NCBI GenBank assembly: GCA_965218295.1
Contig: CBDCKN010000003.1
Location: 64,001-128,000, forward strand
Length of the DNA: 64,000 bases
Reading direction: 5' to 3'
Source of the DNA: Longimicrobiales bacterium
GTDB taxonomy: Bacteria; Gemmatimonadota; Gemmatimonadetes; Longimicrobiales; Gaopeijiaceae
This document shows positions 1 to 64,000 of the stretch, piece after piece. The position numbers and the translations under genes were made by a program. The stretch's first letter is position 1; every line of letters begins with the position of its first letter. The notes under the pieces are model-generated. The model saw only the letters and a program-made list of their open reading frames with translations. It did not search any database and had not been told where the DNA came from.

Positions 1-16
1 CAACGGACATGCGAAC

Positions 17-2254
17 GTGGCGCTGGCCGAGGGGCTGGAGGAGCTTTGGCCGGTGCCCGGTTCCGTGGAGTCGGAGCTTGGGGACTGGCGGTCGCTGTAC
101 GAGCGGGAGCGCGAGCGAGCGGAGGCGGCGGTGGCCCGCGCGGAGGAGTTGCGGTGGGCGGAGGTGCGGGCGCGCTGCGAAGCGGGATCGTGGAAGTGGC
201 GGTGGGAGGCGTCGCGCCGGAAGCTGAGGGCGGTGATCGCGGAGACGCGGGAGGCCCGCCGCGCGGCGTGGGACGCCCTGGCGTTGCAGCGCGAGGTGGG
301 GCGTCTGCACGGGCTGCTGCGGGAGGCCGGGGTGGACGCGGGGAAGCGCGGCACGGAGATGGCGCTTCGGATGGAGGTGGCACGGCTTCGCGAGGAGGGT
401 TGGGCGCTGGAGAAGGCGCTCGATGCCCGCGCGGCCGAGGTGCAGAACCTTCACAAGGCCCGCATCGAAGCGGACGCGGACATCCTGGCGCTGCGGCGGC
501 AGTTGCGCGAGATGCTCGAGATCCACGGCGAACTGTCGAAGCTGGGGGACCAGCGGGACCGGGTCGAGTCGCTGTCGGAGGAGGTCGGGGCGCTTCGCTG
601 GGCGCTGAAGGTCTCGGAGGCGTCGAAGGGCCGCCTGACGGCGCGGCTGCGGCGTGCGGTCGAGGCGGGGCGGGCGCGGTCGCCGTCGGCCGCCGACGCG
701 GAGTTGCGCAAGGCCTTGCGCAGATCGCGGCGCCAGAGGGCGACGATCGGCTCGCTGACGCGGGAGAAGACCCGGCTCGGCAGGAGGATGCGGGCGTCGC
801 GGCGGCGGATCGAGCGCCTCGAGGGCCAACTGGCGAAGCTTCGCGCGTCGCGCACGGTGCTGCCGAAGGGGCAGTCCGGCGGCGCGTGCGAGAGGCAGGA
901 GCGACCGCGTTCGGGGCGGCGGCGGGGCCAGCAGCCCGGCACGCCGGTCCACGGCCGCACCCCGCGCCCGGGGCTTGAGGAACGCACCGAGGAGCACAAC
1001 CCGCCCGCCGATGCGCGGGTGTGCCGGGGTTGCGGGAGCCCGTACGCGGCCAACGGCGCCGAGGAGTCGGCCCTCGTCGAGATCGAGGTCCGGGCGCACC
1101 GGCGGGTGATCCGCCGCCCGCGCTGGCGGCGGACGTGCGGGTGCGCGTCGTCGCCCGCCGAAGTGACGGCGCCCCCCGTGCCTCGGCTGTTCGCCCGCAC
1201 GCCGTACGGGACGAGCGTCTGGTCGCGCTTCCTGTTCGAGCGCTACGCGTGCCTGCGCCCGCTGCACCGGGTCTGCGGGTGGCTGTCCGACCAGGGTCTG
1301 CCGGTCTCGCCGGGCACGCTGGCGGACAGCGTGCACCGCTTGGCGCCGTTGTTCGAGCCGGTGGGCGCGGCGATCCTCGCGCACCAGAACGGCTCGGCGC
1401 TGCGCCATGCCGACGAGACCAGCTGGCGGGTGCGGGCGCTGCGCGACAGCGACGGATCGGGGTACGCGTGGCTGTGGATCTCGGTCGGCCGCGGCGCGGC
1501 CTACTTCCATGTGGATCCGTCACGCAGCGCCGAGGCGGCCCGGAAGCTGTTCGACGGGGCGCTGTGCCCGACGGTCCTCGTCTGCGACCGCTACAGCGGC
1601 TACAAGAAGCTGGCGCGTCTCCTCGGGGGCAGGGTCACGCTGTCGTTCTGCTGGGCGCACATGCGCAGGGACTTCATCCGGTGCGCGGCCGGGCACGTCC
1701 ATCTGACCGGCTGGTGCCGGGAGTGGCTCGGGCGGATCGCCACGGTCTACCGCCTGCACAAGGCGCGGCTGGAGCTCCACGACCCCGGCCTCGAGCGCCA
1801 GAGCCCGGCGTTCGACGCGGCGCACGACGCGCTGAGCGAGGCGCTCGGCGGCATGTTCGCGGCCTCCGAACGCCAACTCGCCCGCCTGTCGCCAAAGGCG
1901 AGGGAGGGAGGGCCGCTGCGCTCGCTCCTCAACCACCGCGAGGGGCTGAGCGTCTTCCTCGACCGGCCCCGCGTGCCGCTCGACAACAACCTCGCCGAGC
2001 GGCTGCTGCGCGGCCCGGCCATCGGGCGGCGCCTGTCGTTCGGCTCCGACAGCGAGTCCGGCGCCCGGTTCACCGCGCTCATGTACTCGGTGACCGGCAC
2101 CCTGAGGCTGAACGGCCTCGACGTGCCGCGCTGGCTCGCCGACTGGTTGGCGGCGTGCGCGCGCGGCGGCGGTCGCCCGCCGGGCGACCTGTCGCCCTGG
2201 CTGCCGTGGTCGATGGACGCCGGACGCAGGCGCGAAATGACGGCGTCCGCATGA
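17..2254 (+). CDS. IS66-family transposase (TnpC-like) with long N-terminal coiled coil; frame open to window edge so true start may lie upstream
   Basis: Motifs GQQPGTPVHGR, Zn finger CRGCG...CGC, HADETSW, LVCDRYSGY, CWAHMRRDF, DNNLAERLLR, C-terminal LSPWLPW. Confidence 0.92.
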   Translation: MALAEGLEELWPVPGSVESELGDWRSLYERERERAEAAVARAEELRWAEVRARCEAGSWKWRWEASRRKLRAVIAETREARRAAWDALALQREVGRLHGLLREAGVDAGKRGTEMALRMEVARLREEGWALEKALDARAAEVQNLHKARIEADADILALRRQLREMLEIHGELSKLGDQRDRVESLSEEVGALRWALKVSEASKGRLTARLRRAVEAGRARSPSAADAELRKALRRSRRQRATIGSLTREKTRLGRRMRASRRRIERLEGQLAKLRASRTVLPKGQSGGACERQERPRSGRRRGQQPGTPVHGRTPRPGLEERTEEHNPPADARVCRGCGSPYAANGAEESALVEIEVRAHRRVIRRPRWRRTCGCASSPAEVTAPPVPRLFARTPYGTSVWSRFLFERYACLRPLHRVCGWLSDQGLPVSPGTLADSVHRLAPLFEPVGAAILAHQNGSALRHADETSWRVRALRDSDGSGYAWLWISVGRGAAYFHVDPSRSAEAARKLFDGALCPTVLVCDRYSGYKKLARLLGGRVTLSFCWAHMRRDFIRCAAGHVHLTGWCREWLGRIATVYRLHKARLELHDPGLERQSPAFDAAHDALSEALGGMFAASERQLARLSPKAREGGPLRSLLNHREGLSVFLDRPRVPLDNNLAERLLRGPAIGRRLSFGSDSESGARFTALMYSVTGTLRLNGLDVPRWLADWLAACARGGGRPPGDLSPWLPWSMDAGRRREMTASA

Positions 2255-3132
2255 GCGAGCGCATCGAATGCCGCTACCACGGGCGCGACTTCACCGCCGC
2301 GGAAATGGCGCTGCTGCGCCGACTGATCGCCGGACCGCCCGCGCTCAACCGCCACGCCCTGTCGAAGGAGTTCTGCCGGCGCATCGGCTGGTTCAAGCCC
2401 GACGGCGGGCTCAAGGACATGATGGCGCGCGTCACCATGCTCGCCATGCACAGCGACGGCCTCATCGTCCTGCCGCCCCCGAAGTGGAGGCAGAAACGAC
2501 CCGGCCCCATCGTCTTCGGACAGGACACCGAACCGCCCCTCTTCCCCCCGCCCACGATCCTCGACGAGGTCCGCCCCCTCGAACTCCGCACCGTCGTCGG
2601 CGGCACCCGACAGGGCAGGCTGTGGAACGAGTTCGTCGCGCGCCACCACTATCTCGGCTACAAGACCCTCGTCGGCGCCCAGATGCGCTACGCCGTCCAC
2701 GACCGCAACGGCTGGCCGCTCGCCATACTCGGCTTCAGCACCGCCGCCTGGTCCCTCGCTCCACGCGACCGCTTCATCGGATGGACCCCGACCCTGCGAA
2801 AGAAGAACCTGCCGCTCGTCATCGACAACCCCAGGTTCCTCATCCTGCCCTGGATCCGCATCCCCAACCTCGGATCCCACATCCTCGCCCTCGTCCGCCG
2901 CCGCCTGCCCCGCGACTGGACCCGCCGCTACAACACCACCCCCGTCCTCATCGAGACCTTCGTCGAGGTCCCCCGCTTCACCGGCGGCGTCTACAGGGCC
3001 TCCGGTTGGATCCGCGTCGGTACCACACGGGGACGAGGGCGCTACGACACCGCCAAGCAGTACGGCAAGCCCACCAAGGATGTCTGGCTCCGCCCGCTCG
3101 CCAAGCACTGGAAGCGCATCCTCAACCGCTGA
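2251..3132 (+). CDS. DUF4338 / Druantia DruA-like protein (293 aa)
   Basis: ATG at 2251 overlaps the transposase TGA (ATGA). Motifs WNEFVARHHYLG, GAQMRY, APRDRFIGW, NPRFLILPW, NLGSHIL, LIETFVE, GGVYRASGW, GTTRGRGR. The upstream part of the 1021..3132 ORF call is shadow. Confidence 0.85.
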   Translation: MSERIECRYHGRDFTAAEMALLRRLIAGPPALNRHALSKEFCRRIGWFKPDGGLKDMMARVTMLAMHSDGLIVLPPPKWRQKRPGPIVFGQDTEPPLFPPPTILDEVRPLELRTVVGGTRQGRLWNEFVARHHYLGYKTLVGAQMRYAVHDRNGWPLAILGFSTAAWSLAPRDRFIGWTPTLRKKNLPLVIDNPRFLILPWIRIPNLGSHILALVRRRLPRDWTRRYNTTPVLIETFVEVPRFTGGVYRASGWIRVGTTRGRGRYDTAKQYGKPTKDVWLRPLAKHWKRILNR

Positions 3133-3188
3133 GCACCCCCACACACACGATCCGACAACACGACGCTCCCCACGGCTTGGCCGAACAG

Positions 3189-4532
3189 TTACATGTCGAT
3201 CCGCTCCGCCCTCGTGATCAGATAGAGATCGTTCTGTGCAGGATGGGAAGCGGCCTGGCGGAGCGCGTCGAGCTCGTCGCTCGAGAAGCCGCCCTCGATC
3301 TGCAGGACGAGGTCCCGCCCCACACCCTCCTGGAAGATGTCCGGGAAGTTAGGGCTGGGGAACCAGGGGGTCGCGTAGTGCGTGGCAGGTGGTAGCTCGA
3401 GGTGCTCCGGGTGCGGCCCAGCGGAACCGACAAAGGCCACGTTGTTCATAGCCCGCCCCGCCTCCAAGGCGTCGATGGTAGGATCAGTGTCCACGCGATA
3501 GCGGCGAAGCGCCTCCGCCGCTCCCGCCATCTCCTGGACGGAGAGGAACTGGGGGATGGCGATGTCCGCCAGAACGGGACCCACAGAGCTGGCCAGGGAG
3601 ACCGTGATGGTCGGGACGACGACCACGATGAAGAGGAGCACCACCAGGAAGGCGGCGCTTCGAAAACGCCGGCCTTGACCGAGGGAACCCGCCCCCATGA
3701 CCACCTGGTCCCCTGCCTCCTCCAGCTCGTTCGTCCAGTCCACGACCTCCTGATGGATCCGCTCGATGCCGCCTTCCTGCGCCCGCCAGGCTGACAGGGC
3801 CAGTCGGACTCGGACGAACTGGAACCCGTGGATGGTTCCCCCGAACACGAGGAACACGAGCGTCGGTGCCAAGGTCACCAGCCAGATCTCTCGCTCGGTG
3901 AGAAGCTCACGGGCGGCCAGCACCACGGATAGCGAAAAGCCCACAGCGAGCCAGAGAGCACCAGCGAGGATCAAGGCCGCCGCGGCGAGACGCAGTTTGG
4001 TGAGCCGGGTCCGGTCGGCCTCGGAAAACCGGGAAAAGTGCCGTTTCCCCATGAGGAGGAACCCCTGGTCACGACGGAGATCCGTGGCGACCTCGGCGAT
4101 GGTCAGCAAGCCATACCCGAGGTCGGCGGCACGCCCACCTGCCCTCACCAGAGACTGAAGGAGGAAGAACGCCCCGAACAGAATCGCGGCGCCCACGAGA
4201 CTTACGGTCAGCCCCAGGGCCCAGTTGTCCTCCAGCGGACCGAGGCTCCAGAACTCCTGGGGTGTGGCCAGGGACCAGATGAGGGGAGTCACCAGGACGA
4301 TGCTTCCCAGCCAGGCCAGCGTCGTGATCTTCCAGAGAGCTCCCTGTATCCACTCGAACCCCGGGGGCGGCCAGGGTAGACGTACCCCACTCCGGTCTTC
4401 TCTGGTGCCCTTACGGAACTGTTGCGCCGGGGCGTCTTTCGACGCCTCGGGATACGGCGGCGGCCCACCTGAAGACTCCGGGGGTGACGTGGGTGGCGTC
4501 GGCTCCGGTGGGGTCAGTTCGTCTTCGCTCAT
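3189..4532 (-). pseudogene. Multi-pass membrane protein, 3'-truncated by the IS
   Basis: About 5 hydrophobic segments, then a soluble domain that stops abruptly. Its TAA (3189-3191) is supplied by the IS terminus. Likely start MSEDELTPP at 4532. Confidence 0.7.
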
Positions 4533-4634
4533 TGTGCTTCCTCTAGGCGGTGAACCGTCGAGACGGGGCCTGTAGGAATACCGACTCAAGAGCCTGCTTT
4601 GGGCAAGGACTTTCCTACCGCTGTCCGGTCTCCG

Positions 4635-6800
4635 TCAACCTTCTCGGATGGGCTCAGTGGGAGCGTGGAGCTCGAGTGGCTGTGACGAGTCGGCGACGGC
4701 GCTCCCGCGCCCCGAGAGACTCGGATTGGTCATGAAGTAGCTGTGAGCGTCGAAGGGATCGTCATCCGGCGCGGCACGCTGGTATGTCCGGTCCGGCTGA
4801 AGGTACCAGCTCTGGAGAGTGTCCCTGAGGTTGGCCTGCATGATCTCGTCGAGGACCTGACTGTGGACCGTGGGGTTCTCGATGGGGACGAGGTGCTCGA
4901 CCCTCCGATAGAGGTTCCGAGGCATCCAATCCGCCGATGAGATGAAGACCTTCGCGGAGCGTGATGGCAGTGGGTGCCCGCTCCCGAAGCAGACGATGCG
5001 GCTGTGCTCCAGGAAGCGTCCCACGATGCTCTTGACGGTGATGTTCTCAGAGAGGCCCGGGATCCCCGGTCGTAGGCAACAGATCCCCCTCACCACGAGA
5101 GAGATCTGGACCCCCGCCTGTGACGCCCGGTAGAGGGCGTCGATGATGCTGCCGTCCACCAGGGCGTTCAGCTTCGCCCAGATGGTGGCAGGTCGGCCGG
5201 CCTCGGCGTGGGCCATCTCCTCCTCCATGAGCTTCACGAGGGTGTCGTGCAGATCGAAAGGGGCGACCACGAGCTTGTTCAGATTGCGCGGGCGGCCGTA
5301 CCCGGTGGTGAAGTTGAAGACCCGAGCGGCGTCGCCGCAGAGGTCTTCGTCACAGGTGAAGTAAGAAAGGTCTGTGTACACCCGCGCATTGACGGGATGG
5401 TAGTTGCCAGTGCCGATGTGGGCGTACGAGCGGAGCTCGCTCTCCTCCCGCCGCACCACGAGGGAAAGCTTGGCGTGGGTCTTCAGGTCCATGAAGCCGT
5501 AGACCACATGCACACCTGACGCCTCCATCTTCTGCGCCAGGCGGATGTTCGCCTCCTCGTCGAATCGAGCCTTCAGCTCCACGAGCGCCGTTACGCTCTT
5601 TCCGGCCTCCGCCGCTTCGATGAGCTCGCCCACGATGGGCGAGTCGTCGCTGGTCCGGTAGAGCGTCTGCTTGATGGCCACGACGTCCGGATCGCGGGCC
5701 GCCTGGCGGACGAACTGTACGACCACGTCGAAGCTCTCGAACGGATGGTGAACCAGCAGATCCTTCGCTCGAATGGCCGCGAAGTGGTCTCCGTCGAAGT
5801 CCCGAATCCGCTCCGGAAAGCGTGGGGTGAAGGGGCTGAAGACGAGGTCGGGGCGGTCGGGTGTGATCAGCTCAGCCAGATCCCCCAGGCCCAAGAGGCC
5901 CCCGGCCTGGAACACACTGTTCGCCTCGGCTGCCAACTCGATGATGAGGAAGTCCCTCATCTCCTTGGACATGAAAGTCGACACGCGAAGGGAGATGACC
6001 GATCCCCTCTTCCGGCGCTTGACCAGCGACTCGAACTCCTGCAACAGATCCTCCGCCTTCTCCTGGATCTCCACCTCGGAGTCCCTGAGGACCCGGAAAT
6101 GCTCCACCTCTTCCACCTCGAACCCGGGGAAGAGCGTGTGCAGGTATCTGCAGATCAGCTCCTCCACTCTCAGGAAGCGCGGCTTCTTCAACTTCCCGGG
6201 GAGGCGCACGAAGCGGGGCATCTGCAACGGGAGGGGCAGCAACGCCGACATCCGCCCGCCGCTCTCCGGACGGCGAAGGGAGAGAGCGAGGCACAGTCCA
6301 CCGTTGGGTATGAACGGGAAGGGGTGAGCCGGATCCACGGCTAGGGGCGTGAGCACCGGAAAGACTTGACGGATGAAATAGTCGTCCATCCACTCTTCGT
6401 CTTTCGTCTTTAGATCCGAGGGATGGAGGACCGACACCCCCTTTGCGGCAAGCTCCTCGCGGAGGACCTGCCAGATCTCCTGCTGGCGCGTCATCAGCTT
6501 CGCCGCCCGGCTGTTGACCTGGCGAAACTGCTGGAGGGGCGTTCTCCCGTCCTGGCTCAGAGACGTGACCCCGGCCTTTACCTGCGCCCTCAGGCCGGCG
6601 ACCCGGACCATGAAGAACTCGTCTAGGTTGGTACCGGAGATGGAGAGAAATCGGACGCGTTCGAGAAGGGGGTGCCGCTCGTTCATCGCCTCCTCGAGGA
6701 CGCGCTCGTTGAACGCCAACCAGGACAGCTCCCGGTTGATGAAGCGCTTGCGCGAGCGTGGCCCGATGGCCGCGAGATCCTTGGTCGCGACGTCTTCCAC
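4635..6800 (-). CDS. ppk1: Polyphosphate kinase 1
   Basis: INRELSWLAFNERVL, NLDEFFMVRVAGL, AHPFPFI, KQTLYRTS, ELKARFDEE, KTHAK, GRFLEHSR, SADWMPRNL. Confidence 0.97.
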   Translation of the reverse strand: MEDVATKDLAAIGPRSRKRFINRELSWLAFNERVLEEAMNERHPLLERVRFLSISGTNLDEFFMVRVAGLRAQVKAGVTSLSQDGRTPLQQFRQVNSRAAKLMTRQQEIWQVLREELAAKGVSVLHPSDLKTKDEEWMDDYFIRQVFPVLTPLAVDPAHPFPFIPNGGLCLALSLRRPESGGRMSALLPLPLQMPRFVRLPGKLKKPRFLRVEELICRYLHTLFPGFEVEEVEHFRVLRDSEVEIQEKAEDLLQEFESLVKRRKRGSVISLRVSTFMSKEMRDFLIIELAAEANSVFQAGGLLGLGDLAELITPDRPDLVFSPFTPRFPERIRDFDGDHFAAIRAKDLLVHHPFESFDVVVQFVRQAARDPDVVAIKQTLYRTSDDSPIVGELIEAAEAGKSVTALVELKARFDEEANIRLAQKMEASGVHVVYGFMDLKTHAKLSLVVRREESELRSYAHIGTGNYHPVNARVYTDLSYFTCDEDLCGDAARVFNFTTGYGRPRNLNKLVVAPFDLHDTLVKLMEEEMAHAEAGRPATIWAKLNALVDGSIIDALYRASQAGVQISLVVRGICCLRPGIPGLSENITVKSIVGRFLEHSRIVCFGSGHPLPSRSAKVFISSADWMPRNLYRRVEHLVPIENPTVHSQVLDEIMQANLRDTLQSWYLQPDRTYQRAAPDDDPFDAHSYFMTNPSLSGRGSAVADSSQPLELHAPTEPIREG

Positions 6801-6892
6801 GGTGGTCCCCCCCTGTCGGAGAAGCGAAAACCGCCCCCGGGGCGGTTCTTTTATACTAGCACGTTGAGCGCCAAATGTTTATGGGTATAGGC

Positions 6893-7405
6893 ATGAGGAC
6901 TCTCTACCTGCTCCGTCACGCCAAGTCGAGCTGGGCCGATCCGTCGCTGGCCGATCACGACCGCCCATTGAACGGCCGGGGAAGACGAGCGGCCCCATTG
7001 ATGGGTGCGTACCTCCGAGAGGGCGGTCACCGACCGGACCTAGTTCTCTGCTCCACCGCCGCCCGCACCCGGGAGACGCTGGCGGCCGTGATGGAGGAGC
7101 TGGACGTCGAGCCCGAGATCGACTGGGACGGCGACCTCTACCTGGCTGCGCCTCAAGAACTGCTCGACCTCGTTCGGGCGGTGCCTGACACGGTCGAGTC
7201 CGTTCTCATGGTAGCCCACAACCCCGGAACGGCCATCCTGGCCCACGTACTCTGTGCCGACGGAGACGCTGCCGAGCTCGACCTCATGCGCACCAAGTTT
7301 TCGACCGCCGCCCTGGCGATAATCGACCTGGAGGTAGATCGTTGGGAAGAGGTGCGAAGCGACTGCGGACGCCTGAGGAGCTTCACGCGACCTCGGGACC
7401 TCTAG
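6893..7405 (+). CDS. sixA: SixA-like phosphohistidine phosphatase
   Basis: LLRHAKSSW, DHDRPLNGRG, CSTAARTRET, VAHNPG. Confidence 0.9.
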   Translation: MRTLYLLRHAKSSWADPSLADHDRPLNGRGRRAAPLMGAYLREGGHRPDLVLCSTAARTRETLAAVMEELDVEPEIDWDGDLYLAAPQELLDLVRAVPDTVESVLMVAHNPGTAILAHVLCADGDAAELDLMRTKFSTAALAIIDLEVDRWEEVRSDCGRLRSFTRPRDL

Positions 7406-7461
7406 TGATGCTTCTCCCGGTTCCGCTCCCGTCATCTCGTGATATGTGCTGGAGGTGCACC

Positions 7462-7698
7462 ATGCTGAGGAATGTTTCGCTGACGGCGTTGGCCGGCATG
7501 ACCATCGTCCTGCTGGGCTGCTCCGGTGGCGGGAACGCCGGCGACAACCCCGCCGATACCCTGACGCGGCGTCAAAAGGACAGCATCATCGCCACCTTCC
7601 CGATTCCTGGAGCGCGTGGAGTGGGCAAGGCCCTCGATGCCCTGGAGAAGTCCAACGCGCGGGCGGCCCAGCACGACTCCGTCGCCCTCGGCCGCTGA
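7462..7698 (+). CDS. Small lipoprotein
   Basis: GGAGG RBS before ATG 7462; signal with lipobox LLGC. Confidence 0.7.
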   Translation: MLRNVSLTALAGMTIVLLGCSGGGNAGDNPADTLTRRQKDSIIATFPIPGARGVGKALDALEKSNARAAQHDSVALGR

Positions 7699-7877
7699 CC
7701 CTCCGAAGGGATCCCTGCCGGAAGTTCCCCGTTTCCGGGGCTTCGTACGTGGCGTTTCTGCCTACGTAATCGTCGGGTCGCGCTACGTATTCCGACGTAT
7801 CGAGCCGGCAAGCCGCTCTGACCATCGTTCTCCTGTGGGACCACCCCACGCCCGAAACTCTTGAAGGAGAACGAAAG

Positions 7878-8423
7878 ATGTCACGCACCGTACTCGCCTA
7901 CACGATCGCAGCCCTGGCCCTGAGCGCAGGAACCGTCGCCGCTCAGGAGCCCTTGGTCCCGGAGGACATGCGGGTCAAGAAGCTCCCCCGGCAGAAGCTC
8001 AGCGGTCCACGCTTCGGCTTCACCGTATTCACGGGGGACGTCGCGGATCAGAGGGACGACGCCGGCCTCGAGCCAATGATGACGCAGTTCGGCTGGCAGT
8101 GGGAAACCCAGATCGTATCGATGCAGGGAGGGAATCAAGCCCTCATGGAGTGGATTCTGCTGGTCGGCGGCGTGGAGCAGAGCGAGTTCAGCCTGTCCTT
8201 GGGCTGGCTGGCGGGATACCGGCTCGAAAACGGCGTCGAATTCGGTGTCGGCCCGAACTTCAGCGTGAACAAGGACAACGACTGGGAGCCGAACACCTCG
8301 ATGGTTTTCGCAGCCGGCTCCACTCTGCCGTTCGGTGATCTCTACCTGCCCCTGAACCTGGCGGTCAGTGTGGCGAAGGGTGGGCCGAGGATCACCATGC
8401 TCATGGGATGGATCGTGGGCTGA
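7878..8423 (+). CDS. Exported hypothetical protein, beta-strand rich
   Basis: AAGGAG RBS; signal peptide ending VAA-Q; alternating aromatic/Gly beta pattern. Confidence 0.75.
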   Translation: MSRTVLAYTIAALALSAGTVAAQEPLVPEDMRVKKLPRQKLSGPRFGFTVFTGDVADQRDDAGLEPMMTQFGWQWETQIVSMQGGNQALMEWILLVGGVEQSEFSLSLGWLAGYRLENGVEFGVGPNFSVNKDNDWEPNTSMVFAAGSTLPFGDLYLPLNLAVSVAKGGPRITMLMGWIVG

Positions 8424-8571
8424 TGGAGAAGCCAGACACGGCGCATCGATCCCTGGGACGTTCGCCGCTGCTACCGGGTCCCTCTCCCTCGAGGGAGGCG
8501 ATCCGGTGGCAGAGCGGCCCCCGGGGGATCACCCGTCGTTGGACTGCGGCGCCTTGGGCTCGCTTGGTCGG

Positions 8572-8961
8572 TCAGCCGTGGGTGAGCGTCCAGACGTATG
8601 CGGCGACCGCCTTCACCTGGTCATCGGTGATAGCCGAGCCACCCTTGGGAGGCATGATCATGCCAAGGGTGTTCTTGACTTCCGCCAGGGAGACTCCGTT
8701 GGTGATCTGGTCGATGAGCTCCGGGTAGGTCCCCTCGCCCGTGAGCCACTCGCCGTCGGTGAGATTCGGACCCACGGCCCCGGAGCCGTCCATTCCGTGG
8801 CACACGGCGCACAGGCCTGCACCCATGAAGATCGTCTGGCCCTCTTGGACCATCGCCTCGGTCACGCCCTCAGGCAGTGCCTCCTGAGCCTGAAGGCTGG
8901 AAGCGCCGATGAGGGCAATGGCGAGTCCGGCAAACGTCAGGGAAATACGCTTCATTTCCAT
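8572..8961 (-). CDS. Periplasmic monoheme cytochrome c
   Basis: Signal peptide; CAVCH heme motif; GPNLTD; MPPKGG with distal Met. Confidence 0.92.
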   Translation of the reverse strand: MEMKRISLTFAGLAIALIGASSLQAQEALPEGVTEAMVQEGQTIFMGAGLCAVCHGMDGSGAVGPNLTDGEWLTGEGTYPELIDQITNGVSLAEVKNTLGMIMPPKGGSAITDDQVKAVAAYVWTLTHG

Positions 8962-9332
8962 CCCCTACTCTGATGTACGCACCGACGACCGTCGCGAGAC
9001 CACCCCGGACACTTTCCGTCAGATGAATCCTCGAAGATAAAATCGCCACGCCGTGATCCCAAGACTGGTGAGGTCGAAGACGGGCATGCCCGTGGGGGAG
9101 GTCGGGTTTGACCGCCCTGCACCGTCCACGGCGGGTGACACCCGGTGTCCCGCTTATCGGTCATACGAACGACCCGTCGAGTCAACAAACACGCGGTATT
9201 ACAGGGATTCGGTCATCGGCATGCATCTTGCCCGTAGAAGCGTAGTCGAGCCAAGCTCGAAACGCATTGCCCTGGTCCGCGGGATGGCCCGGAGGTAGTG
9301 TCAATCGTCGGGTTATCGCCTGGAGGTGCAAC

Positions 9333-10094
9333 ATGAACGCTCACCGCAATCGGGTTCAGCGGAGAGTTCTCCTCGCAGCCATCGCGGCCATGATCTCGCT
9401 TCCAATGGCAGCCTCGGCGCAGGCGGGCGGCCCCGGCTTCCTCTTTCGTAGGCCCATGATGTCCTTCGGCATAAGGGCCGGATACGCGCGTCCCCAAGCA
9501 GGCAGCGAGGTCTTCGACTTCGCCCGCAACATCCTCACCCTCGGCACGAGCGACTTCGCGTCGTCGGCGTGGGGGGCGGATCTCGCGATCCGGGCGACCG
9601 AGCGTCTCGACATTGCGGCCGGCGTAGGCCTCACCCGGAGCAGCACGCGTTCGGAGTTCCGGGACTGGGTGGATCTCGACGACCTCCCCATCGAGCAGAC
9701 CACGACCTTCCTTCGCGTCCCTATGACGCTTAGTGCGAAATACTACTTCCGGGACCGAGGCCGCTCGGTGAGTCGGTTCGTGTGGGTGCCGGAGCGATGG
9801 TCGCCTTACGTAGGCGTGGGTGGCGGCGCGGTCTGGTACCGGTTCGAGCAGGAAGGCGACTTCGTGGACTTCGAGACCTTGGACGTCTTCAACGCCTTCC
9901 TCGACTCCGAGGGCACGACGGGCACGGCGCACGTATTCTCCGGCGTGGACCTCTCACTGAGCCCGAGGATGGTGCTGACCGGTGAAGCGCGGTACTCGTG
10001 GGCTAGCACGGATATGGGACGGGACTTCGTGGACTTCGACGGCATCGATCTCGGTGGCTTTCAGGCTACACTGGGATTGTCGATACGCTTCTGA
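9333..10094 (+). CDS. Outer-membrane beta-barrel protein
   Basis: GGAGG RBS; signal peptide; SPYVGVGGG strand; C-terminal GLSIRF. Confidence 0.85.
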   Translation: MNAHRNRVQRRVLLAAIAAMISLPMAASAQAGGPGFLFRRPMMSFGIRAGYARPQAGSEVFDFARNILTLGTSDFASSAWGADLAIRATERLDIAAGVGLTRSSTRSEFRDWVDLDDLPIEQTTTFLRVPMTLSAKYYFRDRGRSVSRFVWVPERWSPYVGVGGGAVWYRFEQEGDFVDFETLDVFNAFLDSEGTTGTAHVFSGVDLSLSPRMVLTGEARYSWASTDMGRDFVDFDGIDLGGFQATLGLSIRF

Positions 10095-10112
10095 CCGAAA
10101 GGGACAGTGACG

Positions 10113-11385
10113 ATGAGCGCACATCGAGATATCCGGGGCGTGATCGCCGGGGGACTTCTGGCCAGCGCGCTGCTGCTGACTACCGCGGCACCGACACTTG
10201 CCCAGGATCGGGACTACGACGCCCGCTGGCTCCCCTGGCTCGGATGCTGGGAGCCCGTGGCCGGGTCCGACGATGCCGACGCGCCCATGCTGTGTCTTCG
10301 CCCCGTGGCCGGGGACGACGGTGTGGAGATGCTGACGGTGGCCGACGGCGAGATCGCGTCCCAGGAGACCATCCGGGCCGACGGCATGAGCCGCCGGACG
10401 AGCCGCGAGGGGTGTGACGGCTGGGAGCGCACGTCGTTCTCGGACGACGGCCATCGCGTCTATCTCCGTGCGGAGTTCGTGTGTGAGGGCGGGGTGGAGC
10501 GGAGATCCGCCGGTCTCATGTCCATGGTGTCCCCGTACGAGTGGCTGGACGTGAGGACCGTGGACGTAGCCGGAGAGAGCGTCCCCTGGGTGCTCCGCTA
10601 TCAGCTGGCTGCCCTCAAGGCCGTCGAGGCCGCCGGTCTCGAAGACATCGCGGCGGACCGCACCATGGCCCAACAGTCGGCCCGCATCGCCGCTTCGTCC
10701 GCTCTCACGATCAAGGACGTGGTTGACGCCTCTTCGCACCTGGACGCGAAGGCCGTCGAGGCCTGGATCGTGGTGCGCGGCGACCAGTTCGCGCTGGATG
10801 CCAGCCGGTTGATCGCCCTGGCCGACGCCGGCGTGCCGGAGAGTGTAATCGACATCGTGGTGGCGGTCTCCTACCCGGAGCAGTTCGTTGTCGACCGTAA
10901 CCTGGCGGGCGGCGCCGATCTGGCCGAGTCCGAGTACATGTCGACGGGACGCTATGGGCGGGCCGGGCGGGCCCGTTTCGGATACGGGCGCTACTATGAC
11001 CCGTTCTACTACGATCCCTTCTTCCTCAGCCCGTTTTACTCCCCGTATGCCGGGTACGGCTACTACTCGCCCTACCGCTACGGGTTCGGGTACGGCCTCG
11101 GCTACGGAGGGTTCGGATTCGGGTATGGAAGCTACGGCACCTATCGCCCGACCATCGTTGTGGTCGGGACGGCGCCAGCAGGAGTCAGCGGGGCGTCCCC
11201 GAGCAGTGAGAGGTCGCGGCTACACCCGGGGCGTGGGCAGCAGCTCCTCACGCTCGGGGGGTGCTCGTTCGAGGGGAGGCACCGCCGGTGGCGCCGCAGC
11301 GGCGCCGTCACGATCCGGCTCCTCGTCGTGGGGGTCGAAAGCCACCGGCCGAACAGCCAAGCCGAGAGGTGGTCGAAATCCCTGA
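10113..11385 (+). CDS. Exported hypothetical protein with Tyr/Gly/Pro-rich and Arg/Ser-rich tail; +1 frameshift at 11166-11168
   Basis: Signal peptide, WLPWLGCW domain. Removing one G from GGG joins RPTIVVVG to RRQQESAGRPRAVRGRGYTRG, stopping at 11385 just before two hairpins. Confidence 0.7.
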
Positions 11386-11431
11386 CCAACCCCCGCGGGA
11401 GTCGCTCTCCCGCTTGTTCGGGCATTCGACT

Positions 11432-11469
11432 CCGGAGGGCCAACAAGGCCTTCCGGCGTTTGGTGTTTC
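11432..11469 (+). terminator. Probable intrinsic terminator
   Basis: CCGGAGGGCC-AACAA-GGCCTTCCGG hairpin followed by CGTTTGGTGTTT. Confidence 0.55.
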
Positions 11470-11479
11470 CGACCTCCTA

Positions 11480-11540
11480 TTGACACGATATATCGGCAAG
11501 TATATTGTAGGAATATGAAACGATATATCGGTACGATATA
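11480..11540 (+). promoter_or_regulatory. Sigma70 promoter with overlapping CGATATATCG operators
   Basis: TTGACA 11480-11485, 17-nt spacer, TATTGT 11503-11508. Perfect palindrome CGATATATCG at 11486 and 11521, partial copy at 11534. Confidence 0.8.
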
Positions 11541-11566
11541 CTCACTCTAACGGGAGGATCGGGAAG

Positions 11567-12226
11567 ATGTTCTGTGCAACGGATTATGGTTTCGACTTCG
11601 ACGCCTTCATCTTCGGGCCACGCGGGCGCCGCCGCCGACACGCGAAGTGGAAGATCTTCGAGCGCGGCGATCTGAAGTTCGTCATCCTTCGCCTCGTCTC
11701 GGAGCAGCCCATGCACGGGTACGAGGTCATGAAAGCGCTCGAGAAGGAATCGGGGGGATACTACCGACCGAGCCCCGGATCGGTGTACCCTACCCTGCAG
11801 ATGTTGGAGGACGAGGGATACGTCACGGCCGAGGAGGGGGACGGAAAGAAGGTCTGCTCCATCACCGAAGAAGGGCGGACCTATCTGGACGAGAACGAGG
11901 ATGTCATCGACGAAGTCTTTGAGCGGGTGGAGCACTTCACGGATCGCTTTTTCGGCCGTGACATGAAGGAGCTTTCGAGGTCCTTCTCGCGATTGGCGCA
12001 AATCGCCTTCGACCAGGCCTTCCAATGGGGCGCTGCACCCGAGGACCTGGTGAGGATGAACGAGATCCTCGAGCAGGCCGTGCACGACATGAAAGAGGCC
12101 CGGCAGCAAGCGCGGGAGCGACGCCGAAGCCGGGGCCGGGGACCTAAGGAGGGACGCAAGGCTCGCCGAGGCCGGCATCGGGAGGCGGCGGTCGAGGACG
12201 TGGAAGTGGACAACGACGAGGAGTAG
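11567..12226 (+). CDS. PadR-family transcriptional regulator
   Basis: GDLKFVILRL, PMHGYEVMK, YRPSPGSVYPTLQMLEDEG. Confidence 0.93.
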   Translation: MFCATDYGFDFDAFIFGPRGRRRRHAKWKIFERGDLKFVILRLVSEQPMHGYEVMKALEKESGGYYRPSPGSVYPTLQMLEDEGYVTAEEGDGKKVCSITEEGRTYLDENEDVIDEVFERVEHFTDRFFGRDMKELSRSFSRLAQIAFDQAFQWGAAPEDLVRMNEILEQAVHDMKEARQQARERRRSRGRGPKEGRKARRGRHREAAVEDVEVDNDEE

Positions 12227-12259
12227 GGACGGCAAGCCCGCCACGGGGGCCACTGCCTT

Positions 12260-13172
12260 CTACACCTTCCGGCGAGCCTCGAGCCCCTCTTCGAGCTCCT
12301 CGAGGGTTCTGGGCCAATCCTCGCGCAGGAGTCGGGACAAGGCTCGATCCTTGAGGAGCTTTCCTCCTGTCTGGCAGGGTGCGCAGTAGTTGGTCTCACG
12401 CTCACCGTAGACGATCCGCTGGATGGGCGCTCCGCATCGGGGGCACGGCTCGCCGAACTTCCCGTGGGCGCCCATCGCGGGGTGAAAGGCCGTGATCTTG
12501 TTCGGGAAGTCCTCCCCGAACTCCTCACGAAGGCGCGCCACCCATTCGGTGAGGGAACGGCGGGTCGCCTCAAAAAGTTTCTCGATTTCCTCGTTGTCCA
12601 GCTGGCCCGTGCGCTTGACGGGTGAGAGCCCTGCTTCGAGGAGGATCTCGTCGGAGTGGGCATTCCCGATCCCGCTGAGGATACGCGGGTCGGTGAGGGC
12701 TCGCTTGAGTGTACGGTTCTCCCTCAGCAGTGCCTCGCGGAACCCCTCGAGCCCCACGTCCAGCGGCTCGACCCCGCCCGGGTCGAGACCGGCGAGGGCC
12801 TCTTCTCCTCGGACCACATGGAGCGAGACACGCTTGTGCGAGCTGGCCTCCGTGAGGAGGAGCGTCCCGTTGGAGAAGTCCAGAGCGGCATGAGCTCGCT
12901 TCTTGGGAATGGCTGCACCTCGCTCCTTCCACTGGAAGCGTCCGGAGATCATGAGATGGATCACGGCGAAAAGATCGTCCTCCAGCTCGAGCACCACCCG
13001 CTTCCCTATCCTGCGGAGTCCCGTCACCCGCTTCCCCTCCAGCTCGGAGACCCTCGGCTCGTAGGTGCGAAGGAGTGACGGCGTGCGGATCCGGACCTTC
13101 TCCAGCACCCTGGTCGACGATGCGGCTCTCGAGGGCGTCGATGTAGGCGACGATTTCGGGAAGCTCGGGCAT
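12260..13172 (-). CDS. Fpg/Nei-family DNA glycosylase/AP lyase; +1 frameshift at 13108-13110
   Basis: N-terminal MPELPE at 13172 in one frame. RIGK, IHLMISGR, H2TH SGIGNAHSDEIL and Zn finger CPRC...CAPCQ in the next frame. Confidence 0.88.
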
Positions 13173-13187
13173 ACGCTTTTCCGTGGG

Positions 13188-13682
13188 CTATCCGAACACC
13201 ATGCCGAGACCCCCGACAACCAGCACCACCACACCCACACCGATCTTCAGCCCGATGGCCAGCGTGCGCGCCAGTAGGACGCCCACCCCCACCCTGGAGG
13301 CCTCGCCGATGGAGCGGGACTCCCATAAGGTCACGAGACCGGCTCCGATGAACGTGCCGAGGAAGCCCGCCACAAGGGATCCGATGACGGGGACCGGCGT
13401 CCCCACGACCACCCCCACGAGACCGCCCAGAATCGCTCCCCAGAAGGCCCACCTGGACGCGCCGTAGCGGTCGCCCATCCGCTTGAGAATCCAGAACTCC
13501 CCGACTTCCGCAACCAGGGCGAGGCCGACGAGGAAGAGCCATATAGTCCAGGACAGAGCGCCGGTGAAGGTGCCGGCCAGCAGAAGCAGCACCATGATCC
13601 AGACGCCGGGCAGACCGAGCGGAATGGCCAGGAGTGCCGCCGCCATGAAGAGCACCACCACGAGTGCTACCGCGAGTGTCAT
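13188..13682 (-). CDS. DUF456-family membrane protein
   Basis: GLPGVW, RYGASRWAFWGAILGG, PVIGSLVAGFLG; GAGG RBS. Confidence 0.8.
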   Translation of the reverse strand: MTLAVALVVVLFMAAALLAIPLGLPGVWIMVLLLLAGTFTGALSWTIWLFLVGLALVAEVGEFWILKRMGDRYGASRWAFWGAILGGLVGVVVGTPVPVIGSLVAGFLGTFIGAGLVTLWESRSIGEASRVGVGVLLARTLAIGLKIGVGVVVLVVGGLGMVFG

Positions 13683-13758
13683 CGTCCAACCTCCTCTGCC
13701 GTTGATCGCCAAACTGGACTCTATTGAGTTCATAGCGAAAGAGCCGATCTTCAAGTCC

Positions 13759-14484
13759 ATGGCGAAAGGACCGAGCTTCCGGATCCGCTACACTGAGTCA
13801 CGAACGGAGGGCGATGGACCATCCGGAGTCCTCAACCGGAGTCAGCTCCTCGACCGGGTCCGTGAAGCGACCGCCGCAGCGGCCCACGGCAAAGTCTGGT
13901 GGTATCGGGCTCCCCTGCTCCTGCCCCTTGCTTGGATCCTCTACCGGCACCTGGGAGCCGAGGACTACTCGAGCATCTTCGGGGGCCTGAACCTCGCCAT
14001 CCACGAAGCCGGTCACCTGCTCTTCATGTGGTCTAGAAGCGACTTCCTGACGGTGGCCGGGGGCACCATCCTCCAATGCCTCTGCCCGGTCTTCGCAGGC
14101 TTCATGTTCTATCGCCAGAAGGACTTCTTCGCGATCACCGTCGCCCTGTTCTGGCTCGGTACCAACTTCACTCACATCGCCCCGTACGCAGCCGACGCCA
14201 GGGCGCAACTCCTGCCGCTGGTCTCTCCTTTCCAGGGCGCACCCGGACACGATTGGAATTATCTACTCGGCACCCTGGGCCTACTCCAACAGGACCACAT
14301 GGTTGGAGGGGCCTTCCGTGCCACCGGGATTCTGATCATGGGGGCAAGCCTGTGGGCGGGTGTGTGGGTTCTCCGGATCATGGCCGAGCTGGCCGCCACC
14401 AAAAACGGGTCGTTCTCCGAATCGGATCGTCCGTCGGAGCATCGCGGTGGCGAGGATGGCCATGGCACCGACGGAGGCGAGTGA
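13759..14484 (+). CDS. Membrane protein with HExxH (M50-like zinc peptidase candidate)
   Basis: NLAIHEAGH in a hydrophobic segment, GGTILQ, YAADARA, GHDWNYLL. Confidence 0.7.
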   Translation: MAKGPSFRIRYTESRTEGDGPSGVLNRSQLLDRVREATAAAAHGKVWWYRAPLLLPLAWILYRHLGAEDYSSIFGGLNLAIHEAGHLLFMWSRSDFLTVAGGTILQCLCPVFAGFMFYRQKDFFAITVALFWLGTNFTHIAPYAADARAQLLPLVSPFQGAPGHDWNYLLGTLGLLQQDHMVGGAFRATGILIMGASLWAGVWVLRIMAELAATKNGSFSESDRPSEHRGGEDGHGTDGGE

Positions 14485-14495
14485 CATCCCGCGCC

Positions 14496-15554
14496 TCAAA
14501 CCCCTAAGCCCAGCTGCTCGACCGCTCCCGGCCGCCGAAAGGCTTCAGTGGACAGAGCCGGGGGCCGCCCCGCGAGGCCCACACGCCGACGCGCCACCCT
14601 GAACAGCTCGATCACCTGCTCGGCCATCGGCCCCTGCCCCCGCATCCGCGACACCAGACGCGGATCGTTGAGGCGCCCACCTCGCATGGCCCGGATGCGG
14701 TTCAGGACCTTCTCCTTCCGGTCCGGGAAGTGCCGACCCAGCCAATCCACGAAGAGGTCCTTCACGCCGAACGGGAGGCGAATCGGTACGCAGCTGGCGG
14801 CGATAGCTCCACTGGCGGCTGCAGCCTCCAGGATGGACGGGATCTCGTGATCGTTGAGCCCCGGGATGACGGGGGCTAGGAAGACCGCCACCGGGATGCC
14901 CGCATCCGTCAGGCGTTGGATGGCCTCCAGTCGTCGTGCCGGGGTCGAGGCCCGCGGCTCCATCAGCCCATGGAGGCTCGGGTCCAGGGTCGTTACGGAC
15001 ACGGCGACGCAGACCGCGTCGTGATGGGCGAGTTGGGCGAGCAGGTCGATGTCCCTCGTCACGAGAAAACCCTTCGTGACGATCAATACCGGGTTCCTGA
15101 ATTCGGTGAGAACCTCGAGGCATTCCCGAGTGATCCCCAAGCGCCGCTCGACCGGCTGGTAGGGATCCGTAACTCCCGAAAGAGCGAGGGGCTGCGGCTT
15201 CCACCTGGGCGAGGCAAGCTCCCTGCGCAGGAGCTTCGCGGCGTCGGGCTTGACGAAGATCTTGGACTCGAAGTCCAGACCGGCCGATAGGCCGAGGTAC
15301 TCGTGGGTGGGCCGGGCGTAGCAGTAGACGCACCCGTGCTCACAGCCCCGGTAAGGATTCACGCTCACGTCGAATCCCACGTCCGGGCTCGAGTTCCTGA
15401 ACACGATGCTTCGAGACGAATCCACCAGGAACTCGGTGCTGGGAGCGGGGTCTTCGGCCAGACTCCACTTGTCTCGCTCCACCGAAAGGCGCTCGAAGCG
15501 GTTGGGCGGGTTGGGCGTGGCGCCCCTCCCCCGGAGAGTTGGAAGTTGTCTCAT
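14496..15554 (-). CDS. PA0069/Rv2578c-family radical SAM protein (SplB-like)
   Basis: NPYRGCEHGCVYCYARPTH (CxxxCxxC), TDPYQPVE, MEPRASTP, APVIPGLND. Confidence 0.92.
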   Translation of the reverse strand: MRQLPTLRGRGATPNPPNRFERLSVERDKWSLAEDPAPSTEFLVDSSRSIVFRNSSPDVGFDVSVNPYRGCEHGCVYCYARPTHEYLGLSAGLDFESKIFVKPDAAKLLRRELASPRWKPQPLALSGVTDPYQPVERRLGITRECLEVLTEFRNPVLIVTKGFLVTRDIDLLAQLAHHDAVCVAVSVTTLDPSLHGLMEPRASTPARRLEAIQRLTDAGIPVAVFLAPVIPGLNDHEIPSILEAAAASGAIAASCVPIRLPFGVKDLFVDWLGRHFPDRKEKVLNRIRAMRGGRLNDPRLVSRMRGQGPMAEQVIELFRVARRRVGLAGRPPALSTEAFRRPGAVEQLGLGV

Positions 15555-15629
15555 AGTATACTATGTTCGGTTTTTCTTCGGTAAGAGTACTTCCTGGCTC
15601 ACGAGAAGGAAAGGGTTCATCTTCCCGCG

Positions 15630-16250
15630 ATGAAGCCGACCACCGCGGAGATGCGGGAGCTCAAGCGAAGGGACCCCGCTCTGGGAAAGGCCATGACAGG
15701 TCTCCCACCCTTTCCGGATTTTCCGATTGGGAATCTGCGGGGTCCGCACTTCCACGCGTTGGCCCGGTCCATCACCTACCAGCAGCTTGCCAGCAGGGCC
15801 GCCGCCGCCATCTACGGTCGCGTGCGGGAGCTGACGTCCGGATCGGGCTTTCCCACCGCTCAGCAGGTGTTAGCCTTGTCGGACGACGATCTGCGGGGAG
15901 CCGGGCTCTCGCGCAGCAAGACACGAGCCATCAAGGATCTGGCCGCAAAGGCGGTCAACGGCGACCTCCGGTTGAGGAGCATCGGTCGCCACGGGGACGA
16001 AGAGGTCATCCGACGACTTACCACCGTCTGGGGAGTCGGGGAGTGGACGGCACACATGTTTCTCATCTTCAAGCTCGGGAGGCCCGACGTCATGCCTGCC
16101 GGTGACCTGGGGGTCCAGGAGGGCCTGAGGATTCTTGACGGGCTGGACAAGCGTCCGGAGCCGGAGTACCTCCTGGCCCGGGCGGAGGTGTGGCGGCCAC
16201 TCCGAAGCGTCGCCGCATGGTTCCTTTGGCGCCTCACGGACAAGCGATGA
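15630..16250 (+). CDS. DNA-3-methyladenine glycosylase II family (AlkA-like)
   Basis: SITYQQLASRAAAAI, GLSRSK, HhH GVGEWTA, RPDVMPAGDLG, WRPLRS. Confidence 0.9.
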   Translation: MKPTTAEMRELKRRDPALGKAMTGLPPFPDFPIGNLRGPHFHALARSITYQQLASRAAAAIYGRVRELTSGSGFPTAQQVLALSDDDLRGAGLSRSKTRAIKDLAAKAVNGDLRLRSIGRHGDEEVIRRLTTVWGVGEWTAHMFLIFKLGRPDVMPAGDLGVQEGLRILDGLDKRPEPEYLLARAEVWRPLRSVAAWFLWRLTDKR

Positions 16251-16807
16251 TCCGACGTGTAGTGATGAGGCGACGTGCAGCAAATCTCCGACGTGCAGCG
16301 GTGATCCGACGTGCCTTGATACCGGTCGCAGCGCTGCTCGCCACGGGCTCGCTCGACGCGCCTCGGCCTGCCGCGACCCAGATCCTGGCCCCCATCGGAG
16401 GCGCGCTGGCAGGGGCCGGAGCGGGCGCATGGATCAGCGTAGCCTACATCACCGTGCAGGCGCGGAAGGGCAACTACCTCGACTCGGGGGAAGAGGCCGT
16501 CGGTATTGCTGCCATTCCCCTCTTCACTGGACTCGCGGCCGGACTCGCCCTGGGTGTGTTCGCCGAGGATCGGATGAATCAGGCGCTACTCTGGGGCGGA
16601 GTGGGGTGGGCCTCGGGGATCGGGGTCGGCGCCCTTATCGGGGACCAGGTTTGGGACGATCCGCAGGGGAAATGGGCGGGAGGGGTCATCGGAGGCGCCG
16701 TGGGGTTGATAGTGGGTGGCGTGGCCGGCCTCGTCTCCTCCCAGGGTGACGGGAAGGACAGTCAGCAGCCCGACGGCCTTCCTCTTCTGATCAGGTTCCG
16801 ATTCTGA
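16247..16807 (+). CDS. Gly-zipper-like membrane hypothetical protein
   Basis: Repeated GGxxG hydrophobic helices; ATGA overlap with the alkA-like stop; exact start uncertain. Confidence 0.6.
   Translation: MIRRVVMRRRAANLRRAAVIRRALIPVAALLATGSLDAPRPAATQILAPIGGALAGAGAGAWISVAYITVQARKGNYLDSGEEAVGIAAIPLFTGLAAGLALGVFAEDRMNQALLWGGVGWASGIGVGALIGDQVWDDPQGKWAGGVIGGAVGLIVGGVAGLVSSQGDGKDSQQPDGLPLLIRFRF
16253..16313 (+). repeat. Four degenerate 18-nt tandem units, core CGACGTG
   Basis: CGACGTG at 16253, 16271, 16289, 16307. Confidence 0.75.
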
Positions 16808-16851
16808 GGATGCCCGGCGCAACTCTGCGTGCCCCTGTTCGAGGGCAACTC

Positions 16852-18076
16852 ATGCCGGCGATCCGGGGGCCGCAGCAAAGCCGGAGCCTGGCGCACCGAG
16901 TCTGCTCGCTCCTGACGCCGCTTGTGGCCGCAGGTGCTTGCGCCTACGCCCCGGCACCCCTTCCCGGCGCCCCACCCATGGCCGACCCTCGGCCCGACAG
17001 CGTGGACACCGTCGTCTTCCTGGTCGGCGACGCTGGGGAGGCCGACGGCGTCGGCAGTCCCGTCCTGCAGAAGCTCGCCAACGAAGTGGAGAGTTGGTCC
17101 GAGGCTCTGGCGCGTGACTCGGCGGTGGCCGTCGTCTTTCTGGGAGACAACGTCTACCCCGACGGATACCACGATCCCTCCGAAGGCGACTACCCTCGGG
17201 ACTCGGTGCGCCTCGGAAACGAAATCGCCACGGTGTCCGGCCCACAGGCTCGCGCGCACCTGACACCCGGGATCTTCATCTCCGGCAACCATGACTGGGC
17301 AAACACTTCAGGGCCCGTAGCCCTGGCCCGCCTCCGCAACCTGGAAACGAGGCTCGAGCGGGAGCGAGCCGCCGGGACGCTGGTGGAGCTCATGCCCGCA
17401 GCCGGACTAGCGGGACCGGAGTATGTCGACCTGGGCCAGAGCCTGCGGATCGTGTTCCTCGACACGCAGTGGTGGCTGGCCGAAGGCCAAGACGAGCATC
17501 GGATTCTCGAAGCCTACCAGCGTCTCGCCGAGGTCATGGCGGACTCCGACGATCGTGACGTGATCGTCGCCGCTCACCATCCCATGGTGACAGGCGGTGA
17601 GCACGGAGGCGCCGTGGGCTTCTTGGTCCACCGGCGGCGTCCGTTGGCTCCTCAGCCGCACCGGCGCCATCAGACAGGACCTTACCTCCCTCACGTACCA
17701 GGGCATGATCCGCGGATTTCGGGAGGCGTTCTCCCGTGGTGGCGCTCCGCTGGTCTACGCTTCGGGCCACGACCACAACCTCCAGGTCATCGCCGCAGTC
17801 GAAACTGGTGACCCCGAGTTCACCCTGGTGAGTGGGTCCGGCAGCAAGTTGTCGACGCCTCTGAGGGGTGTCCCCGGGATGCATTTCGGAGTGGCCGCCC
17901 CCGGCTACATGCGCGTTGTCTTCCGCCGGGACGGCGTTGTCGACGTGTTCGTGATCTCCGGACCCCGAAGCTTCACGGCATGCCCCGAGGACGCGACGCC
18001 AGAGCACGACTGTCTCACCCTCTGGCCCACGGCCTTCCGCGTCGTGTACTCCCAGCGCCTGAAACCGGCTTCTTGA
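16852..18076 (+). CDS. Calcineurin-like metallophosphoesterase, probable lipoprotein; +1 frameshift at 17623-17624
   Basis: GDAG, LGDNVY, GNHDW, DTQWW, AHHP in frame 1. SGHDH and SGSGSK in the 17597..18076 frame. Removing one T restores GFWSTGG. Confidence 0.85.
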
Positions 18077-18165
18077 CACCCCGGGCCCTGGAGGCCCGTA
18101 GTATAGGCAGGACGTCCGACCACGTGGGTTCGGACGGGGACAGTCATCCATCGAGGAGGTTCCTG

Positions 18166-18348
18166 ATGGCCAAGAGTAGTCGAGGACGTGCGCCACGGGA
18201 CAAGAAGCCCTCGCTCAAGCTTCCCGAGTGGCCCTGCACGCCCAAGCCGCCGCGCACACCCCCACCTCCGCGGCCCACGGATCCCGTGGGCACGACGCCG
18301 GGCCCCGACTTCAAGAAGGTGATCAGGAAGCTAGGGAAGAAGCGCTAG
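18166..18348 (+). CDS. Small basic proline-rich protein (60 aa)
   Basis: GAGGAGG RBS 6 nt before ATG 18166; MAKSSRGRAP...DFKKVIRKLGKKR. Confidence 0.5.
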   Translation: MAKSSRGRAPRDKKPSLKLPEWPCTPKPPRTPPPPRPTDPVGTTPGPDFKKVIRKLGKKR

Positions 18349-18494
18349 CCGGTCCGGGGGCTTTTCTGCGAGAAGGGCTGAGCTACGGCGAGCCGGGGTC
18401 CGGGTTGCACGTGCCTCTCAGTCGGAAGCGCGGGTTCGTCCAAGGTCGAGGCGTTGTCGAGCTGATCCTCAGTGAAACGTGACCTGACGTCTCC

Positions 18495-20258
18495 TCAGCC
18501 GCGAAAGTAGACGTAGGCGAGCGCGATCATCAGCAGGACGACGCCCGAGCCGATCACGTCCCTACGATCCCAGCTCCCGCGCGACTCCCTGCGGTGCTCT
18601 TCGGTCACGGTGGCGTACGTGAGGCCGGAGATCCGCTCGTACGCCGGCGATTCGGTCAGGTAGCTCACCGAGACCATGACGACGACCGAGACCACGAAGA
18701 TGAACAGGCTGTAGTACTGGAAGTAGATGTTGTTGACGATCCACAGGAAAGAGCCGGAGGTGTACCCACCCTCGTAGCCTGCCAGCTGCAGGCTCACCGG
18801 CGTGTCGATGGCAAGTCGGAAGGCGCCGAGCAGGAAGCCGACGACGAGCGCAGCGAGAGCTCCCTTGTCGTTCAGCCGCTTGGTGAACACGCCGAGGAAG
18901 AAGACCGTGAAGATCGGTGGCCCGAGGTAGCTCTGCACGCCCTGGAGGTATTCGTAGAGCCCGCGGGCGCCCTGAATCACCGGAATCCAGAGTAAACCGA
19001 TGACGACCATCATCGCCGTAGCGACCCGGCCCACCCACACCAATTGGTGCCGAGACGCCTCGGGGTTCCACTTCTGGTACAGGTCCATCGTGAAGAGCGT
19101 CGAGGAGGCGTTGAAGACGCCCGCCAGAGAGCTCATCAGCGCGGCAAGGAGCCCCGCGACAACCAGGCCGCGCACCCCGACCGGCAAGACGCTCATAACC
19201 AGGAGCGGGAAGGCCGCTTGGGCGGATTCCGGGATCACGTCACCGTTCGCGTCCACCATCTGGCTCAGCGCGCCGTATTCGCCGGTCCTGGCGAGCACGA
19301 GCGCGATCATTCCGGGGATGATGAAGAGGAAGACCGGCAGCAGCTTGAGGAGGCCCGCGAAGATGCTCCCGCGGCGCGCCTCGGTCTCGTTCCGGGCACC
19401 GAGCGCCCGCTGCACGATGTACTGGTCCGTGCACCAGTACCACAGACCGATGATTGGGGCGCAGAAGAGCATCCCGAACCACGGATAGTTGCCGTTGAAG
19501 TACCAGGCGAGGCGCTCGGGCTCCATCACCGGGGCCCACGTCCCCTGTATCCCGTCGGGGATCAGCGGCTTCCACAGGTTGAAGAGGTCGGGATCGAGCG
19601 CCGCGCGGAGCTCGCCCCAGCCGCCGAGAGCCGAGAGCCCGAACCAGGTGAGCAGCGACGAGCCGACGACGAGGATCAGCGTCTGGAGCGCCTCGGTGTA
19701 GGCGACGGCCCGCATTCCGCCGGCCACCGTGTAGATGCCTGTCAGGATCACGAGCACCACCGAACCGATCCAGAAACTGCCCCATACCGTGGACCCGATC
19801 TGGAGCTGCACGTCGGGGAGGAGGGTCGCGAACACGACGCCGCCCGCGAAGATCCCCACCGCGATCTTCGTCAGGACGTATCCCACGAGGGAGATGAGCG
19901 ACAGCAGCCAGCGGGCAGCGGGTGAGAAGCGACGCTCCAGGAACTCGGGCATCGTGTAGACGCGCGAGCGCATGAAAAACGGGACGAACACCCAGGCCAG
20001 GATGAGCAGGCACCAGGCGTGGAGCTCGTAGTGCGCCATCGCCACGCCGTCGGTGGCGCCGGAGCCCGCGAGGCCCACGAGGTGCTCGGAGCCGATGTTG
20101 GACGCGAAGATCGACGCTCCGACGATGAACCAGCCGAGGTTGCGATTGGCGAGGAAGTAATCGTCCGGAGTGTCCTGGCGTGTGAGAAAGACCCAGGCTG
20201 CGAGGCCCAGGATCGCGCCGAGGTACGCGAGGATGATCAGCCAGTCGAGGGTGGCCAC
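18495..20258 (-). CDS. Sodium:solute symporter (SGLT-like sugar transporter)
   Basis: ASIFASNIGSEHLVGLAG, TMPEFLERRF, WYWCTDQYIVQR, LAALMSSLA. Confidence 0.95.
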   Translation of the reverse strand: MATLDWLIILAYLGAILGLAAWVFLTRQDTPDDYFLANRNLGWFIVGASIFASNIGSEHLVGLAGSGATDGVAMAHYELHAWCLLILAWVFVPFFMRSRVYTMPEFLERRFSPAARWLLSLISLVGYVLTKIAVGIFAGGVVFATLLPDVQLQIGSTVWGSFWIGSVVLVILTGIYTVAGGMRAVAYTEALQTLILVVGSSLLTWFGLSALGGWGELRAALDPDLFNLWKPLIPDGIQGTWAPVMEPERLAWYFNGNYPWFGMLFCAPIIGLWYWCTDQYIVQRALGARNETEARRGSIFAGLLKLLPVFLFIIPGMIALVLARTGEYGALSQMVDANGDVIPESAQAAFPLLVMSVLPVGVRGLVVAGLLAALMSSLAGVFNASSTLFTMDLYQKWNPEASRHQLVWVGRVATAMMVVIGLLWIPVIQGARGLYEYLQGVQSYLGPPIFTVFFLGVFTKRLNDKGALAALVVGFLLGAFRLAIDTPVSLQLAGYEGGYTSGSFLWIVNNIYFQYYSLFIFVVSVVVMVSVSYLTESPAYERISGLTYATVTEEHRRESRGSWDRRDVIGSGVVLLMIALAYVYFRG

Positions 20259-20277
20259 GGTCAGTTCGTTTCGGTGG

Positions 20278-21438
20278 TCAGCCCGCCACGCCGAACGCCA
20301 TCACCGTGCGCGTCCGGTACTCCTCTCCAAGGCGCAGGATCGTCGAGGGGAAAGACGGCTGGTTGGGGGAGTCCGGATAGTGCTGCGCCTCGAGGCAGAA
20401 GCCGCTCCGGTGTCCGTAGACGTGTCCATCCTTTCCGGTAATGGTGCCGTCGAGGAAGTTGCCCGAGTAGAACTGCAGGCCCGGCTCCGTCGTCAAGATG
20501 TCGAGCGTGCGGCCGGTCGTGGGCTCCGTGACGCGCGTCGCATGCTGGAGGCCCACGCCCGAGCGGTCGAGGACGAAGTTGTGATCGTAGCCGAGACCGT
20601 TTCGGAGCTGAGCGTCGTCTTGTTCAATCCGAGCCCCGATCGCGGTGGGCATTCGGAAGTCGAAGGGCGTGCCCTCCAGCGTCGCGATCTCCCCGGTCGG
20701 GATCAAGCCCGAGTCCACCGGCGTGTAGGCACTGGCGGCAACCATCAGCTCGTGCGCGAGGATGTCACCGCTCCCCGCGCCCGCGAGGTTGAAATAGCTG
20801 TGCTGCGTGAGGTTGACCGGCGTCGGCCGGTCGGTCGTGGCCAGGTAGTCGACGATGAGCTCGTCCGAGTCGGTGAGCGTGTAGGTCACCCGCACTCTCA
20901 GCGTCCCCGGGTACCCCTCCTCCCCGTCGGGGCTCGTGTACGTGAGCACGACACCCACGGCGGTGCTGCTCTGGAACGGCTCGCCGCTCCACACGACTTT
21001 GTCGAACCCCCGCACTCCGCCGTGTAGGTGGTTCGGGCCGTTGTTGGTCACGAGCGTGAAGGTCTCTCCGTCGAGCGTGAAGCGGCCTCCGGCGATCCGG
21101 TTTCCGTAACGACCGATGATCGAGCCGAAGTAGGGCGATCCCGCCAGGTACCCGTCGAGCGCGTCGAAGCCCAGGACGATGTCGCCCAGGCGCCCATCGC
21201 GGTCGGGCGTCCGCAGCGAAACGATGATCCCCCCGAACGTGATGGCGCGCACCTCGATGCCATTCGGGTTGGTCATCGTGAACAGATCGACGGGCTCGCC
21301 GTCCGGCGTGGCACCGAAGGGGGCGCTGGTGATGCTTCGTGTCACGGGGGATTCTCCCGACGAGCAGCCGACGAGCGAGAGCAGCGTCACGACCGACGAC
21401 GCGAGCGTCCGGACGCTTCGAAGCTTCGCGTAGGCTAT
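20278..21438 (-). CDS. galM: Aldose 1-epimerase (mutarotase), probable lipoprotein; start uncertain (ATA 21438 or GTG 21390)
   Basis: GRYGNRI, NHLHGG, EEGYPG, NLTQHSYFNL, GYDHNF, PGLQFYSGN, CLEAQHYPDS; lipobox LVGC. Confidence 0.92.
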   Translation of the reverse strand: MAYAKLRSVRTLASSVVTLLSLVGCSSGESPVTRSITSAPFGATPDGEPVDLFTMTNPNGIEVRAITFGGIIVSLRTPDRDGRLGDIVLGFDALDGYLAGSPYFGSIIGRYGNRIAGGRFTLDGETFTLVTNNGPNHLHGGVRGFDKVVWSGEPFQSSTAVGVVLTYTSPDGEEGYPGTLRVRVTYTLTDSDELIVDYLATTDRPTPVNLTQHSYFNLAGAGSGDILAHELMVAASAYTPVDSGLIPTGEIATLEGTPFDFRMPTAIGARIEQDDAQLRNGLGYDHNFVLDRSGVGLQHATRVTEPTTGRTLDILTTEPGLQFYSGNFLDGTITGKDGHVYGHRSGFCLEAQHYPDSPNQPSFPSTILRLGEEYRTRTVMAFGVAG

Positions 21439-21982
21439 GGTTAGGCGCCCTCTTCCAGGAGTTCCGTCCCGAGCCGCACGATGGGCGGGACAGGATACGA
21501 CGGGACAGGATACAACAGTGGGATCGACGGCGCGAACGGGCTCGAGGGATAGGCATCATAGGGGCCTGGCGTCTGCTACCGGTCCACCCAGCAGCAAAGC
21601 AGCACGAAGATGACGAGGCGTTCTCCCCCTGGAGTGGGTGCACTTTCGAGAGTGCTAAGAAGAATCCCACGACTGTGATGGCTTCGGTGCCCGTGGCGTC
21701 CAATCCAATCATTTCGTCCATACGAGTGCCTCCGAGAATCGCGGCTACGCTGAGGTGGGGCGAGTGGCCCGCTTGCGCTCCCTCCAGTGCGGGGTGCATC
21801 GTAGTGTCGATTTCGTCGTCGTGACCACTCTGCGAAGGGCTTGTTGTGAGCCGGAAACCCTGCCTACACGTGCCGATGCTCGCCACGATCGTAGTCCTTT
21901 TTGGCTGCGCGAGCGGCCGGTCCCCGGAAGAACGTGCGGCATCCTTCGTGCAGACGTTCTCAACGCCGCGTGGGAGGAGATC

Positions 21983-22429
21983 ATGAGACGAATACGCGCA
22001 CTCTCGCGGAGCCCCGCACTCGCCGCTACCAGCTTCGCCTGCGTTCTACTGGCGGGCTGCCACACGTGGAGACCCTCTGAGCTACCCTTGGTCGAATTGG
22101 TGGCTGAGCGACCAGGATCACTAAGGGTTTATGACCGTGCCGGGGACGATCACGTCCTCGACAGTCCGAGGATCGAGCAGGACAGTCTGGTCTCCTCAGA
22201 CTACATGGAGTTTGCGGATGGGTCACGCCTTGGGGAACGCATTGCTCTTGAGGATATCACTGCTGTAGAGGAGCGTAAGTACTCTGAGGGACGGACAGTG
22301 GTGGTCGCACTCGGCATAACTGGGGCTCTGGTGGTGGCATTCGTGCGCGAAGCCTTTACGCGTATCCCGGGTAGCGCGGGGGACGTCCCACCCAACGACG
22401 TGGGCGAGGGACACCACGAGCAATTCTGA
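21983..22429 (+). CDS. Hypothetical lipoprotein
   Basis: GGAGGAG RBS; lipobox LAGC; C-terminal hydrophobic helix. Confidence 0.7.
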   Translation: MRRIRALSRSPALAATSFACVLLAGCHTWRPSELPLVELVAERPGSLRVYDRAGDDHVLDSPRIEQDSLVSSDYMEFADGSRLGERIALEDITAVEERKYSEGRTVVVALGITGALVVAFVREAFTRIPGSAGDVPPNDVGEGHHEQF

Positions 22430-22440
22430 GAGCAACGATC

Positions 22441-23205
22441 TCACGCCTTCACGTTGTCGATCAGGCGCACGCCTTCAATGAAGACAGCCGCCAGCCGTCT
22501 CCCCGACCAGTCTTCCACGTAGTCGACCTGAATACTACGGTCCTCGAGGCTGTTCCGAACCCCCAACGACGAAGCTCCCTTCTTCAAGACAGAAGCAAAC
22601 TCGGACGCCAGCTTTCGGCCGTGGGCCGACAAAAGTGCGTTACGTGAACTCAGCGCCACGCCGTCGGCATCCCGCACGATGGGACATGAACGGATCTGCA
22701 CCTCCATGGAAAAAGCAGCCGCCATGTCTTGGATGAGGCGATACTGCTGGTAGTCTTTTTCGCCAAAATATGCTCGGTGCGGGCGAATGATGTTGAACAA
22801 ACGCATGACGACCGTCAGTACCCCGTCGAAATGGCCGGGTCGATGCGCTCCGCAGAGTCGCGTGCTCAAATCGGTCTCGGACAGTTTGTACCGATAGTCG
22901 TCAGGATAGACCGTGCTCCGGTCCGGGAGAAACAGATAGTCGACGCCAAGCTCTTCGAGCGTTTGGGTGTCGACATCCAGGGTGCGTGGATAGTTCTCGA
23001 GGTCGCTTGGGTCGTTGAATTGTGTAGGGTTGACGAATACGCTGACGACGGTCTTGGTGTTTTCCTCGAGGCTGCGCTCGACCAACGAGGTATGGCCGGT
23101 GTGAAGTGCACCCATCGTCGGGACGAAGCCTAGCGTGCTGCCCGAGTTCTCGATCTCGGCGCGCACGGGTTTCCAATCGGCCACCGAGCCAACCGTTCGC
23201 ATCAA
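22441..23205 (-). CDS. panC: Pantoate-beta-alanine ligase
   Basis: FVPTMGALHTGH, SVFVNPTQF, RPGHFDGV, FGEKDYQQ, ALSSRN. Confidence 0.96.
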   Translation of the reverse strand: MMRTVGSVADWKPVRAEIENSGSTLGFVPTMGALHTGHTSLVERSLEENTKTVVSVFVNPTQFNDPSDLENYPRTLDVDTQTLEELGVDYLFLPDRSTVYPDDYRYKLSETDLSTRLCGAHRPGHFDGVLTVVMRLFNIIRPHRAYFGEKDYQQYRLIQDMAAAFSMEVQIRSCPIVRDADGVALSSRNALLSAHGRKLASEFASVLKKGASSLGVRNSLEDRSIQVDYVEDWSGRRLAAVFIEGVRLIDNVKA

Positions 23206-23990
23206 CTGTAGCTCTGGGCGTCGGTTGGGAAGGACCCTTCCTTTGTTTCTCGATCGAATGCATTGACTGCGCGTTGCACGAGGTCGAAGCCGTCCTCGAA
23301 GACCTTCACGAACTTTGCGTGAAAATCACGGTTGAATCCAGCGAGATCGTGTAACACCAACACTTGCCCATCGCAATGCGGGCCCGCACCGATCCCGATA
23401 GTGGGAACCGCCACATCCGCCGTAATCTGCCTCGCGGTGTCGACGGGAACGCATTCCAGCACTATGCCGAAGCATCCGGCATCGGCGACTCTCTTAGCTT
23501 GATCGGCGAGTTGAGCCGTCGACTCCTTGCTACCACCTTGCACCTTGAACCCACCGAGACGGTTCACGGCTTGTGGGGTGAGGCCCAGGTGTCCCATGAC
23601 CGGCACACCGGCGAGTACGACGCGTTCAACGACATCCTCGATTCCGTCGATTCCCTCCAGCTTGACCGCGTTGGCACCGGCGTGGATCAACGCTTCGACG
23701 GTGTCCATCGCCGGCTTGAGCCCTTTGTGAAACGAGAGAAAGGGTATATCCGCGATGAGGAATTTCTCGGGTGCGCCTCGGGCAACCGCTTCGGTGTGCA
23801 ATACCATGAGATCCGTCGTGGCCGGCAGTGTTGACGACTGTCCGTGCATGACCATGGCCGCGCTGTCTCCCACCAAGATGGCGTCGATGGACGTCTCTCG
23901 AAGGATTCGCGCCGACCAGTAGTCGTAGCACGTAGTCATCGAGACTTTTTCTCCGTCAGCTTTCTTGCGGCGAAAGTCCAAAGCATTCAT
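23202..23990 (-). CDS. panB: 3-methyl-2-oxobutanoate hydroxymethyltransferase
   Basis: LVGDS, AVKLEG, GHLGLTPQ, IGIGAG, GQVLVLHD. Confidence 0.97.
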   Translation of the reverse strand: MNALDFRRKKADGEKVSMTTCYDYWSARILRETSIDAILVGDSAAMVMHGQSSTLPATTDLMVLHTEAVARGAPEKFLIADIPFLSFHKGLKPAMDTVEALIHAGANAVKLEGIDGIEDVVERVVLAGVPVMGHLGLTPQAVNRLGGFKVQGGSKESTAQLADQAKRVADAGCFGIVLECVPVDTARQITADVAVPTIGIGAGPHCDGQVLVLHDLAGFNRDFHAKFVKVFEDGFDLVQRAVNAFDRETKEGSFPTDAQSYS

Positions 23991-24700
23991 GAGCGACCCT
24001 CGAGCAGTTCCGGGGCAACGGCCTTTACGAAAGCGGCGTATACGTCATGATATGGATCGCCGGACAGGGCGGCGAGGTTGGCTCGAATCGTATCTCGATC
24101 GCCCCGCGTGATGGGTCCCGTCGAAGCGGTGTCAACTTTCTCGAGGTTGGCTGCGACCTGACGGAGATAGGGAAGAGCGACGCTGGGTGGCAGCTGCAAT
24201 TGCTCTTCAAACGTGTGAAACAGCTTGTTCCACAATAGCATGGTAAAATTGCCGGCCATTACGGCAAGGCTGTGATACAACGGCTTGAGACCCGCGGCGA
24301 GAGTGTAACGGGGGTTTGGCAACTCTGGAAACACGTCTTCAAAGCGGGGCTCGCCCTCTTCGCAAATAAAAGGTATGGATTCGTATGTCACTCGATCGTA
24401 GAGATCTGCGCCGAACGTTGTGAGGGGATGCATCCCCGTGGCCGAAGACGTGACGAGGCTTCCCGAAAAATGGATGAGCGTTTTTTCCCGTAACCCATCG
24501 TTCGCAGTGATGAACTGTTCGATCGCGGCGTCGCTGACGAGTAGGAGAACGGCATCACTCTCGGCAAGAGCGGCGCTTGGTGGGGCGTTCCCCGCCGACC
24601 GGCGCGACCAATCGACATGAGGCAGGTCGAGGAGATCGAAGTAGTGTGTCATGTGCCGTGCCACGCGTCCATCGCCCACGATTCCATACCGGATTGCCAT
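23987..24700 (-). CDS. Rossmann-like DUF2520 protein (PanG-type ketopantoate reductase candidate)
   Basis: GIVGDGRVA, VSDAAI, HFSGS, MHPLTTF, YHSLAVMAGN, TGPITRGD; overlaps panB. Confidence 0.85.
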   Translation of the reverse strand: MAIRYGIVGDGRVARHMTHYFDLLDLPHVDWSRRSAGNAPPSAALAESDAVLLLVSDAAIEQFITANDGLREKTLIHFSGSLVTSSATGMHPLTTFGADLYDRVTYESIPFICEEGEPRFEDVFPELPNPRYTLAAGLKPLYHSLAVMAGNFTMLLWNKLFHTFEEQLQLPPSVALPYLRQVAANLEKVDTASTGPITRGDRDTIRANLAALSGDPYHDVYAAFVKAVAPELLEGRS

Positions 24701-24825
24701 TCGTTAATCTACCTACTGAGCCGAGGGCCGGGCACCAGCACACGGTTGCCGGAGGTGCAAGCACATTGTGATACAGTCGCGCGGAGCGTTTATGCGGCGT
24801 CGGTGCCCGCGGGCCAGGAGGGCGG

Positions 24826-24942
24826 CCCAGCGGGAGGGGCGGGAGGAGCTGGGGTCTGAAGCTTTCAGTGGCGCCCCGACCGCGAGTGACCATGCTCCAT
24901 ACACATTTACCCCACGAAAGCCTTTGTCGTGGATGTGTTGGA
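24826..24942. repeat. Degenerate direct-repeat copy of 31630-31792 (3' end and downstream region of the hyi-like gene), with an internal deletion
   Basis: Shared blocks GGGGCGGGAGGAGCTGGGGTCTGAAGCTTTCAG, GCGCCCCGACCGCGAGT, CCATGCTCCATAC, CCCCACGAAAGCCTTTGTCGTGGATGTGTTGGA. Confidence 0.92.
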
Positions 24943-25159
24943 GTCCGCTACGGCGGCCAAATCGTGTAGCGGAGCGACGCCTCACGGGGATTCGCAGCTG
25001 AAGCCGAAGGAATCGTCCAAGTCCTCAGGCAGGACGAGCGTTGGCAATCCGCGTCCCGGGCCGATGGAATCCCGTCGGGTTCTCGAAACCGTCGACATTG
25101 CCCGCCTCGACCCTGTCACAGCCACGTTGAACCACGAGGTCCCTGCGCCCCTGACCTCC

Positions 25160-25510
25160 CTAGCTCACTGGCGTGACCGCCGCCATATCCCGATCCCCGG
25201 TTCGGATTCGGTGGACCTGATCCACCGGACACACGAAGATCTTCCCGTCTCCAACCTCGTCCGTGCGCGCAGAACGCATGATCGCCTCCACGACAGTCTC
25301 GGTGAACTCGTCCGATACGCCGATGTCCAGCAGGACTTTCTCCTGCAGCTCCATCATGACCGTCGTTCCCCGGTAGGTCGCCACCGGAGTGGTCTCACCT
25401 CCGTGACCCTGGACCCGGGACACCGTGATTCCCCGCACATCCGCCTGGAATAGCGCCTTCATCACGTCGTTCAGCTTTTCCGGGCGAATGATGGCCTTGA
25501 TCAGCTTCAT
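25160..25510 (-). CDS. glnK: PII nitrogen regulatory protein
   Basis: MKLIKAIIRPEKL, T-loop YRG, VGDGKIFV, RIRTG; directly downstream of amtB. Confidence 0.93.
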   Translation of the reverse strand: MKLIKAIIRPEKLNDVMKALFQADVRGITVSRVQGHGGETTPVATYRGTTVMMELQEKVLLDIGVSDEFTETVVEAIMRSARTDEVGDGKIFVCPVDQVHRIRTGDRDMAAVTPVS

Positions 25511-25534
25511 CTGGGTTTCCTCTCCGTGTGGGGT

Positions 25535-26956
25535 TCAGACAGTGTCCGTGGGGTACGCAGAAGCCGTGGAGCCCGCCGGTGTCGTCCCGGGCGAGGACTC
25601 CGCGCCCGACCCGCCGTTCCTCTCCTCGTCCAGGAGGAGGACGGCCCCGCCGCTCCTTGCGTACGCTTCCTCTCCGTGGTTCAGGAGGTCCATGCCGCGG
25701 GCTTCCTCTCTCTCCGAAGGCCGAAGCGGGCTGACGAGTCCGATCACCTTCAGGATGATGAAGGTCATGGCCCCGCAGTAGACGGCGACGGCGAGAACGG
25801 CGATCGCCTGTATGCCGACCTGGCCGGGATTGCCATAAAAGAGCCCGTCGGCCACGCCGTTTAACGCGGCGCTGGCAAAGACCCCGGTGAGGATCGCGCC
25901 GCTCATGCCACCTATCCCGTGCGCCGCGAACACGTCGAGGGAGTCATCCAGGCGGGTGCGCGCCCGCCATTGAAGGACCGCATAGCTGGGAACGGCCGCG
26001 ATGGCGCCCAGCAGCAGCGCATATACCGGAGAGATGAAGCCCGACGCCGGCGTGATCGCCACCAATCCGACAACGATTGCGGTCGCTACGCCCACCGCGG
26101 TGGCCTTCCCCGTACGGAAGTGATCCAGCAGCGCCCAGACGACGAGCGCCGCGGCGGGGGCCAGAAAAGTATTCACGAAGGCCAGCGCCGCGATGCCGTC
26201 CGAGGCAAGCGCGCTCCCACCATTGAACCCGAACCACCCGAACCAGAGGAGCGCCGCGCCGAGGAGCACAAATGGAACGTTGTGAGGCAGCAGGGCGGTT
26301 CGTGCGTACTCATGTCGGCTTCCCAACACGAGAGCAGCCACGAGCGCGGCAACCCCCGCGTTCACATGCACGACCGTTCCGCCCGCGAAGTCCAGCGCGC
26401 CCAGCCCGGCCAACCATCCGCCACCCCAGACCCAGTGTGTTACGGGGGCGTAGACCACGAGGCCCCAGATCGCGATGAAGGCCACGTAGGGCACGAAGCG
26501 CATACGACCGATCAGAGCACCAGAGATGAGCGCCGCGGTGATAATGGCGAAGGTTGCCTGGAACGCCATGAAGAGTATGTGGGGGATCGTCCCGTTGGGC
26601 TCGAGGCCCACTCCGCGCAGCCCCGCCATCGAGAAGTCACCCACGAGGGCGGTCCCGCTCCCGAACGCGAGCGAGTACGCCAGAAGGGCCCAGATCACAG
26701 CTGACACGCCGAGCGCGACGAAGCTCATCATCATCGTGTTCAGGGCGTTCCTGGAGTTCACGAGGCCGCCGTAGAAAAAGGCGAGCCCCGGGGTCATGAG
26801 GAGAACCAGCGCCGTCGAGATCAGCATCCAACTGGTGTCGGCCCCCGAGATCGCGCCCTCCGCCGCCTCCTGGGCCGCAACCGGGGCGGGCGCTCCCACG
26901 GCGTACAGCAGCGGAAGGACGAGAAGAACGAGTAGTAATTTACGTGAGAGCTGCAT
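25535..26956 (-). CDS. amtB: Ammonium transporter
   Basis: LMTPGLAFFYGG, DFAGGTVVH, LWFGWFGFNGGS, DDSLDVFAAHG; GGAGG RBS before ATG 26956. Confidence 0.97.
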   Translation of the reverse strand: MQLSRKLLLVLLVLPLLYAVGAPAPVAAQEAAEGAISGADTSWMLISTALVLLMTPGLAFFYGGLVNSRNALNTMMMSFVALGVSAVIWALLAYSLAFGSGTALVGDFSMAGLRGVGLEPNGTIPHILFMAFQATFAIITAALISGALIGRMRFVPYVAFIAIWGLVVYAPVTHWVWGGGWLAGLGALDFAGGTVVHVNAGVAALVAALVLGSRHEYARTALLPHNVPFVLLGAALLWFGWFGFNGGSALASDGIAALAFVNTFLAPAAALVVWALLDHFRTGKATAVGVATAIVVGLVAITPASGFISPVYALLLGAIAAVPSYAVLQWRARTRLDDSLDVFAAHGIGGMSGAILTGVFASAALNGVADGLFYGNPGQVGIQAIAVLAVAVYCGAMTFIILKVIGLVSPLRPSEREEARGMDLLNHGEEAYARSGGAVLLLDEERNGGSGAESSPGTTPAGSTASAYPTDTV

Positions 26957-27026
26957 GGGTGGTCTTCCTCCAGTCGGTCCCCAGGGCAACTGCATGCGCC
27001 AAGACGCGCACATGGAACCGCCATTG

Positions 27027-27041
27027 GCAAGGCGTGTGCCA
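27027..27041 (-). promoter_or_regulatory. Sigma54 -24/-12 promoter of amtB-glnK
   Basis: Minus strand TGGCAC-ACGCC-TTGC matches the consensus; AT-rich tract upstream. Confidence 0.9.
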
Positions 27042-27130
27042 TGAAACTCAAAACTGGAGAAAACCCTTCATTTAAAAGGGTAATTCCCAATTTTAGGGAC
27101 CTTCTGAGGAGCGTTCTAGGGGCGGAGACT

Positions 27131-27175
27131 CCTACGCCGCGGTAGGACCAGAAAACGAACCTACAAGAATGTAGG
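27131..27175. promoter_or_regulatory. Paired enhancer palindromes CCTAC-N6-GTAGG
   Basis: CCTAC GCCGCG GTAGG (27131-27146) and CCTAC AAGAAT GTAGG (27160-27175), 90-135 bp upstream of the sigma54 site. Confidence 0.85.
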
Positions 27176-27191
27176 CACAAGTCCGGAGGGA

Positions 27192-28709
27192 TCAAGTCAG
27201 ACCGTATTTCTTGACTCGAAGGCCCATGATCCGCTCGGTAAGGCCCAGCTGCCGGCCGGCGGCCGCACGGTTGCCCTTGTTCACTTTGAGGGCGTCGATG
27301 ATCAGCTCTTTTTCCAGCACATCCAGCTGGACCTTGAGCGGTCCGGACCGCCCATCGTCGACCTTGGCCATCTGAAGGCTGGGCGGGAGCAACCGAGCGT
27401 GGATGACCTTTCCGTCGGCGAGCAGCACCGCCCGCTCAATGGCGTTCTCCAGCTCTCTGACATTTCCCGGCCAATGATAGGCCATCAATAGATCGATGGC
27501 AGGCGTGGACAGCCTTACGATGGACCGCCCATGCCTCCGCCGGTACTTCTCGATGAAATGATCCGCCAAGAGGATGATGTCGGTACGGCGATCCCGCAGC
27601 GGCGGCACATGAATCGGGAACACGTTGAGGCGATAGTAAAGATCGGCCCGGAACCGTCCCTCTTCCATGTCCCGCTCGAGGGGACGATTTGTCGCTGCGA
27701 CAAAGCGGACATCGGTCCTCAAAACCTTATTGCTGCCGACCCGCTCGAACTCCCGCTCCTGAAGGACCCGGAGAAGCCGGAGTTGGATCGCACCCGTGAG
27801 CTCACCGATTTCATCGAGGAAGATGGTGCCTCCCGAAGCGCGTTCGAAGCGCCCCTCTCTCTGCTGCACCGCGCCACTGAACGCGCCTTTCTCATGGCCG
27901 AAGAGCTCGCTCTCGATGAGGCTCTCGGGCAGCGCAGCGCAGTTGACCTGGACGAAAGGGCCCTCCGACCGTCGACTCCCGTAGTGAACCGCGTGGGCGA
28001 TGAGTTCCTTTCCCGTCCCACTTTCACCCCGGATCAGCACCGTGGCATCGCTTTGGGCCACCTGGCCGATCATCTCGTACACCGGCTCCATTTCGTGCGA
28101 ATTGCCCACGATGTTGGACGGCCGGTAACGGTCGGCAAGCTCCCTCCGCAGGCGCTGGTTCTCCTCCATCAGCGCCTTCTCTTCTTCGGCGAACTGGCCG
28201 AGGCGTACGACATGGGCGATGAGAGAGGCAAGGATGGAGAGGATGCGGATGTCCTCGTCGAAAGAGGCGTCCTGCCCGTACCGCCGCTCGGCGCTTAGGG
28301 CCCCGATCGTCTCGTTCCCCAGCCGAACCGGTACACAGACGAAAGCCAACTCTCTCTCCGGGCGATCCTTCAGAGGACGGGCTCGGCCCAGGAAAAGCGG
28401 CTCGCTGGCGATGGACGGCACGACAACGGGCTCGCCCGTCTTGATGACGCGCCCCGTGATCCCCTCGCCCAAACGGTATCTCCCAGGCTCCCGCTGATCG
28501 GCGGAGAGGCCGATCGCCTCGTGAACCAAGATCTCGGATGTCCGGCGGTTCAGGACGGTGAGCGTCGCGCACTCCACATCCATGTGACGTGAGAGGGCCT
28601 CGAGAATCGGCTTCATGGACGTGCTCACGTCCGAAGCCTCGTCGAGGAGTGTGCTGGCCTCGTGAAGAAGCGACAGCGAACTCGATTGTCCAATGGAATC
28701 AGCCAACAT
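27192..28709 (-). CDS. GAF-AAA+-HTH sigma54-dependent activator (NifA/AnfA/VnfA-like)
   Basis: GAF with [49 protein letters not shown]-terminal HTH. Confidence 0.93.
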
Positions 28710-28807
28710 CGACCCTGTCCTACATGCTCAAGCATGGCCCGCAGAGCCCGCCGCCGCCAAGCCAACGACAGGCGCCTCAGAGGGCCGGGTGGGTGTGAAG
28801 CCACCAA

Positions 28808-28823
28808 GCTACATAAATGTAGG
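28808..28823. promoter_or_regulatory. Enhancer-type palindrome upstream of the activator gene (possible autoregulation)
   Basis: GCTAC ATAAAT GTAGG. Confidence 0.7.
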
Positions 28824-28880
28824 GGCCGGCGCACGCCGTGTGTGCGAGTGCATCGGGTCCAAGGGGCAAAAATCTCCCCC

Positions 28881-28928
28881 AAAAGAAGCGGGGCTGCTCC
28901 GATCCAGTAACGGATCGGAGCAGCCCCG
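28881..28928 (-). terminator. Intrinsic terminator of the porin gene
   Basis: 17-bp perfect stem CGGGGCTGCTCCGATCC/GGATCGGAGCAGCCCCG followed on the minus strand by CTTCTTTT. Confidence 0.85.
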
Positions 28929-28951
28929 GCCAACGCTAAAGCAGTCGAGCG

Positions 28952-29608
28952 TCAGTCGATGTTGATGTCGAACGTGTGGCTGATGCCGAACACGAGCGTG
29001 TGGTCGTCGTCCGCGGTGCCGAGGATTGTATCAGTGCTGTAGATCCACGCCGCCGATAGGTCCAGATCCGCTACCGATACGGTGTACCCACCCTCGAAGT
29101 ACTCGCCGTCGAGGGCGTCACCGAACGTGCCGAAGGTGGCGTAGAGCCCCCATTGCTCCACCGTGGCGGCCAAGAACAAGTAGTTCTCGCTGTCCGGGTC
29201 GGCTGGGACGGCCTGGTCGAGACTATGCCGGCCGTAGGAGAACTCTGCGGAAAGGGCTCCGTACCCCACGTTCAGGTTTCCCTCCAGGTACGTGTTGTCG
29301 AAATCGCCCGTGTAGAAATACCCCGTGCCACCTACGCTGACGCTGAAGTCCTCCACCTCCGTACCGACACCGGCGTACAGGTCGACCTCGTTACCGTCAC
29401 CGACATCCGCCGCCCAAGTGCCCAGATACACTTTACCGACGGCCACGTCCAAACCTGCACTCGCGGAGGATGCCTTCTGGGGAATCCCGCGGTAGAAATA
29501 CTCAGAGAGCCAGCCTAGGTTCGCCGACACCTCCGCCTCCTGGGCTACGCCGACCAGAGGCGTAACCACAACCGCGACCAACGCCACCGCACCTATGCTC
29601 ATTTTCAT
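28952..29608 (-). CDS. TorF/Gcw_chp-family putative porin
   Basis: Signal peptide, SEYFYRGIPQ, YLGTWA, EVDLYAG, FGISHTF; this family is commonly next to glnK-amtB. Confidence 0.85.
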   Translation of the reverse strand: MKMSIGAVALVAVVVTPLVGVAQEAEVSANLGWLSEYFYRGIPQKASSASAGLDVAVGKVYLGTWAADVGDGNEVDLYAGVGTEVEDFSVSVGGTGYFYTGDFDNTYLEGNLNVGYGALSAEFSYGRHSLDQAVPADPDSENYLFLAATVEQWGLYATFGTFGDALDGEYFEGGYTVSVADLDLSAAWIYSTDTILGTADDDHTLVFGISHTFDINID

Positions 29609-29697
29609 CCGTTAATCTCCGTAAAGACGTGATGGAGCGAACGCGAGCGGCGACATCCACCATTCGGACGGCTCCGGAACCATCGGGCCCGACACAG

Positions 29698-29713
29698 TGC
29701 GAGTCTCGTGCCA
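29698..29713 (-). promoter_or_regulatory. Sigma54 -24/-12 promoter of the porin gene
   Basis: Minus strand TGGCAC-GAGAC-TCGCA. Confidence 0.8.
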
Positions 29714-29804
29714 CAAATCACGAACCGGAGCCCAAGACACGCTATCGCGTTGGCGGACAACGACCTGGCTAGAGCGGGCATTGGCAGGAGGGGGACGTTT
29801 CCAT

Positions 29805-29849
29805 CATACGAGACCGTGGGACGATCGTAATTTCCTACTAAAATGTAGG
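29805..29849. promoter_or_regulatory. Paired enhancer sites upstream of the porin promoter
   Basis: CATAC GAGACC GTGGG (29805, degenerate) and CCTAC TAAAAT GTAGG (29834); same 29-bp spacing as at amtB. Confidence 0.8.
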
Positions 29850-30168
29850 ATCGAAAGGACGCTCGCGCTTGGCGAGCGGGCCCGGATCCGGTCGCGGCGT
29901 GAGCGAGCGCCGGCCTTCATCGTCCACCTACGCGCATGAGAGATCGGGGTTGTGCCGGCCTTTCCGTTGCCTGGGATCTCCTCCTGAGTGAGATTGGTCC
30001 GTCCGTCATGTCCGCCTTTCGGCGACGGAGCTTGTCTCCAGGCCATAGCTCCGTGTAGCCGGAGTCTACGAGGCGCGGACCGCCGATAGCGCCATTTACG
30101 GGGGCTCCCGGTGGCGCGATACCGCTCGGCTACGATCCCCGGAACTGCGAGGCACAATCCACAGGCGT

Positions 30169-31620
30169 ATGGATCAAGTGCGATCACACGAAGAGCGGGT
30201 GCGTTGGCCCCCCTGCCGAGGTCGGACGACCCGACTCACGGTGTCACCTGCTCTCCTTGTTTGCCTCTTGGTCCTTCCGGGTCCCGGCCATGCTCAGACT
30301 CCGCACGGGGGCGGCACTACACCGAACCCCGCCCTGGCGGACAGTGTGGGCCACGCCACGCTCCGGACGTGGGAAGAAGAGCTTTGGCTCACCCTGCTCG
30401 ACCGTAAGGACTCCTTCGGTGGGCAATTCAGCGACAGAGGAACGCTGAAGCGATTCACCGACCTGATCGACAGGAAGTACTTTCTCGATCTGCTGGGCTT
30501 TCGCTTCAGCCCGATGGAGAGCTACCGCTGGTACCAACGTGACGAAGGCTTCCGCTGGAGGGGTGGGAGTGCCACCTCCCTGGATCTGGCCGCATTCGCG
30601 GAGCTCAAGGCCAAGGTCCCGCTGGGAGGGCCCTGGAACATGGGGGTCCGAATCGATCAGATCTCCGGACCCCGCTTCGACGGGAGCGCCGTGCGGATCC
30701 GCTTCTCGCGCGACCTCGAAGAGACGGCGGTGGCATTCGCCGGATTGCACCTCGATCCACACAAGAACGGGGGGGACATATGGGTGGGCGGACAGTGGAA
30801 CCCCGGCCCCGCGAAGCTCACCGCCCAGTTCACCGTACTCGACTTTCTCAACAACCTGCTCTTCGTGAGGCGTGGCACCGCCGTTTACGCTCGGGGAGAC
30901 ACAACGGTCGTCTACGAACGCCAGCCCACCGCGTTACGCACCTCCGGGGAGGTGGCGCTGAGCGACGAGGTACGCCTCGAGGCCTACGGGAGCGTCGTTC
31001 TTCCGTCGAGCGTCGTGGTCCACCAGGGTGATGATCGTGCGTTGGGCTTCACGCTCGACGAGTCGGTCTGGTATGCGGGCACGATGCTGGAGTGGACCCC
31101 GAACCCGCGCGTCCTCGTCGCCGGTTCGGTCACCAATGTGAGGGCTCGTTCCAAACGGACACCCAACTCCCTCGCCGCGTCCGTCGAGGGTTACGAGTTG
31201 GTCGAGCGCAGCACCGAGGCCGAGGCCTTCCTCGCCTTTCGTCCGTCCGAGCGATGGACGATCAGTGGCACCGCCGTGCGAATGTGGCTGCCCGAGCGCC
31301 GTGCCGTGATGGATGACCCGTCGAGAGACGTCGACTACCTGCTCAACGCATGGCTGACCAAGCTCGACCTCGCGTTCACCGCGAGGGGCGGATTCCTGAG
31401 TCGCGTGAGCCTTCTGACCAGCACCACGAGGGTTCCGCGGGGGTTGGGCAGGATGGACGTGAGGGGGATTCTGGACGACGAGTTCTACCGGTTTCTCCTG
31501 AACCTCGGATGGAGTTTCGAGAACGCCAGGATCGTCGTCGGTGGCGCGTACGATTACGACCCCCACCCCGCCGGTTGGACCTGGGGCACGGCCAATGGCC
31601 GGGTCATCCTTAGGTGGTGA
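30169..31620 (+). CDS. Hypothetical outer-membrane beta-barrel protein
   Basis: Signal-like LLVCLLVLPGPGHA-Q; amphipathic beta strands; terminal Trp. Confidence 0.7.
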   Translation: MDQVRSHEERVRWPPCRGRTTRLTVSPALLVCLLVLPGPGHAQTPHGGGTTPNPALADSVGHATLRTWEEELWLTLLDRKDSFGGQFSDRGTLKRFTDLIDRKYFLDLLGFRFSPMESYRWYQRDEGFRWRGGSATSLDLAAFAELKAKVPLGGPWNMGVRIDQISGPRFDGSAVRIRFSRDLEETAVAFAGLHLDPHKNGGDIWVGGQWNPGPAKLTAQFTVLDFLNNLLFVRRGTAVYARGDTTVVYERQPTALRTSGEVALSDEVRLEAYGSVVLPSSVVVHQGDDRALGFTLDESVWYAGTMLEWTPNPRVLVAGSVTNVRARSKRTPNSLAASVEGYELVERSTEAEAFLAFRPSERWTISGTAVRMWLPERRAVMDDPSRDVDYLLNAWLTKLDLAFTARGGFLSRVSLLTSTTRVPRGLGRMDVRGILDDEFYRFLLNLGWSFENARIVVGGAYDYDPHPAGWTWGTANGRVILRW

Positions 31621-31629
31621 CTCGGCAGT

Positions 31630-31792
31630 CCCAGCGGGCGGGGGGCGGGAGGAGCTGGGGTCTGAAGCTTTCAGCGGGGATCCACACTCCGATACGCGTC
31701 GATTACCGCCCGCTCCCCTTCGCGCCCCGACCGCGAGTTCCCATGCTCCATACCCAGCACCCCACGAAAGCCTTTGTCGTGGATGTGTTGGA
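31630..31792. repeat. Intact copy of the direct repeat (overlaps the hyi-like 3' end)
   Basis: Matches 24826-24942. Confidence 0.92.
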
Positions 31793-32594
31793 ACACGTTC
31801 TTGAAATTGATCTCGCCGGTGGTCGGCTCTCGGCGTCCCGGGTTGTCGCCTATTTGGAAGTACGCGATCTCGTCCCATGCCCGGTCGATGTTGGGAATGA
31901 GATTGCCTTCGTGGATCTGTTGATGGTACAGGTCGTCGAGGATTTTGCACGACGGACTGTTCACCGCGCGACAGATTTCAAACGCTTGGGCCATCTTGGT
32001 GAGAAACTGCCCCGGGTGGTCACGGAAGTTGAGCGGCTCGAGCACCATGACGAGCCCATGCGGTTCCAACATCTCGGATGCTCGGCGCAACTTGTCCACC
32101 ACGTTCGCGGTCTGGTATCCCATGTCGGCTCGGAGGTCGACGTGCCCCAGGACAACGGTCATCCACGTGGCGTTGACTCGCTGTGCGAATTCCACGGAGT
32201 CTCGAACCTCGCGTAGGAATTGCTCGCGGTCTTCATTGCGATCGGTCGTGAGATTCGGTTCGCGCCAGGAAACCGTGTGGGCGACGAACACCCCCATTTG
32301 CATGTTTAGCCGAGTCATTTCTCGCGCGATGCGGTCTCGCAATTCGACAGGGCGCTGTTTCATCCTGTTGTCTTCCAGAGCGCGGAACCCCTCATCGGCC
32401 ATGAACTGCAACTGACCGATCGGATCGCTCCCCGCGTGCTCCTCGAACATGCCAAAGTGTGGGGCAAAATTCATCGTGAACGTCGAGGCTTGGCTGTGCT
32501 CCGTGGCCTCGAGTGTGCGATTAGGGATCAAGGCACCGCCGACGGTCGCGGCGCCCGCGGCGATCGAATGTCTGACGAACGTTCTGCGTTCCAT
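31671..32594 (-). CDS. Tat-exported hydroxypyruvate isomerase / xylose-isomerase-like TIM barrel
   Basis: MERRTFV twin-Arg signal; VLEPLN, DLYHQQIHEGN, QIGDNPGRREP, GMEH. Confidence 0.9.
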   Translation of the reverse strand: MERRTFVRHSIAAGAATVGGALIPNRTLEATEHSQASTFTMNFAPHFGMFEEHAGSDPIGQLQFMADEGFRALEDNRMKQRPVELRDRIAREMTRLNMQMGVFVAHTVSWREPNLTTDRNEDREQFLREVRDSVEFAQRVNATWMTVVLGHVDLRADMGYQTANVVDKLRRASEMLEPHGLVMVLEPLNFRDHPGQFLTKMAQAFEICRAVNSPSCKILDDLYHQQIHEGNLIPNIDRAWDEIAYFQIGDNPGRREPTTGEINFKNVFQHIHDKGFRGVLGMEHGNSRSGREGERAVIDAYRSVDPR

Positions 32595-32732
32595 GTTTGC
32601 CTCAGTTCCGATGCTTGCACGGGCCCGTCGCCCTGTAACACACGAACAGATACCTGGGTCCATGGTTCCAGGAGTGCTATTCCTCTTGCAGGGCCGAGCA
32701 CACGCCGTCGCTCCGAGTTCCTCTTCGGAGAG

Positions 32733-32764
32733 GTATACGTATCTTTATATCGTGAGTATACGTA
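32733..32764. promoter_or_regulatory. Putative operator pair GTATACGTA upstream of the hyi-like gene
   Basis: GTATACGTA at 32733 and 32756 within an AT-rich patch. Confidence 0.5.
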
Positions 32765-32836
32765 CCGGAGGTTGCAGGTTCAAGAAGGCCCGGCAAGTGC
32801 TCACCGACTTCCTTCACGTGGTCAGAGCCGTCCCCC

Positions 32837-33262
32837 CTAGCCGCTCTCCCGGGCCGAGCTCTTCAGGACCTCGTCGAAGAGGAACAGGTCGGTAAGGAGC
32901 GCCCGGAAGTGGATCGAAGCGTTCAGATTGTCGACAAGCTGCGAGCTGATGGCGGACTGGGCCATCACGAGCCGAAGGACCGACCGGGTGTCTCCCGCAT
33001 CCCTCTCGATGACCTTACCGACGTCCCGGTAGGCATCCTCGGGCTGCAGTCCGTCGATGACACCCCCCATCCCTTCCATGAGGGCCCCCAGGGCTTCGTC
33101 CGTGCGGTTCAGGTACTCGCGCAGCTCACCCCCGGAAGCGCTGCCGCCGTCGCCCGACAACCCCTGGGCCGCGTACGCGAGGAAGAACTCGTAGCTCTCC
33201 TCGATCGTGTGGATGTGCTTTCTGAGCTCGTCGGCCGTCACGTCAGGAGGACGCTCCCGCAT
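32837..33262 (-). CDS. Hypothetical helical protein
   Basis: IEESYEFFLAYAAQG ... SQLVDNLNASIHFRALLTDLF; overlaps the upstream cytochrome b gene. Confidence 0.75.
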   Translation of the reverse strand: MRERPPDVTADELRKHIHTIEESYEFFLAYAAQGLSGDGGSASGGELREYLNRTDEALGALMEGMGGVIDGLQPEDAYRDVGKVIERDAGDTRSVLRLVMAQSAISSQLVDNLNASIHFRALLTDLFLFDEVLKSSARESG

Positions 33263-34166
33263 CGAACGTCATGCTCTCGTCGCCCGCCGGCGCCTCGGAC
33301 GCCGCCACCTCGCCCACCGACCCATGGGCAGCCGCCGCCGACACTAGCCCCGGCTCTTCGGCCCCCGCGATGACCCACCGCCCAGGATCGTGGTGCCCTA
33401 AGTACTCGCTCCGAGAAATCCATCCGAAGATCATGGATTTTGTGATCCACCACTTGTCCGGCCTTATCGCGAAGTAGATGTGCGTGATGGTCAGGCCGAT
33501 CAGCACGACTCCTCCGAGGCCATGCAGCACGTAGACCACACCCCATGAGCTGTCGGCGAGCATGTACGGGTTCGCCGTCCAGAAGGGTGTCTCCAGTCGC
33601 AGCATCATCAGCACCCCGGTGGCGATGGCCACCAGGCCCGCCACCGCCGCAGCGTGGTGGAAGAGCTTGTGGTCGATGGGGTACTTGCCTGTCTTGGGCG
33701 CCTCCGCCCCGCCGCGCCCCAGCATGTGGTTGACCTCCGCTATCCCCGCCTTGATGTCCGCCTTGTCGATCCACATCGCCCACAGGTCCTGCCAGAAGGT
33801 GGCGCGGATGATGTGATAGACGATCATGGCGGTGAGGATCACCCCTGCCACCCAGTGGATCGTCACCCAGGCGAACTGGATGCCCAGAACCGGGAAGAAG
33901 GCCGTCACCAGAAGCACGAGCATTACCAGCGACATGAGCCAGTGGAAGACCCGCTCGGACATGGCGTGCCGAAGGATCCGGCTGGGAAGGCCCGAGCTCG
34001 CGTCATCCGACGGCGCCGCGCCCGCCGGCGCCAGGAAGCGCGCCCATACGGCGTGCAGCACCACGAAGCCGGCTCCGGCGATTATGGCAGCCCACATGAG
34101 GTCCCACGACACTCCGATCAGGACCTCCTGATTCCACGGATTGACCGCTCGCCGCCAGAGTTCCAT
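33243..34166 (-). CDS. Cytochrome b/b6-domain membrane protein (formate dehydrogenase gamma-like)
   Basis: ERVFHW, TIHWVAG, GKYPIDHKLFH, VLHG, THIYFA, SMIFGWI...HH; GGAG RBS before ATG 34166. Confidence 0.85.
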   Translation of the reverse strand: MELWRRAVNPWNQEVLIGVSWDLMWAAIIAGAGFVVLHAVWARFLAPAGAAPSDDASSGLPSRILRHAMSERVFHWLMSLVMLVLLVTAFFPVLGIQFAWVTIHWVAGVILTAMIVYHIIRATFWQDLWAMWIDKADIKAGIAEVNHMLGRGGAEAPKTGKYPIDHKLFHHAAAVAGLVAIATGVLMMLRLETPFWTANPYMLADSSWGVVYVLHGLGGVVLIGLTITHIYFAIRPDKWWITKSMIFGWISRSEYLGHHDPGRWVIAGAEEPGLVSAAAAHGSVGEVAASEAPAGDESMTFDAGASS

Positions 34167-34689
34167 GGCTAACTCCCCGCCCCGAACGTCCTTCTCGAGA
34201 CCGTGCGCTCCGGAGTGCCGATGATCTCGACGTCGCTCATGGAGCCTACCCCCCTTACGTGAATACGACGGCAGAAGAACTGGCGGCCCTCCGCCCGCCT
34301 CGGAGCAAGATACGAGGGAAGCCCACTGTGGGCGAGTACAGATCGGGGTCTTACGCGACCTCTCGTCTGAACCGCAGAGTCGCCAGGAGATGGTCAAACG
34401 ATCGTATGAGTCGGCCCTGGGCCGGTAGTGGCGGAGTGCCAAAGCAGGATCGATGAATCCGGCACCACGGGACGCTTGGGTTAGTGTTCCGTCTCCCCCT
34501 GAATCCTTTCGCCGGGGCCCGCGCGTATTAGAATTACCAGGGCGATCGCAACCTTCGGAACACGAGGCCCTCTCCGGCCTGAGGCCTCTCTCTCCGCGAG
34601 CTCGAGCGACGCTCGAGCCCCGAGCAGACGGGCTTCCGGCCTCTATACCCGGATAGCACGGCCGCACGAACGCGGGTACCTTTCCCGCC

Positions 34690-37600
34690 GTGAGCCAGCC
34701 AGAGCCGGACCGACGCCCGCGCCTCAGCAAGGTGCAAGCCCTCGACCTCCTCGGGTCCCACTTCGGACTCGTGGGCGACGTCGCGTCCCTACCGAGCGAG
34801 CGCGATCAGAACTTCCGTGTAGTGTCCGATCGAGGGGACCGGTTCGTTCTGAAGATCGCCCACCCCGATGTGCCCACGGCTCTTCTGGAGCTCCAAGCCG
34901 ACGTCTTGGCGTTCCTGACCGAGCGGGACATCGGTGTCGATCTCCCCAGGATCGTACCGACCACGACCGGGGATAGCGGCTTTGCCGCCCCTGGCGACGA
35001 CGGAGCCACGCACTGGGTGCGACTCCTCACCTACGTCGAGGGTGAGATCATGGGGACCGGCCGGCCCAGGACGCCCTCCCTCCTGGAGTCTTTCGGCGAA
35101 GCGATGGGCCGCCTGGACGCAGCGCTCTCCGAATTCGACCACCCGGCCGCGGTCCGCCCGGACTTCCAGTGGGATCTGACCCGCGCCCACCAGGTCATGG
35201 ACGCCAACCTCTCCCATATCCGAAAAAAGGAGCGGGGAGCCCGGGTCGAGGCGGTCCGACGCGAATTCGAGACCGTCGTAGTACCGCTCCTACCCGAGGT
35301 GCCGAGGAGCGTCATCCACAACGACGCCAACGACTACAACGTTCTCGTCAGTCCTCCCACACCGGAGGGACGGACGGTCGTCGGACTCGTGGACTTCGGG
35401 GACGCTCTCGAGAGCGCGACCGTGTGTGACTTGGCCGTAGGCGCCGCCTACGCCCTCTTCGGGGCGTCCGACCCTATGGCCGCCATGATCTCGGTGGTGC
35501 GCGGGTACCATCGCGTTCGTCCCCTCACCGAGACGGAGCTGGAGATTCTCTTCCCCCTCGTCCGGGCGCGGCTGGGCGTGAGTGTCAGCATCTCCGCCTC
35601 CCGGGGTGGAGGGGCTTCGGAAGACTCGTACCTGACGATCAGCGAGGCTCCGGCATGGGATGCGCTGACCGATCTGGCCGCAGTCCATCCGCGCGTCGCC
35701 CGGAACCTCCTCAGAGACGCGTGTGAACTCGAGCCGTGCCCGAGTCACGACCAGGTTACCGGCTGGATCGAATGGCACCGGAAGGAGATGGGCCCTGTGG
35801 TCAGCGAGAGCCTGGACGATGCCCTGGTCTTCGATCTCAGCGCAGCCAGCCCCGAGATCGACGACCTGGACCGGGTCCTCGACGCCGCCGCGTTCAGGAC
35901 ACACCTCCTGCGCCGTCTCGAAGAGGAGGGCGCCACGGTGGGCATCGGCCGATACGCCGAGCCCCGTGTGTGCTACGCCTCGGACGACTACGCGCAGGCC
36001 GCTGGGGAATTCCCGGAGCGTCGCACCGTGCACACCGCCATCGACATCTTCCTCCCCGTAGGGAGCCCGGTCCTGGCCCCCCTCGACGGCCACGTTCACA
36101 GCGTTCAGAACAACTCGGAGCGACTGGACTACGGGCCCACGATCCTGCTCGAGCACTCCCCCAAGGACGCCCCGACCTTCTACACACTATACGGGCACCT
36201 GGATGAGGAGTCGCTGGAGGGCCTGGAGGTGGGGATGCCCGTGGAGCGCGGTCAGCAGATCGCCCAGCTCGGTGACTTTCCCGAGAACGGGGACTGGCCG
36301 CCGCATCTCCACTTCCAGCTGATCACCGACCTTCTGGACATGGAGGGCACCTTCCCGGGGGTCGCGCTTCCCAGCCAGCGGAACGTGTGGCTGAGCATCT
36401 CCCCCGACCCGGGCCTCATACTGGACCTGCCCGAGGGCTCCACTTTCGCTCCCGAGGTGCCGCTTCACCAGATCAGAGACCTCCGCCGGGAGCATCTGGG
36501 GCCGTCCCTCCGCCTCTCGTACAGAGAGCCGCTCCACATCGTCCGAGGGTGGAAGCAGCACCTCATCGATGCGGATGGGCAGGCCTACCTGGACGGGGTG
36601 AACAACGTCTGTCACGTGGGCCACTGCCATCCCCGAGTCGTGGAGGCCGCCCGAAAGCAGATGGGGGTCCTGAACACGAACACCCGCTACCTCCACGAGA
36701 CCATCGGCCGCTACTGCGAGCGTCTCACCGCCACCCTGCCCGATCCGCTCTCGGTGTGCTTCCTCGTGAACTCGGGGAGCGAGGCGAACGAGTTGGCATT
36801 CCGGCTCGCCCATGCCCACACCCAACGCGACGACTTCATCGTGGTGGAGGGCGCCTACCATGGGAACACGGGAGCCACCATTGCAGCCAGCCCCTACAAG
36901 TTCGACGGACCGGGGGGCGAGGGTGCCGCCCCGCACATCCATACCGTGGCCATGCCCGACGACTACCGGGGGCTTTTCCGGCGGTCGGACCCGGATCGCG
37001 GCCAGCGGTTCGCGGATCTGCTCCTGGAGGCCATAGCGGAGGCGCAGCGGCGATCGTTCGGCCCCGCCGCGTTCATCTGCGAGAGCCTGTTGAGCTGCGG
37101 AGGACAGATCGAGCTCCCTCCGGGCTACCTCGCGGCGGCATACGCCCTGGTGCGCAAGGATGGCGGCGTGTGCATCTGCGACGAGGTCCAGGTGGGCTTC
37201 GGCCGCGTGGGAAGCCACTTCTGGGGCTTCGAGACTCAGGGCGTCGTGCCCGACATCGTGACCATGGGCAAGCCCATGGGGAACGGGCATCCACTGGGCG
37301 CCGTAGTCACCACGCCCGAGATCGCCGAGAGCTTCGCCAACGGCATGGAGTACTTCAACACCTTCGGCGGCAATCCGGTATCGTGCGCAGTCGGCCTGGC
37401 GGTCCTGGACGTCATCGAGGACGAGGGTCTCCAGGAGCACGCCCTCCGCGTCGGCAGCCGCATGCGCGACGGGCTCGTCTCACTGATGGGGCGGCACCCG
37501 GCGGTGGGAGACGTGCGCGGCCTGGGCCTGTTTCTCGGGATCGAGATCGTCTCCGATCATGCGAGCCGCGAGCCCCACCCCGGAGTCGCCGAGTACGTCG

Positions 37601-37770
37601 TCGAGAGGATGAAGGACCATGGCATCCTACTGAGCACCGACGGACCCGACTACAACGTCATCAAGATCAAGCCACCCCTCGTGTTCGATCAGAACGACGC
37701 CGACCGCGTCGTCGAGGTGATGGACCGCGTGCTTTCGGACGACTACGTAACCCGGAATTGCGGAGGGTGA
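34690..37770 (+). CDS. Fusion of APH-like kinase, M23 peptidase-like domain and class-III PLP aminotransferase (hydroxylysine kinase/phospholyase-like)
   Basis: [24 protein letters not shown] and [37 protein letters not shown]. Confidence 0.92.
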
Positions 37771-38741
37771 CGCGAGAGCGGGCCGTACCCTGGATTCTGG
37801 TCGGTCTCTACTGGTTTGTCCTGGCCACGCTGGCGGGGGAGCTCAAGCTCGACCACCTCACCTACGGTGGTGCCGTGCTCCTCCTGGCTCACCTCGGGCC
37901 CCGTGGGCGACAGGTGCTGCTCTTCCTCCTCCCCTTCATCCTGACGGGCGTCATCTACGACAGCCAACGATACTGGGGTCCCCACGTACGGGGCGCGCCC
38001 CACATCGCCGAGCCCTACCTCCTGGAGAGAAGCCTTTTCGGTGTCTCGTCGCCCAACGGGCCCCTGACGCTCAACGAGTGGTTCGGACTGCATCTCCACC
38101 CCGTCCTCGACCTCATTGCGGGCGGCGCATACCTGACGTTCATTGGGATCTTCATGGTGGTGGCCTTGCTCCTGACCCGCCGCATCTACAGGGGCAGCAT
38201 GGAAGACGGCGCCGGGGACGTGCGCGGAGACTGGAGCCCGGAGCGTCGTTTCTGGACGGCTCAGACCCTGGTGTGGTGCTTCCTCGTGGTCAATGTCGTG
38301 GGGTACGCTACCTGGTATCTCTATCCCGCCGCACCACCGTGGTACATCGAGGCGTACGGCCTCGAGACGCTGCTCTTGGATGTACCGGCGAGCCTGGGCC
38401 GAACTGCCCGCTTCGACGACCTCTTGGGGACGAGCTTCTTCGCCAGGTTGTACGGGTACGAGTCGAACCCGTTCGGGGCGATCCCATCGCTCCACATATC
38501 GTACCCCACACTCTCCGTCTTCTTCACCTTCAGGCTCGGAGCGCTCCGGACCCTCACGGTGGCATTCCTCGCCGTCATGTGCTTCGCGGCCGTCTATCTG
38601 AACCACCACTACGTGATCGACGTGGTGCTGGGTGTGCTCTACGGGTTGGTAGCGGGGGTGATGACGGTGGCAGGCGCCGAATGGGCGATCACTTCTTCTT
38701 CTTTTCGTCCTTCAAGAGAACGGAGAGGAGCATGGATATGA
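37767..38741 (+). CDS. PAP2-superfamily / AUR1 inositol-phosphorylceramide-synthase-like membrane protein
   Basis: GTGA overlap with the previous stop; YPAAPPWY, GAIPSLH, NHHYVID. Confidence 0.85.
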   Translation: MTRERAVPWILVGLYWFVLATLAGELKLDHLTYGGAVLLLAHLGPRGRQVLLFLLPFILTGVIYDSQRYWGPHVRGAPHIAEPYLLERSLFGVSSPNGPLTLNEWFGLHLHPVLDLIAGGAYLTFIGIFMVVALLLTRRIYRGSMEDGAGDVRGDWSPERRFWTAQTLVWCFLVVNVVGYATWYLYPAAPPWYIEAYGLETLLLDVPASLGRTARFDDLLGTSFFARLYGYESNPFGAIPSLHISYPTLSVFFTFRLGALRTLTVAFLAVMCFAAVYLNHHYVIDVVLGVLYGLVAGVMTVAGAEWAITSSSFRPSRERRGAWI

Positions 38742-39048
38742 TGGAGATGACCACGCTGCCCACCACCGCCGGCCAGATCCCCCGAACGGCGAAGTTGTCC
38801 ACTAGCTCGGCGGTGAAGAGCAGCATGGCGCCGTTGATCACCAGATAGAAGAGGCCCAGGGTGAAGAAGAGGAACGGCAGCGAGAAGAAGAAGACGATGG
38901 GCTTCACCAGGGCGTTCACCAGCCCAAACACGAAGGCCACCAGAAGCACATCCAGGTACCCTCCCGTCAGGTCGATGCCGTTGACGAAGTAGGCAGCCCC
39001 GGTCAGGGCGAAGGCGTTGATGATGAGGCGAATCGCGAAGTTTCTCAC
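38689..39048 (-). CDS. YvlD/DUF360 4-TM membrane protein ('phage holin family')
   Basis: GLVNALVKPI...SLPFLFFTLGLFYLVINGAML. Confidence 0.85.
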   Translation of the reverse strand: MRNFAIRLIINAFALTGAAYFVNGIDLTGGYLDVLLVAFVFGLVNALVKPIVFFFSLPFLFFTLGLFYLVINGAMLLFTAELVDNFAVRGIWPAVVGSVVISIISMLLSVLLKDEKKKK

Positions 39049-39344
39049 CCGTCGTCTCCCGAGGTCGGTCCAAAGAGGATGATCTGGTCCGGCACCATCG
39101 TCAGTCCAGCACGATCGCCAGTTCGGCCCGATCCTCTGCCGGGCAAGGCACTTACTCCGGCACGACCTGCGGGTCCCGGTCACCCAGGAAGTAGCGGGCC
39201 ACGTCGATGACATCGATGACGACCGATATACCATCCACGACGAGAACGGCGAGGATTCAGTTTCGGAACAGGCCGCTGGACGTCGATGCGGGTCGCGATC
39301 CCCCAACGTCGCGCGCGGCACAAGCGAGGGTATCTTAGCCCACG

Positions 39345-40511
39345 ATGAACGCGCACACACACATGGACGGTTCCCCCGGACCCCTCGTCACGATCCGCTG
39401 GACTGACGACGACGCTGGCCTGGTCATTCTCGATCAGACCGAGCTTCCCGGCTCGGAGGTCTACCGGGAGCTCCGAACGCTTCAAGAAGTGCACGAAGCC
39501 ATCACGAGCTTGCGGGTGCGTGGCGCTCCACTCGTCGGCATCACGGCAGCGATGGGCGTGGCTGCGCTGGCCAGCGCGCGGATCGGCGAGGAGGGAGGGA
39601 GGGCCGGCGACACCTCGGGCCATCACCCCTCGCCTCTTTCGGCCGATGAGGTGACGGAGTGGTGCCGCCATCTCGCCCAGGCCCGTCCCACCGCCGTGAA
39701 CCTCGGCTGGGCCCTTGAGCGCATGATCTCGACAGCGCTGGGAGCCCCGTGGGACGACCCGGCTGAGCTGGCCTATGCCCTGCGTGAGGAGGCCGGCCGC
39801 ATCCTGGACGAGGACCGGGTCATGTGCCGGCAGATCGGGGAGCACGCACTACCGCTGGTCGACGACGGGGCGTCCGTCCTCACCCACTGCAACGCCGGTG
39901 CCCTGGCCACCGGGGGGATCGGCACGGCCCTGGCGCCCCTATACCTGGCCCACCAGGTGGGTCGCTCGGTCCGGGTGTTCTCCACCGAGACGCGTCCGCT
40001 CCTGCAGGGGAGCAGGCTGACGGCGTGGGAGCTGGGCCGGGCCGGAATCGACGTGACGGTCATCACGGACAACATAGCGGGGGCGCTCTTCGGTGAGCTC
40101 CGCCCCGACATCGTATTCGTGGGAGCCGACCGGATCGCCGCCAACGGCGACGTGGCCAACAAGGTCGGGACGTACGCCCTGGCGGTCCTCGCCCGTCACC
40201 ACGAGGTCCCCTTCTACGTGCTGGCGCCGACGTCCACGGTGGATCTCAAGACCCCGTCCGGCGCCGACATCCCCATCGAGTTCCGAGGGGCAGAAGAGGT
40301 CTCCCGGGGGTTCGGACCGCTCACCGCCCCATCCGACGCCCAGGTGTGGAGCCCGGCGTTCGACATCACGCCCGCGAGCCTCGTCTCCGGCATTGTCACG
40401 GAGCACGGGATCCACACCCACCCGCTGGGAGAAGCGCTGGCGGAGGCCGTCCGCAGGGCCGACGAAGAACGCGGTAGGCGCCCGCTGACCAGCGAGGAGC
40501 CGACGTCGTGA
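39345..40511 (+). CDS. mtnA: Methylthioribose-1-phosphate isomerase
   Basis: LDQTELP, VRGAP, RPTAVNL, THCNAGALAT, ETRPLLQGSRLT, GADRIAANGD, PAFDITP. Confidence 0.96.
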   Translation: MNAHTHMDGSPGPLVTIRWTDDDAGLVILDQTELPGSEVYRELRTLQEVHEAITSLRVRGAPLVGITAAMGVAALASARIGEEGGRAGDTSGHHPSPLSADEVTEWCRHLAQARPTAVNLGWALERMISTALGAPWDDPAELAYALREEAGRILDEDRVMCRQIGEHALPLVDDGASVLTHCNAGALATGGIGTALAPLYLAHQVGRSVRVFSTETRPLLQGSRLTAWELGRAGIDVTVITDNIAGALFGELRPDIVFVGADRIAANGDVANKVGTYALAVLARHHEVPFYVLAPTSTVDLKTPSGADIPIEFRGAEEVSRGFGPLTAPSDAQVWSPAFDITPASLVSGIVTEHGIHTHPLGEALAEAVRRADEERGRRPLTSEEPTS

Positions 40512-40581
40512 CGGACGACATGGCGTGATCGAAACCCTGTCCACCGATTGACGCCGGCCCGACCCACTCCGTGCTACCGCC

Positions 40582-43029
40582 TCACTCGTACCGAAGCGCC
40601 GTCATGGGATCGACGCTCGTGGCACGCCGTGCCGGGATCCAGCTCGCCAGGAAACCGATGGAGAGGATCACTCCGAATACGGTGGCGAAGACCGACACGT
40701 CGCGGGGGTCCACCTGGAACATGATGATGGCGATCACGGTCGAGACTCCCCACGCCATGGCCATTCCGATGACGAGGCCGATCGCCATCTGGGCGACACC
40801 CTGTTTGAAGATCAATATGACCACATCCCGCGCGCCAGCACCCAGGGCCATGCGGATCCCCATCTCCTGGGCCCGTCGACTCACCGAGAAGGAGAGCACG
40901 CCGTAGAGCCCCACGGACGCCATGAAGAGCGCGGCCACACCGAAGACGATGAAGATGGTGCCGAACACACTGTAGAACCAACTGCTACGATGAATCACTT
41001 CAGCCCCGCTCCTGACGTTATAGATGGGCAAATCGGGGTCAAGGCCCCGCACGGCGTTGCGCACGTCGGCGGTCATTCCCATGGGTGGGCCCGCCGTCGG
41101 GACCGCCGTGATGGTCAGGAAGCTCGGGTCTGACTGGGCGACGGGGGTGTAGTAACCGGCTGGATCCGATCCCGGCTGGCCCGGCGGACTGAAACCCTCC
41201 ATCTGTAGATCACCGACGACGCCGATGACGCTCATCCAGGGGATCGTGTCTGCGGTTGCGGTGCGGAAACGGCGGCCCAGTGCGCCCTCTCCCGGCCAGA
41301 AGCGATCCGAGAAGGACTCGTTCACGATGGCGACCCGCTCTGTGTCCAACGTGTTCGCGGCGGCAAAGTCCACACCTTGCAGGAGCCCGACCCCAATCAT
41401 GTCGAAAAAGCCCGGCGTGACCCTCGCGTTGTGAACCTGCGGGCGGTCACTGTCAGCCTCGTAGACCTCGCCCTCGAGTCGGACTGGGACGATACCGGTG
41501 CCACTTCCCGGAGCGGAGGTCGTCAACCCAGCAGCCCGGACAGCCGGCAGCCCCTCGAGACTGCGAAGCAAGTCGTCGAAGAACTGCTGGCGATCCTCGC
41601 GATCCGGATAGTCGGTCTGGAAGAGTCCAACCCTCGCCGTGAAGATTCCATCCGGATCGAAAGCGTACTCCTGCCGGCTGAGCTGTACCATGCTCTTCGT
41701 CACCAGGCCCGCGGCCACCAGTAGGGCACAGGACAGGGCGACCTCGCCAATCACCAGGACCTTCGAGAGTCGGCCCAGGTGGAAGCTGGACGATCCACGC
41801 GATTCGTCCTTGAGCACACCGTTGACGTCTGCCTTCGCCACCTGGAGCGCTGGAGCCGCCCCGGCCGCCAGAGCCGTCAGACCCGTCAAGCCTACCACGA
41901 ATAGGAGGATCGGCAGATCCAACTGGAATTGCATGAAGTAGGGCCGACCGGTGACCGCGCCAGCCGTGGCACTGTCGAAGAGCCCCACGGCGTAGTACGC
42001 GATCCCGATTCCCAGGAGCGCTCCCCCGAGGGCAAGCACCAACGCCTCCGAGAAGAACGGCACCATGACCCGGAAACGGCCTGCGCCCATGGCGACCCGG
42101 ACGGCCGCCTCCTTGACCCTGAGTGCGGCCCGGGCCAGGAGGAGGTTGGCGACATTGGCGCAGGCTACGAGCAAGACGAGGAGGACGGCCACCATCATGG
42201 CCGTGAAGATCGTCCTGATGGGTCCCTGCGAATCGGACTGGGCCCAGGTGAGGAGCTCGATGGTCATGCCTTCGTTCGTGTCGGGATGCTCCCGCTCGAG
42301 CTGCCGGGCCGCGTTCACGAGCTCGAGCGAAGCCTGATCCCAGGTCGTTCCGTCTAGGAGTCGTCCGAAGACGGCGTAGAACCTGCCCTGTCCCCGGTCG
42401 GACTCAAGGGGATCGTCGTCCATGGTGATCCAGATCTGATGATTGGACGGCCACAGGAAGCCCTCGGGCATGACGCCAACGACCGTGCCCTGTTCGCCGT
42501 TTATTCTGAGCACCTCACCCAGCACACCGGGATCTCCACCGTAACGATTCTGCCATATCTCATATCCCAGGAGCACCGTCGGGGCCGAGCCGGGCGTGTC
42601 CTCACCGGGCCGAAAGGCCCGTCCCAGGATGGGCTGCACACGAAGCAGGTCGAAGGTGTTGGCGGTGACGAAGGACCCGGCGTAGCGCTCGGGACCCTCG
42701 CTGCCGCTCACGTTGACGGTCGAGGTCCGATAGGCTGCCAACCCCTCGAACGAGGTCTGCCGCTCTCGATAGTCTGCGAAGTCCTGGCTCGAGATCGCGA
42801 GCCCCCGTCCCTGTAGGCCCGGTCTACTGGTGTCGACACGCCAGATCGTCGCGACTCGATCCTCCTGGGGAATGTCGAGCCCGCGGAGGAACACCCCGTA
42901 CACCAGGGAGAACATGAACGTCGACAGGCCGATCCCCAGGGATAGCACCACCAGCGAGATGATGGCCGAACCCGGCTTCCTGGCCAGAGCACGAGCACCG
43001 AACCTGAGATCCTTGATCAAGCTTCCCAT
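40582..43029 (-). CDS. ADOP-type duplicated MacB/FtsX ABC permease
   Basis: DLRFGARAL, LLVACANVANLLLAR, VRVAMGAGR, GLYGVLSFSV, EMGIRMALGA, PARRATSVDPM. Confidence 0.93.
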   Translation of the reverse strand: MGSLIKDLRFGARALARKPGSAIISLVVLSLGIGLSTFMFSLVYGVFLRGLDIPQEDRVATIWRVDTSRPGLQGRGLAISSQDFADYRERQTSFEGLAAYRTSTVNVSGSEGPERYAGSFVTANTFDLLRVQPILGRAFRPGEDTPGSAPTVLLGYEIWQNRYGGDPGVLGEVLRINGEQGTVVGVMPEGFLWPSNHQIWITMDDDPLESDRGQGRFYAVFGRLLDGTTWDQASLELVNAARQLEREHPDTNEGMTIELLTWAQSDSQGPIRTIFTAMMVAVLLVLLVACANVANLLLARAALRVKEAAVRVAMGAGRFRVMVPFFSEALVLALGGALLGIGIAYYAVGLFDSATAGAVTGRPYFMQFQLDLPILLFVVGLTGLTALAAGAAPALQVAKADVNGVLKDESRGSSSFHLGRLSKVLVIGEVALSCALLVAAGLVTKSMVQLSRQEYAFDPDGIFTARVGLFQTDYPDREDRQQFFDDLLRSLEGLPAVRAAGLTTSAPGSGTGIVPVRLEGEVYEADSDRPQVHNARVTPGFFDMIGVGLLQGVDFAAANTLDTERVAIVNESFSDRFWPGEGALGRRFRTATADTIPWMSVIGVVGDLQMEGFSPPGQPGSDPAGYYTPVAQSDPSFLTITAVPTAGPPMGMTADVRNAVRGLDPDLPIYNVRSGAEVIHRSSWFYSVFGTIFIVFGVAALFMASVGLYGVLSFSVSRRAQEMGIRMALGAGARDVVILIFKQGVAQMAIGLVIGMAMAWGVSTVIAIIMFQVDPRDVSVFATVFGVILSIGFLASWIPARRATSVDPMTALRYE

Positions 43030-43164
43030 CTCCACACCACAACAAGACGAACTCAAGCGGTAGGAAGTTTCAGCCGCTGTCGGGAAAGCCCCGCTTCGAG
43101 TCCTTGCGTCGACCGTCTTCAGTTCGGCAAATTAAGGGGTCACCGCCACACCGCCGGAAGGAGG

Positions 43165-43743
43165 ATGAGAATGTTCCGGCCCACGCTCCTGTCGCTCGCG
43201 GCACTCTCGACCATTCTGTTCCTCGCTGCACCGGCCTCGTCCCAAGACGTCCAGCTCAGCATCGCTGCGGGCTGGTACAATCCGGGCGGAGACGACTTCG
43301 ATGACACCGACCCCGGACCCGGGTTCGACGCCGTTGCTCTGTTCTCGGTCGCGCCGAGGTTCCGGGTGGGAGGCGGTGTGCAGTGGAACGTCCACGACGT
43401 GGACTTTTCCACAGACAACTACCAGGTAATCTCCCTTTTCGCCGAGCCCCGCTTGGAGCTGGCGGCCCCGACGAACGACTTACGGCCCTTCGTGGCGGGC
43501 CGAGTTGGCTGGGTGAGAAAGACCATCGACGTGACTGCCGGAAGCCGGACTGCGAACGGTATCGGAGTGGGAGGCTTGGCAGGGCTCGGCTACCAGGTGT
43601 CATCCACCTTGGCGTTGGAGGCCGCAGTGACGGCCTATTACCTGTCCTTCGGGGATTTCGAGCTGGAGGGACAGACGCTCGCGAACACCGACAGCACGCG
43701 GAACGTTCTGGGTCTTCGACTGGCCCTGGTCCTGAGCCCCTAG
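43165..43743 (+). CDS. Outer-membrane beta-barrel protein
   Basis: AAGGAGG RBS; signal peptide; 8-strand-like amphipathic pattern. Confidence 0.8.
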   Translation: MRMFRPTLLSLAALSTILFLAAPASSQDVQLSIAAGWYNPGGDDFDDTDPGPGFDAVALFSVAPRFRVGGGVQWNVHDVDFSTDNYQVISLFAEPRLELAAPTNDLRPFVAGRVGWVRKTIDVTAGSRTANGIGVGGLAGLGYQVSSTLALEAAVTAYYLSFGDFELEGQTLANTDSTRNVLGLRLALVLSP

Positions 43744-43813
43744 CGCGCCCCGGCATGAGTACGGTTAGCGCCAACTAACGGTGGCCCGGACCCCGAGGGG
43801 GCCCGGGCTGCGC

Positions 43814-44284
43814 TCAACGCTTCGCGTAGACGGCTGTTCTCCCACTCGTGTCGAACGCGATCACGTCGTACGGCTGGGCCGGCTGACCGGGGACCTCCAT
43901 ACCGGGGCTTCCGACGACCATGCCCGGAACGGCCAGGCCCGCGATATCCGGCTTCTCGTCCAGCATCTTCTGGACGAGATCCGCGGGCACGTGACCCTCG
44001 ACGACGTAGCCGCCCACTAGAGCCGTGTGGCACGACCCGAGATTGGCCGAGATGCCGTGCTCCGCCTTGATGGCCTGCAGATCGGTCAGGTCATGGACTT
44101 CGAGCTCGAAGCCGGCGGCCCGCATGTGGTCCACCCAAGCGCCGCAGCAACCGCAGGACGGGTTCTTGTAAACGGTGACGACGCCGGCCTTGGCCGCTGA
44201 AGGCGTATACCACGACAAAAGCCCGGCGACCAGCAGCGCGAAAACGCCACCCCCGACCAGTGCCGCGATCCTCTTCTTCATCAT
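43814..44284 (-). CDS. DUF411 / CopG-like periplasmic metal-binding protein
   Basis: PSCGCCGAW, SCHTA, VEGHVP, GLAVPGMVVGSPGM. Confidence 0.92.
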   Translation of the reverse strand: MMKKRIAALVGGGVFALLVAGLLSWYTPSAAKAGVVTVYKNPSCGCCGAWVDHMRAAGFELEVHDLTDLQAIKAEHGISANLGSCHTALVGGYVVEGHVPADLVQKMLDEKPDIAGLAVPGMVVGSPGMEVPGQPAQPYDVIAFDTSGRTAVYAKR

Positions 44285-44505
44285 GAGATCTCTCCTCACC
44301 AGAAGAATCTGGTGCGAGTGTCCCTGTGGACATGGAGGTAACGGCCGAATTCTAGCGAGGTGCTCGGACATTACCAATAGCGGGCTCGGTGGGTCTCGCC
44401 ACCTCCGTCGAGGCCGTGAGGGCGGGCCGGACATTTGCCTTAACCGTGACCGGGTGCTCAAATTCCGCCCGAGAGCGGCGACTTTTTCGCGACCGATACG
44501 AATGC

Positions 44506-45786
44506 ATGGCTGACCAAGAGCGTCAAACTCAACTCCAGGCCGAGCTGGCCCCCGACTTCCAGATCGTACGTCTTCTGGGAGAGGGTTCCGTGGCTCACGT
44601 GTACCTCGCCAGAGAAGAGGATCTCAGGCGCATGGTGGCCATCAAGGTCATGAAGGCCGAGCTCGCCGGAGACGAGACCGCACGGAAGCGCTTCGAGAGG
44701 GAAGCTCGGTCCGCAGCCAAGATCCACCACAACAACGTGGCCGCGGTGCACCGCGTGGGTACCCTGGACGACGAGACGCCGTTCATCATCATGGAGTACA
44801 TCGAGGGACGGAATCTCGCGGACGCCCTGCAGGCGGAGGGCGTGATGGAGATCGAGCAGGCGTGTCACGTCCTGAGCCAGGTGGCCTCCGCGTTGGCGGC
44901 GGCGCACGAGAGTGGCATCGTCCACCGTGACGTGAAACCCACCAACGTGGTTCGGGAGCGAGACTCCGACCGCGTCGTCCTTACCGACTTCGGGATCGCC
45001 GGCATCCTCGAGACGGGAGCGGACAGCGTCACCCGGCTTATGCAGCAGGGGCAGCTCCTGGGGGATCCTCGCTACATGAGCCCGGAGCAGCTATTGGGTG
45101 ATCCCCTCACCGACGAGTCGGACGTGTACAGCCTTGGGATCCTCGCATATGAGGTCCTCACGCTTCAGCACGCCTACGGGGCCACGTCGAAGGTGCAGAT
45201 CGCAACGGCCCATCTGGAGAAGGAGCCCATACCGCTGCTGGAGCTGCGTCCCGACGCCGACCCGCATCTGGGGGAGCTCCTTGCTCGCTGTCTGGCGAAG
45301 AACCCCATGCACCGACCCCGGGCATCGGAGGTGGCCAAGGCCCTGGAGCACATCGTGGAGGAGCCCCGTGCGGAGCCGCCGAGAGCAGAGCCTGGACCGT
45401 CCGGCGGTGAGAGGCTGCCGGCCGCCTTCGAGAACCTGCCCGCCCTCCAGAGATTCCTGGGCGAGCTGGGGCGGCGCCACGTCTACCACGTAATGGTGTT
45501 CTACATCGTCGTGGCGGCCGGCATCCTCGGTGTGGCGTCGGATTCAATCGAGTCACTTCCGGTCCCCGAGAACACACAACAGGTCCTGGTCGCCCTGGCC
45601 CTCGGCGGTTTCCCGGTGGCGCTCGTGATCTCCTGGATGTTCGACATCACGCGCAAGGGGGTCCGACGGACCGAGTCCGTGGTGCCCAAGGGTGAGCGTG
45701 CAAAGATGCGGGCCCTGCAGCTCGCGTCCCTGATCGCCGCGCTGATTCTCGCCGGACTGATCGCCTGGTGGGTGCTGCGCGGGTAG
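44506..45786 (+). CDS. Ser/Thr protein kinase with C-terminal 3-TM module
   Basis: LGEGSVA, VAIK, HRDVKPTN, DFG, YMSPEQ, SDVYSLG. Confidence 0.93.
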   Translation: MADQERQTQLQAELAPDFQIVRLLGEGSVAHVYLAREEDLRRMVAIKVMKAELAGDETARKRFEREARSAAKIHHNNVAAVHRVGTLDDETPFIIMEYIEGRNLADALQAEGVMEIEQACHVLSQVASALAAAHESGIVHRDVKPTNVVRERDSDRVVLTDFGIAGILETGADSVTRLMQQGQLLGDPRYMSPEQLLGDPLTDESDVYSLGILAYEVLTLQHAYGATSKVQIATAHLEKEPIPLLELRPDADPHLGELLARCLAKNPMHRPRASEVAKALEHIVEEPRAEPPRAEPGPSGGERLPAAFENLPALQRFLGELGRRHVYHVMVFYIVVAAGILGVASDSIESLPVPENTQQVLVALALGGFPVALVISWMFDITRKGVRRTESVVPKGERAKMRALQLASLIAALILAGLIAWWVLRG

Positions 45787-45851
45787 CGACCGACTGCGAT
45801 CTGGAGCCAAAACGACAACCCAGCGGAGAATCTCATGAAACGGGAAATCTC

Positions 45852-46058
45852 ATGAATAAGTCATTGGCGATCACTGGAATGTCCTGTGAACACTGCGTGA
45901 GCCAAGTGAAGTCGGCCCTGGAGGGGATGGAAGGCGTGACCCGAGCAGAGGTGTCGTTGGAAGAAAGTCAGGCCGACGTTACCCTTTCGGCGGATGTACC
46001 GGACGCTGACCTCGCGGCGGCGGTCGAGACCGCGGGCTATCACGCCGAGGCCCGCTAG
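45852..46058 (+). CDS. Heavy-metal-associated domain chaperone (CopZ-like)
   Basis: GMSCEHC ... AVETAGY. Confidence 0.9.
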   Translation: MNKSLAITGMSCEHCVSQVKSALEGMEGVTRAEVSLEESQADVTLSADVPDADLAAAVETAGYHAEAR

Positions 46059-46065
46059 TGTCGGA

Positions 46066-46488
46066 ATGACAGCGCTCACTCGGACCCTCGAGCTACAGAC
46101 GGAGGGCGACGATCACATCCTGGACTTGACCGCCGACCTTCAAGCGTTGGTCGGGGACAGCGGGATCACCACGGGACAGCTCACGGCGATGGTTGTCGGC
46201 TCCACGGCCGCCCTGACCACCGTGGAGTACGAGCCAGGACTGGTGGGCCACGACATTGCTGCGGTGCTAGAGCGCATCGCCCCACGGGACGGCCGTTACG
46301 AGCACGAGAAGATGTGGCACGACGACAACGGTCACAGCCACGTGCGGGCGAGCCTCATCGGGCCTTCCCTGGCCCTTCCCATCGTCCAGAGCTCCCTGCC
46401 CCTCGGCACCTGGCAACAGGTGGTTCTGGTGGACTTGGACACGCGGCCCAGGCATCGGCGGATCGTGGTCAACCTCGTCGGGGAGTGA
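46066..46488 (+). CDS. YjbQ/UPF0047 family protein
   Basis: GSTAALTTVEYE, DNGHSHVRASL, LGTWQQ. Confidence 0.9.
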   Translation: MTALTRTLELQTEGDDHILDLTADLQALVGDSGITTGQLTAMVVGSTAALTTVEYEPGLVGHDIAAVLERIAPRDGRYEHEKMWHDDNGHSHVRASLIGPSLALPIVQSSLPLGTWQQVVLVDLDTRPRHRRIVVNLVGE

Positions 46489-46495
46489 GCACCGC

Positions 46496-49019
46496 TTGAG
46501 GTCCGCCGGCAAGGTCGGGCTGAGCGCGGCGCTGCTCGCGGCCGGCCTGTACGTCGGTGCAAAGCCAGTGGGACCCATCCCCGCTCTCGGTCGCTTCCTC
46601 GACCCCGTAGGGGGCGTCTGGTCCAGCGCCCGGGGCGCCACCTTGCCCGCTGCGGTCACGCATACGGTACCGAGCCTCTCGGGAGAGGTGCGGATCGTCT
46701 ACGACGACAGGCGGGTCCCCCACATCTTCGCGGAAACCGTGGAGGACGTGGTCCGCGGCCTTGGATACGCCGTGGCCCGCGATCGCCTCTTTCAGCTAGA
46801 GCTCCAGACGCGAGCCACCGCCGGCACGTTGACGGAGCTCGTGGGTGAGGCCGCGCTGCCGGCGGATCGGCGATCCAGGCAGCTGGCTCTCGCCTGGTCG
46901 GCGGAGCGGGACTACGCGAGAATGGAGCCCAGGTCGGACCTGACCATCTATCTCGAGGCCTACTCCGACGGCGTTAACGCGTGGATGCGTGAGATGTCCC
47001 TGTCGGAGGTCCCACTGGAGTATCACCTGCTCGGCCGGACGCCCATGGCCTGGCAACCGCAGTACTCCCTGTACGTGCTCAAGCGTATGGGCTGGACACT
47101 GGCGTTGATCAATACCGAGCGCCGAAAGAACGCCGCGGCGGCGCTGGTGGGTCGGGAGGCGGCCGACGGACTCTTCCCGGTGAACGCGCCGATCCAGGAG
47201 CCGATCCAGCCGCACGGATTGCGGCAAGCCCGTTTCGACCCGGTGACACTGCCAGCGCCGGGCGAGCCGGCTCCCGGCATGATCGTGCAGCTGGAGACCC
47301 TTCAGGCGTTCCTGGGTCCCATGGACGACGCCGGAGCCGGCTCGGGTGAGACGGTTCTGGGCTCCAACAACTGGGCCATCGGTCCCTCACGGTCGGCCGA
47401 GGGACACGCCATTCTCGCTGGCGATCCCCACCTCGATCTCACCTTGCCCAGCATCTGGTACGAGGCTCATCTCGTGGTTCCGGGAGAGCTGGACGTCTAC
47501 GGCGTGACCGTCCCGGGCACCCCCACCATCACCATCGGCTTCAACCGCGACGTGGCCTGGAGCTTCACCAATACCGGGTCCGACGTGATGGATCTCTACC
47601 GCGAGACGGTCGACAACGCCGACCGTCCCGGGAGTTATCGGCTGGACGGCGAGTGGCGCCCGCTCGAGCGGCGCATCGAGACCTATCGGGCGAAGGACGG
47701 GTCCGTGCTCGCGGTCGACACGATCCTGCACACGCACCGGGGTCCCGTGAGCCGCGCCTCCGGTGAGTACGTCTCCCTCCGCTGGACTGTGCTGGAGGAC
47801 CAGGGCGAGCTCGTGTCGCTGCTCGGCGTCAACCGCGCCGGCTCGGTGGAGGAGTGGCTTGTCAGCCATGGAGGCCTGGGTTGCACCGACCCAGAACGGC
47901 CTGGTGGCCGACCGACAGGGGAACATCGCCATCCGGTCCTCGGGTCGATACCCGATACGACCGGCCGGTGCCCGCGGAGACTGGGTGTTTGACGGCTCGA
48001 CTTCGAGCAACGATTGGCAAGGCTGGTATCCGGTGTCGAGCTACCCGGGGGCCGTGAATCCAGCCCAGGGCTACCTCGCCTCGAACAACCAGCAGCCGGT
48101 TGACCCGAGCTACGACGACAGGTTCCTGGGAGCCAACTGGCCGTCGCCATGGCGAGCCATGCGGATCAACCAACTGCTCCGTGCCGACTCCGTCTTCACA
48201 GCGGCGGATCTGGCCCGATTCCAGACCGACCCCGGGAGCCCCCGAGCGGATGTGTTCGTGGAGGCGTTCCTCCAGGCGGCGGGTCGGAGCTCAGAGACGC
48301 CGGCATCCACCGGTGGAAGCAGCGGGAGCTCGGACGGGGGCGGCTCTCCGGTCGCGGAAGCCGCCCGGCTCCTGGCCGAGTGGGATCGACGCTACACTAA
48401 GGACAACACCCGTGCCGCTTTGTTCGAGCTGGCCATGAACGAGTTGGCGCGCCGAACCTGGGACGAGCTCACGGAGAGTAGCGGCCGGCGGGTCGCGACT
48501 CCGAGAACCGCCATCCTCGCCACCCTCCTTGCGGACCCGGCAAGCGCTTGGTGGGACGATCTCTCCACCCCGAACGTCGTGGAGTTACGAGACGACATTC
48601 TCTCAGCCTCGCTGGCGGCCGCCCTCACCGCAGCCCGGGATGCCTACGGTCCCGAGTCGGAGGACGGCTGGCTGTGGAGCCGGGTGGGCAGGGCCAACGT
48701 CGTCCACTTCCTCGGGATTTCCGCTTTCTCGGCCCTGGATCTCCCGATTCGCGGAGGGCCCGAGACGTTGAATTCCAACTCGGGCAACGGTAGGGACGGT
48801 GCCAGCTGGCGCATGGTCGTGGAGCTCGGCGACGAGGTCGAGGCGCGAGGTACCTACCCGGGGGGACAGTCCGGACATCCTCTGAGCCCCGACTACAGGG
48901 ACCGGCTCGACGACTGGGTCGAAGGGGAGCTCCAGCCGCTCCGGTTCCCCGAGAGCGCGGAGGAGCTCGCCAAGCTCTCACGGTCCCAGGCGACCCTTCG
49001 CCGGAGCCCTCGACGATGA
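46496..49019 (+). CDS. Penicillin acylase family (S45 Ntn hydrolase); +1 frameshift at 47859-47860
   Basis: VPHIFA, DRLFQLE, GSNNW nucleophile, DPHL, then TQN, SNNQQP, WRAMRI, ASWRMVVEL, PGGQSG in the second frame. Confidence 0.9.
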
Positions 49020-49345
49020 TGGTCGTCCTACTCGCTGGTGCGATGGCGCTGGGCACGGCCCTTCTCGGGTGGTGGGCGGTCCCCCTGCTGGGGCTGATCT
49101 ACGGGGCTTGTCGGGGAACAGAGAGGGGCACAGCCGTGGCAGCAACCAGCGCGCTCTTGGGATGGAGCGTCCTCATGGCATGGAATTGGATGGAGGGCCC
49201 CGTGGCGGAGCTTTCGGGATCCCTCGGTGCCGTCATTGGATTACCGGGCTGGTCGCTACTCCTGGCGACTGCGCTGTTCCCGGCCGTCCTGGCCGGGACC
49301 GCAGCTGTGGTGGGCGCCGCCATCGGGCGGGTTAGATCTTCTTGA
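49016..49345 (+). CDS. Small membrane protein
   Basis: ATGA overlap with the acylase stop; 3-4 hydrophobic segments. Confidence 0.7.
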   Translation: MMVVLLAGAMALGTALLGWWAVPLLGLIYGACRGTERGTAVAATSALLGWSVLMAWNWMEGPVAELSGSLGAVIGLPGWSLLLATALFPAVLAGTAAVVGAAIGRVRSS

Positions 49346-49518
49346 GAATCCAGCTCAGCACTACCCGAGCGATCCTCCGGAGGATGGTCATCATGCCGTC
49401 GTCCGGCTCCGATAAGGGTTCTCGTTCTTTCGTGCTACCCCCCTACGCATGTGACACCTGAGGGGTTTCCGTTCGCACAGTTGGACCATCCGAGTGGGCA
49501 AAAAGTTGCTCTCGGGCG

Positions 49519-50755
49519 TCAACTCGTGGCGTCATCCCCCGGCACGCAATCCATGGCGGCGTTCCGTTCCACGACCACCGTGTACGCACCTTTTTCGTCG
49601 ACTCGAATCTCGATGTCGCCGTGAACGTTGGTACAGTAGGTCTCACTATCGGCCCGCGCCAAGAGAACGCCCAACGCCCGAATCCTAGGGTGACTCTTCC
49701 CGTTGGCACTGATGATCTGCAGCCTGGGGCTAGAGTGGCTCAGCCAACTCGACGTGCCCGAAGAGCCGCTGTCGAACACGGCGTCGTTGGCGCCGTGATG
49801 ACCCACCTTCAGGGCGACAACTCCCTGAGTCAGGTCGGCGAATTGGTTCCGCCAACGCAGGTTGGCTTCGACCTCTCCGTCTCCGGCGAAGAACATCGTG
49901 AACCCACCCCTGGTCAGAGCGGTGCCGAGAGAGCCGTCGTTCAGCTCGCTGCTGCCTGCATCCGGGTCCGCCAGGTCGGCGGTCCGCGGCGGAATGATCC
50001 GCAGGTTGGAGGCGCCCGAGAACCCCAGGGCGATGTCGACCATCTCGGACGCGACCGTTACCTGGCCGGCCCGGGACGCCGCCAGCGAGAGTAGCTCGTT
50101 GTAGCGCGAGAAGCTCCTGACCTGGCCGTTGTTATAGAACGTACGGACGTGCACATCCCTGAGGATGTCCGGCATGCCGTCGAAGTGATCGGTGTGGGCG
50201 TGCGTCAGGAGCAATGCCTCGAGCGTGTCGACTCCCAGCGCGGCCAGCCTCCCTTGAACGAAGTCCAGGTCGGTGCCGTCCACCCCGGGTCCGGCGTCGA
50301 TCATCATGTGCCGCTGTCCAGCGGGCCGTGGAGTCGGACAGGAGGATGGCGTCCCCGCCTCCACCCGAACTGTTGTCGCCGAGGTCGAAAACCCGGATGA
50401 CGAGGACGCTTCCTCCGGCGAGTCGGATCTCGAAGCTCACCACCGACTGGGAGGTCGATACTCCGTTCTGGGCTTCCACCCGTAGGACGTAGCTCCCTGG
50501 GTCGGATACGGTGCTCCCCGAAAAGAAGGAGATCCCGTTCAGGGTCGCCGCATAAGTCCCCACGCTCACCGAGATGGTGATCGAAACCGGCCCCTCGACA
50601 ACGGCCCCGTCCGACACTCCCTGAACGGTGATCACAGGCGCCTGCGGTTCCGGTGCGGTGCCGTCGCTCCCGCCGCACCCGGCGGCCAACGCCGCAGCAA
50701 TCATCAAGGCAGCCACGTGGCCCTGCGATGTCGAGTTGGGAGTGCGTGAGAACAT
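49519..50755 (-). CDS. ComEC/Rec2-like metallo-beta-lactamase-fold lipoprotein with N-terminal Ig-like domain; +1 frameshift at 50323-50325
   Basis: Lipobox AAGC, GDAILL, then IDAG, THAHTDH, NDGS, AGD, KVGHHG, HP. Confidence 0.85.
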
Positions 50756-50965
50756 GATCGATGGAGGTGCTCGTCTCGCGCCGGACAGGTCCTCCGGCGC
50801 ACGAAGAGGAAGGTAGGACCGGGGCCGGAATCCGCCTAGACGTAACAGTTCCGCAACCCCGGTTGCTCTTCGACCGACCCCGCCCCACATTGGAATCCCG
50901 TCTCTCGTCCAAACCTCTGAGTACCTTAGGAGCACCGCTGCTACCGCTGACCCAGGAGCGGTTCG

Positions 50966-53122
50966 GTCGACTGGAACCTGAACGACGATCACCGGCTGTC
51001 GGTGCGGCACAACTACTCGACGTTCACCAACGACAACGAGTGGAACGGCAACTTCGACTTCGCCTACGGGATCTCCCGGGCCGAGAAGCTCGAGGACGAG
51101 TCCCATTCGTTCGTGAGCGAGCTCCAATCCGTGCTCGGAGACAACACCTTCAACGTGCTGCGGGCGCAGTACGCGAAGGAGACTCGGCCCCGTCAGGCCA
51201 GGGACCTGCGGACGGCCCTGCAGGTGAGCCTCTCGAACAGCCAGCGGATCGAATACGGAGGCTCCTTCGCGGCATTCAACAACCGGCTCGAGGAGACCAA
51301 GTTCCAGGTCGTGGACAACTTCACCCACGTCCTGGGCGACCACACGTTCAAGGTGGGGGGCAACTTCCTCTATTCGCAGTACCTCAATCAATTCCAGAGC
51401 CCGGGCTCACAGAGCGAGGGCGCCGGCGAATTCCGTTTCGCCAACCTGGACGACTTCCGCAGCTTCCGGCCGTCGGCGTACTTCCGTCCCTTCCAGGAAG
51501 GAGGCGGGATCGCGCGGGCCAGGTTCGACGTCATGGAGTGGTCGGCCTACGTGCAGGACGAGTGGCAGGTTTCGCCGAGGCTGACGGCCATCCTGGGCCT
51601 CCGGTACGACCTCCAGTCGTTCCGGGACAGCCCGACGCCCGTGGTCGACGTGGAGCGCACCTTCGGGTTCCAGACCGGATTCGCACCCACCGACGACAAC
51701 AACATCTCCCCGCGGGTTTCCATCGCGTATGACGTCGACGGTGATGGCCGACGTGTGATCCGTGCGGGAGCGGGCCTCTTCTACGGAATCGTGCCGGGGG
51801 TCGTGGGGGGGAACGTCCTCCAGACCGAGCGCCCCCTCCTCGAGGTGATCTGTAACGGCTCCATCCTGGATGGCGACCCCGACGCTCCACCGTCCCCGCA
51901 GGGCTTCAGCGGCTGGGGCATAGACGGTTTCGACAATCCCATCACCTGTGCAGATGCCGGTGCCGGCGGGGTTCCTGTGTACACGCTCTGGAGCGAAAGC
52001 TTCGAGCTCCCCGAGCACTTCAAGGCCAACGTGGGATTCGAGACCCTGATCGGGGACCGGACCCAGCTCTCGGTGGACCTCATCTTCAGCCAGAGCAACA
52101 GCCTCTACACGGTTCGCAACCTCAACCTCCGCGAGCCCCAGTTCACGCTGGACGGCGAGGCCGGCCGCCGGATCTTCAGCCCCGCAACCGAGTTCGACCC
52201 GACTCAAGCAAACAGCACAGCCTCTCGCCGAAACCTCGAGTTCGGCGACGTCCTGGTGAACTTCAACGACGGTCGAGCACGGGCCTGGAACCTCACCGCC
52301 AACGCCAGGCAAAAGGTCAACGACAACTTCCAGCTCCAGGGCTCCTATACCTGGACCCGGGCCTGGGACAACTCGCCGTACACCTGCTGCACTGCGAGTG
52401 GGGGTTACTCAGACACCAGTATCGGCATCTTCGGCCCAAACGACGTCGGCGGGATCGGCGACTTCGACAGGGGATGGGGCCGTAGCAGCTTCTCCCGCGA
52501 GCACACCTTTGTCTTTCCCAGCTTCATTAATTTCCCCTGGGGGATCCAGGCCAGTGCGATCCTCCGGAGCCAGAGCGGCCGCCCGTGGTCGCCCGTGGGT
52601 GACGACGACCTGAATGGTGACGGAGTCCGGTTCAACGACCGGCTATTTGTCTTCAGCGCCGCGAATCTCCCGACCGACGACGAGGAGGACCGGGACGTGT
52701 ACCGATCGATCTTGCGGGAGTACAGCTGCATCGGCGACTTCCAAGGCAGGATCCTGGAGCGGAACACGTGCCGCTTCCCCTGGACGCACGAGCTGAACAT
52801 GAGGCTCTCCAAGGGGTTCGAATTCCAGAGCTCCCAGAGGCTCGAGGTGCAGGTGGACCTGTTCAACGTCCTGAACGGGATCGGCCAGCTATTCTGCGAC
52901 GCATCGGCGGCTGACGCCGACTTCACGTCGGGCTTCTGTGGGCTCGGCCGCTGGACGGGCGTCTTCGGAGCCGACACGGACTTGCTCGCGCCTGCCCGGT
53001 TCGATGCGGCGGGCCAGCGGATCGTCTACGGCGTGAACAACACCTTCGGAACCGAGGGCCTGCTGGGGAACAACCTAGTCCTCCAGTTCCAACTCCAGCT
53101 CGGGCTTCGGTACTACTTCTGA
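50966..53122 (+). pseudogene. TonB-dependent (Oar-like) receptor, barrel only; 5' part missing
   Basis: VDWNLNDDHRLSVRHNY, AYVQDEW, GLRYD, NNISPRV, QLGLRYYF. In-frame TGA at 50948 and no signal or plug region upstream. Confidence 0.8.
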
Positions 53123-55374
53123 GGCCGCTCCACTCGACGTCGCTGTGTCGGTCGCGGGTGGCGGGCAGTCCTAGCCCGCCACCCGCTCTGCGCAGAAATA
53201 CCCGCCCGTCGTGCGCCCCCGGGCCCCGCTGGTCCAGGCCCCGTTGGTCCGGTGAAGTGGGTATCGACGCCGGGACTGGATGGAAGCGAAGGGTTCTGGA
53301 TGAGCCCCAGCTCGCCCCAGAGGGTCCCGATCCCGAGCACGTGCCCCATCTCGTGGAGGACCACCGTCATCATCTCGTTGTTCACCTCGAGGAACGGCAG
53401 GTCCGCCACGTCGAACTGCATGGACCCGACGATAGGCAGGGAGCTGCCGAGTCGAATCAGGCACGGACCAGCCTCGGCAAGGACGCCGAACGGACCGTCG
53501 ATGGTGACTATGTCGACGTAGATCCGCAAGTCGTCGACGTCGTCGTCGATGAGGGGCTGGCCCTCGATACATCCGTCCGCCGCGATAGGGCTCGTGGCGA
53601 AGTTGACATCGGGCAGGTCGTTCTGGATGAAGCTCTCCCAGCGGACCTCGGCCGCCGTAAACACCGCATTCTGGGTGGCGGTTCCGCTCTTGATGAACAC
53701 CAGCTCGATGTCGAAGGCACCCGCCGTGCTCTCCGTGGTCGACGCGAGGAGCGACACGCCCGAGTAGTCGGCGAAGCCGTGCACGGCGATGTGATACGTT
53801 CCGGGAGTCGGGCTCGGGATCGCACACGACTCCGCAGTCGTCGAACCGGCGGACGCACAGTCGTAGTCGGCGAGCAGGCTCGGGCGCTCGCCGAAGTGCA
53901 CGTAGAGGTCCGCATTTCCGGTGCCGCCGGACAAGGTCACGTCCAGTGAGGCGACCGGCGCCAGAGTCGGCGCCCGCAAAGGCGCTTGAGCAGCGACAGG
54001 CACTTCCACGGTGAAGAAGGTCATGCTGCCGGCGGCGCCGGCGAGGTTGGGCACCGGGGTCCCTGCCTCGAGCGCTGTGGCCTGGACCGCCGTGATCTGG
54101 AGCTCCGAGCTGTTGTTGGACTCGTCGGACTCCGGGATGTCTCCGCCCGGGTCCGCCACAAGTCGGAAGGTGTGACCACCTTCGGTCAGAGGTCCCAGGT
54201 CGGAGAACGACAGTAGGGCGAGGCCGCCGGGATCGAGGGGCCCGACGGCGGCGTTACCGACGACGGTGCCGTCCAGCTCGAGCTGCACGTTGAAGCCTGC
54301 TCCGGTGGGCCCGTCGCCCAGATTGGCCACGCTAGCCTGGAGATTCACCGTCTGTTCCAAGGTCGGGCTCGTGGGGCTGGCAGTGAGGGCGCTTACGGCC
54401 AGATCGGGAATCCCCAAGGAGGTGGCCGTGAACGTCACCGGATCCAGTCCATCGACCGTGGCGGTGAGCGTGTTGGCCCCCAGTATCAGCCCCACGGTCC
54501 AGACGGTTTGGGCCGAGCCATCCGAGCCGGTCTGGACCGTTGTCGCGTCGACGGAGCCGAAGCCGCCGGTCACCGCGAAGGCGACCGTCCCGTCAGGCAC
54601 TCCGTTTGCGAACTCGTCCACCAAGCGAACGACCACCGGGTTCGCAAGGGCAGTCCCCCTGCTGGCGACCTGTCCGTCACCGGACACCATGAGCAGCTCG
54701 GTCGCCGGCCCCGGGCTCGCCGTGGCCGAGAAGGTCGCGTCACCGCCGGTCACTCCCACGATCGATGCCTTGACCTGCTGAACGCCGGCGCCGGTGCCCA
54801 GGGTCCACGCCGACGACGCTGTCCCCTGGGCGTCGGTGGTGACGGACGTCACGGTCACGGAGCCGCCGCCGGTCGATACGCTGAAGGAGATGTCGATGGA
54901 GGGCACAGGAGATCCACCGGCGTCGCTGCTTTGGGCCACCAGCTCGTCTACCAGTGCCGTCCCGACGACGGCGGTCTGTCCATCCCCCGATACGATCGTG
55001 ACCTGGCTGGCCACCTGTTGGACCGTCACCGACACCGTGGCCGAGATCGACCCTGCCGTCCCCCGCACCGTGGTGGCTCCGTTGCCCGTGCCCGTCACGA
55101 CTCCGGTTGCGCTCACGGTAGCCACCGCCGGGTCGTCGCTGCTGGTCCAGGAGACGCTCGTGTTGAAGGGCTGGCCGTTTTGATCGCGCACCGAGGCCGT
55201 CACGCTCCGGGTCTCGCCGAAGAACGTCAGCCCCAGTGAGCTCGGGGTAACCGACATGGATGTGGCCCTGGGGGGCTCCGCCGGGGCCGTCCCGTCTCCC
55301 CCACCGCAGCTCGTGAGGCTCAGTGAAAGAGCTACGGACCAGGGAACAAGCCTTCGGAGAGCGGAGTTTCGCAA
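53113..55374 (-). pseudogene. Surface lipoprotein (Ig-like repeats, CARDB, PPC, leishmanolysin-like zinc peptidase), apparently C-terminally truncated near 53245
   Basis: Lipobox LTSC, WTSS..AVATVS, VSGDGQ repeats, ESDESNN, GNADLYV, HEMGHVLGIG. After DTHFTGP the frame becomes low complexity and runs through the hairpin. Start uncertain. Confidence 0.75.
53154..53186. terminator. Strong hairpin between convergent genes
   Basis: GCGGGTGGCGGGC-AGTCCTA-GCCCGCCACCCGC. Confidence 0.6.
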
Positions 55375-55377
55375 GTC

Positions 55378-55413
55378 GGGGATCCTTAGAGTGTGGGGGA
55401 TCCTTAGAGTGTG
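55378..55413. repeat. Perfect 18-nt tandem duplication GGGGATCCTTAGAGTGTG
   Basis: Copies at 55378-55395 and 55396-55413. Confidence 0.9.
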
Positions 55414-55575
55414 AAGGACAGTGTGAAAGCCCCCGGCGCCAGGGTGGGGCTGGAAACGACTATCAGTTAACGCCGACGCTCGCTTCGAGTCAATTCGCGA
55501 GCCACCCGCTTTCGGTAGCCGCCCCGCCTGCAAGAATGGCTGTCCCGCAGTTACGACTGCGACTAGAATGCCACC

Positions 55576-56295
55576 ATGCCCTATCTGATGCTTCAGAGTG
55601 CCGGCCTCTCGGAGAGCCTCTCCCAGAGCCCGCTCCTGTCGCTGGCGACGCTGTTCGGCGCCGGCGTCCTGACCAGCCTGACACCCTGCATCTATCCGAT
55701 GATCCCGATCACCGCGTCGATACTGGCAGGTACGGCGGAACAGGACGCTCCGAGGTCCAGGGTCGTGGGCCTCACGCTCACCTACGTAATGGGCCTGGCC
55801 CTGCTCTATGCCACGGCGGGTCTCATCGCCGGCCTGACGGGTACCCTGTTCGGGACGATCAGCGCCAGCCCCTGGACCCGCTTCGCCATCGGTAACCTGC
55901 TTCTGGTGTTCGGGTTGGTGATGTTCGACATCATCCCGGTTTCCGCTCCAAAGCGCTGGCTCGAATGGGCCGGTGGCTTGGGAGGCGGGTCCTACCCTGC
56001 GGTGTTTCTCCTGGGAGCCACATCGGGGATCGTGGCGGCACCCTGTGGGGCTCCGGCGTTCGCCGTGGTCCTCACCTGGGTGGCGGCCACGCAGGCGGGG
56101 GCGATGGGCTTTCTCTACCTCTTCGTCTTCTCTCTGGGAATGACGGCTCTGCTGGTGGGCGTGGGCCTGTTCTCCGGCTTCGGAGTGGCCCTCCCATCGT
56201 CCGGTGCCTGGATGGTCTGGATCAAACGGGCCGCTGCGGTGATTATGCTGGTGATGGCCGAGTACTACTTCGTACAGGTAGGCATGGTACTGTGA
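55576..56295 (+). CDS. CcdA/DsbD-beta membrane electron transporter
   Basis: SLTPCIYPMIP and VAAPCGAP; about 6 TM. Confidence 0.92.
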   Translation: MPYLMLQSAGLSESLSQSPLLSLATLFGAGVLTSLTPCIYPMIPITASILAGTAEQDAPRSRVVGLTLTYVMGLALLYATAGLIAGLTGTLFGTISASPWTRFAIGNLLLVFGLVMFDIIPVSAPKRWLEWAGGLGGGSYPAVFLLGATSGIVAAPCGAPAFAVVLTWVAATQAGAMGFLYLFVFSLGMTALLVGVGLFSGFGVALPSSGAWMVWIKRAAAVIMLVMAEYYFVQVGMVL

Positions 56296-56855
56296 ACGCG
56301 ATCGATCTCCGCGCCCCGTGGCATCCGTTTACGGATGCCCTTCCCTATTTGGCCCCTACCATGGCACTCGCGATGATCGCGATCCTGCCCGCCGATGCCT
56401 CCGCACAAAAGCGGGGAGAAGTGGGCATCGCCCTGGGCGAGCGACCGGAGCTGGTGGAGATCGAGGACCTGGATGGGAATCCGTTCAAGCTGGCGGACCA
56501 CGTCGGGGAAAAGCCCCTCCTGATCGAGTTCTACGCCCGATGGTGCGAGAACTGCGAGGCGCTCCTGCCGCGGATGATCGACGTGTACGACCGGTACCGG
56601 GACCGGATCGAGTTCCTGGCCATCAGCGTCGCCGTGTCGCAGTCGCCCCGATCGGTCAAGCGAGCACTCGAGGAGCATCCCGTCGACTATGCCACGGTCT
56701 GGGACGAAGGTGGCCGTGCGGTGCGGGCCTTCCTGGCCCCTGCCACGTCCTACATCGTGGTCCTAGACACCGAGGGCGTCGTGACCTATACGGGAGTCGG
56801 ACCGGAACAGGACATCGAGGCGGCGGTCATGACCGCCCTGGAGGGGACCGACTAG
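56292..56855 (+). CDS. Exported TlpA-like thioredoxin
   Basis: FYARWCENC; signal-like segment; GTGA overlap with the ccdA-like stop. Confidence 0.88.
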   Translation: MNAIDLRAPWHPFTDALPYLAPTMALAMIAILPADASAQKRGEVGIALGERPELVEIEDLDGNPFKLADHVGEKPLLIEFYARWCENCEALLPRMIDVYDRYRDRIEFLAISVAVSQSPRSVKRALEEHPVDYATVWDEGGRAVRAFLAPATSYIVVLDTEGVVTYTGVGPEQDIEAAVMTALEGTD

Positions 56856-57448
56856 GGATCCTCCATGCCTTCGTCCAGTGCCGGCGCCACACGGGCGACT
56901 TCGGCTCCGAGCTCCTCGTAGGCCGAGGGGTCGATCCCCCGAAACTGGAGGGCGGTCCACGCGACCCTGCCATCCGGACCGATCACGATCACCGACCGGG
57001 ACGCGATGTTCCCGCTGGAGCGGAGCCCGAGACCATAGGCCTGGGCCACTGCATGACCCTTGTCGTGGGCGAGCAGGACGGGAAAGTCGGCGTCGGCAGC
57101 CCAAGAGGCCAGCTCTTCGGGCGAGTCGTCGCTGATGCCGATGACCGTCACTCCTCGGCCGCCCCGGAATACGCTTGCGTACTGATCACGGTACGCTTCC
57201 ATTTGGATCGTTCAGCCACGCGTTCGCGCTCTGAAGAAGAACGCCAGTACCACCGCCTCTCCCCTCAAATCCGACAAGCGGACCGGATCCTGGAGGATTC
57301 CGTAGCGGGTTGCACCGGGCAGGGAGAAATCCGGCGCCGTCTCACCCACGGCAATGAGGGTGGATTCTTGGTCCTGCGCGGCCGTGGGTTGGGCGAAAGC
57401 GAGTCCCAAGGAAATGACGAAGACGAATGCAGTACAGCGTAGTCGCAT
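56852..57448 (-). CDS. Exported peroxiredoxin-like (BCP/AhpC-TSA) selenoprotein, Sec at UGA 57212-57214 (198 aa)
   Basis: Two track ORFs are in frame across one TGA: GETAPDFSL...AFFFRARTRG-U-TIQMEAY...IGISDD...ASRSVIVIGPDG. The TGA sits at the peroxidatic TxxC position. Confidence 0.9.
57177..57196 (-). promoter_or_regulatory. Putative bacterial SECIS hairpin
   Basis: GCGTAC-CGTGATCA-GTACGC starting 15 nt after the UGA; G in loop position 2. Confidence 0.7.
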
Positions 57449-57512
57449 CGGGAGCCCTCCTTCTCGTCGGTGCCAGGACCCTACGTGAGGCCCCAGTATA
57501 CGCACACACACC

Positions 57513-58268
57513 ATGACGCGCATTACTCTCGTTCTCATACTGGCCACCTCGGGCGTCCTCTCCGTCATCCGACTGAGCGCCCAAGTGCCGTCGGCGCCGG
57601 GCCCTGCGGACGGTGTCGTCGCCTCCAGCTTCGCCGCGGAATCCGGCCAAGGCGCCGGCGCCATGGAGGACGCCATCGTGGAGGAGCACAACCGCGCCCG
57701 CCAGGACCCGAAGGGGTACGCAGCCGACCTCGAGGCCCTGAGGAGGCAGTTCGACGGCAGGCTGCTCCGCTTCCCCGGGGAGCCGAGCATCCTCACGCGG
57801 GAAGGGGTGGCAGCTGTAGACGATGCCATCGACTACCTGAGAGACGCAGATCCGCTTCCGGCCCTCATCTCGTCCGAAGGCATGTCGCAGGCAGCCGAGG
57901 ACCACGTCCGTGACCAGGGCCCGAAGGGCGCCACTGGGCACGACGGGAGCGACGGCTCCAAGCCCTGGGACCGGGTCGGCCGCTATGGCACCTGGGACGT
58001 GGTGGTCGGTGAGAACCTCTCTTACAGACCCGCCCGGGCGCGGCGGGTTGTCATGGGCCTCATCATCGACGACGACGTGCCCGACCGTGGCCACCGCAAG
58101 AACATCTTCAGCGACGAGTTCCGGTTCATCGGTGTCGCCTGCGGCCCCCACCGGACTTTCCGCACCATGTGCACCATCGACTATGCCGCGGACTTCACCG
58201 AGGACTTGGACTCCTCCAGCTTCGGAGATGGCGAGGGGGCCCGCGACGACCCCCCGGCCTTCAGGTGA
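57513..58268 (+). CDS. Exported CAP/SCP-domain protein
   Basis: EHNRARQDP, GHDGSDGS, GENLSY, LIIDDDVPDRGHRKNIF, GVACGPH. Confidence 0.9.
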   Translation: MTRITLVLILATSGVLSVIRLSAQVPSAPGPADGVVASSFAAESGQGAGAMEDAIVEEHNRARQDPKGYAADLEALRRQFDGRLLRFPGEPSILTREGVAAVDDAIDYLRDADPLPALISSEGMSQAAEDHVRDQGPKGATGHDGSDGSKPWDRVGRYGTWDVVVGENLSYRPARARRVVMGLIIDDDVPDRGHRKNIFSDEFRFIGVACGPHRTFRTMCTIDYAADFTEDLDSSSFGDGEGARDDPPAFR

Positions 58269-58370
58269 CGGCTCGAGGGGACGACCCTCCGACCCCTTTG
58301 TCAGCGACCCTCCTCCTGGACACGGGTCTGCGAGTAACGCCACGTGCCGGGCACAGTGCTCCCGTCGGCG

Positions 58371-59015
58371 TCAGTTGATGGCGAAGCAGTAGAAGAGGCC
58401 GTCGCCGCCGGTGCCCTGGAGGTTCTCCTGGCTGCAGCCCCTGGAGGCGTGCGCGGAGTTCCAGGACGTGGGGTTCGCGCCGCCACCCTGACGGTCGTGA
58501 TGGCCAACCAGCGCACTACCCTCTCCATGGCTGGTCCAGTTGGAGCAGGTCGTGTCGTCTCCGGCTGAAGCCGCTGTGCCATCCATTTGAGAGCCCGTGA
58601 TGATGTCGTGGCGGTTGGGGCTATCGCCCCGGCCGTTGATCGTCAAACCCATTTCCGAGAGCTGGGTCTCCTTGGTGAGGTTGTTCGAGTCGCTGTGCAG
58701 GTTCGCCACGTTGTCTGCGATCCGGACGCCACGGGAGTTGTACCACGGGCCGTCACCGATACGGTCTCGTGCGTCGACCCCACCCCCTCCGGTGGTGCTC
58801 AGGTAGGCCCGCCACGTGCGTTCTTCATCGCCGCCCACGGCCCGAGCAAGCATCCGGCAGTACCGGTCCGCGCCCTCGAGACCACCCAGGTCGGCTCCGT
58901 TTCCGGGACCCGTGCTCGTAAGGAAGAAGCTCATGGCGGGCTCTTGAACGGACCTCGGGCTCGAGCCCAGCAAGACCAGCGGAACGGCGGCTAGAAGAAA
59001 TCGCATCTTGCTCAT
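58371..59015 (-). CDS. Exported C-type-lectin/endostatin-like protein
   Basis: DLGGLEGADRYC, WRAYLST, HDIITGS, TCSNWTS, SWNSAH, LFYCFA. Confidence 0.85.
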   Translation of the reverse strand: MSKMRFLLAAVPLVLLGSSPRSVQEPAMSFFLTSTGPGNGADLGGLEGADRYCRMLARAVGGDEERTWRAYLSTTGGGGVDARDRIGDGPWYNSRGVRIADNVANLHSDSNNLTKETQLSEMGLTINGRGDSPNRHDIITGSQMDGTAASAGDDTTCSNWTSHGEGSALVGHHDRQGGGANPTSWNSAHASRGCSQENLQGTGGDGLFYCFAIN

Positions 59016-59216
59016 GTCGGCTCTCCTCTCGTTTGTGACGTCAGGCGCCCAGTATACGAGCAACCTGGCTGAAAAAGAAATAGTGGGTGCCGGGTGTGGG
59101 GGGAGCTCCCGGACGGAGGACGTGGGGTTCGACGAGCGCGGTGTATCCGTCTCCCGACGGCAACATCATCTGAGTCGGAGAGCGGTGCGGCGTCGACGCG
59201 CATTCGACCTAACGCT

Positions 59217-60212
59217 CTACTCCAGCACCAGAACTCCCGTTCCACTGATGCGCGAGTGCTTCACGTCTTGAAGCGCCCGGTTGGCATCTCCCAGATCGTA
59301 CGTCGTCACGTGGGGACGGACGCCCGCCGACACCGCCTCTTCGAGGAGTCGACGACCATCGTCCCGGGTATTGGCCTCGACCGATCGGATCTGCTTCTCG
59401 TGGAAGAGGTGCGCCTCGTATTCCATCGGTGGCACGTCACTCAGATGGACCCCCGCAATGGACAGCGTGCCTCCTCGCTCGAGTGCGGCCATGACAGGCG
59501 GTACCAGATGCCCCACCGGCGCGAAGAGCACAGCGCTATCCATCTTCACGGGCAAGTCCCGGAGATCGTTTCCGGCCCATCCCGCCCCCATCTCGAGGGC
59601 GTGCCTCACGTGGTTGTCGCTGCGCGTGACCACGAAGACTTCATGGCCCCGACCAAGGGCGAGCTGAAGAACGATGTGGGCGGACGATCCGAAGCCCACG
59701 AGCAGGAGCCTTCCTCCCTCTGGCACCTCCGCCCGCTCGAGGGCCCGGTATCCCACTAGGCCCGCGCAAAGGAGGGGCGCCCCGGACACGTCGTCGAAAC
59801 CCTCTGGAAGGTCGTAGGCGAACGCCTCCGGCACCGTGGCAAAGTCCGCGTATCCGCCGTCGGCATGATATCCCGTGTATCGAGAATCTTCGCAGAGGTT
59901 TTCCCGCCCGCCCCGGCAGAATCGACACGTTCCGTCGGTCTCACGAAGCCAGGCGATTCCGACGCGCATCCCGGGCTCCAATCGGGTGCAGCCCTGCCCT
60001 ACCTGGTCCACGATACCCACCACCTGGTGCCCGGGTATCACCGGCCTTTTCCGCTCCGGAAGATCACCTTCGATGACGTGGAGGTCGGTCCGGCAGACCG
60101 CACAAGCACGGACTCGGACCTCGCCGAGTCCCGGGCTCGGATCGTCCACGTCACGGAGGTGGAGTGGATCACTATCGATGTCGCCGGTTGTCTCCAGGAC
60201 GGCTGCGCGCAT
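59217..60212 (-). CDS. Zinc-dependent alcohol dehydrogenase family protein
   Basis: CRTDLH, PGHQVVG, CRFC...ENLC, PLLCAG, GFGSSAH. Confidence 0.92.
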   Translation of the reverse strand: MRAAVLETTGDIDSDPLHLRDVDDPSPGLGEVRVRACAVCRTDLHVIEGDLPERKRPVIPGHQVVGIVDQVGQGCTRLEPGMRVGIAWLRETDGTCRFCRGGRENLCEDSRYTGYHADGGYADFATVPEAFAYDLPEGFDDVSGAPLLCAGLVGYRALERAEVPEGGRLLLVGFGSSAHIVLQLALGRGHEVFVVTRSDNHVRHALEMGAGWAGNDLRDLPVKMDSAVLFAPVGHLVPPVMAALERGGTLSIAGVHLSDVPPMEYEAHLFHEKQIRSVEANTRDDGRRLLEEAVSAGVRPHVTTYDLGDANRALQDVKHSRISGTGVLVLE

Positions 60213-60392
60213 GTTCCGACCCCTGTTAGAGGAGGGCGTGAACGGCCCTTCGGGAACATGTATCGACCGCGGTGCGGCTTCAATCCTCCGTCGTACGGTC
60301 GAACCTCCGAGCCTTCGCCGCTCGTATGGACTCTGGCGCAAGCGGGCCTCCTTTTCGAGATTGAGGGCCCCATTCCCTAGGAGACACGACAG

Positions 60393-62822
60393 ATGCAGAG
60401 CGCCTTTCGTTTGATCGCTCTAGGCTTCGGCCTTTTCCTTTCGAGCACTCCCGTTGCGGCACAGACCTCCGTGACCGGCGGACGCTCCATGGGCTCCGCA
60501 GGCTTCGGAGCGGCCGTGGTCGTTGAGGGCGGTGAGATATTCGTTGGTCGTCCGGGTGAAATCTCCCTCTTCCCCATCCCCCCGAACCATACGGGCAGCG
60601 TCCACGTCTTCGGGAGCACCGATAACAGGTGGGAGGAGAAGGCCGTGGTGACGTCGGCCTCCGTCGAGGTGGGTGACGGCTTCGGACAGGCGCTGGCCGT
60701 GGACGGCAACACCATGCTCGTGGGGGCCCCCAAGACGCAGGAAGGGCGGGGCGCAGCCTACATGTTCCGGCGTTCCGGGCCGGCGACACAATGGCAGCAG
60801 ACCGCCGTGTTGCGGACCGCGAAGCGGACGGCTGGAGACGAGCTCGGGGGCTCCGTAGTGCTGAGCGGCGATTTCGCGCTGGTGGGGGCACCGGGTCACG
60901 CGGAGCAAGGCGGCGCGGTCGTCGTCTTCCGGATGCTCGGCGGAGCCTGGACCGAGATCGCCACGATCGAAGGCTCGGACGTCTCGGCGGGTGAGAGGTT
61001 CGGCGCCGCCATGGACCTCGACGGGGAGCGCCTCCTCGTCGGCGCACCGGGACCTTTCCCCGACCTGTTTCTCGGAGGCCCGCCGCCGGCGGCCGGATCC
61101 GCCTACATCTTCGAGCTCGAGGTTGGCGACTTCGTGGAAGTCGCCCGGGTCACGTCCGGTAGAGAGGGGCCCGGCCTGTTCGGCCATTCGGTCGTTCTCG
61201 ACGGTGACGAGGCGCTCATCGGGGCGCCCCTAGGGAACGAGATCAACGGGGTCGTGCACCGTTTCGCTCCGAGCGCCTCGGGGGAGTGGTCGGAGGCCGG
61301 GCGCATCACGGCATCGACGGCCGTTCGCCAGTCCGGGTTCGGCATGGCCGTGGCCAGGGCCGGCGAGGATCTCTTCGTGGGTGCACCCCTTGCCGGAATG
61401 GCCTATGTCTTCCGGGCTTCCAGTGGGGGTGATTGGCAGGAGCTGCAGACACTGACTATGACGTCTCCGATGTCCTTCATGGGAACGGCCATCGCCGGCG
61501 GCGAGGACTTCGCCGTCGTGGGAGCCCCGGGAGCCGACTTCTTCGCGGGAGTGGGCAACCTGTATGGACTCGAGAGCGCCGGCGGCGAGTGGGTGGCGAT
61601 CGAGGCGCTCATCGACGAGGGCGGTGGCATGGAGGGTATCCTCGGGTCGCCCGAGGACTGCAGTGACGGCGGGACCGTCGGGGGCTTCGACTGTTCCGAG
61701 GTCGACCTGGTCTCCTTCCTGCCGGTAAAGGACCTGGGCGGAGCCCGGGGAATCATGGTGAACGACATCTGGGGTTGGACCGATCCCGAGACCGGAATCG
61801 AGTACGCCCTGGTGGGGCGCATGGACGCCATGACCTTCGTCAGCCTCCAGGATCCGGCCAACCCACTCTACCTGGGCGAGCTTCCCCTTACCGAAGGTGC
61901 CACGGCGAACATGTGGCGCGACGTGAAGGTGTACGCCGACCATGCCTTCATCGTGGCAGACGGCGCCGGGCCGCACGGAGTCCAGATCTTCGATCTCCGT
62001 CAGCTCCGCGACGTGGAGAATCCGCCCGTGACGTTCGGAGAGACGGCTCACTACGACGGTATCTTCAGTGCCCACAACATCGTGATGAACGAGGGCTCGG
62101 GCTTCGCTTATGTCGTCGGTGCGAGCATGGGCGGCGAGACGTGCGGTGGCGGTCTCCACATGATCGACGTCCGCAATCCCACCGACCCCACCTTCGCCGG
62201 GTGCTTTTCGGACCCGGCCACGGGGCGTGCCGGAACCGGATACAGCCACGACGCTCAGTGTATCATGTACGACGGTCCAGACACGCAGCATCAGGGGAAG
62301 GAAGTGTGCTTCGGTGCCAACGAGACGGCCCTCAGCATCGCCGACGTCTCGGACAAATCGAACCCCGTTCCGATCGCCACGGCGACCTACCCCAACCTAG
62401 GCTACGTCCACCAGGGCTGGATCTCGGACGACCACCGCTACTTCTACGTCAACGACGAGCTGGACGAGCTCTCCGGAGTGGAGCGCACTCGGACGCTGGT
62501 GTGGGACATCGAGGACCTGGACGATCCCGTTCTGGTCAAGGAGCATTTGGGCGAGACGTCGTCGTCCGACCACAACCTCTACATCCGGGGCCAGTTCATG
62601 TACCAGTCCAACTACGTGAGCGGTCTCCGAATTCTGGACATCTCCGATCCGGCCAACCCGAAGGAAGTAGGATTCTTCGACAGCGTCCCGGTGGGCGAGA
62701 ACTCTCCCGGGATCGCGGGTTCCTGGAGCAACTACCCGTTCTTCCAGAGCGGAGTGATCGTCTTCACCAGCATGCGTGAAGGGCTCTTCGTGGTGCGGAA
62801 GCGGAGGCAGCCCGTGTTCTAA
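60393..62822 (+). CDS. Choice-of-anchor B family exported protein with FG-GAP-like repeats
   Basis: Signal peptide; repeated FG...LVGAP units; NDIWGWTDP, WRDVKVY, AHNIV, YSHDAQC, YVHQGW, NDELDE, DHN, WSNYPFF. Confidence 0.9.
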   Translation: MQSAFRLIALGFGLFLSSTPVAAQTSVTGGRSMGSAGFGAAVVVEGGEIFVGRPGEISLFPIPPNHTGSVHVFGSTDNRWEEKAVVTSASVEVGDGFGQALAVDGNTMLVGAPKTQEGRGAAYMFRRSGPATQWQQTAVLRTAKRTAGDELGGSVVLSGDFALVGAPGHAEQGGAVVVFRMLGGAWTEIATIEGSDVSAGERFGAAMDLDGERLLVGAPGPFPDLFLGGPPPAAGSAYIFELEVGDFVEVARVTSGREGPGLFGHSVVLDGDEALIGAPLGNEINGVVHRFAPSASGEWSEAGRITASTAVRQSGFGMAVARAGEDLFVGAPLAGMAYVFRASSGGDWQELQTLTMTSPMSFMGTAIAGGEDFAVVGAPGADFFAGVGNLYGLESAGGEWVAIEALIDEGGGMEGILGSPEDCSDGGTVGGFDCSEVDLVSFLPVKDLGGARGIMVNDIWGWTDPETGIEYALVGRMDAMTFVSLQDPANPLYLGELPLTEGATANMWRDVKVYADHAFIVADGAGPHGVQIFDLRQLRDVENPPVTFGETAHYDGIFSAHNIVMNEGSGFAYVVGASMGGETCGGGLHMIDVRNPTDPTFAGCFSDPATGRAGTGYSHDAQCIMYDGPDTQHQGKEVCFGANETALSIADVSDKSNPVPIATATYPNLGYVHQGWISDDHRYFYVNDELDELSGVERTRTLVWDIEDLDDPVLVKEHLGETSSSDHNLYIRGQFMYQSNYVSGLRILDISDPANPKEVGFFDSVPVGENSPGIAGSWSNYPFFQSGVIVFTSMREGLFVVRKRRQPVF

Positions 62823-62825
62823 GGG

Positions 62826-64000
62826 CTACCTTTGGGGGGCTGGCTCCACAGTAAAGTTCATGGACATGCCGGACCCCACGTGCTCCGGGATCTGGCAATT
62901 GAACATCCAGGTCCCGGGGTTGGACATCTCCACCAGAAGATCCATAGTGGTGCCGACCGGGATCAGGACGGTGTCCCTCCACACGAGATTCTGTGTCTGC
63001 ACTCCGTCCTGCTCGACCACCGCGAAGCGTTGACCGTGGAGGTGCAGCGGATGGCTCATGGGATGCCAAGACTCGTGTGTGTTGTAGATGCGGATCTTGA
63101 CGATGTCCCCTTCCTTGAACCGCCACCCGAACGCCGGCCCGAGGTCGCGGGGTGACGCGTCGGGGTCGGGCTCGTGCATGAGCCACATCACGTTGATGCC
63201 GGTGGAAAGCCAGTTCATCATCGGCATGGCGTCGTTGAACTCCACCGGCGGATAGAAGAGCGTGTCTATCTCCATCATCAGGATGACCGGGATGGGAAGC
63301 TCGCCGATCTTGAGAGACAGGACGAGCTCCTCGTCTACTTGCCGGTTCGCCTCGGCGCGCACTGCCTCGAACTCGGCGATCACCTCGTCGTTGGACCGGA
63401 GGGTCTCGAACGCCGCGCTGAAGTCTTGATCGGTGCTCTCATCGGACACCACGAACACGCCTAGCGTATCGACCTGGTAGAAGTACTCTCCCATCCAGTG
63501 ATCGACGGCGGTGATCCGGTTGGTGAGCGCGTACTCGCCCGGCTCGTCGAACTTGGCGTCGACGACGTAGCGCTGGCCGGGAGCGATGATCACGGTGGGT
63601 GTCATCTCTTCCCGCTCGAACCGACTGAGCCCCCCAGCCAAGAGCTTCATCGGGACCCCGCCCTCGATCCTGAGGTTGTAGTTCCTCGTATTCGACGCGT
63701 CGGTCAGGAAGAGCCGTACGACATCGCCTTTCTTGACGGTCTTCTGGAATCCGGGCCGCCCGTTGACCAGGATGACGTTGCCGAACCGCCCCATGAGGGC
63801 GTTGGTCGGCGCTTCGAGCCCGAAGGGGGTCCAGCCCGTCTCCGTCATGAGGGCGTCATCGATGATCAGCGACTCCTCGGAGTTGGCGGGGCCGTAGTAG
63901 TCGGGATCCGGCGAGTCGACGATGATGCTGCCGTACAGTCCCAGATCCTGCGCGATGTGCCCCCGCTGATGCGGGTGATACCAGAACACTCCGGCATCCG
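62826..64000 (-). CDS. Multicopper oxidase family protein, 5'-partial, with atypical C-terminal copper motif
   Basis: FWYHPH, GLYGSIIV, HPLHLHG, WRDTV, NPGTWMFNCQIPEHVGSGM. Confidence 0.9.
   Translation of the reverse strand, partial: DAGVFWYHPHQRGHIAQDLGLYGSIIVDSPDPDYYGPANSEESLIIDDALMTETGWTPFGLEAPTNALMGRFGNVILVNGRPGFQKTVKKGDVVRLFLTDASNTRNYNLRIEGGVPMKLLAGGLSRFEREEMTPTVIIAPGQRYVVDAKFDEPGEYALTNRITAVDHWMGEYFYQVDTLGVFVVSDESTDQDFSAAFETLRSNDEVIAEFEAVRAEANRQVDEELVLSLKIGELPIPVILMMEIDTLFYPPVEFNDAMPMMNWLSTGINVMWLMHEPDPDASPRDLGPAFGWRFKEGDIVKIRIYNTHESWHPMSHPLHLHGQRFAVVEQDGVQTQNLVWRDTVLIPVGTTMDLLVEMSNPGTWMFNCQIPEHVGSGMSMNFTVEPAPQR

Follow-up and report, generated by a model that had tools for sequence, protein, structure and literature searches.

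A likely exported selenocysteine peroxiredoxin-like protein encoded opposite a CcdA–TlpA gene pair in Gemmatimonadota

Within the 64,000-nucleotide stretch of Longimicrobiales DNA analyzed here (the window), a minus-strand reading frame with an in-frame UGA codon runs toward a ccdA-tlpA gene pair on the plus strand, raising the questions of whether the UGA is read as selenocysteine (Sec), where the protein acts, and whether it draws electrons from the proteins encoded by the facing pair. The frame (56852..57448, minus strand) spans 198 residues and holds one UGA only, at codon 79 (57212..57214, minus strand) in the context TRG-U-TIQ. Its product matches the AhpC-TSA domain PF00578 at 92.4 bits (cut-off 26), and in alignments the UGA column coincides with the peroxidatic Cys of archaeal BCP proteins (2cx3/2ywn) and with the Cys of 58 Gemmatimonadota homologues, in agreement with the peroxidatic position proposed by the sequence-only reading of this locus. 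At Thr76 of the resulting TxxU motif (57221..57223, minus strand), 234 of 235 homologues have T or S, and Arg151 (56996..56998, minus strand), the conserved catalytic Arg of peroxiredoxins that was also picked out from the sequence, is found in every one of 28 aligned homologues. A structure model of residues 32–190, for which the input was a 28-row alignment carrying C in place of U, reached a pLDDT of 96.2, and its best structural matches are BCP and other peroxiredoxins (TM 0.78–0.83 for the top four), predicting a peroxiredoxin fold of the BCP/PrxQ type. These matches share 22–28% identity with the Sec protein, which falls below every NCBIfam cut-off.

A hairpin had been noted 15 nt downstream of the UGA, and we locate it at 57196-57177 on the minus strand, after a 15-nt spacer, as a SECIS-like element with a 6-bp stem (GCGUAC/8-nt loop/GUACGC) and G in the second position of the loop. 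The stem is fully paired in 177 of 177 homologues with TGA versus 3 of 58 with Cys, with a median stem pairing probability of 0.98 in Sec forms versus 0.00 in Cys forms. The loop G is invariant among Sec forms, and the accessible part of PMC1794560 mentions a conserved apical G in bacterial SECIS elements. Hairpin stability showed no excess over shuffled sequences (z −0.09 to 0.33), and no covariation was found in the stem across the 177 TGA homologues, in which the stem sequence never varies; because it is invariant, the argument for the hairpin is one of synonymous constraint and not of covariation. Measured against same-gene background, the hairpin codons of Sec forms are strongly biased (GCG in 177/177 vs 45%, CGT in 172/177 vs 10%, and GAT in 172/177 vs 26%), whereas Cys forms of the main clade relax to background codons (CGT 2/40, GAT 8/40). 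When 161 distinct Sec rows were folded to a consensus over positions −30 to +48, this hairpin was the only structure obtained, with nothing longer. Rare codons also surround the UGA outside the hairpin (57203-57226 in the window, and in homologues), with CGA or AGG at −4 in 130 of 177 Sec forms, a preference for CGT or CCT at −2, and CAA at +3 in 115 of 177 (11% background); the consensus fold does not explain them. The hairpin was also matched as a terminator-like site on the plus strand, with 0.9 such matches expected by chance, and a promoter scan found no promoter. Contigs of relatives accumulate on the conserved hairpin in RNA runs, a depth that we do not use as a measure of expression since contigs cannot give expression levels.

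Homologues at E 1e-22 or better are present in 262 of 301 Gemmatimonadota genomes, a tally that counts one unpublished genome, G190, on which no other result rests; the assignment of the phylum to Gemmatimonadota comes from named records. We compared 235 distinct Gemmatimonadota homologues, of which 177 carry TGA and 58 carry Cys, a ratio that is not a population estimate, the 250 loci from which they come being best hits (the best 80 of 573) plus hand picks enriched for Cys forms. Three observations had been named in advance as speaking against selenocysteine, namely a genome without Sec machinery, reads with TGC or TGT at the codon, and close homologues that never have TGA, and the Sec reading withstood all of them: the genome has selA, selB, selD, and the Sec tRNA (selC), each above its curated cut-off; contigs of four runs span the codon with no other letter listed there; and TGA is what close homologues most often have. 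Among genomes of Cys orthologues (94–100% complete), selA was not found in three of five and is present in the other two.

If the UGA were instead a true stop, in a split gene or a pseudogene, or a sequencing error, the public gene calls would be right to end at this codon, and the short database homologues listed, 120 in number and all fragments, would fit as well, 103 of them stopping at the codon and 17 starting after it. These are also the split entries that standard gene callers had been expected to produce here. A stop at this position would, however, remove the catalytic residue, and neither a stop nor an error sits well with the same TGA and a fixed hairpin in 177 homologues from six families, with a complete Sec machinery in the genome, or with the lack of any listed variant at the codon in contigs of four runs. 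We regard this alternative as very improbable and consider the UGA of the gene at 57448-56852 to be almost certainly read as selenocysteine.

Two further genes of the same genome contain an in-frame UGA. One (L308; G000:C3:514146-514547, plus strand) encodes a second AhpC-TSA protein with the UxxC motif GHW-U-PWC, a lipoprotein-like N-terminus, and scores below all NCBIfam cut-offs; it is probably a Prx-like thiol:disulfide oxidoreductase selenoprotein. The other is selD itself (L010; G000:C15:340010-340930, minus strand), with a TGA in GAG-U-ASK and a downstream hairpin of different sequence.

The location of the protein is suggested by its N-terminus. Residues 1–24 (57377..57448, minus strand) resemble a type I signal peptide, by eye and by a crude heuristic, with a basic start, a hydrophobic core, and the sequence AQPTAA-Q, in which cleavage would fall at AA-Q. 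The same heuristic, crude and not a dedicated predictor, is positive in 184 of 234 homologues, and most of the 50 heuristic-negative homologues printed still have a hydrophobic core ahead of AQ or QQ. A database fragment (P0007) begins at the same Met as this predicted signal peptide, and the cytoplasmic BCP paralogues of the same organisms begin at the domain. The signal-like N-terminus recognized in the sequence-only reading is thus present, with export a prediction from it, and the Sec protein is likely exported.

At the other end of the gene, its TAG and that of tlpA are shared in a CTAG (56852-56855), as had been observed, but this overlap is absent from both congeners, in which an extra 73 bases between 56856 and 56857 keep the two stops apart. 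The congener proteins are 21 residues longer and end in Cys, while the sole Cys of the window's Sec protein, C5, lies within the predicted signal peptide. The mature chain is therefore free of Cys here, as had also been stated, but because of the deletion relative to congeners both this property and the CTAG overlap are strain-level features of this allele. Contigs of four runs span the short junction, their 30 letters on the short side being one fewer than the bridging rule asks for, and the long form is also present in one of the four runs; the 73-bp deletion looks like a real strain variant. We considered the shared CTAG as a functional link to TlpA and rejected it, since it arises from this deletion. 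Acidic C-terminal tails ending in Cys (DC, GGC, GDCD) were seen in L024, L025, L027, L028, L195, L201, L204, and L229. As only 8 of 177 Sec homologues have a Cys-ending tail, which the window's allele has lost, the family can do without the C-terminal Cys, an optional resolving residue at most.

Facing the Sec gene on the plus strand are ccdA (55576..56295) and tlpA (56292..56855). The former encodes a 239-residue CcdA that consists of the DsbD transmembrane domain only (PF02683, 134.2 bits) with both Pro-Cys motifs intact (Cys codons at 55687 and 56044), and the latter a TlpA/ResA-like thioredoxin with a WCENC motif (Cys codons at 56544 and 56553) and a signal-peptide-like N-terminus. The GTG start of tlpA overlaps the ccdA stop, with an ATG at 56361 as an alternative start. 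Being convergent, the Sec gene and ccdA-tlpA are not co-transcribed. Of the 164 Sec loci whose downstream flank reaches 1.7 kb or more, 98 have the pair facing the Sec gene, 86 of them directly and the other 12 within a few kb, and the arrangement was seen in all six families sampled. Counting the handle-named genomes alone, many of whose loci have 1.5-kb flanks only, the pair is found at 40 of 102 Sec loci, with high frequencies in families f1, f3, f7, and f8 and low frequencies in f4 (10/38) and f5 (2/22). In a set of 112 wide loci, ccdA-tlpA is present in 57–58 of 74 Sec loci. The convergent pair was found at 0 of 56 Cys loci, and a comparison of independent pairs gave no association between Sec and convergent synteny (p about 1). 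In a separate clade of Cys paralogues, 11 of 18 members are co-directional with tlpA/ccdA, mostly in the order ccdA-tlpA-prx, and two further loci of this kind were found.

Several other features of these loci deserve mention. Tandem paralogue pairs (Cys + Sec, Cys + Cys, Sec + Sec) occur at L126, L147, L148, L146, L187, and L262. The gene is also found in records whose titles name Gammaproteobacteria or Acidobacteria (L208, L209, L210, L252); since two of these loci, L208 and L209, match loci of family-f1 genomes exactly, old record titles are a more likely explanation than transfer. In the window, a divergent CAP-domain gene with a signal-like N-terminus (57513-58268, plus strand) adjoins the Sec gene, an arrangement shared only with L024 and L199 among the loci printed; an 18-bp head-to-tail duplication lies upstream of ccdA (55378-55413, by eye); and a 230-residue ORF (58371-59063, minus strand) has a signal-like stretch and a weak DUF1554 match below cut-off.

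Gene content across genomes follows the same association. Orthologues of both TlpA and CcdA are present in 24 of 24 Prx-positive genomes, chosen for having no pair beside the best Prx hit, versus 1 of 20 Prx-negative genomes. A CcdA orthologue was found in 1 of 29 further Prx-negative genomes (10 + 19), giving 2 of 49 in all, and both exceptions lie at or near contig ends: the contig of G249 ends directly after tlpA, and ccdA of G009 points to an end 600 bases away. Linked genes can go missing together from fragmented genomes, and other classes account for 17 of the 29, which reduces the firm co-absences to those of family f2 (8/8, one of them the single-contig genome G039), family f9 (3/3), and the single-contig genome G160.

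The reading that we favor, and hold to be probable on these genomic patterns, is that the Sec enzyme, likely exported, reduces peroxides in the envelope with electrons from CcdA and TlpA. In such a relay, the Sec79 selenolate would attack ROOH to form a selenenic acid. This allele being without a resolving Cys, a selenenyl-sulfide would arise between Sec79 and the first Cys of the WCENC motif of TlpA and be resolved by the second WCENC Cys; electrons from cytoplasmic thioredoxin would then return TlpA to its reduced form by way of CcdA. This chemistry is carried over by analogy from known Prx and PprX chemistry and from 1-Cys Prx recycling, as described in the accessible parts of PMC3322552 and PMC4749874. 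The same flow of electrons, from CcdA through TlpA to a 1-Sec peroxiredoxin, had been suggested from the window alone and gains support from the conserved synteny, the second, co-directional arrangement, and the co-occurrence, while staying a genomic argument. A complex prediction for a Cys-form Prx with its operon TlpA (L172), in which the Sec protein itself was not folded, scored 0.17 against a mark of 0.32 and is used neither for nor against the relay.

Two other accounts accept the selenoprotein and differ from the favored reading in what surrounds it. In one, CcdA and TlpA serve another client, in cytochrome c or copper-oxidase maturation, the peroxiredoxin is recycled by a different thioredoxin-like protein or a small thiol, and the neighborhood is merely inherited gene order. 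ResA and TlpA do act in cytochrome c or copper-oxidase maturation elsewhere. The best NCBIfam match of the window's TlpA is ResA, below its cut-off, and TlpA acts in aa3 oxidase maturation in Bradyrhizobium (according to the accessible part of PMC3322552); the convergent orientation, the 66 of 164 Sec loci with no ccdA-tlpA nearby, and the other TlpA-like proteins encoded in the genome, which are possible alternative donors, would all be in keeping with this account. On the other hand, this account fits poorly with the other neighbor families, each found in at most 15 of the 112 wide loci (antisense shadows of the Sec gene excepted), with the second, co-directional arrangement at the Cys paralogue, and with the 47 of 49 Prx-negative genomes in which no CcdA orthologue was found, including the firm co-absences of f2, f9, and G160. 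Moreover, the window's genome encodes two other CcdA paralogues and, at other sites, cytochrome c assembly genes, so there is no need to assign the CcdA of the pair to cytochrome c. We consider a different client unlikely.

The remaining account concerns the substrate, and it starts from a substitution that the sequence-only reading overlooked. The Pro of PxxxTxxC, seven residues before the peroxidatic residue and called absolutely conserved in peroxiredoxins in the accessible part of PMC4749874, is replaced in the window's protein by Phe72 (57233..57235, minus strand; aligned to 2cx3/2ywn), and the canonical Pro is thus absent. All 58 Cys forms have Pro at this position versus 10 of 177 Sec forms, the other 167 carrying Phe, Tyr, Ile, or Val, and Pro is also present in those Cys forms, such as L079, that branch within groups of Sec/aromatic forms. 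On two trees built with the motif columns masked, the second from 85 of the 235 rows with one per genus and motif state, Sec and Cys forms are interleaved, with 12–14 changes. Independent supported pairs linking Sec with Pro loss numbered 4 and 5, which is not significant (p 0.125); the pairs agreed or tied, and none ran in the opposite direction. With the more reactive Sec in place, the active-site Pro is probably less needed. Alternatively, CcdA and TlpA may feed the protein while H2O2 is not its main substrate, the enzyme reducing some other envelope substrate such as bulky or anionic peroxides, peroxynitrite, oxidized sulfur species, or oxidized proteins. The aromatic residue in place of Pro and the basic active-site loop R-A-R-T-R-G-U would point that way, as would the near-general replacement of Pro among Sec forms, the Arg or Lys found at position −4 in 177 of 177 of them, and the precedent of Caulobacter PrxL, an ScsB-dependent peroxiredoxin-like protein whose function is given as unknown in the accessible part of PMC3322552. 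Yet Thr/Ser and Arg are retained, and on both trees the close Cys orthologues, 58 of 58 with the full PxxxTxxC motif, interleave with the Sec forms, a pattern suggestive of one shared function. A main substrate other than H2O2 appears to us unlikely.

Taken at its widest, the favored relay would make up a dedicated, class-wide module of three genes in Gemmatimonadota, carrying cytoplasmic electrons by way of CcdA and then TlpA to an exported selenium peroxidase in which Sec lifts the Pro requirement and every Cys form keeps or regains Pro; we see the chances of this broader proposal as evenly balanced.

Parts of this relay have counterparts in known systems. In Caulobacter crescentus, ScsB, TlpA, and PprX make up an envelope peroxide-reduction pathway (Cho et al. 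2012, PMC3322552, accessible in part), which resembles the system proposed here in pairing a BCP/PrxQ-type Prx with a signal peptide (predicted here), TlpA as the donor (a role assigned here from genomics, as is the relay as a whole), and a membrane carrier of the DsbD superfamily. The two differ in the carrier, a bare, transmembrane-only CcdA here versus the three-domain ScsB, and, in comparison with PprX as there described, in the catalytic residue (Sec), in the Phe at the Pro of PxxxTxxC, and in the resolving Cys, which is lacking in the window's allele while PprX has an internal disulfide. Among selenoproteins, the accessible part of PMC13188914 lists a bacterial family "Peroxiredoxin (Prx), PF00578, TxxU," with PrxU of Eubacterium acidaminophilum as its prototype, and our protein has PF00578 and TxxU, the features by which its table defines that family, and also shares with it one Sec and a SECIS-like hairpin downstream. 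It is not, however, the PrxU equivalog NF040737 (41.2 bits vs a cut-off of 270). That review, in the same part, presents PxxxTxxU as a highly conserved motif and the reduction of H2O2 as intracellular, with no occurrence of either "periplasm" or "Gemmatimonad," whereas the protein described here has lost the Pro and is predicted to be exported. From the 1-Cys BCP/PrxQ and AhpE proteins (PDB 2cx3, 3hjp, 5enu, 1xxu), whose fold it is predicted to share, with the same Thr/Arg placement, at 22–28% identity, it differs in Sec, in the predicted signal peptide, and in the aromatic residue in place of Pro; 1-Cys peroxiredoxins are recycled by the Cys of another protein or by a small thiol (PMC4749874, accessible in part). 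Set against the canonical peroxiredoxin described in that same portion, Pxxx(T/S)xxC plus Arg, the protein has Thr76, Arg151, and the predicted fold and differs in the Pro, and we infer that it works like a canonical peroxiredoxin despite this difference.

Sec peroxiredoxins (TxxU) and the envelope ScsB-TlpA-PprX pathway are thus each known, and a literature search on periplasmic or exported Sec peroxiredoxins together with CcdA, with most subscription papers outside its coverage, found no report of the combination. Judged from their listings, publications on Gemmatimonad selenocysteine or selenoproteins include none that concerns the Sec peroxiredoxin family, though selenoprotein survey tables or Table S1 of PMC3322552 may list family members.

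With both building blocks known, the relay proposed here would be an extension of known biology, carried by a gene that databases store as two fragments. The Sec/aromatic and Cys/Pro forms are natural variants for asking why the peroxiredoxin Pro is conserved and what Sec gives to a catalyst, and if Sec does lift the Pro requirement, the family is a natural experiment on the effect of Sec in an enzyme active site. If the favored reading is true, a widespread and little-studied bacterial class would have a selenium-dependent peroxide defense in its cell envelope.
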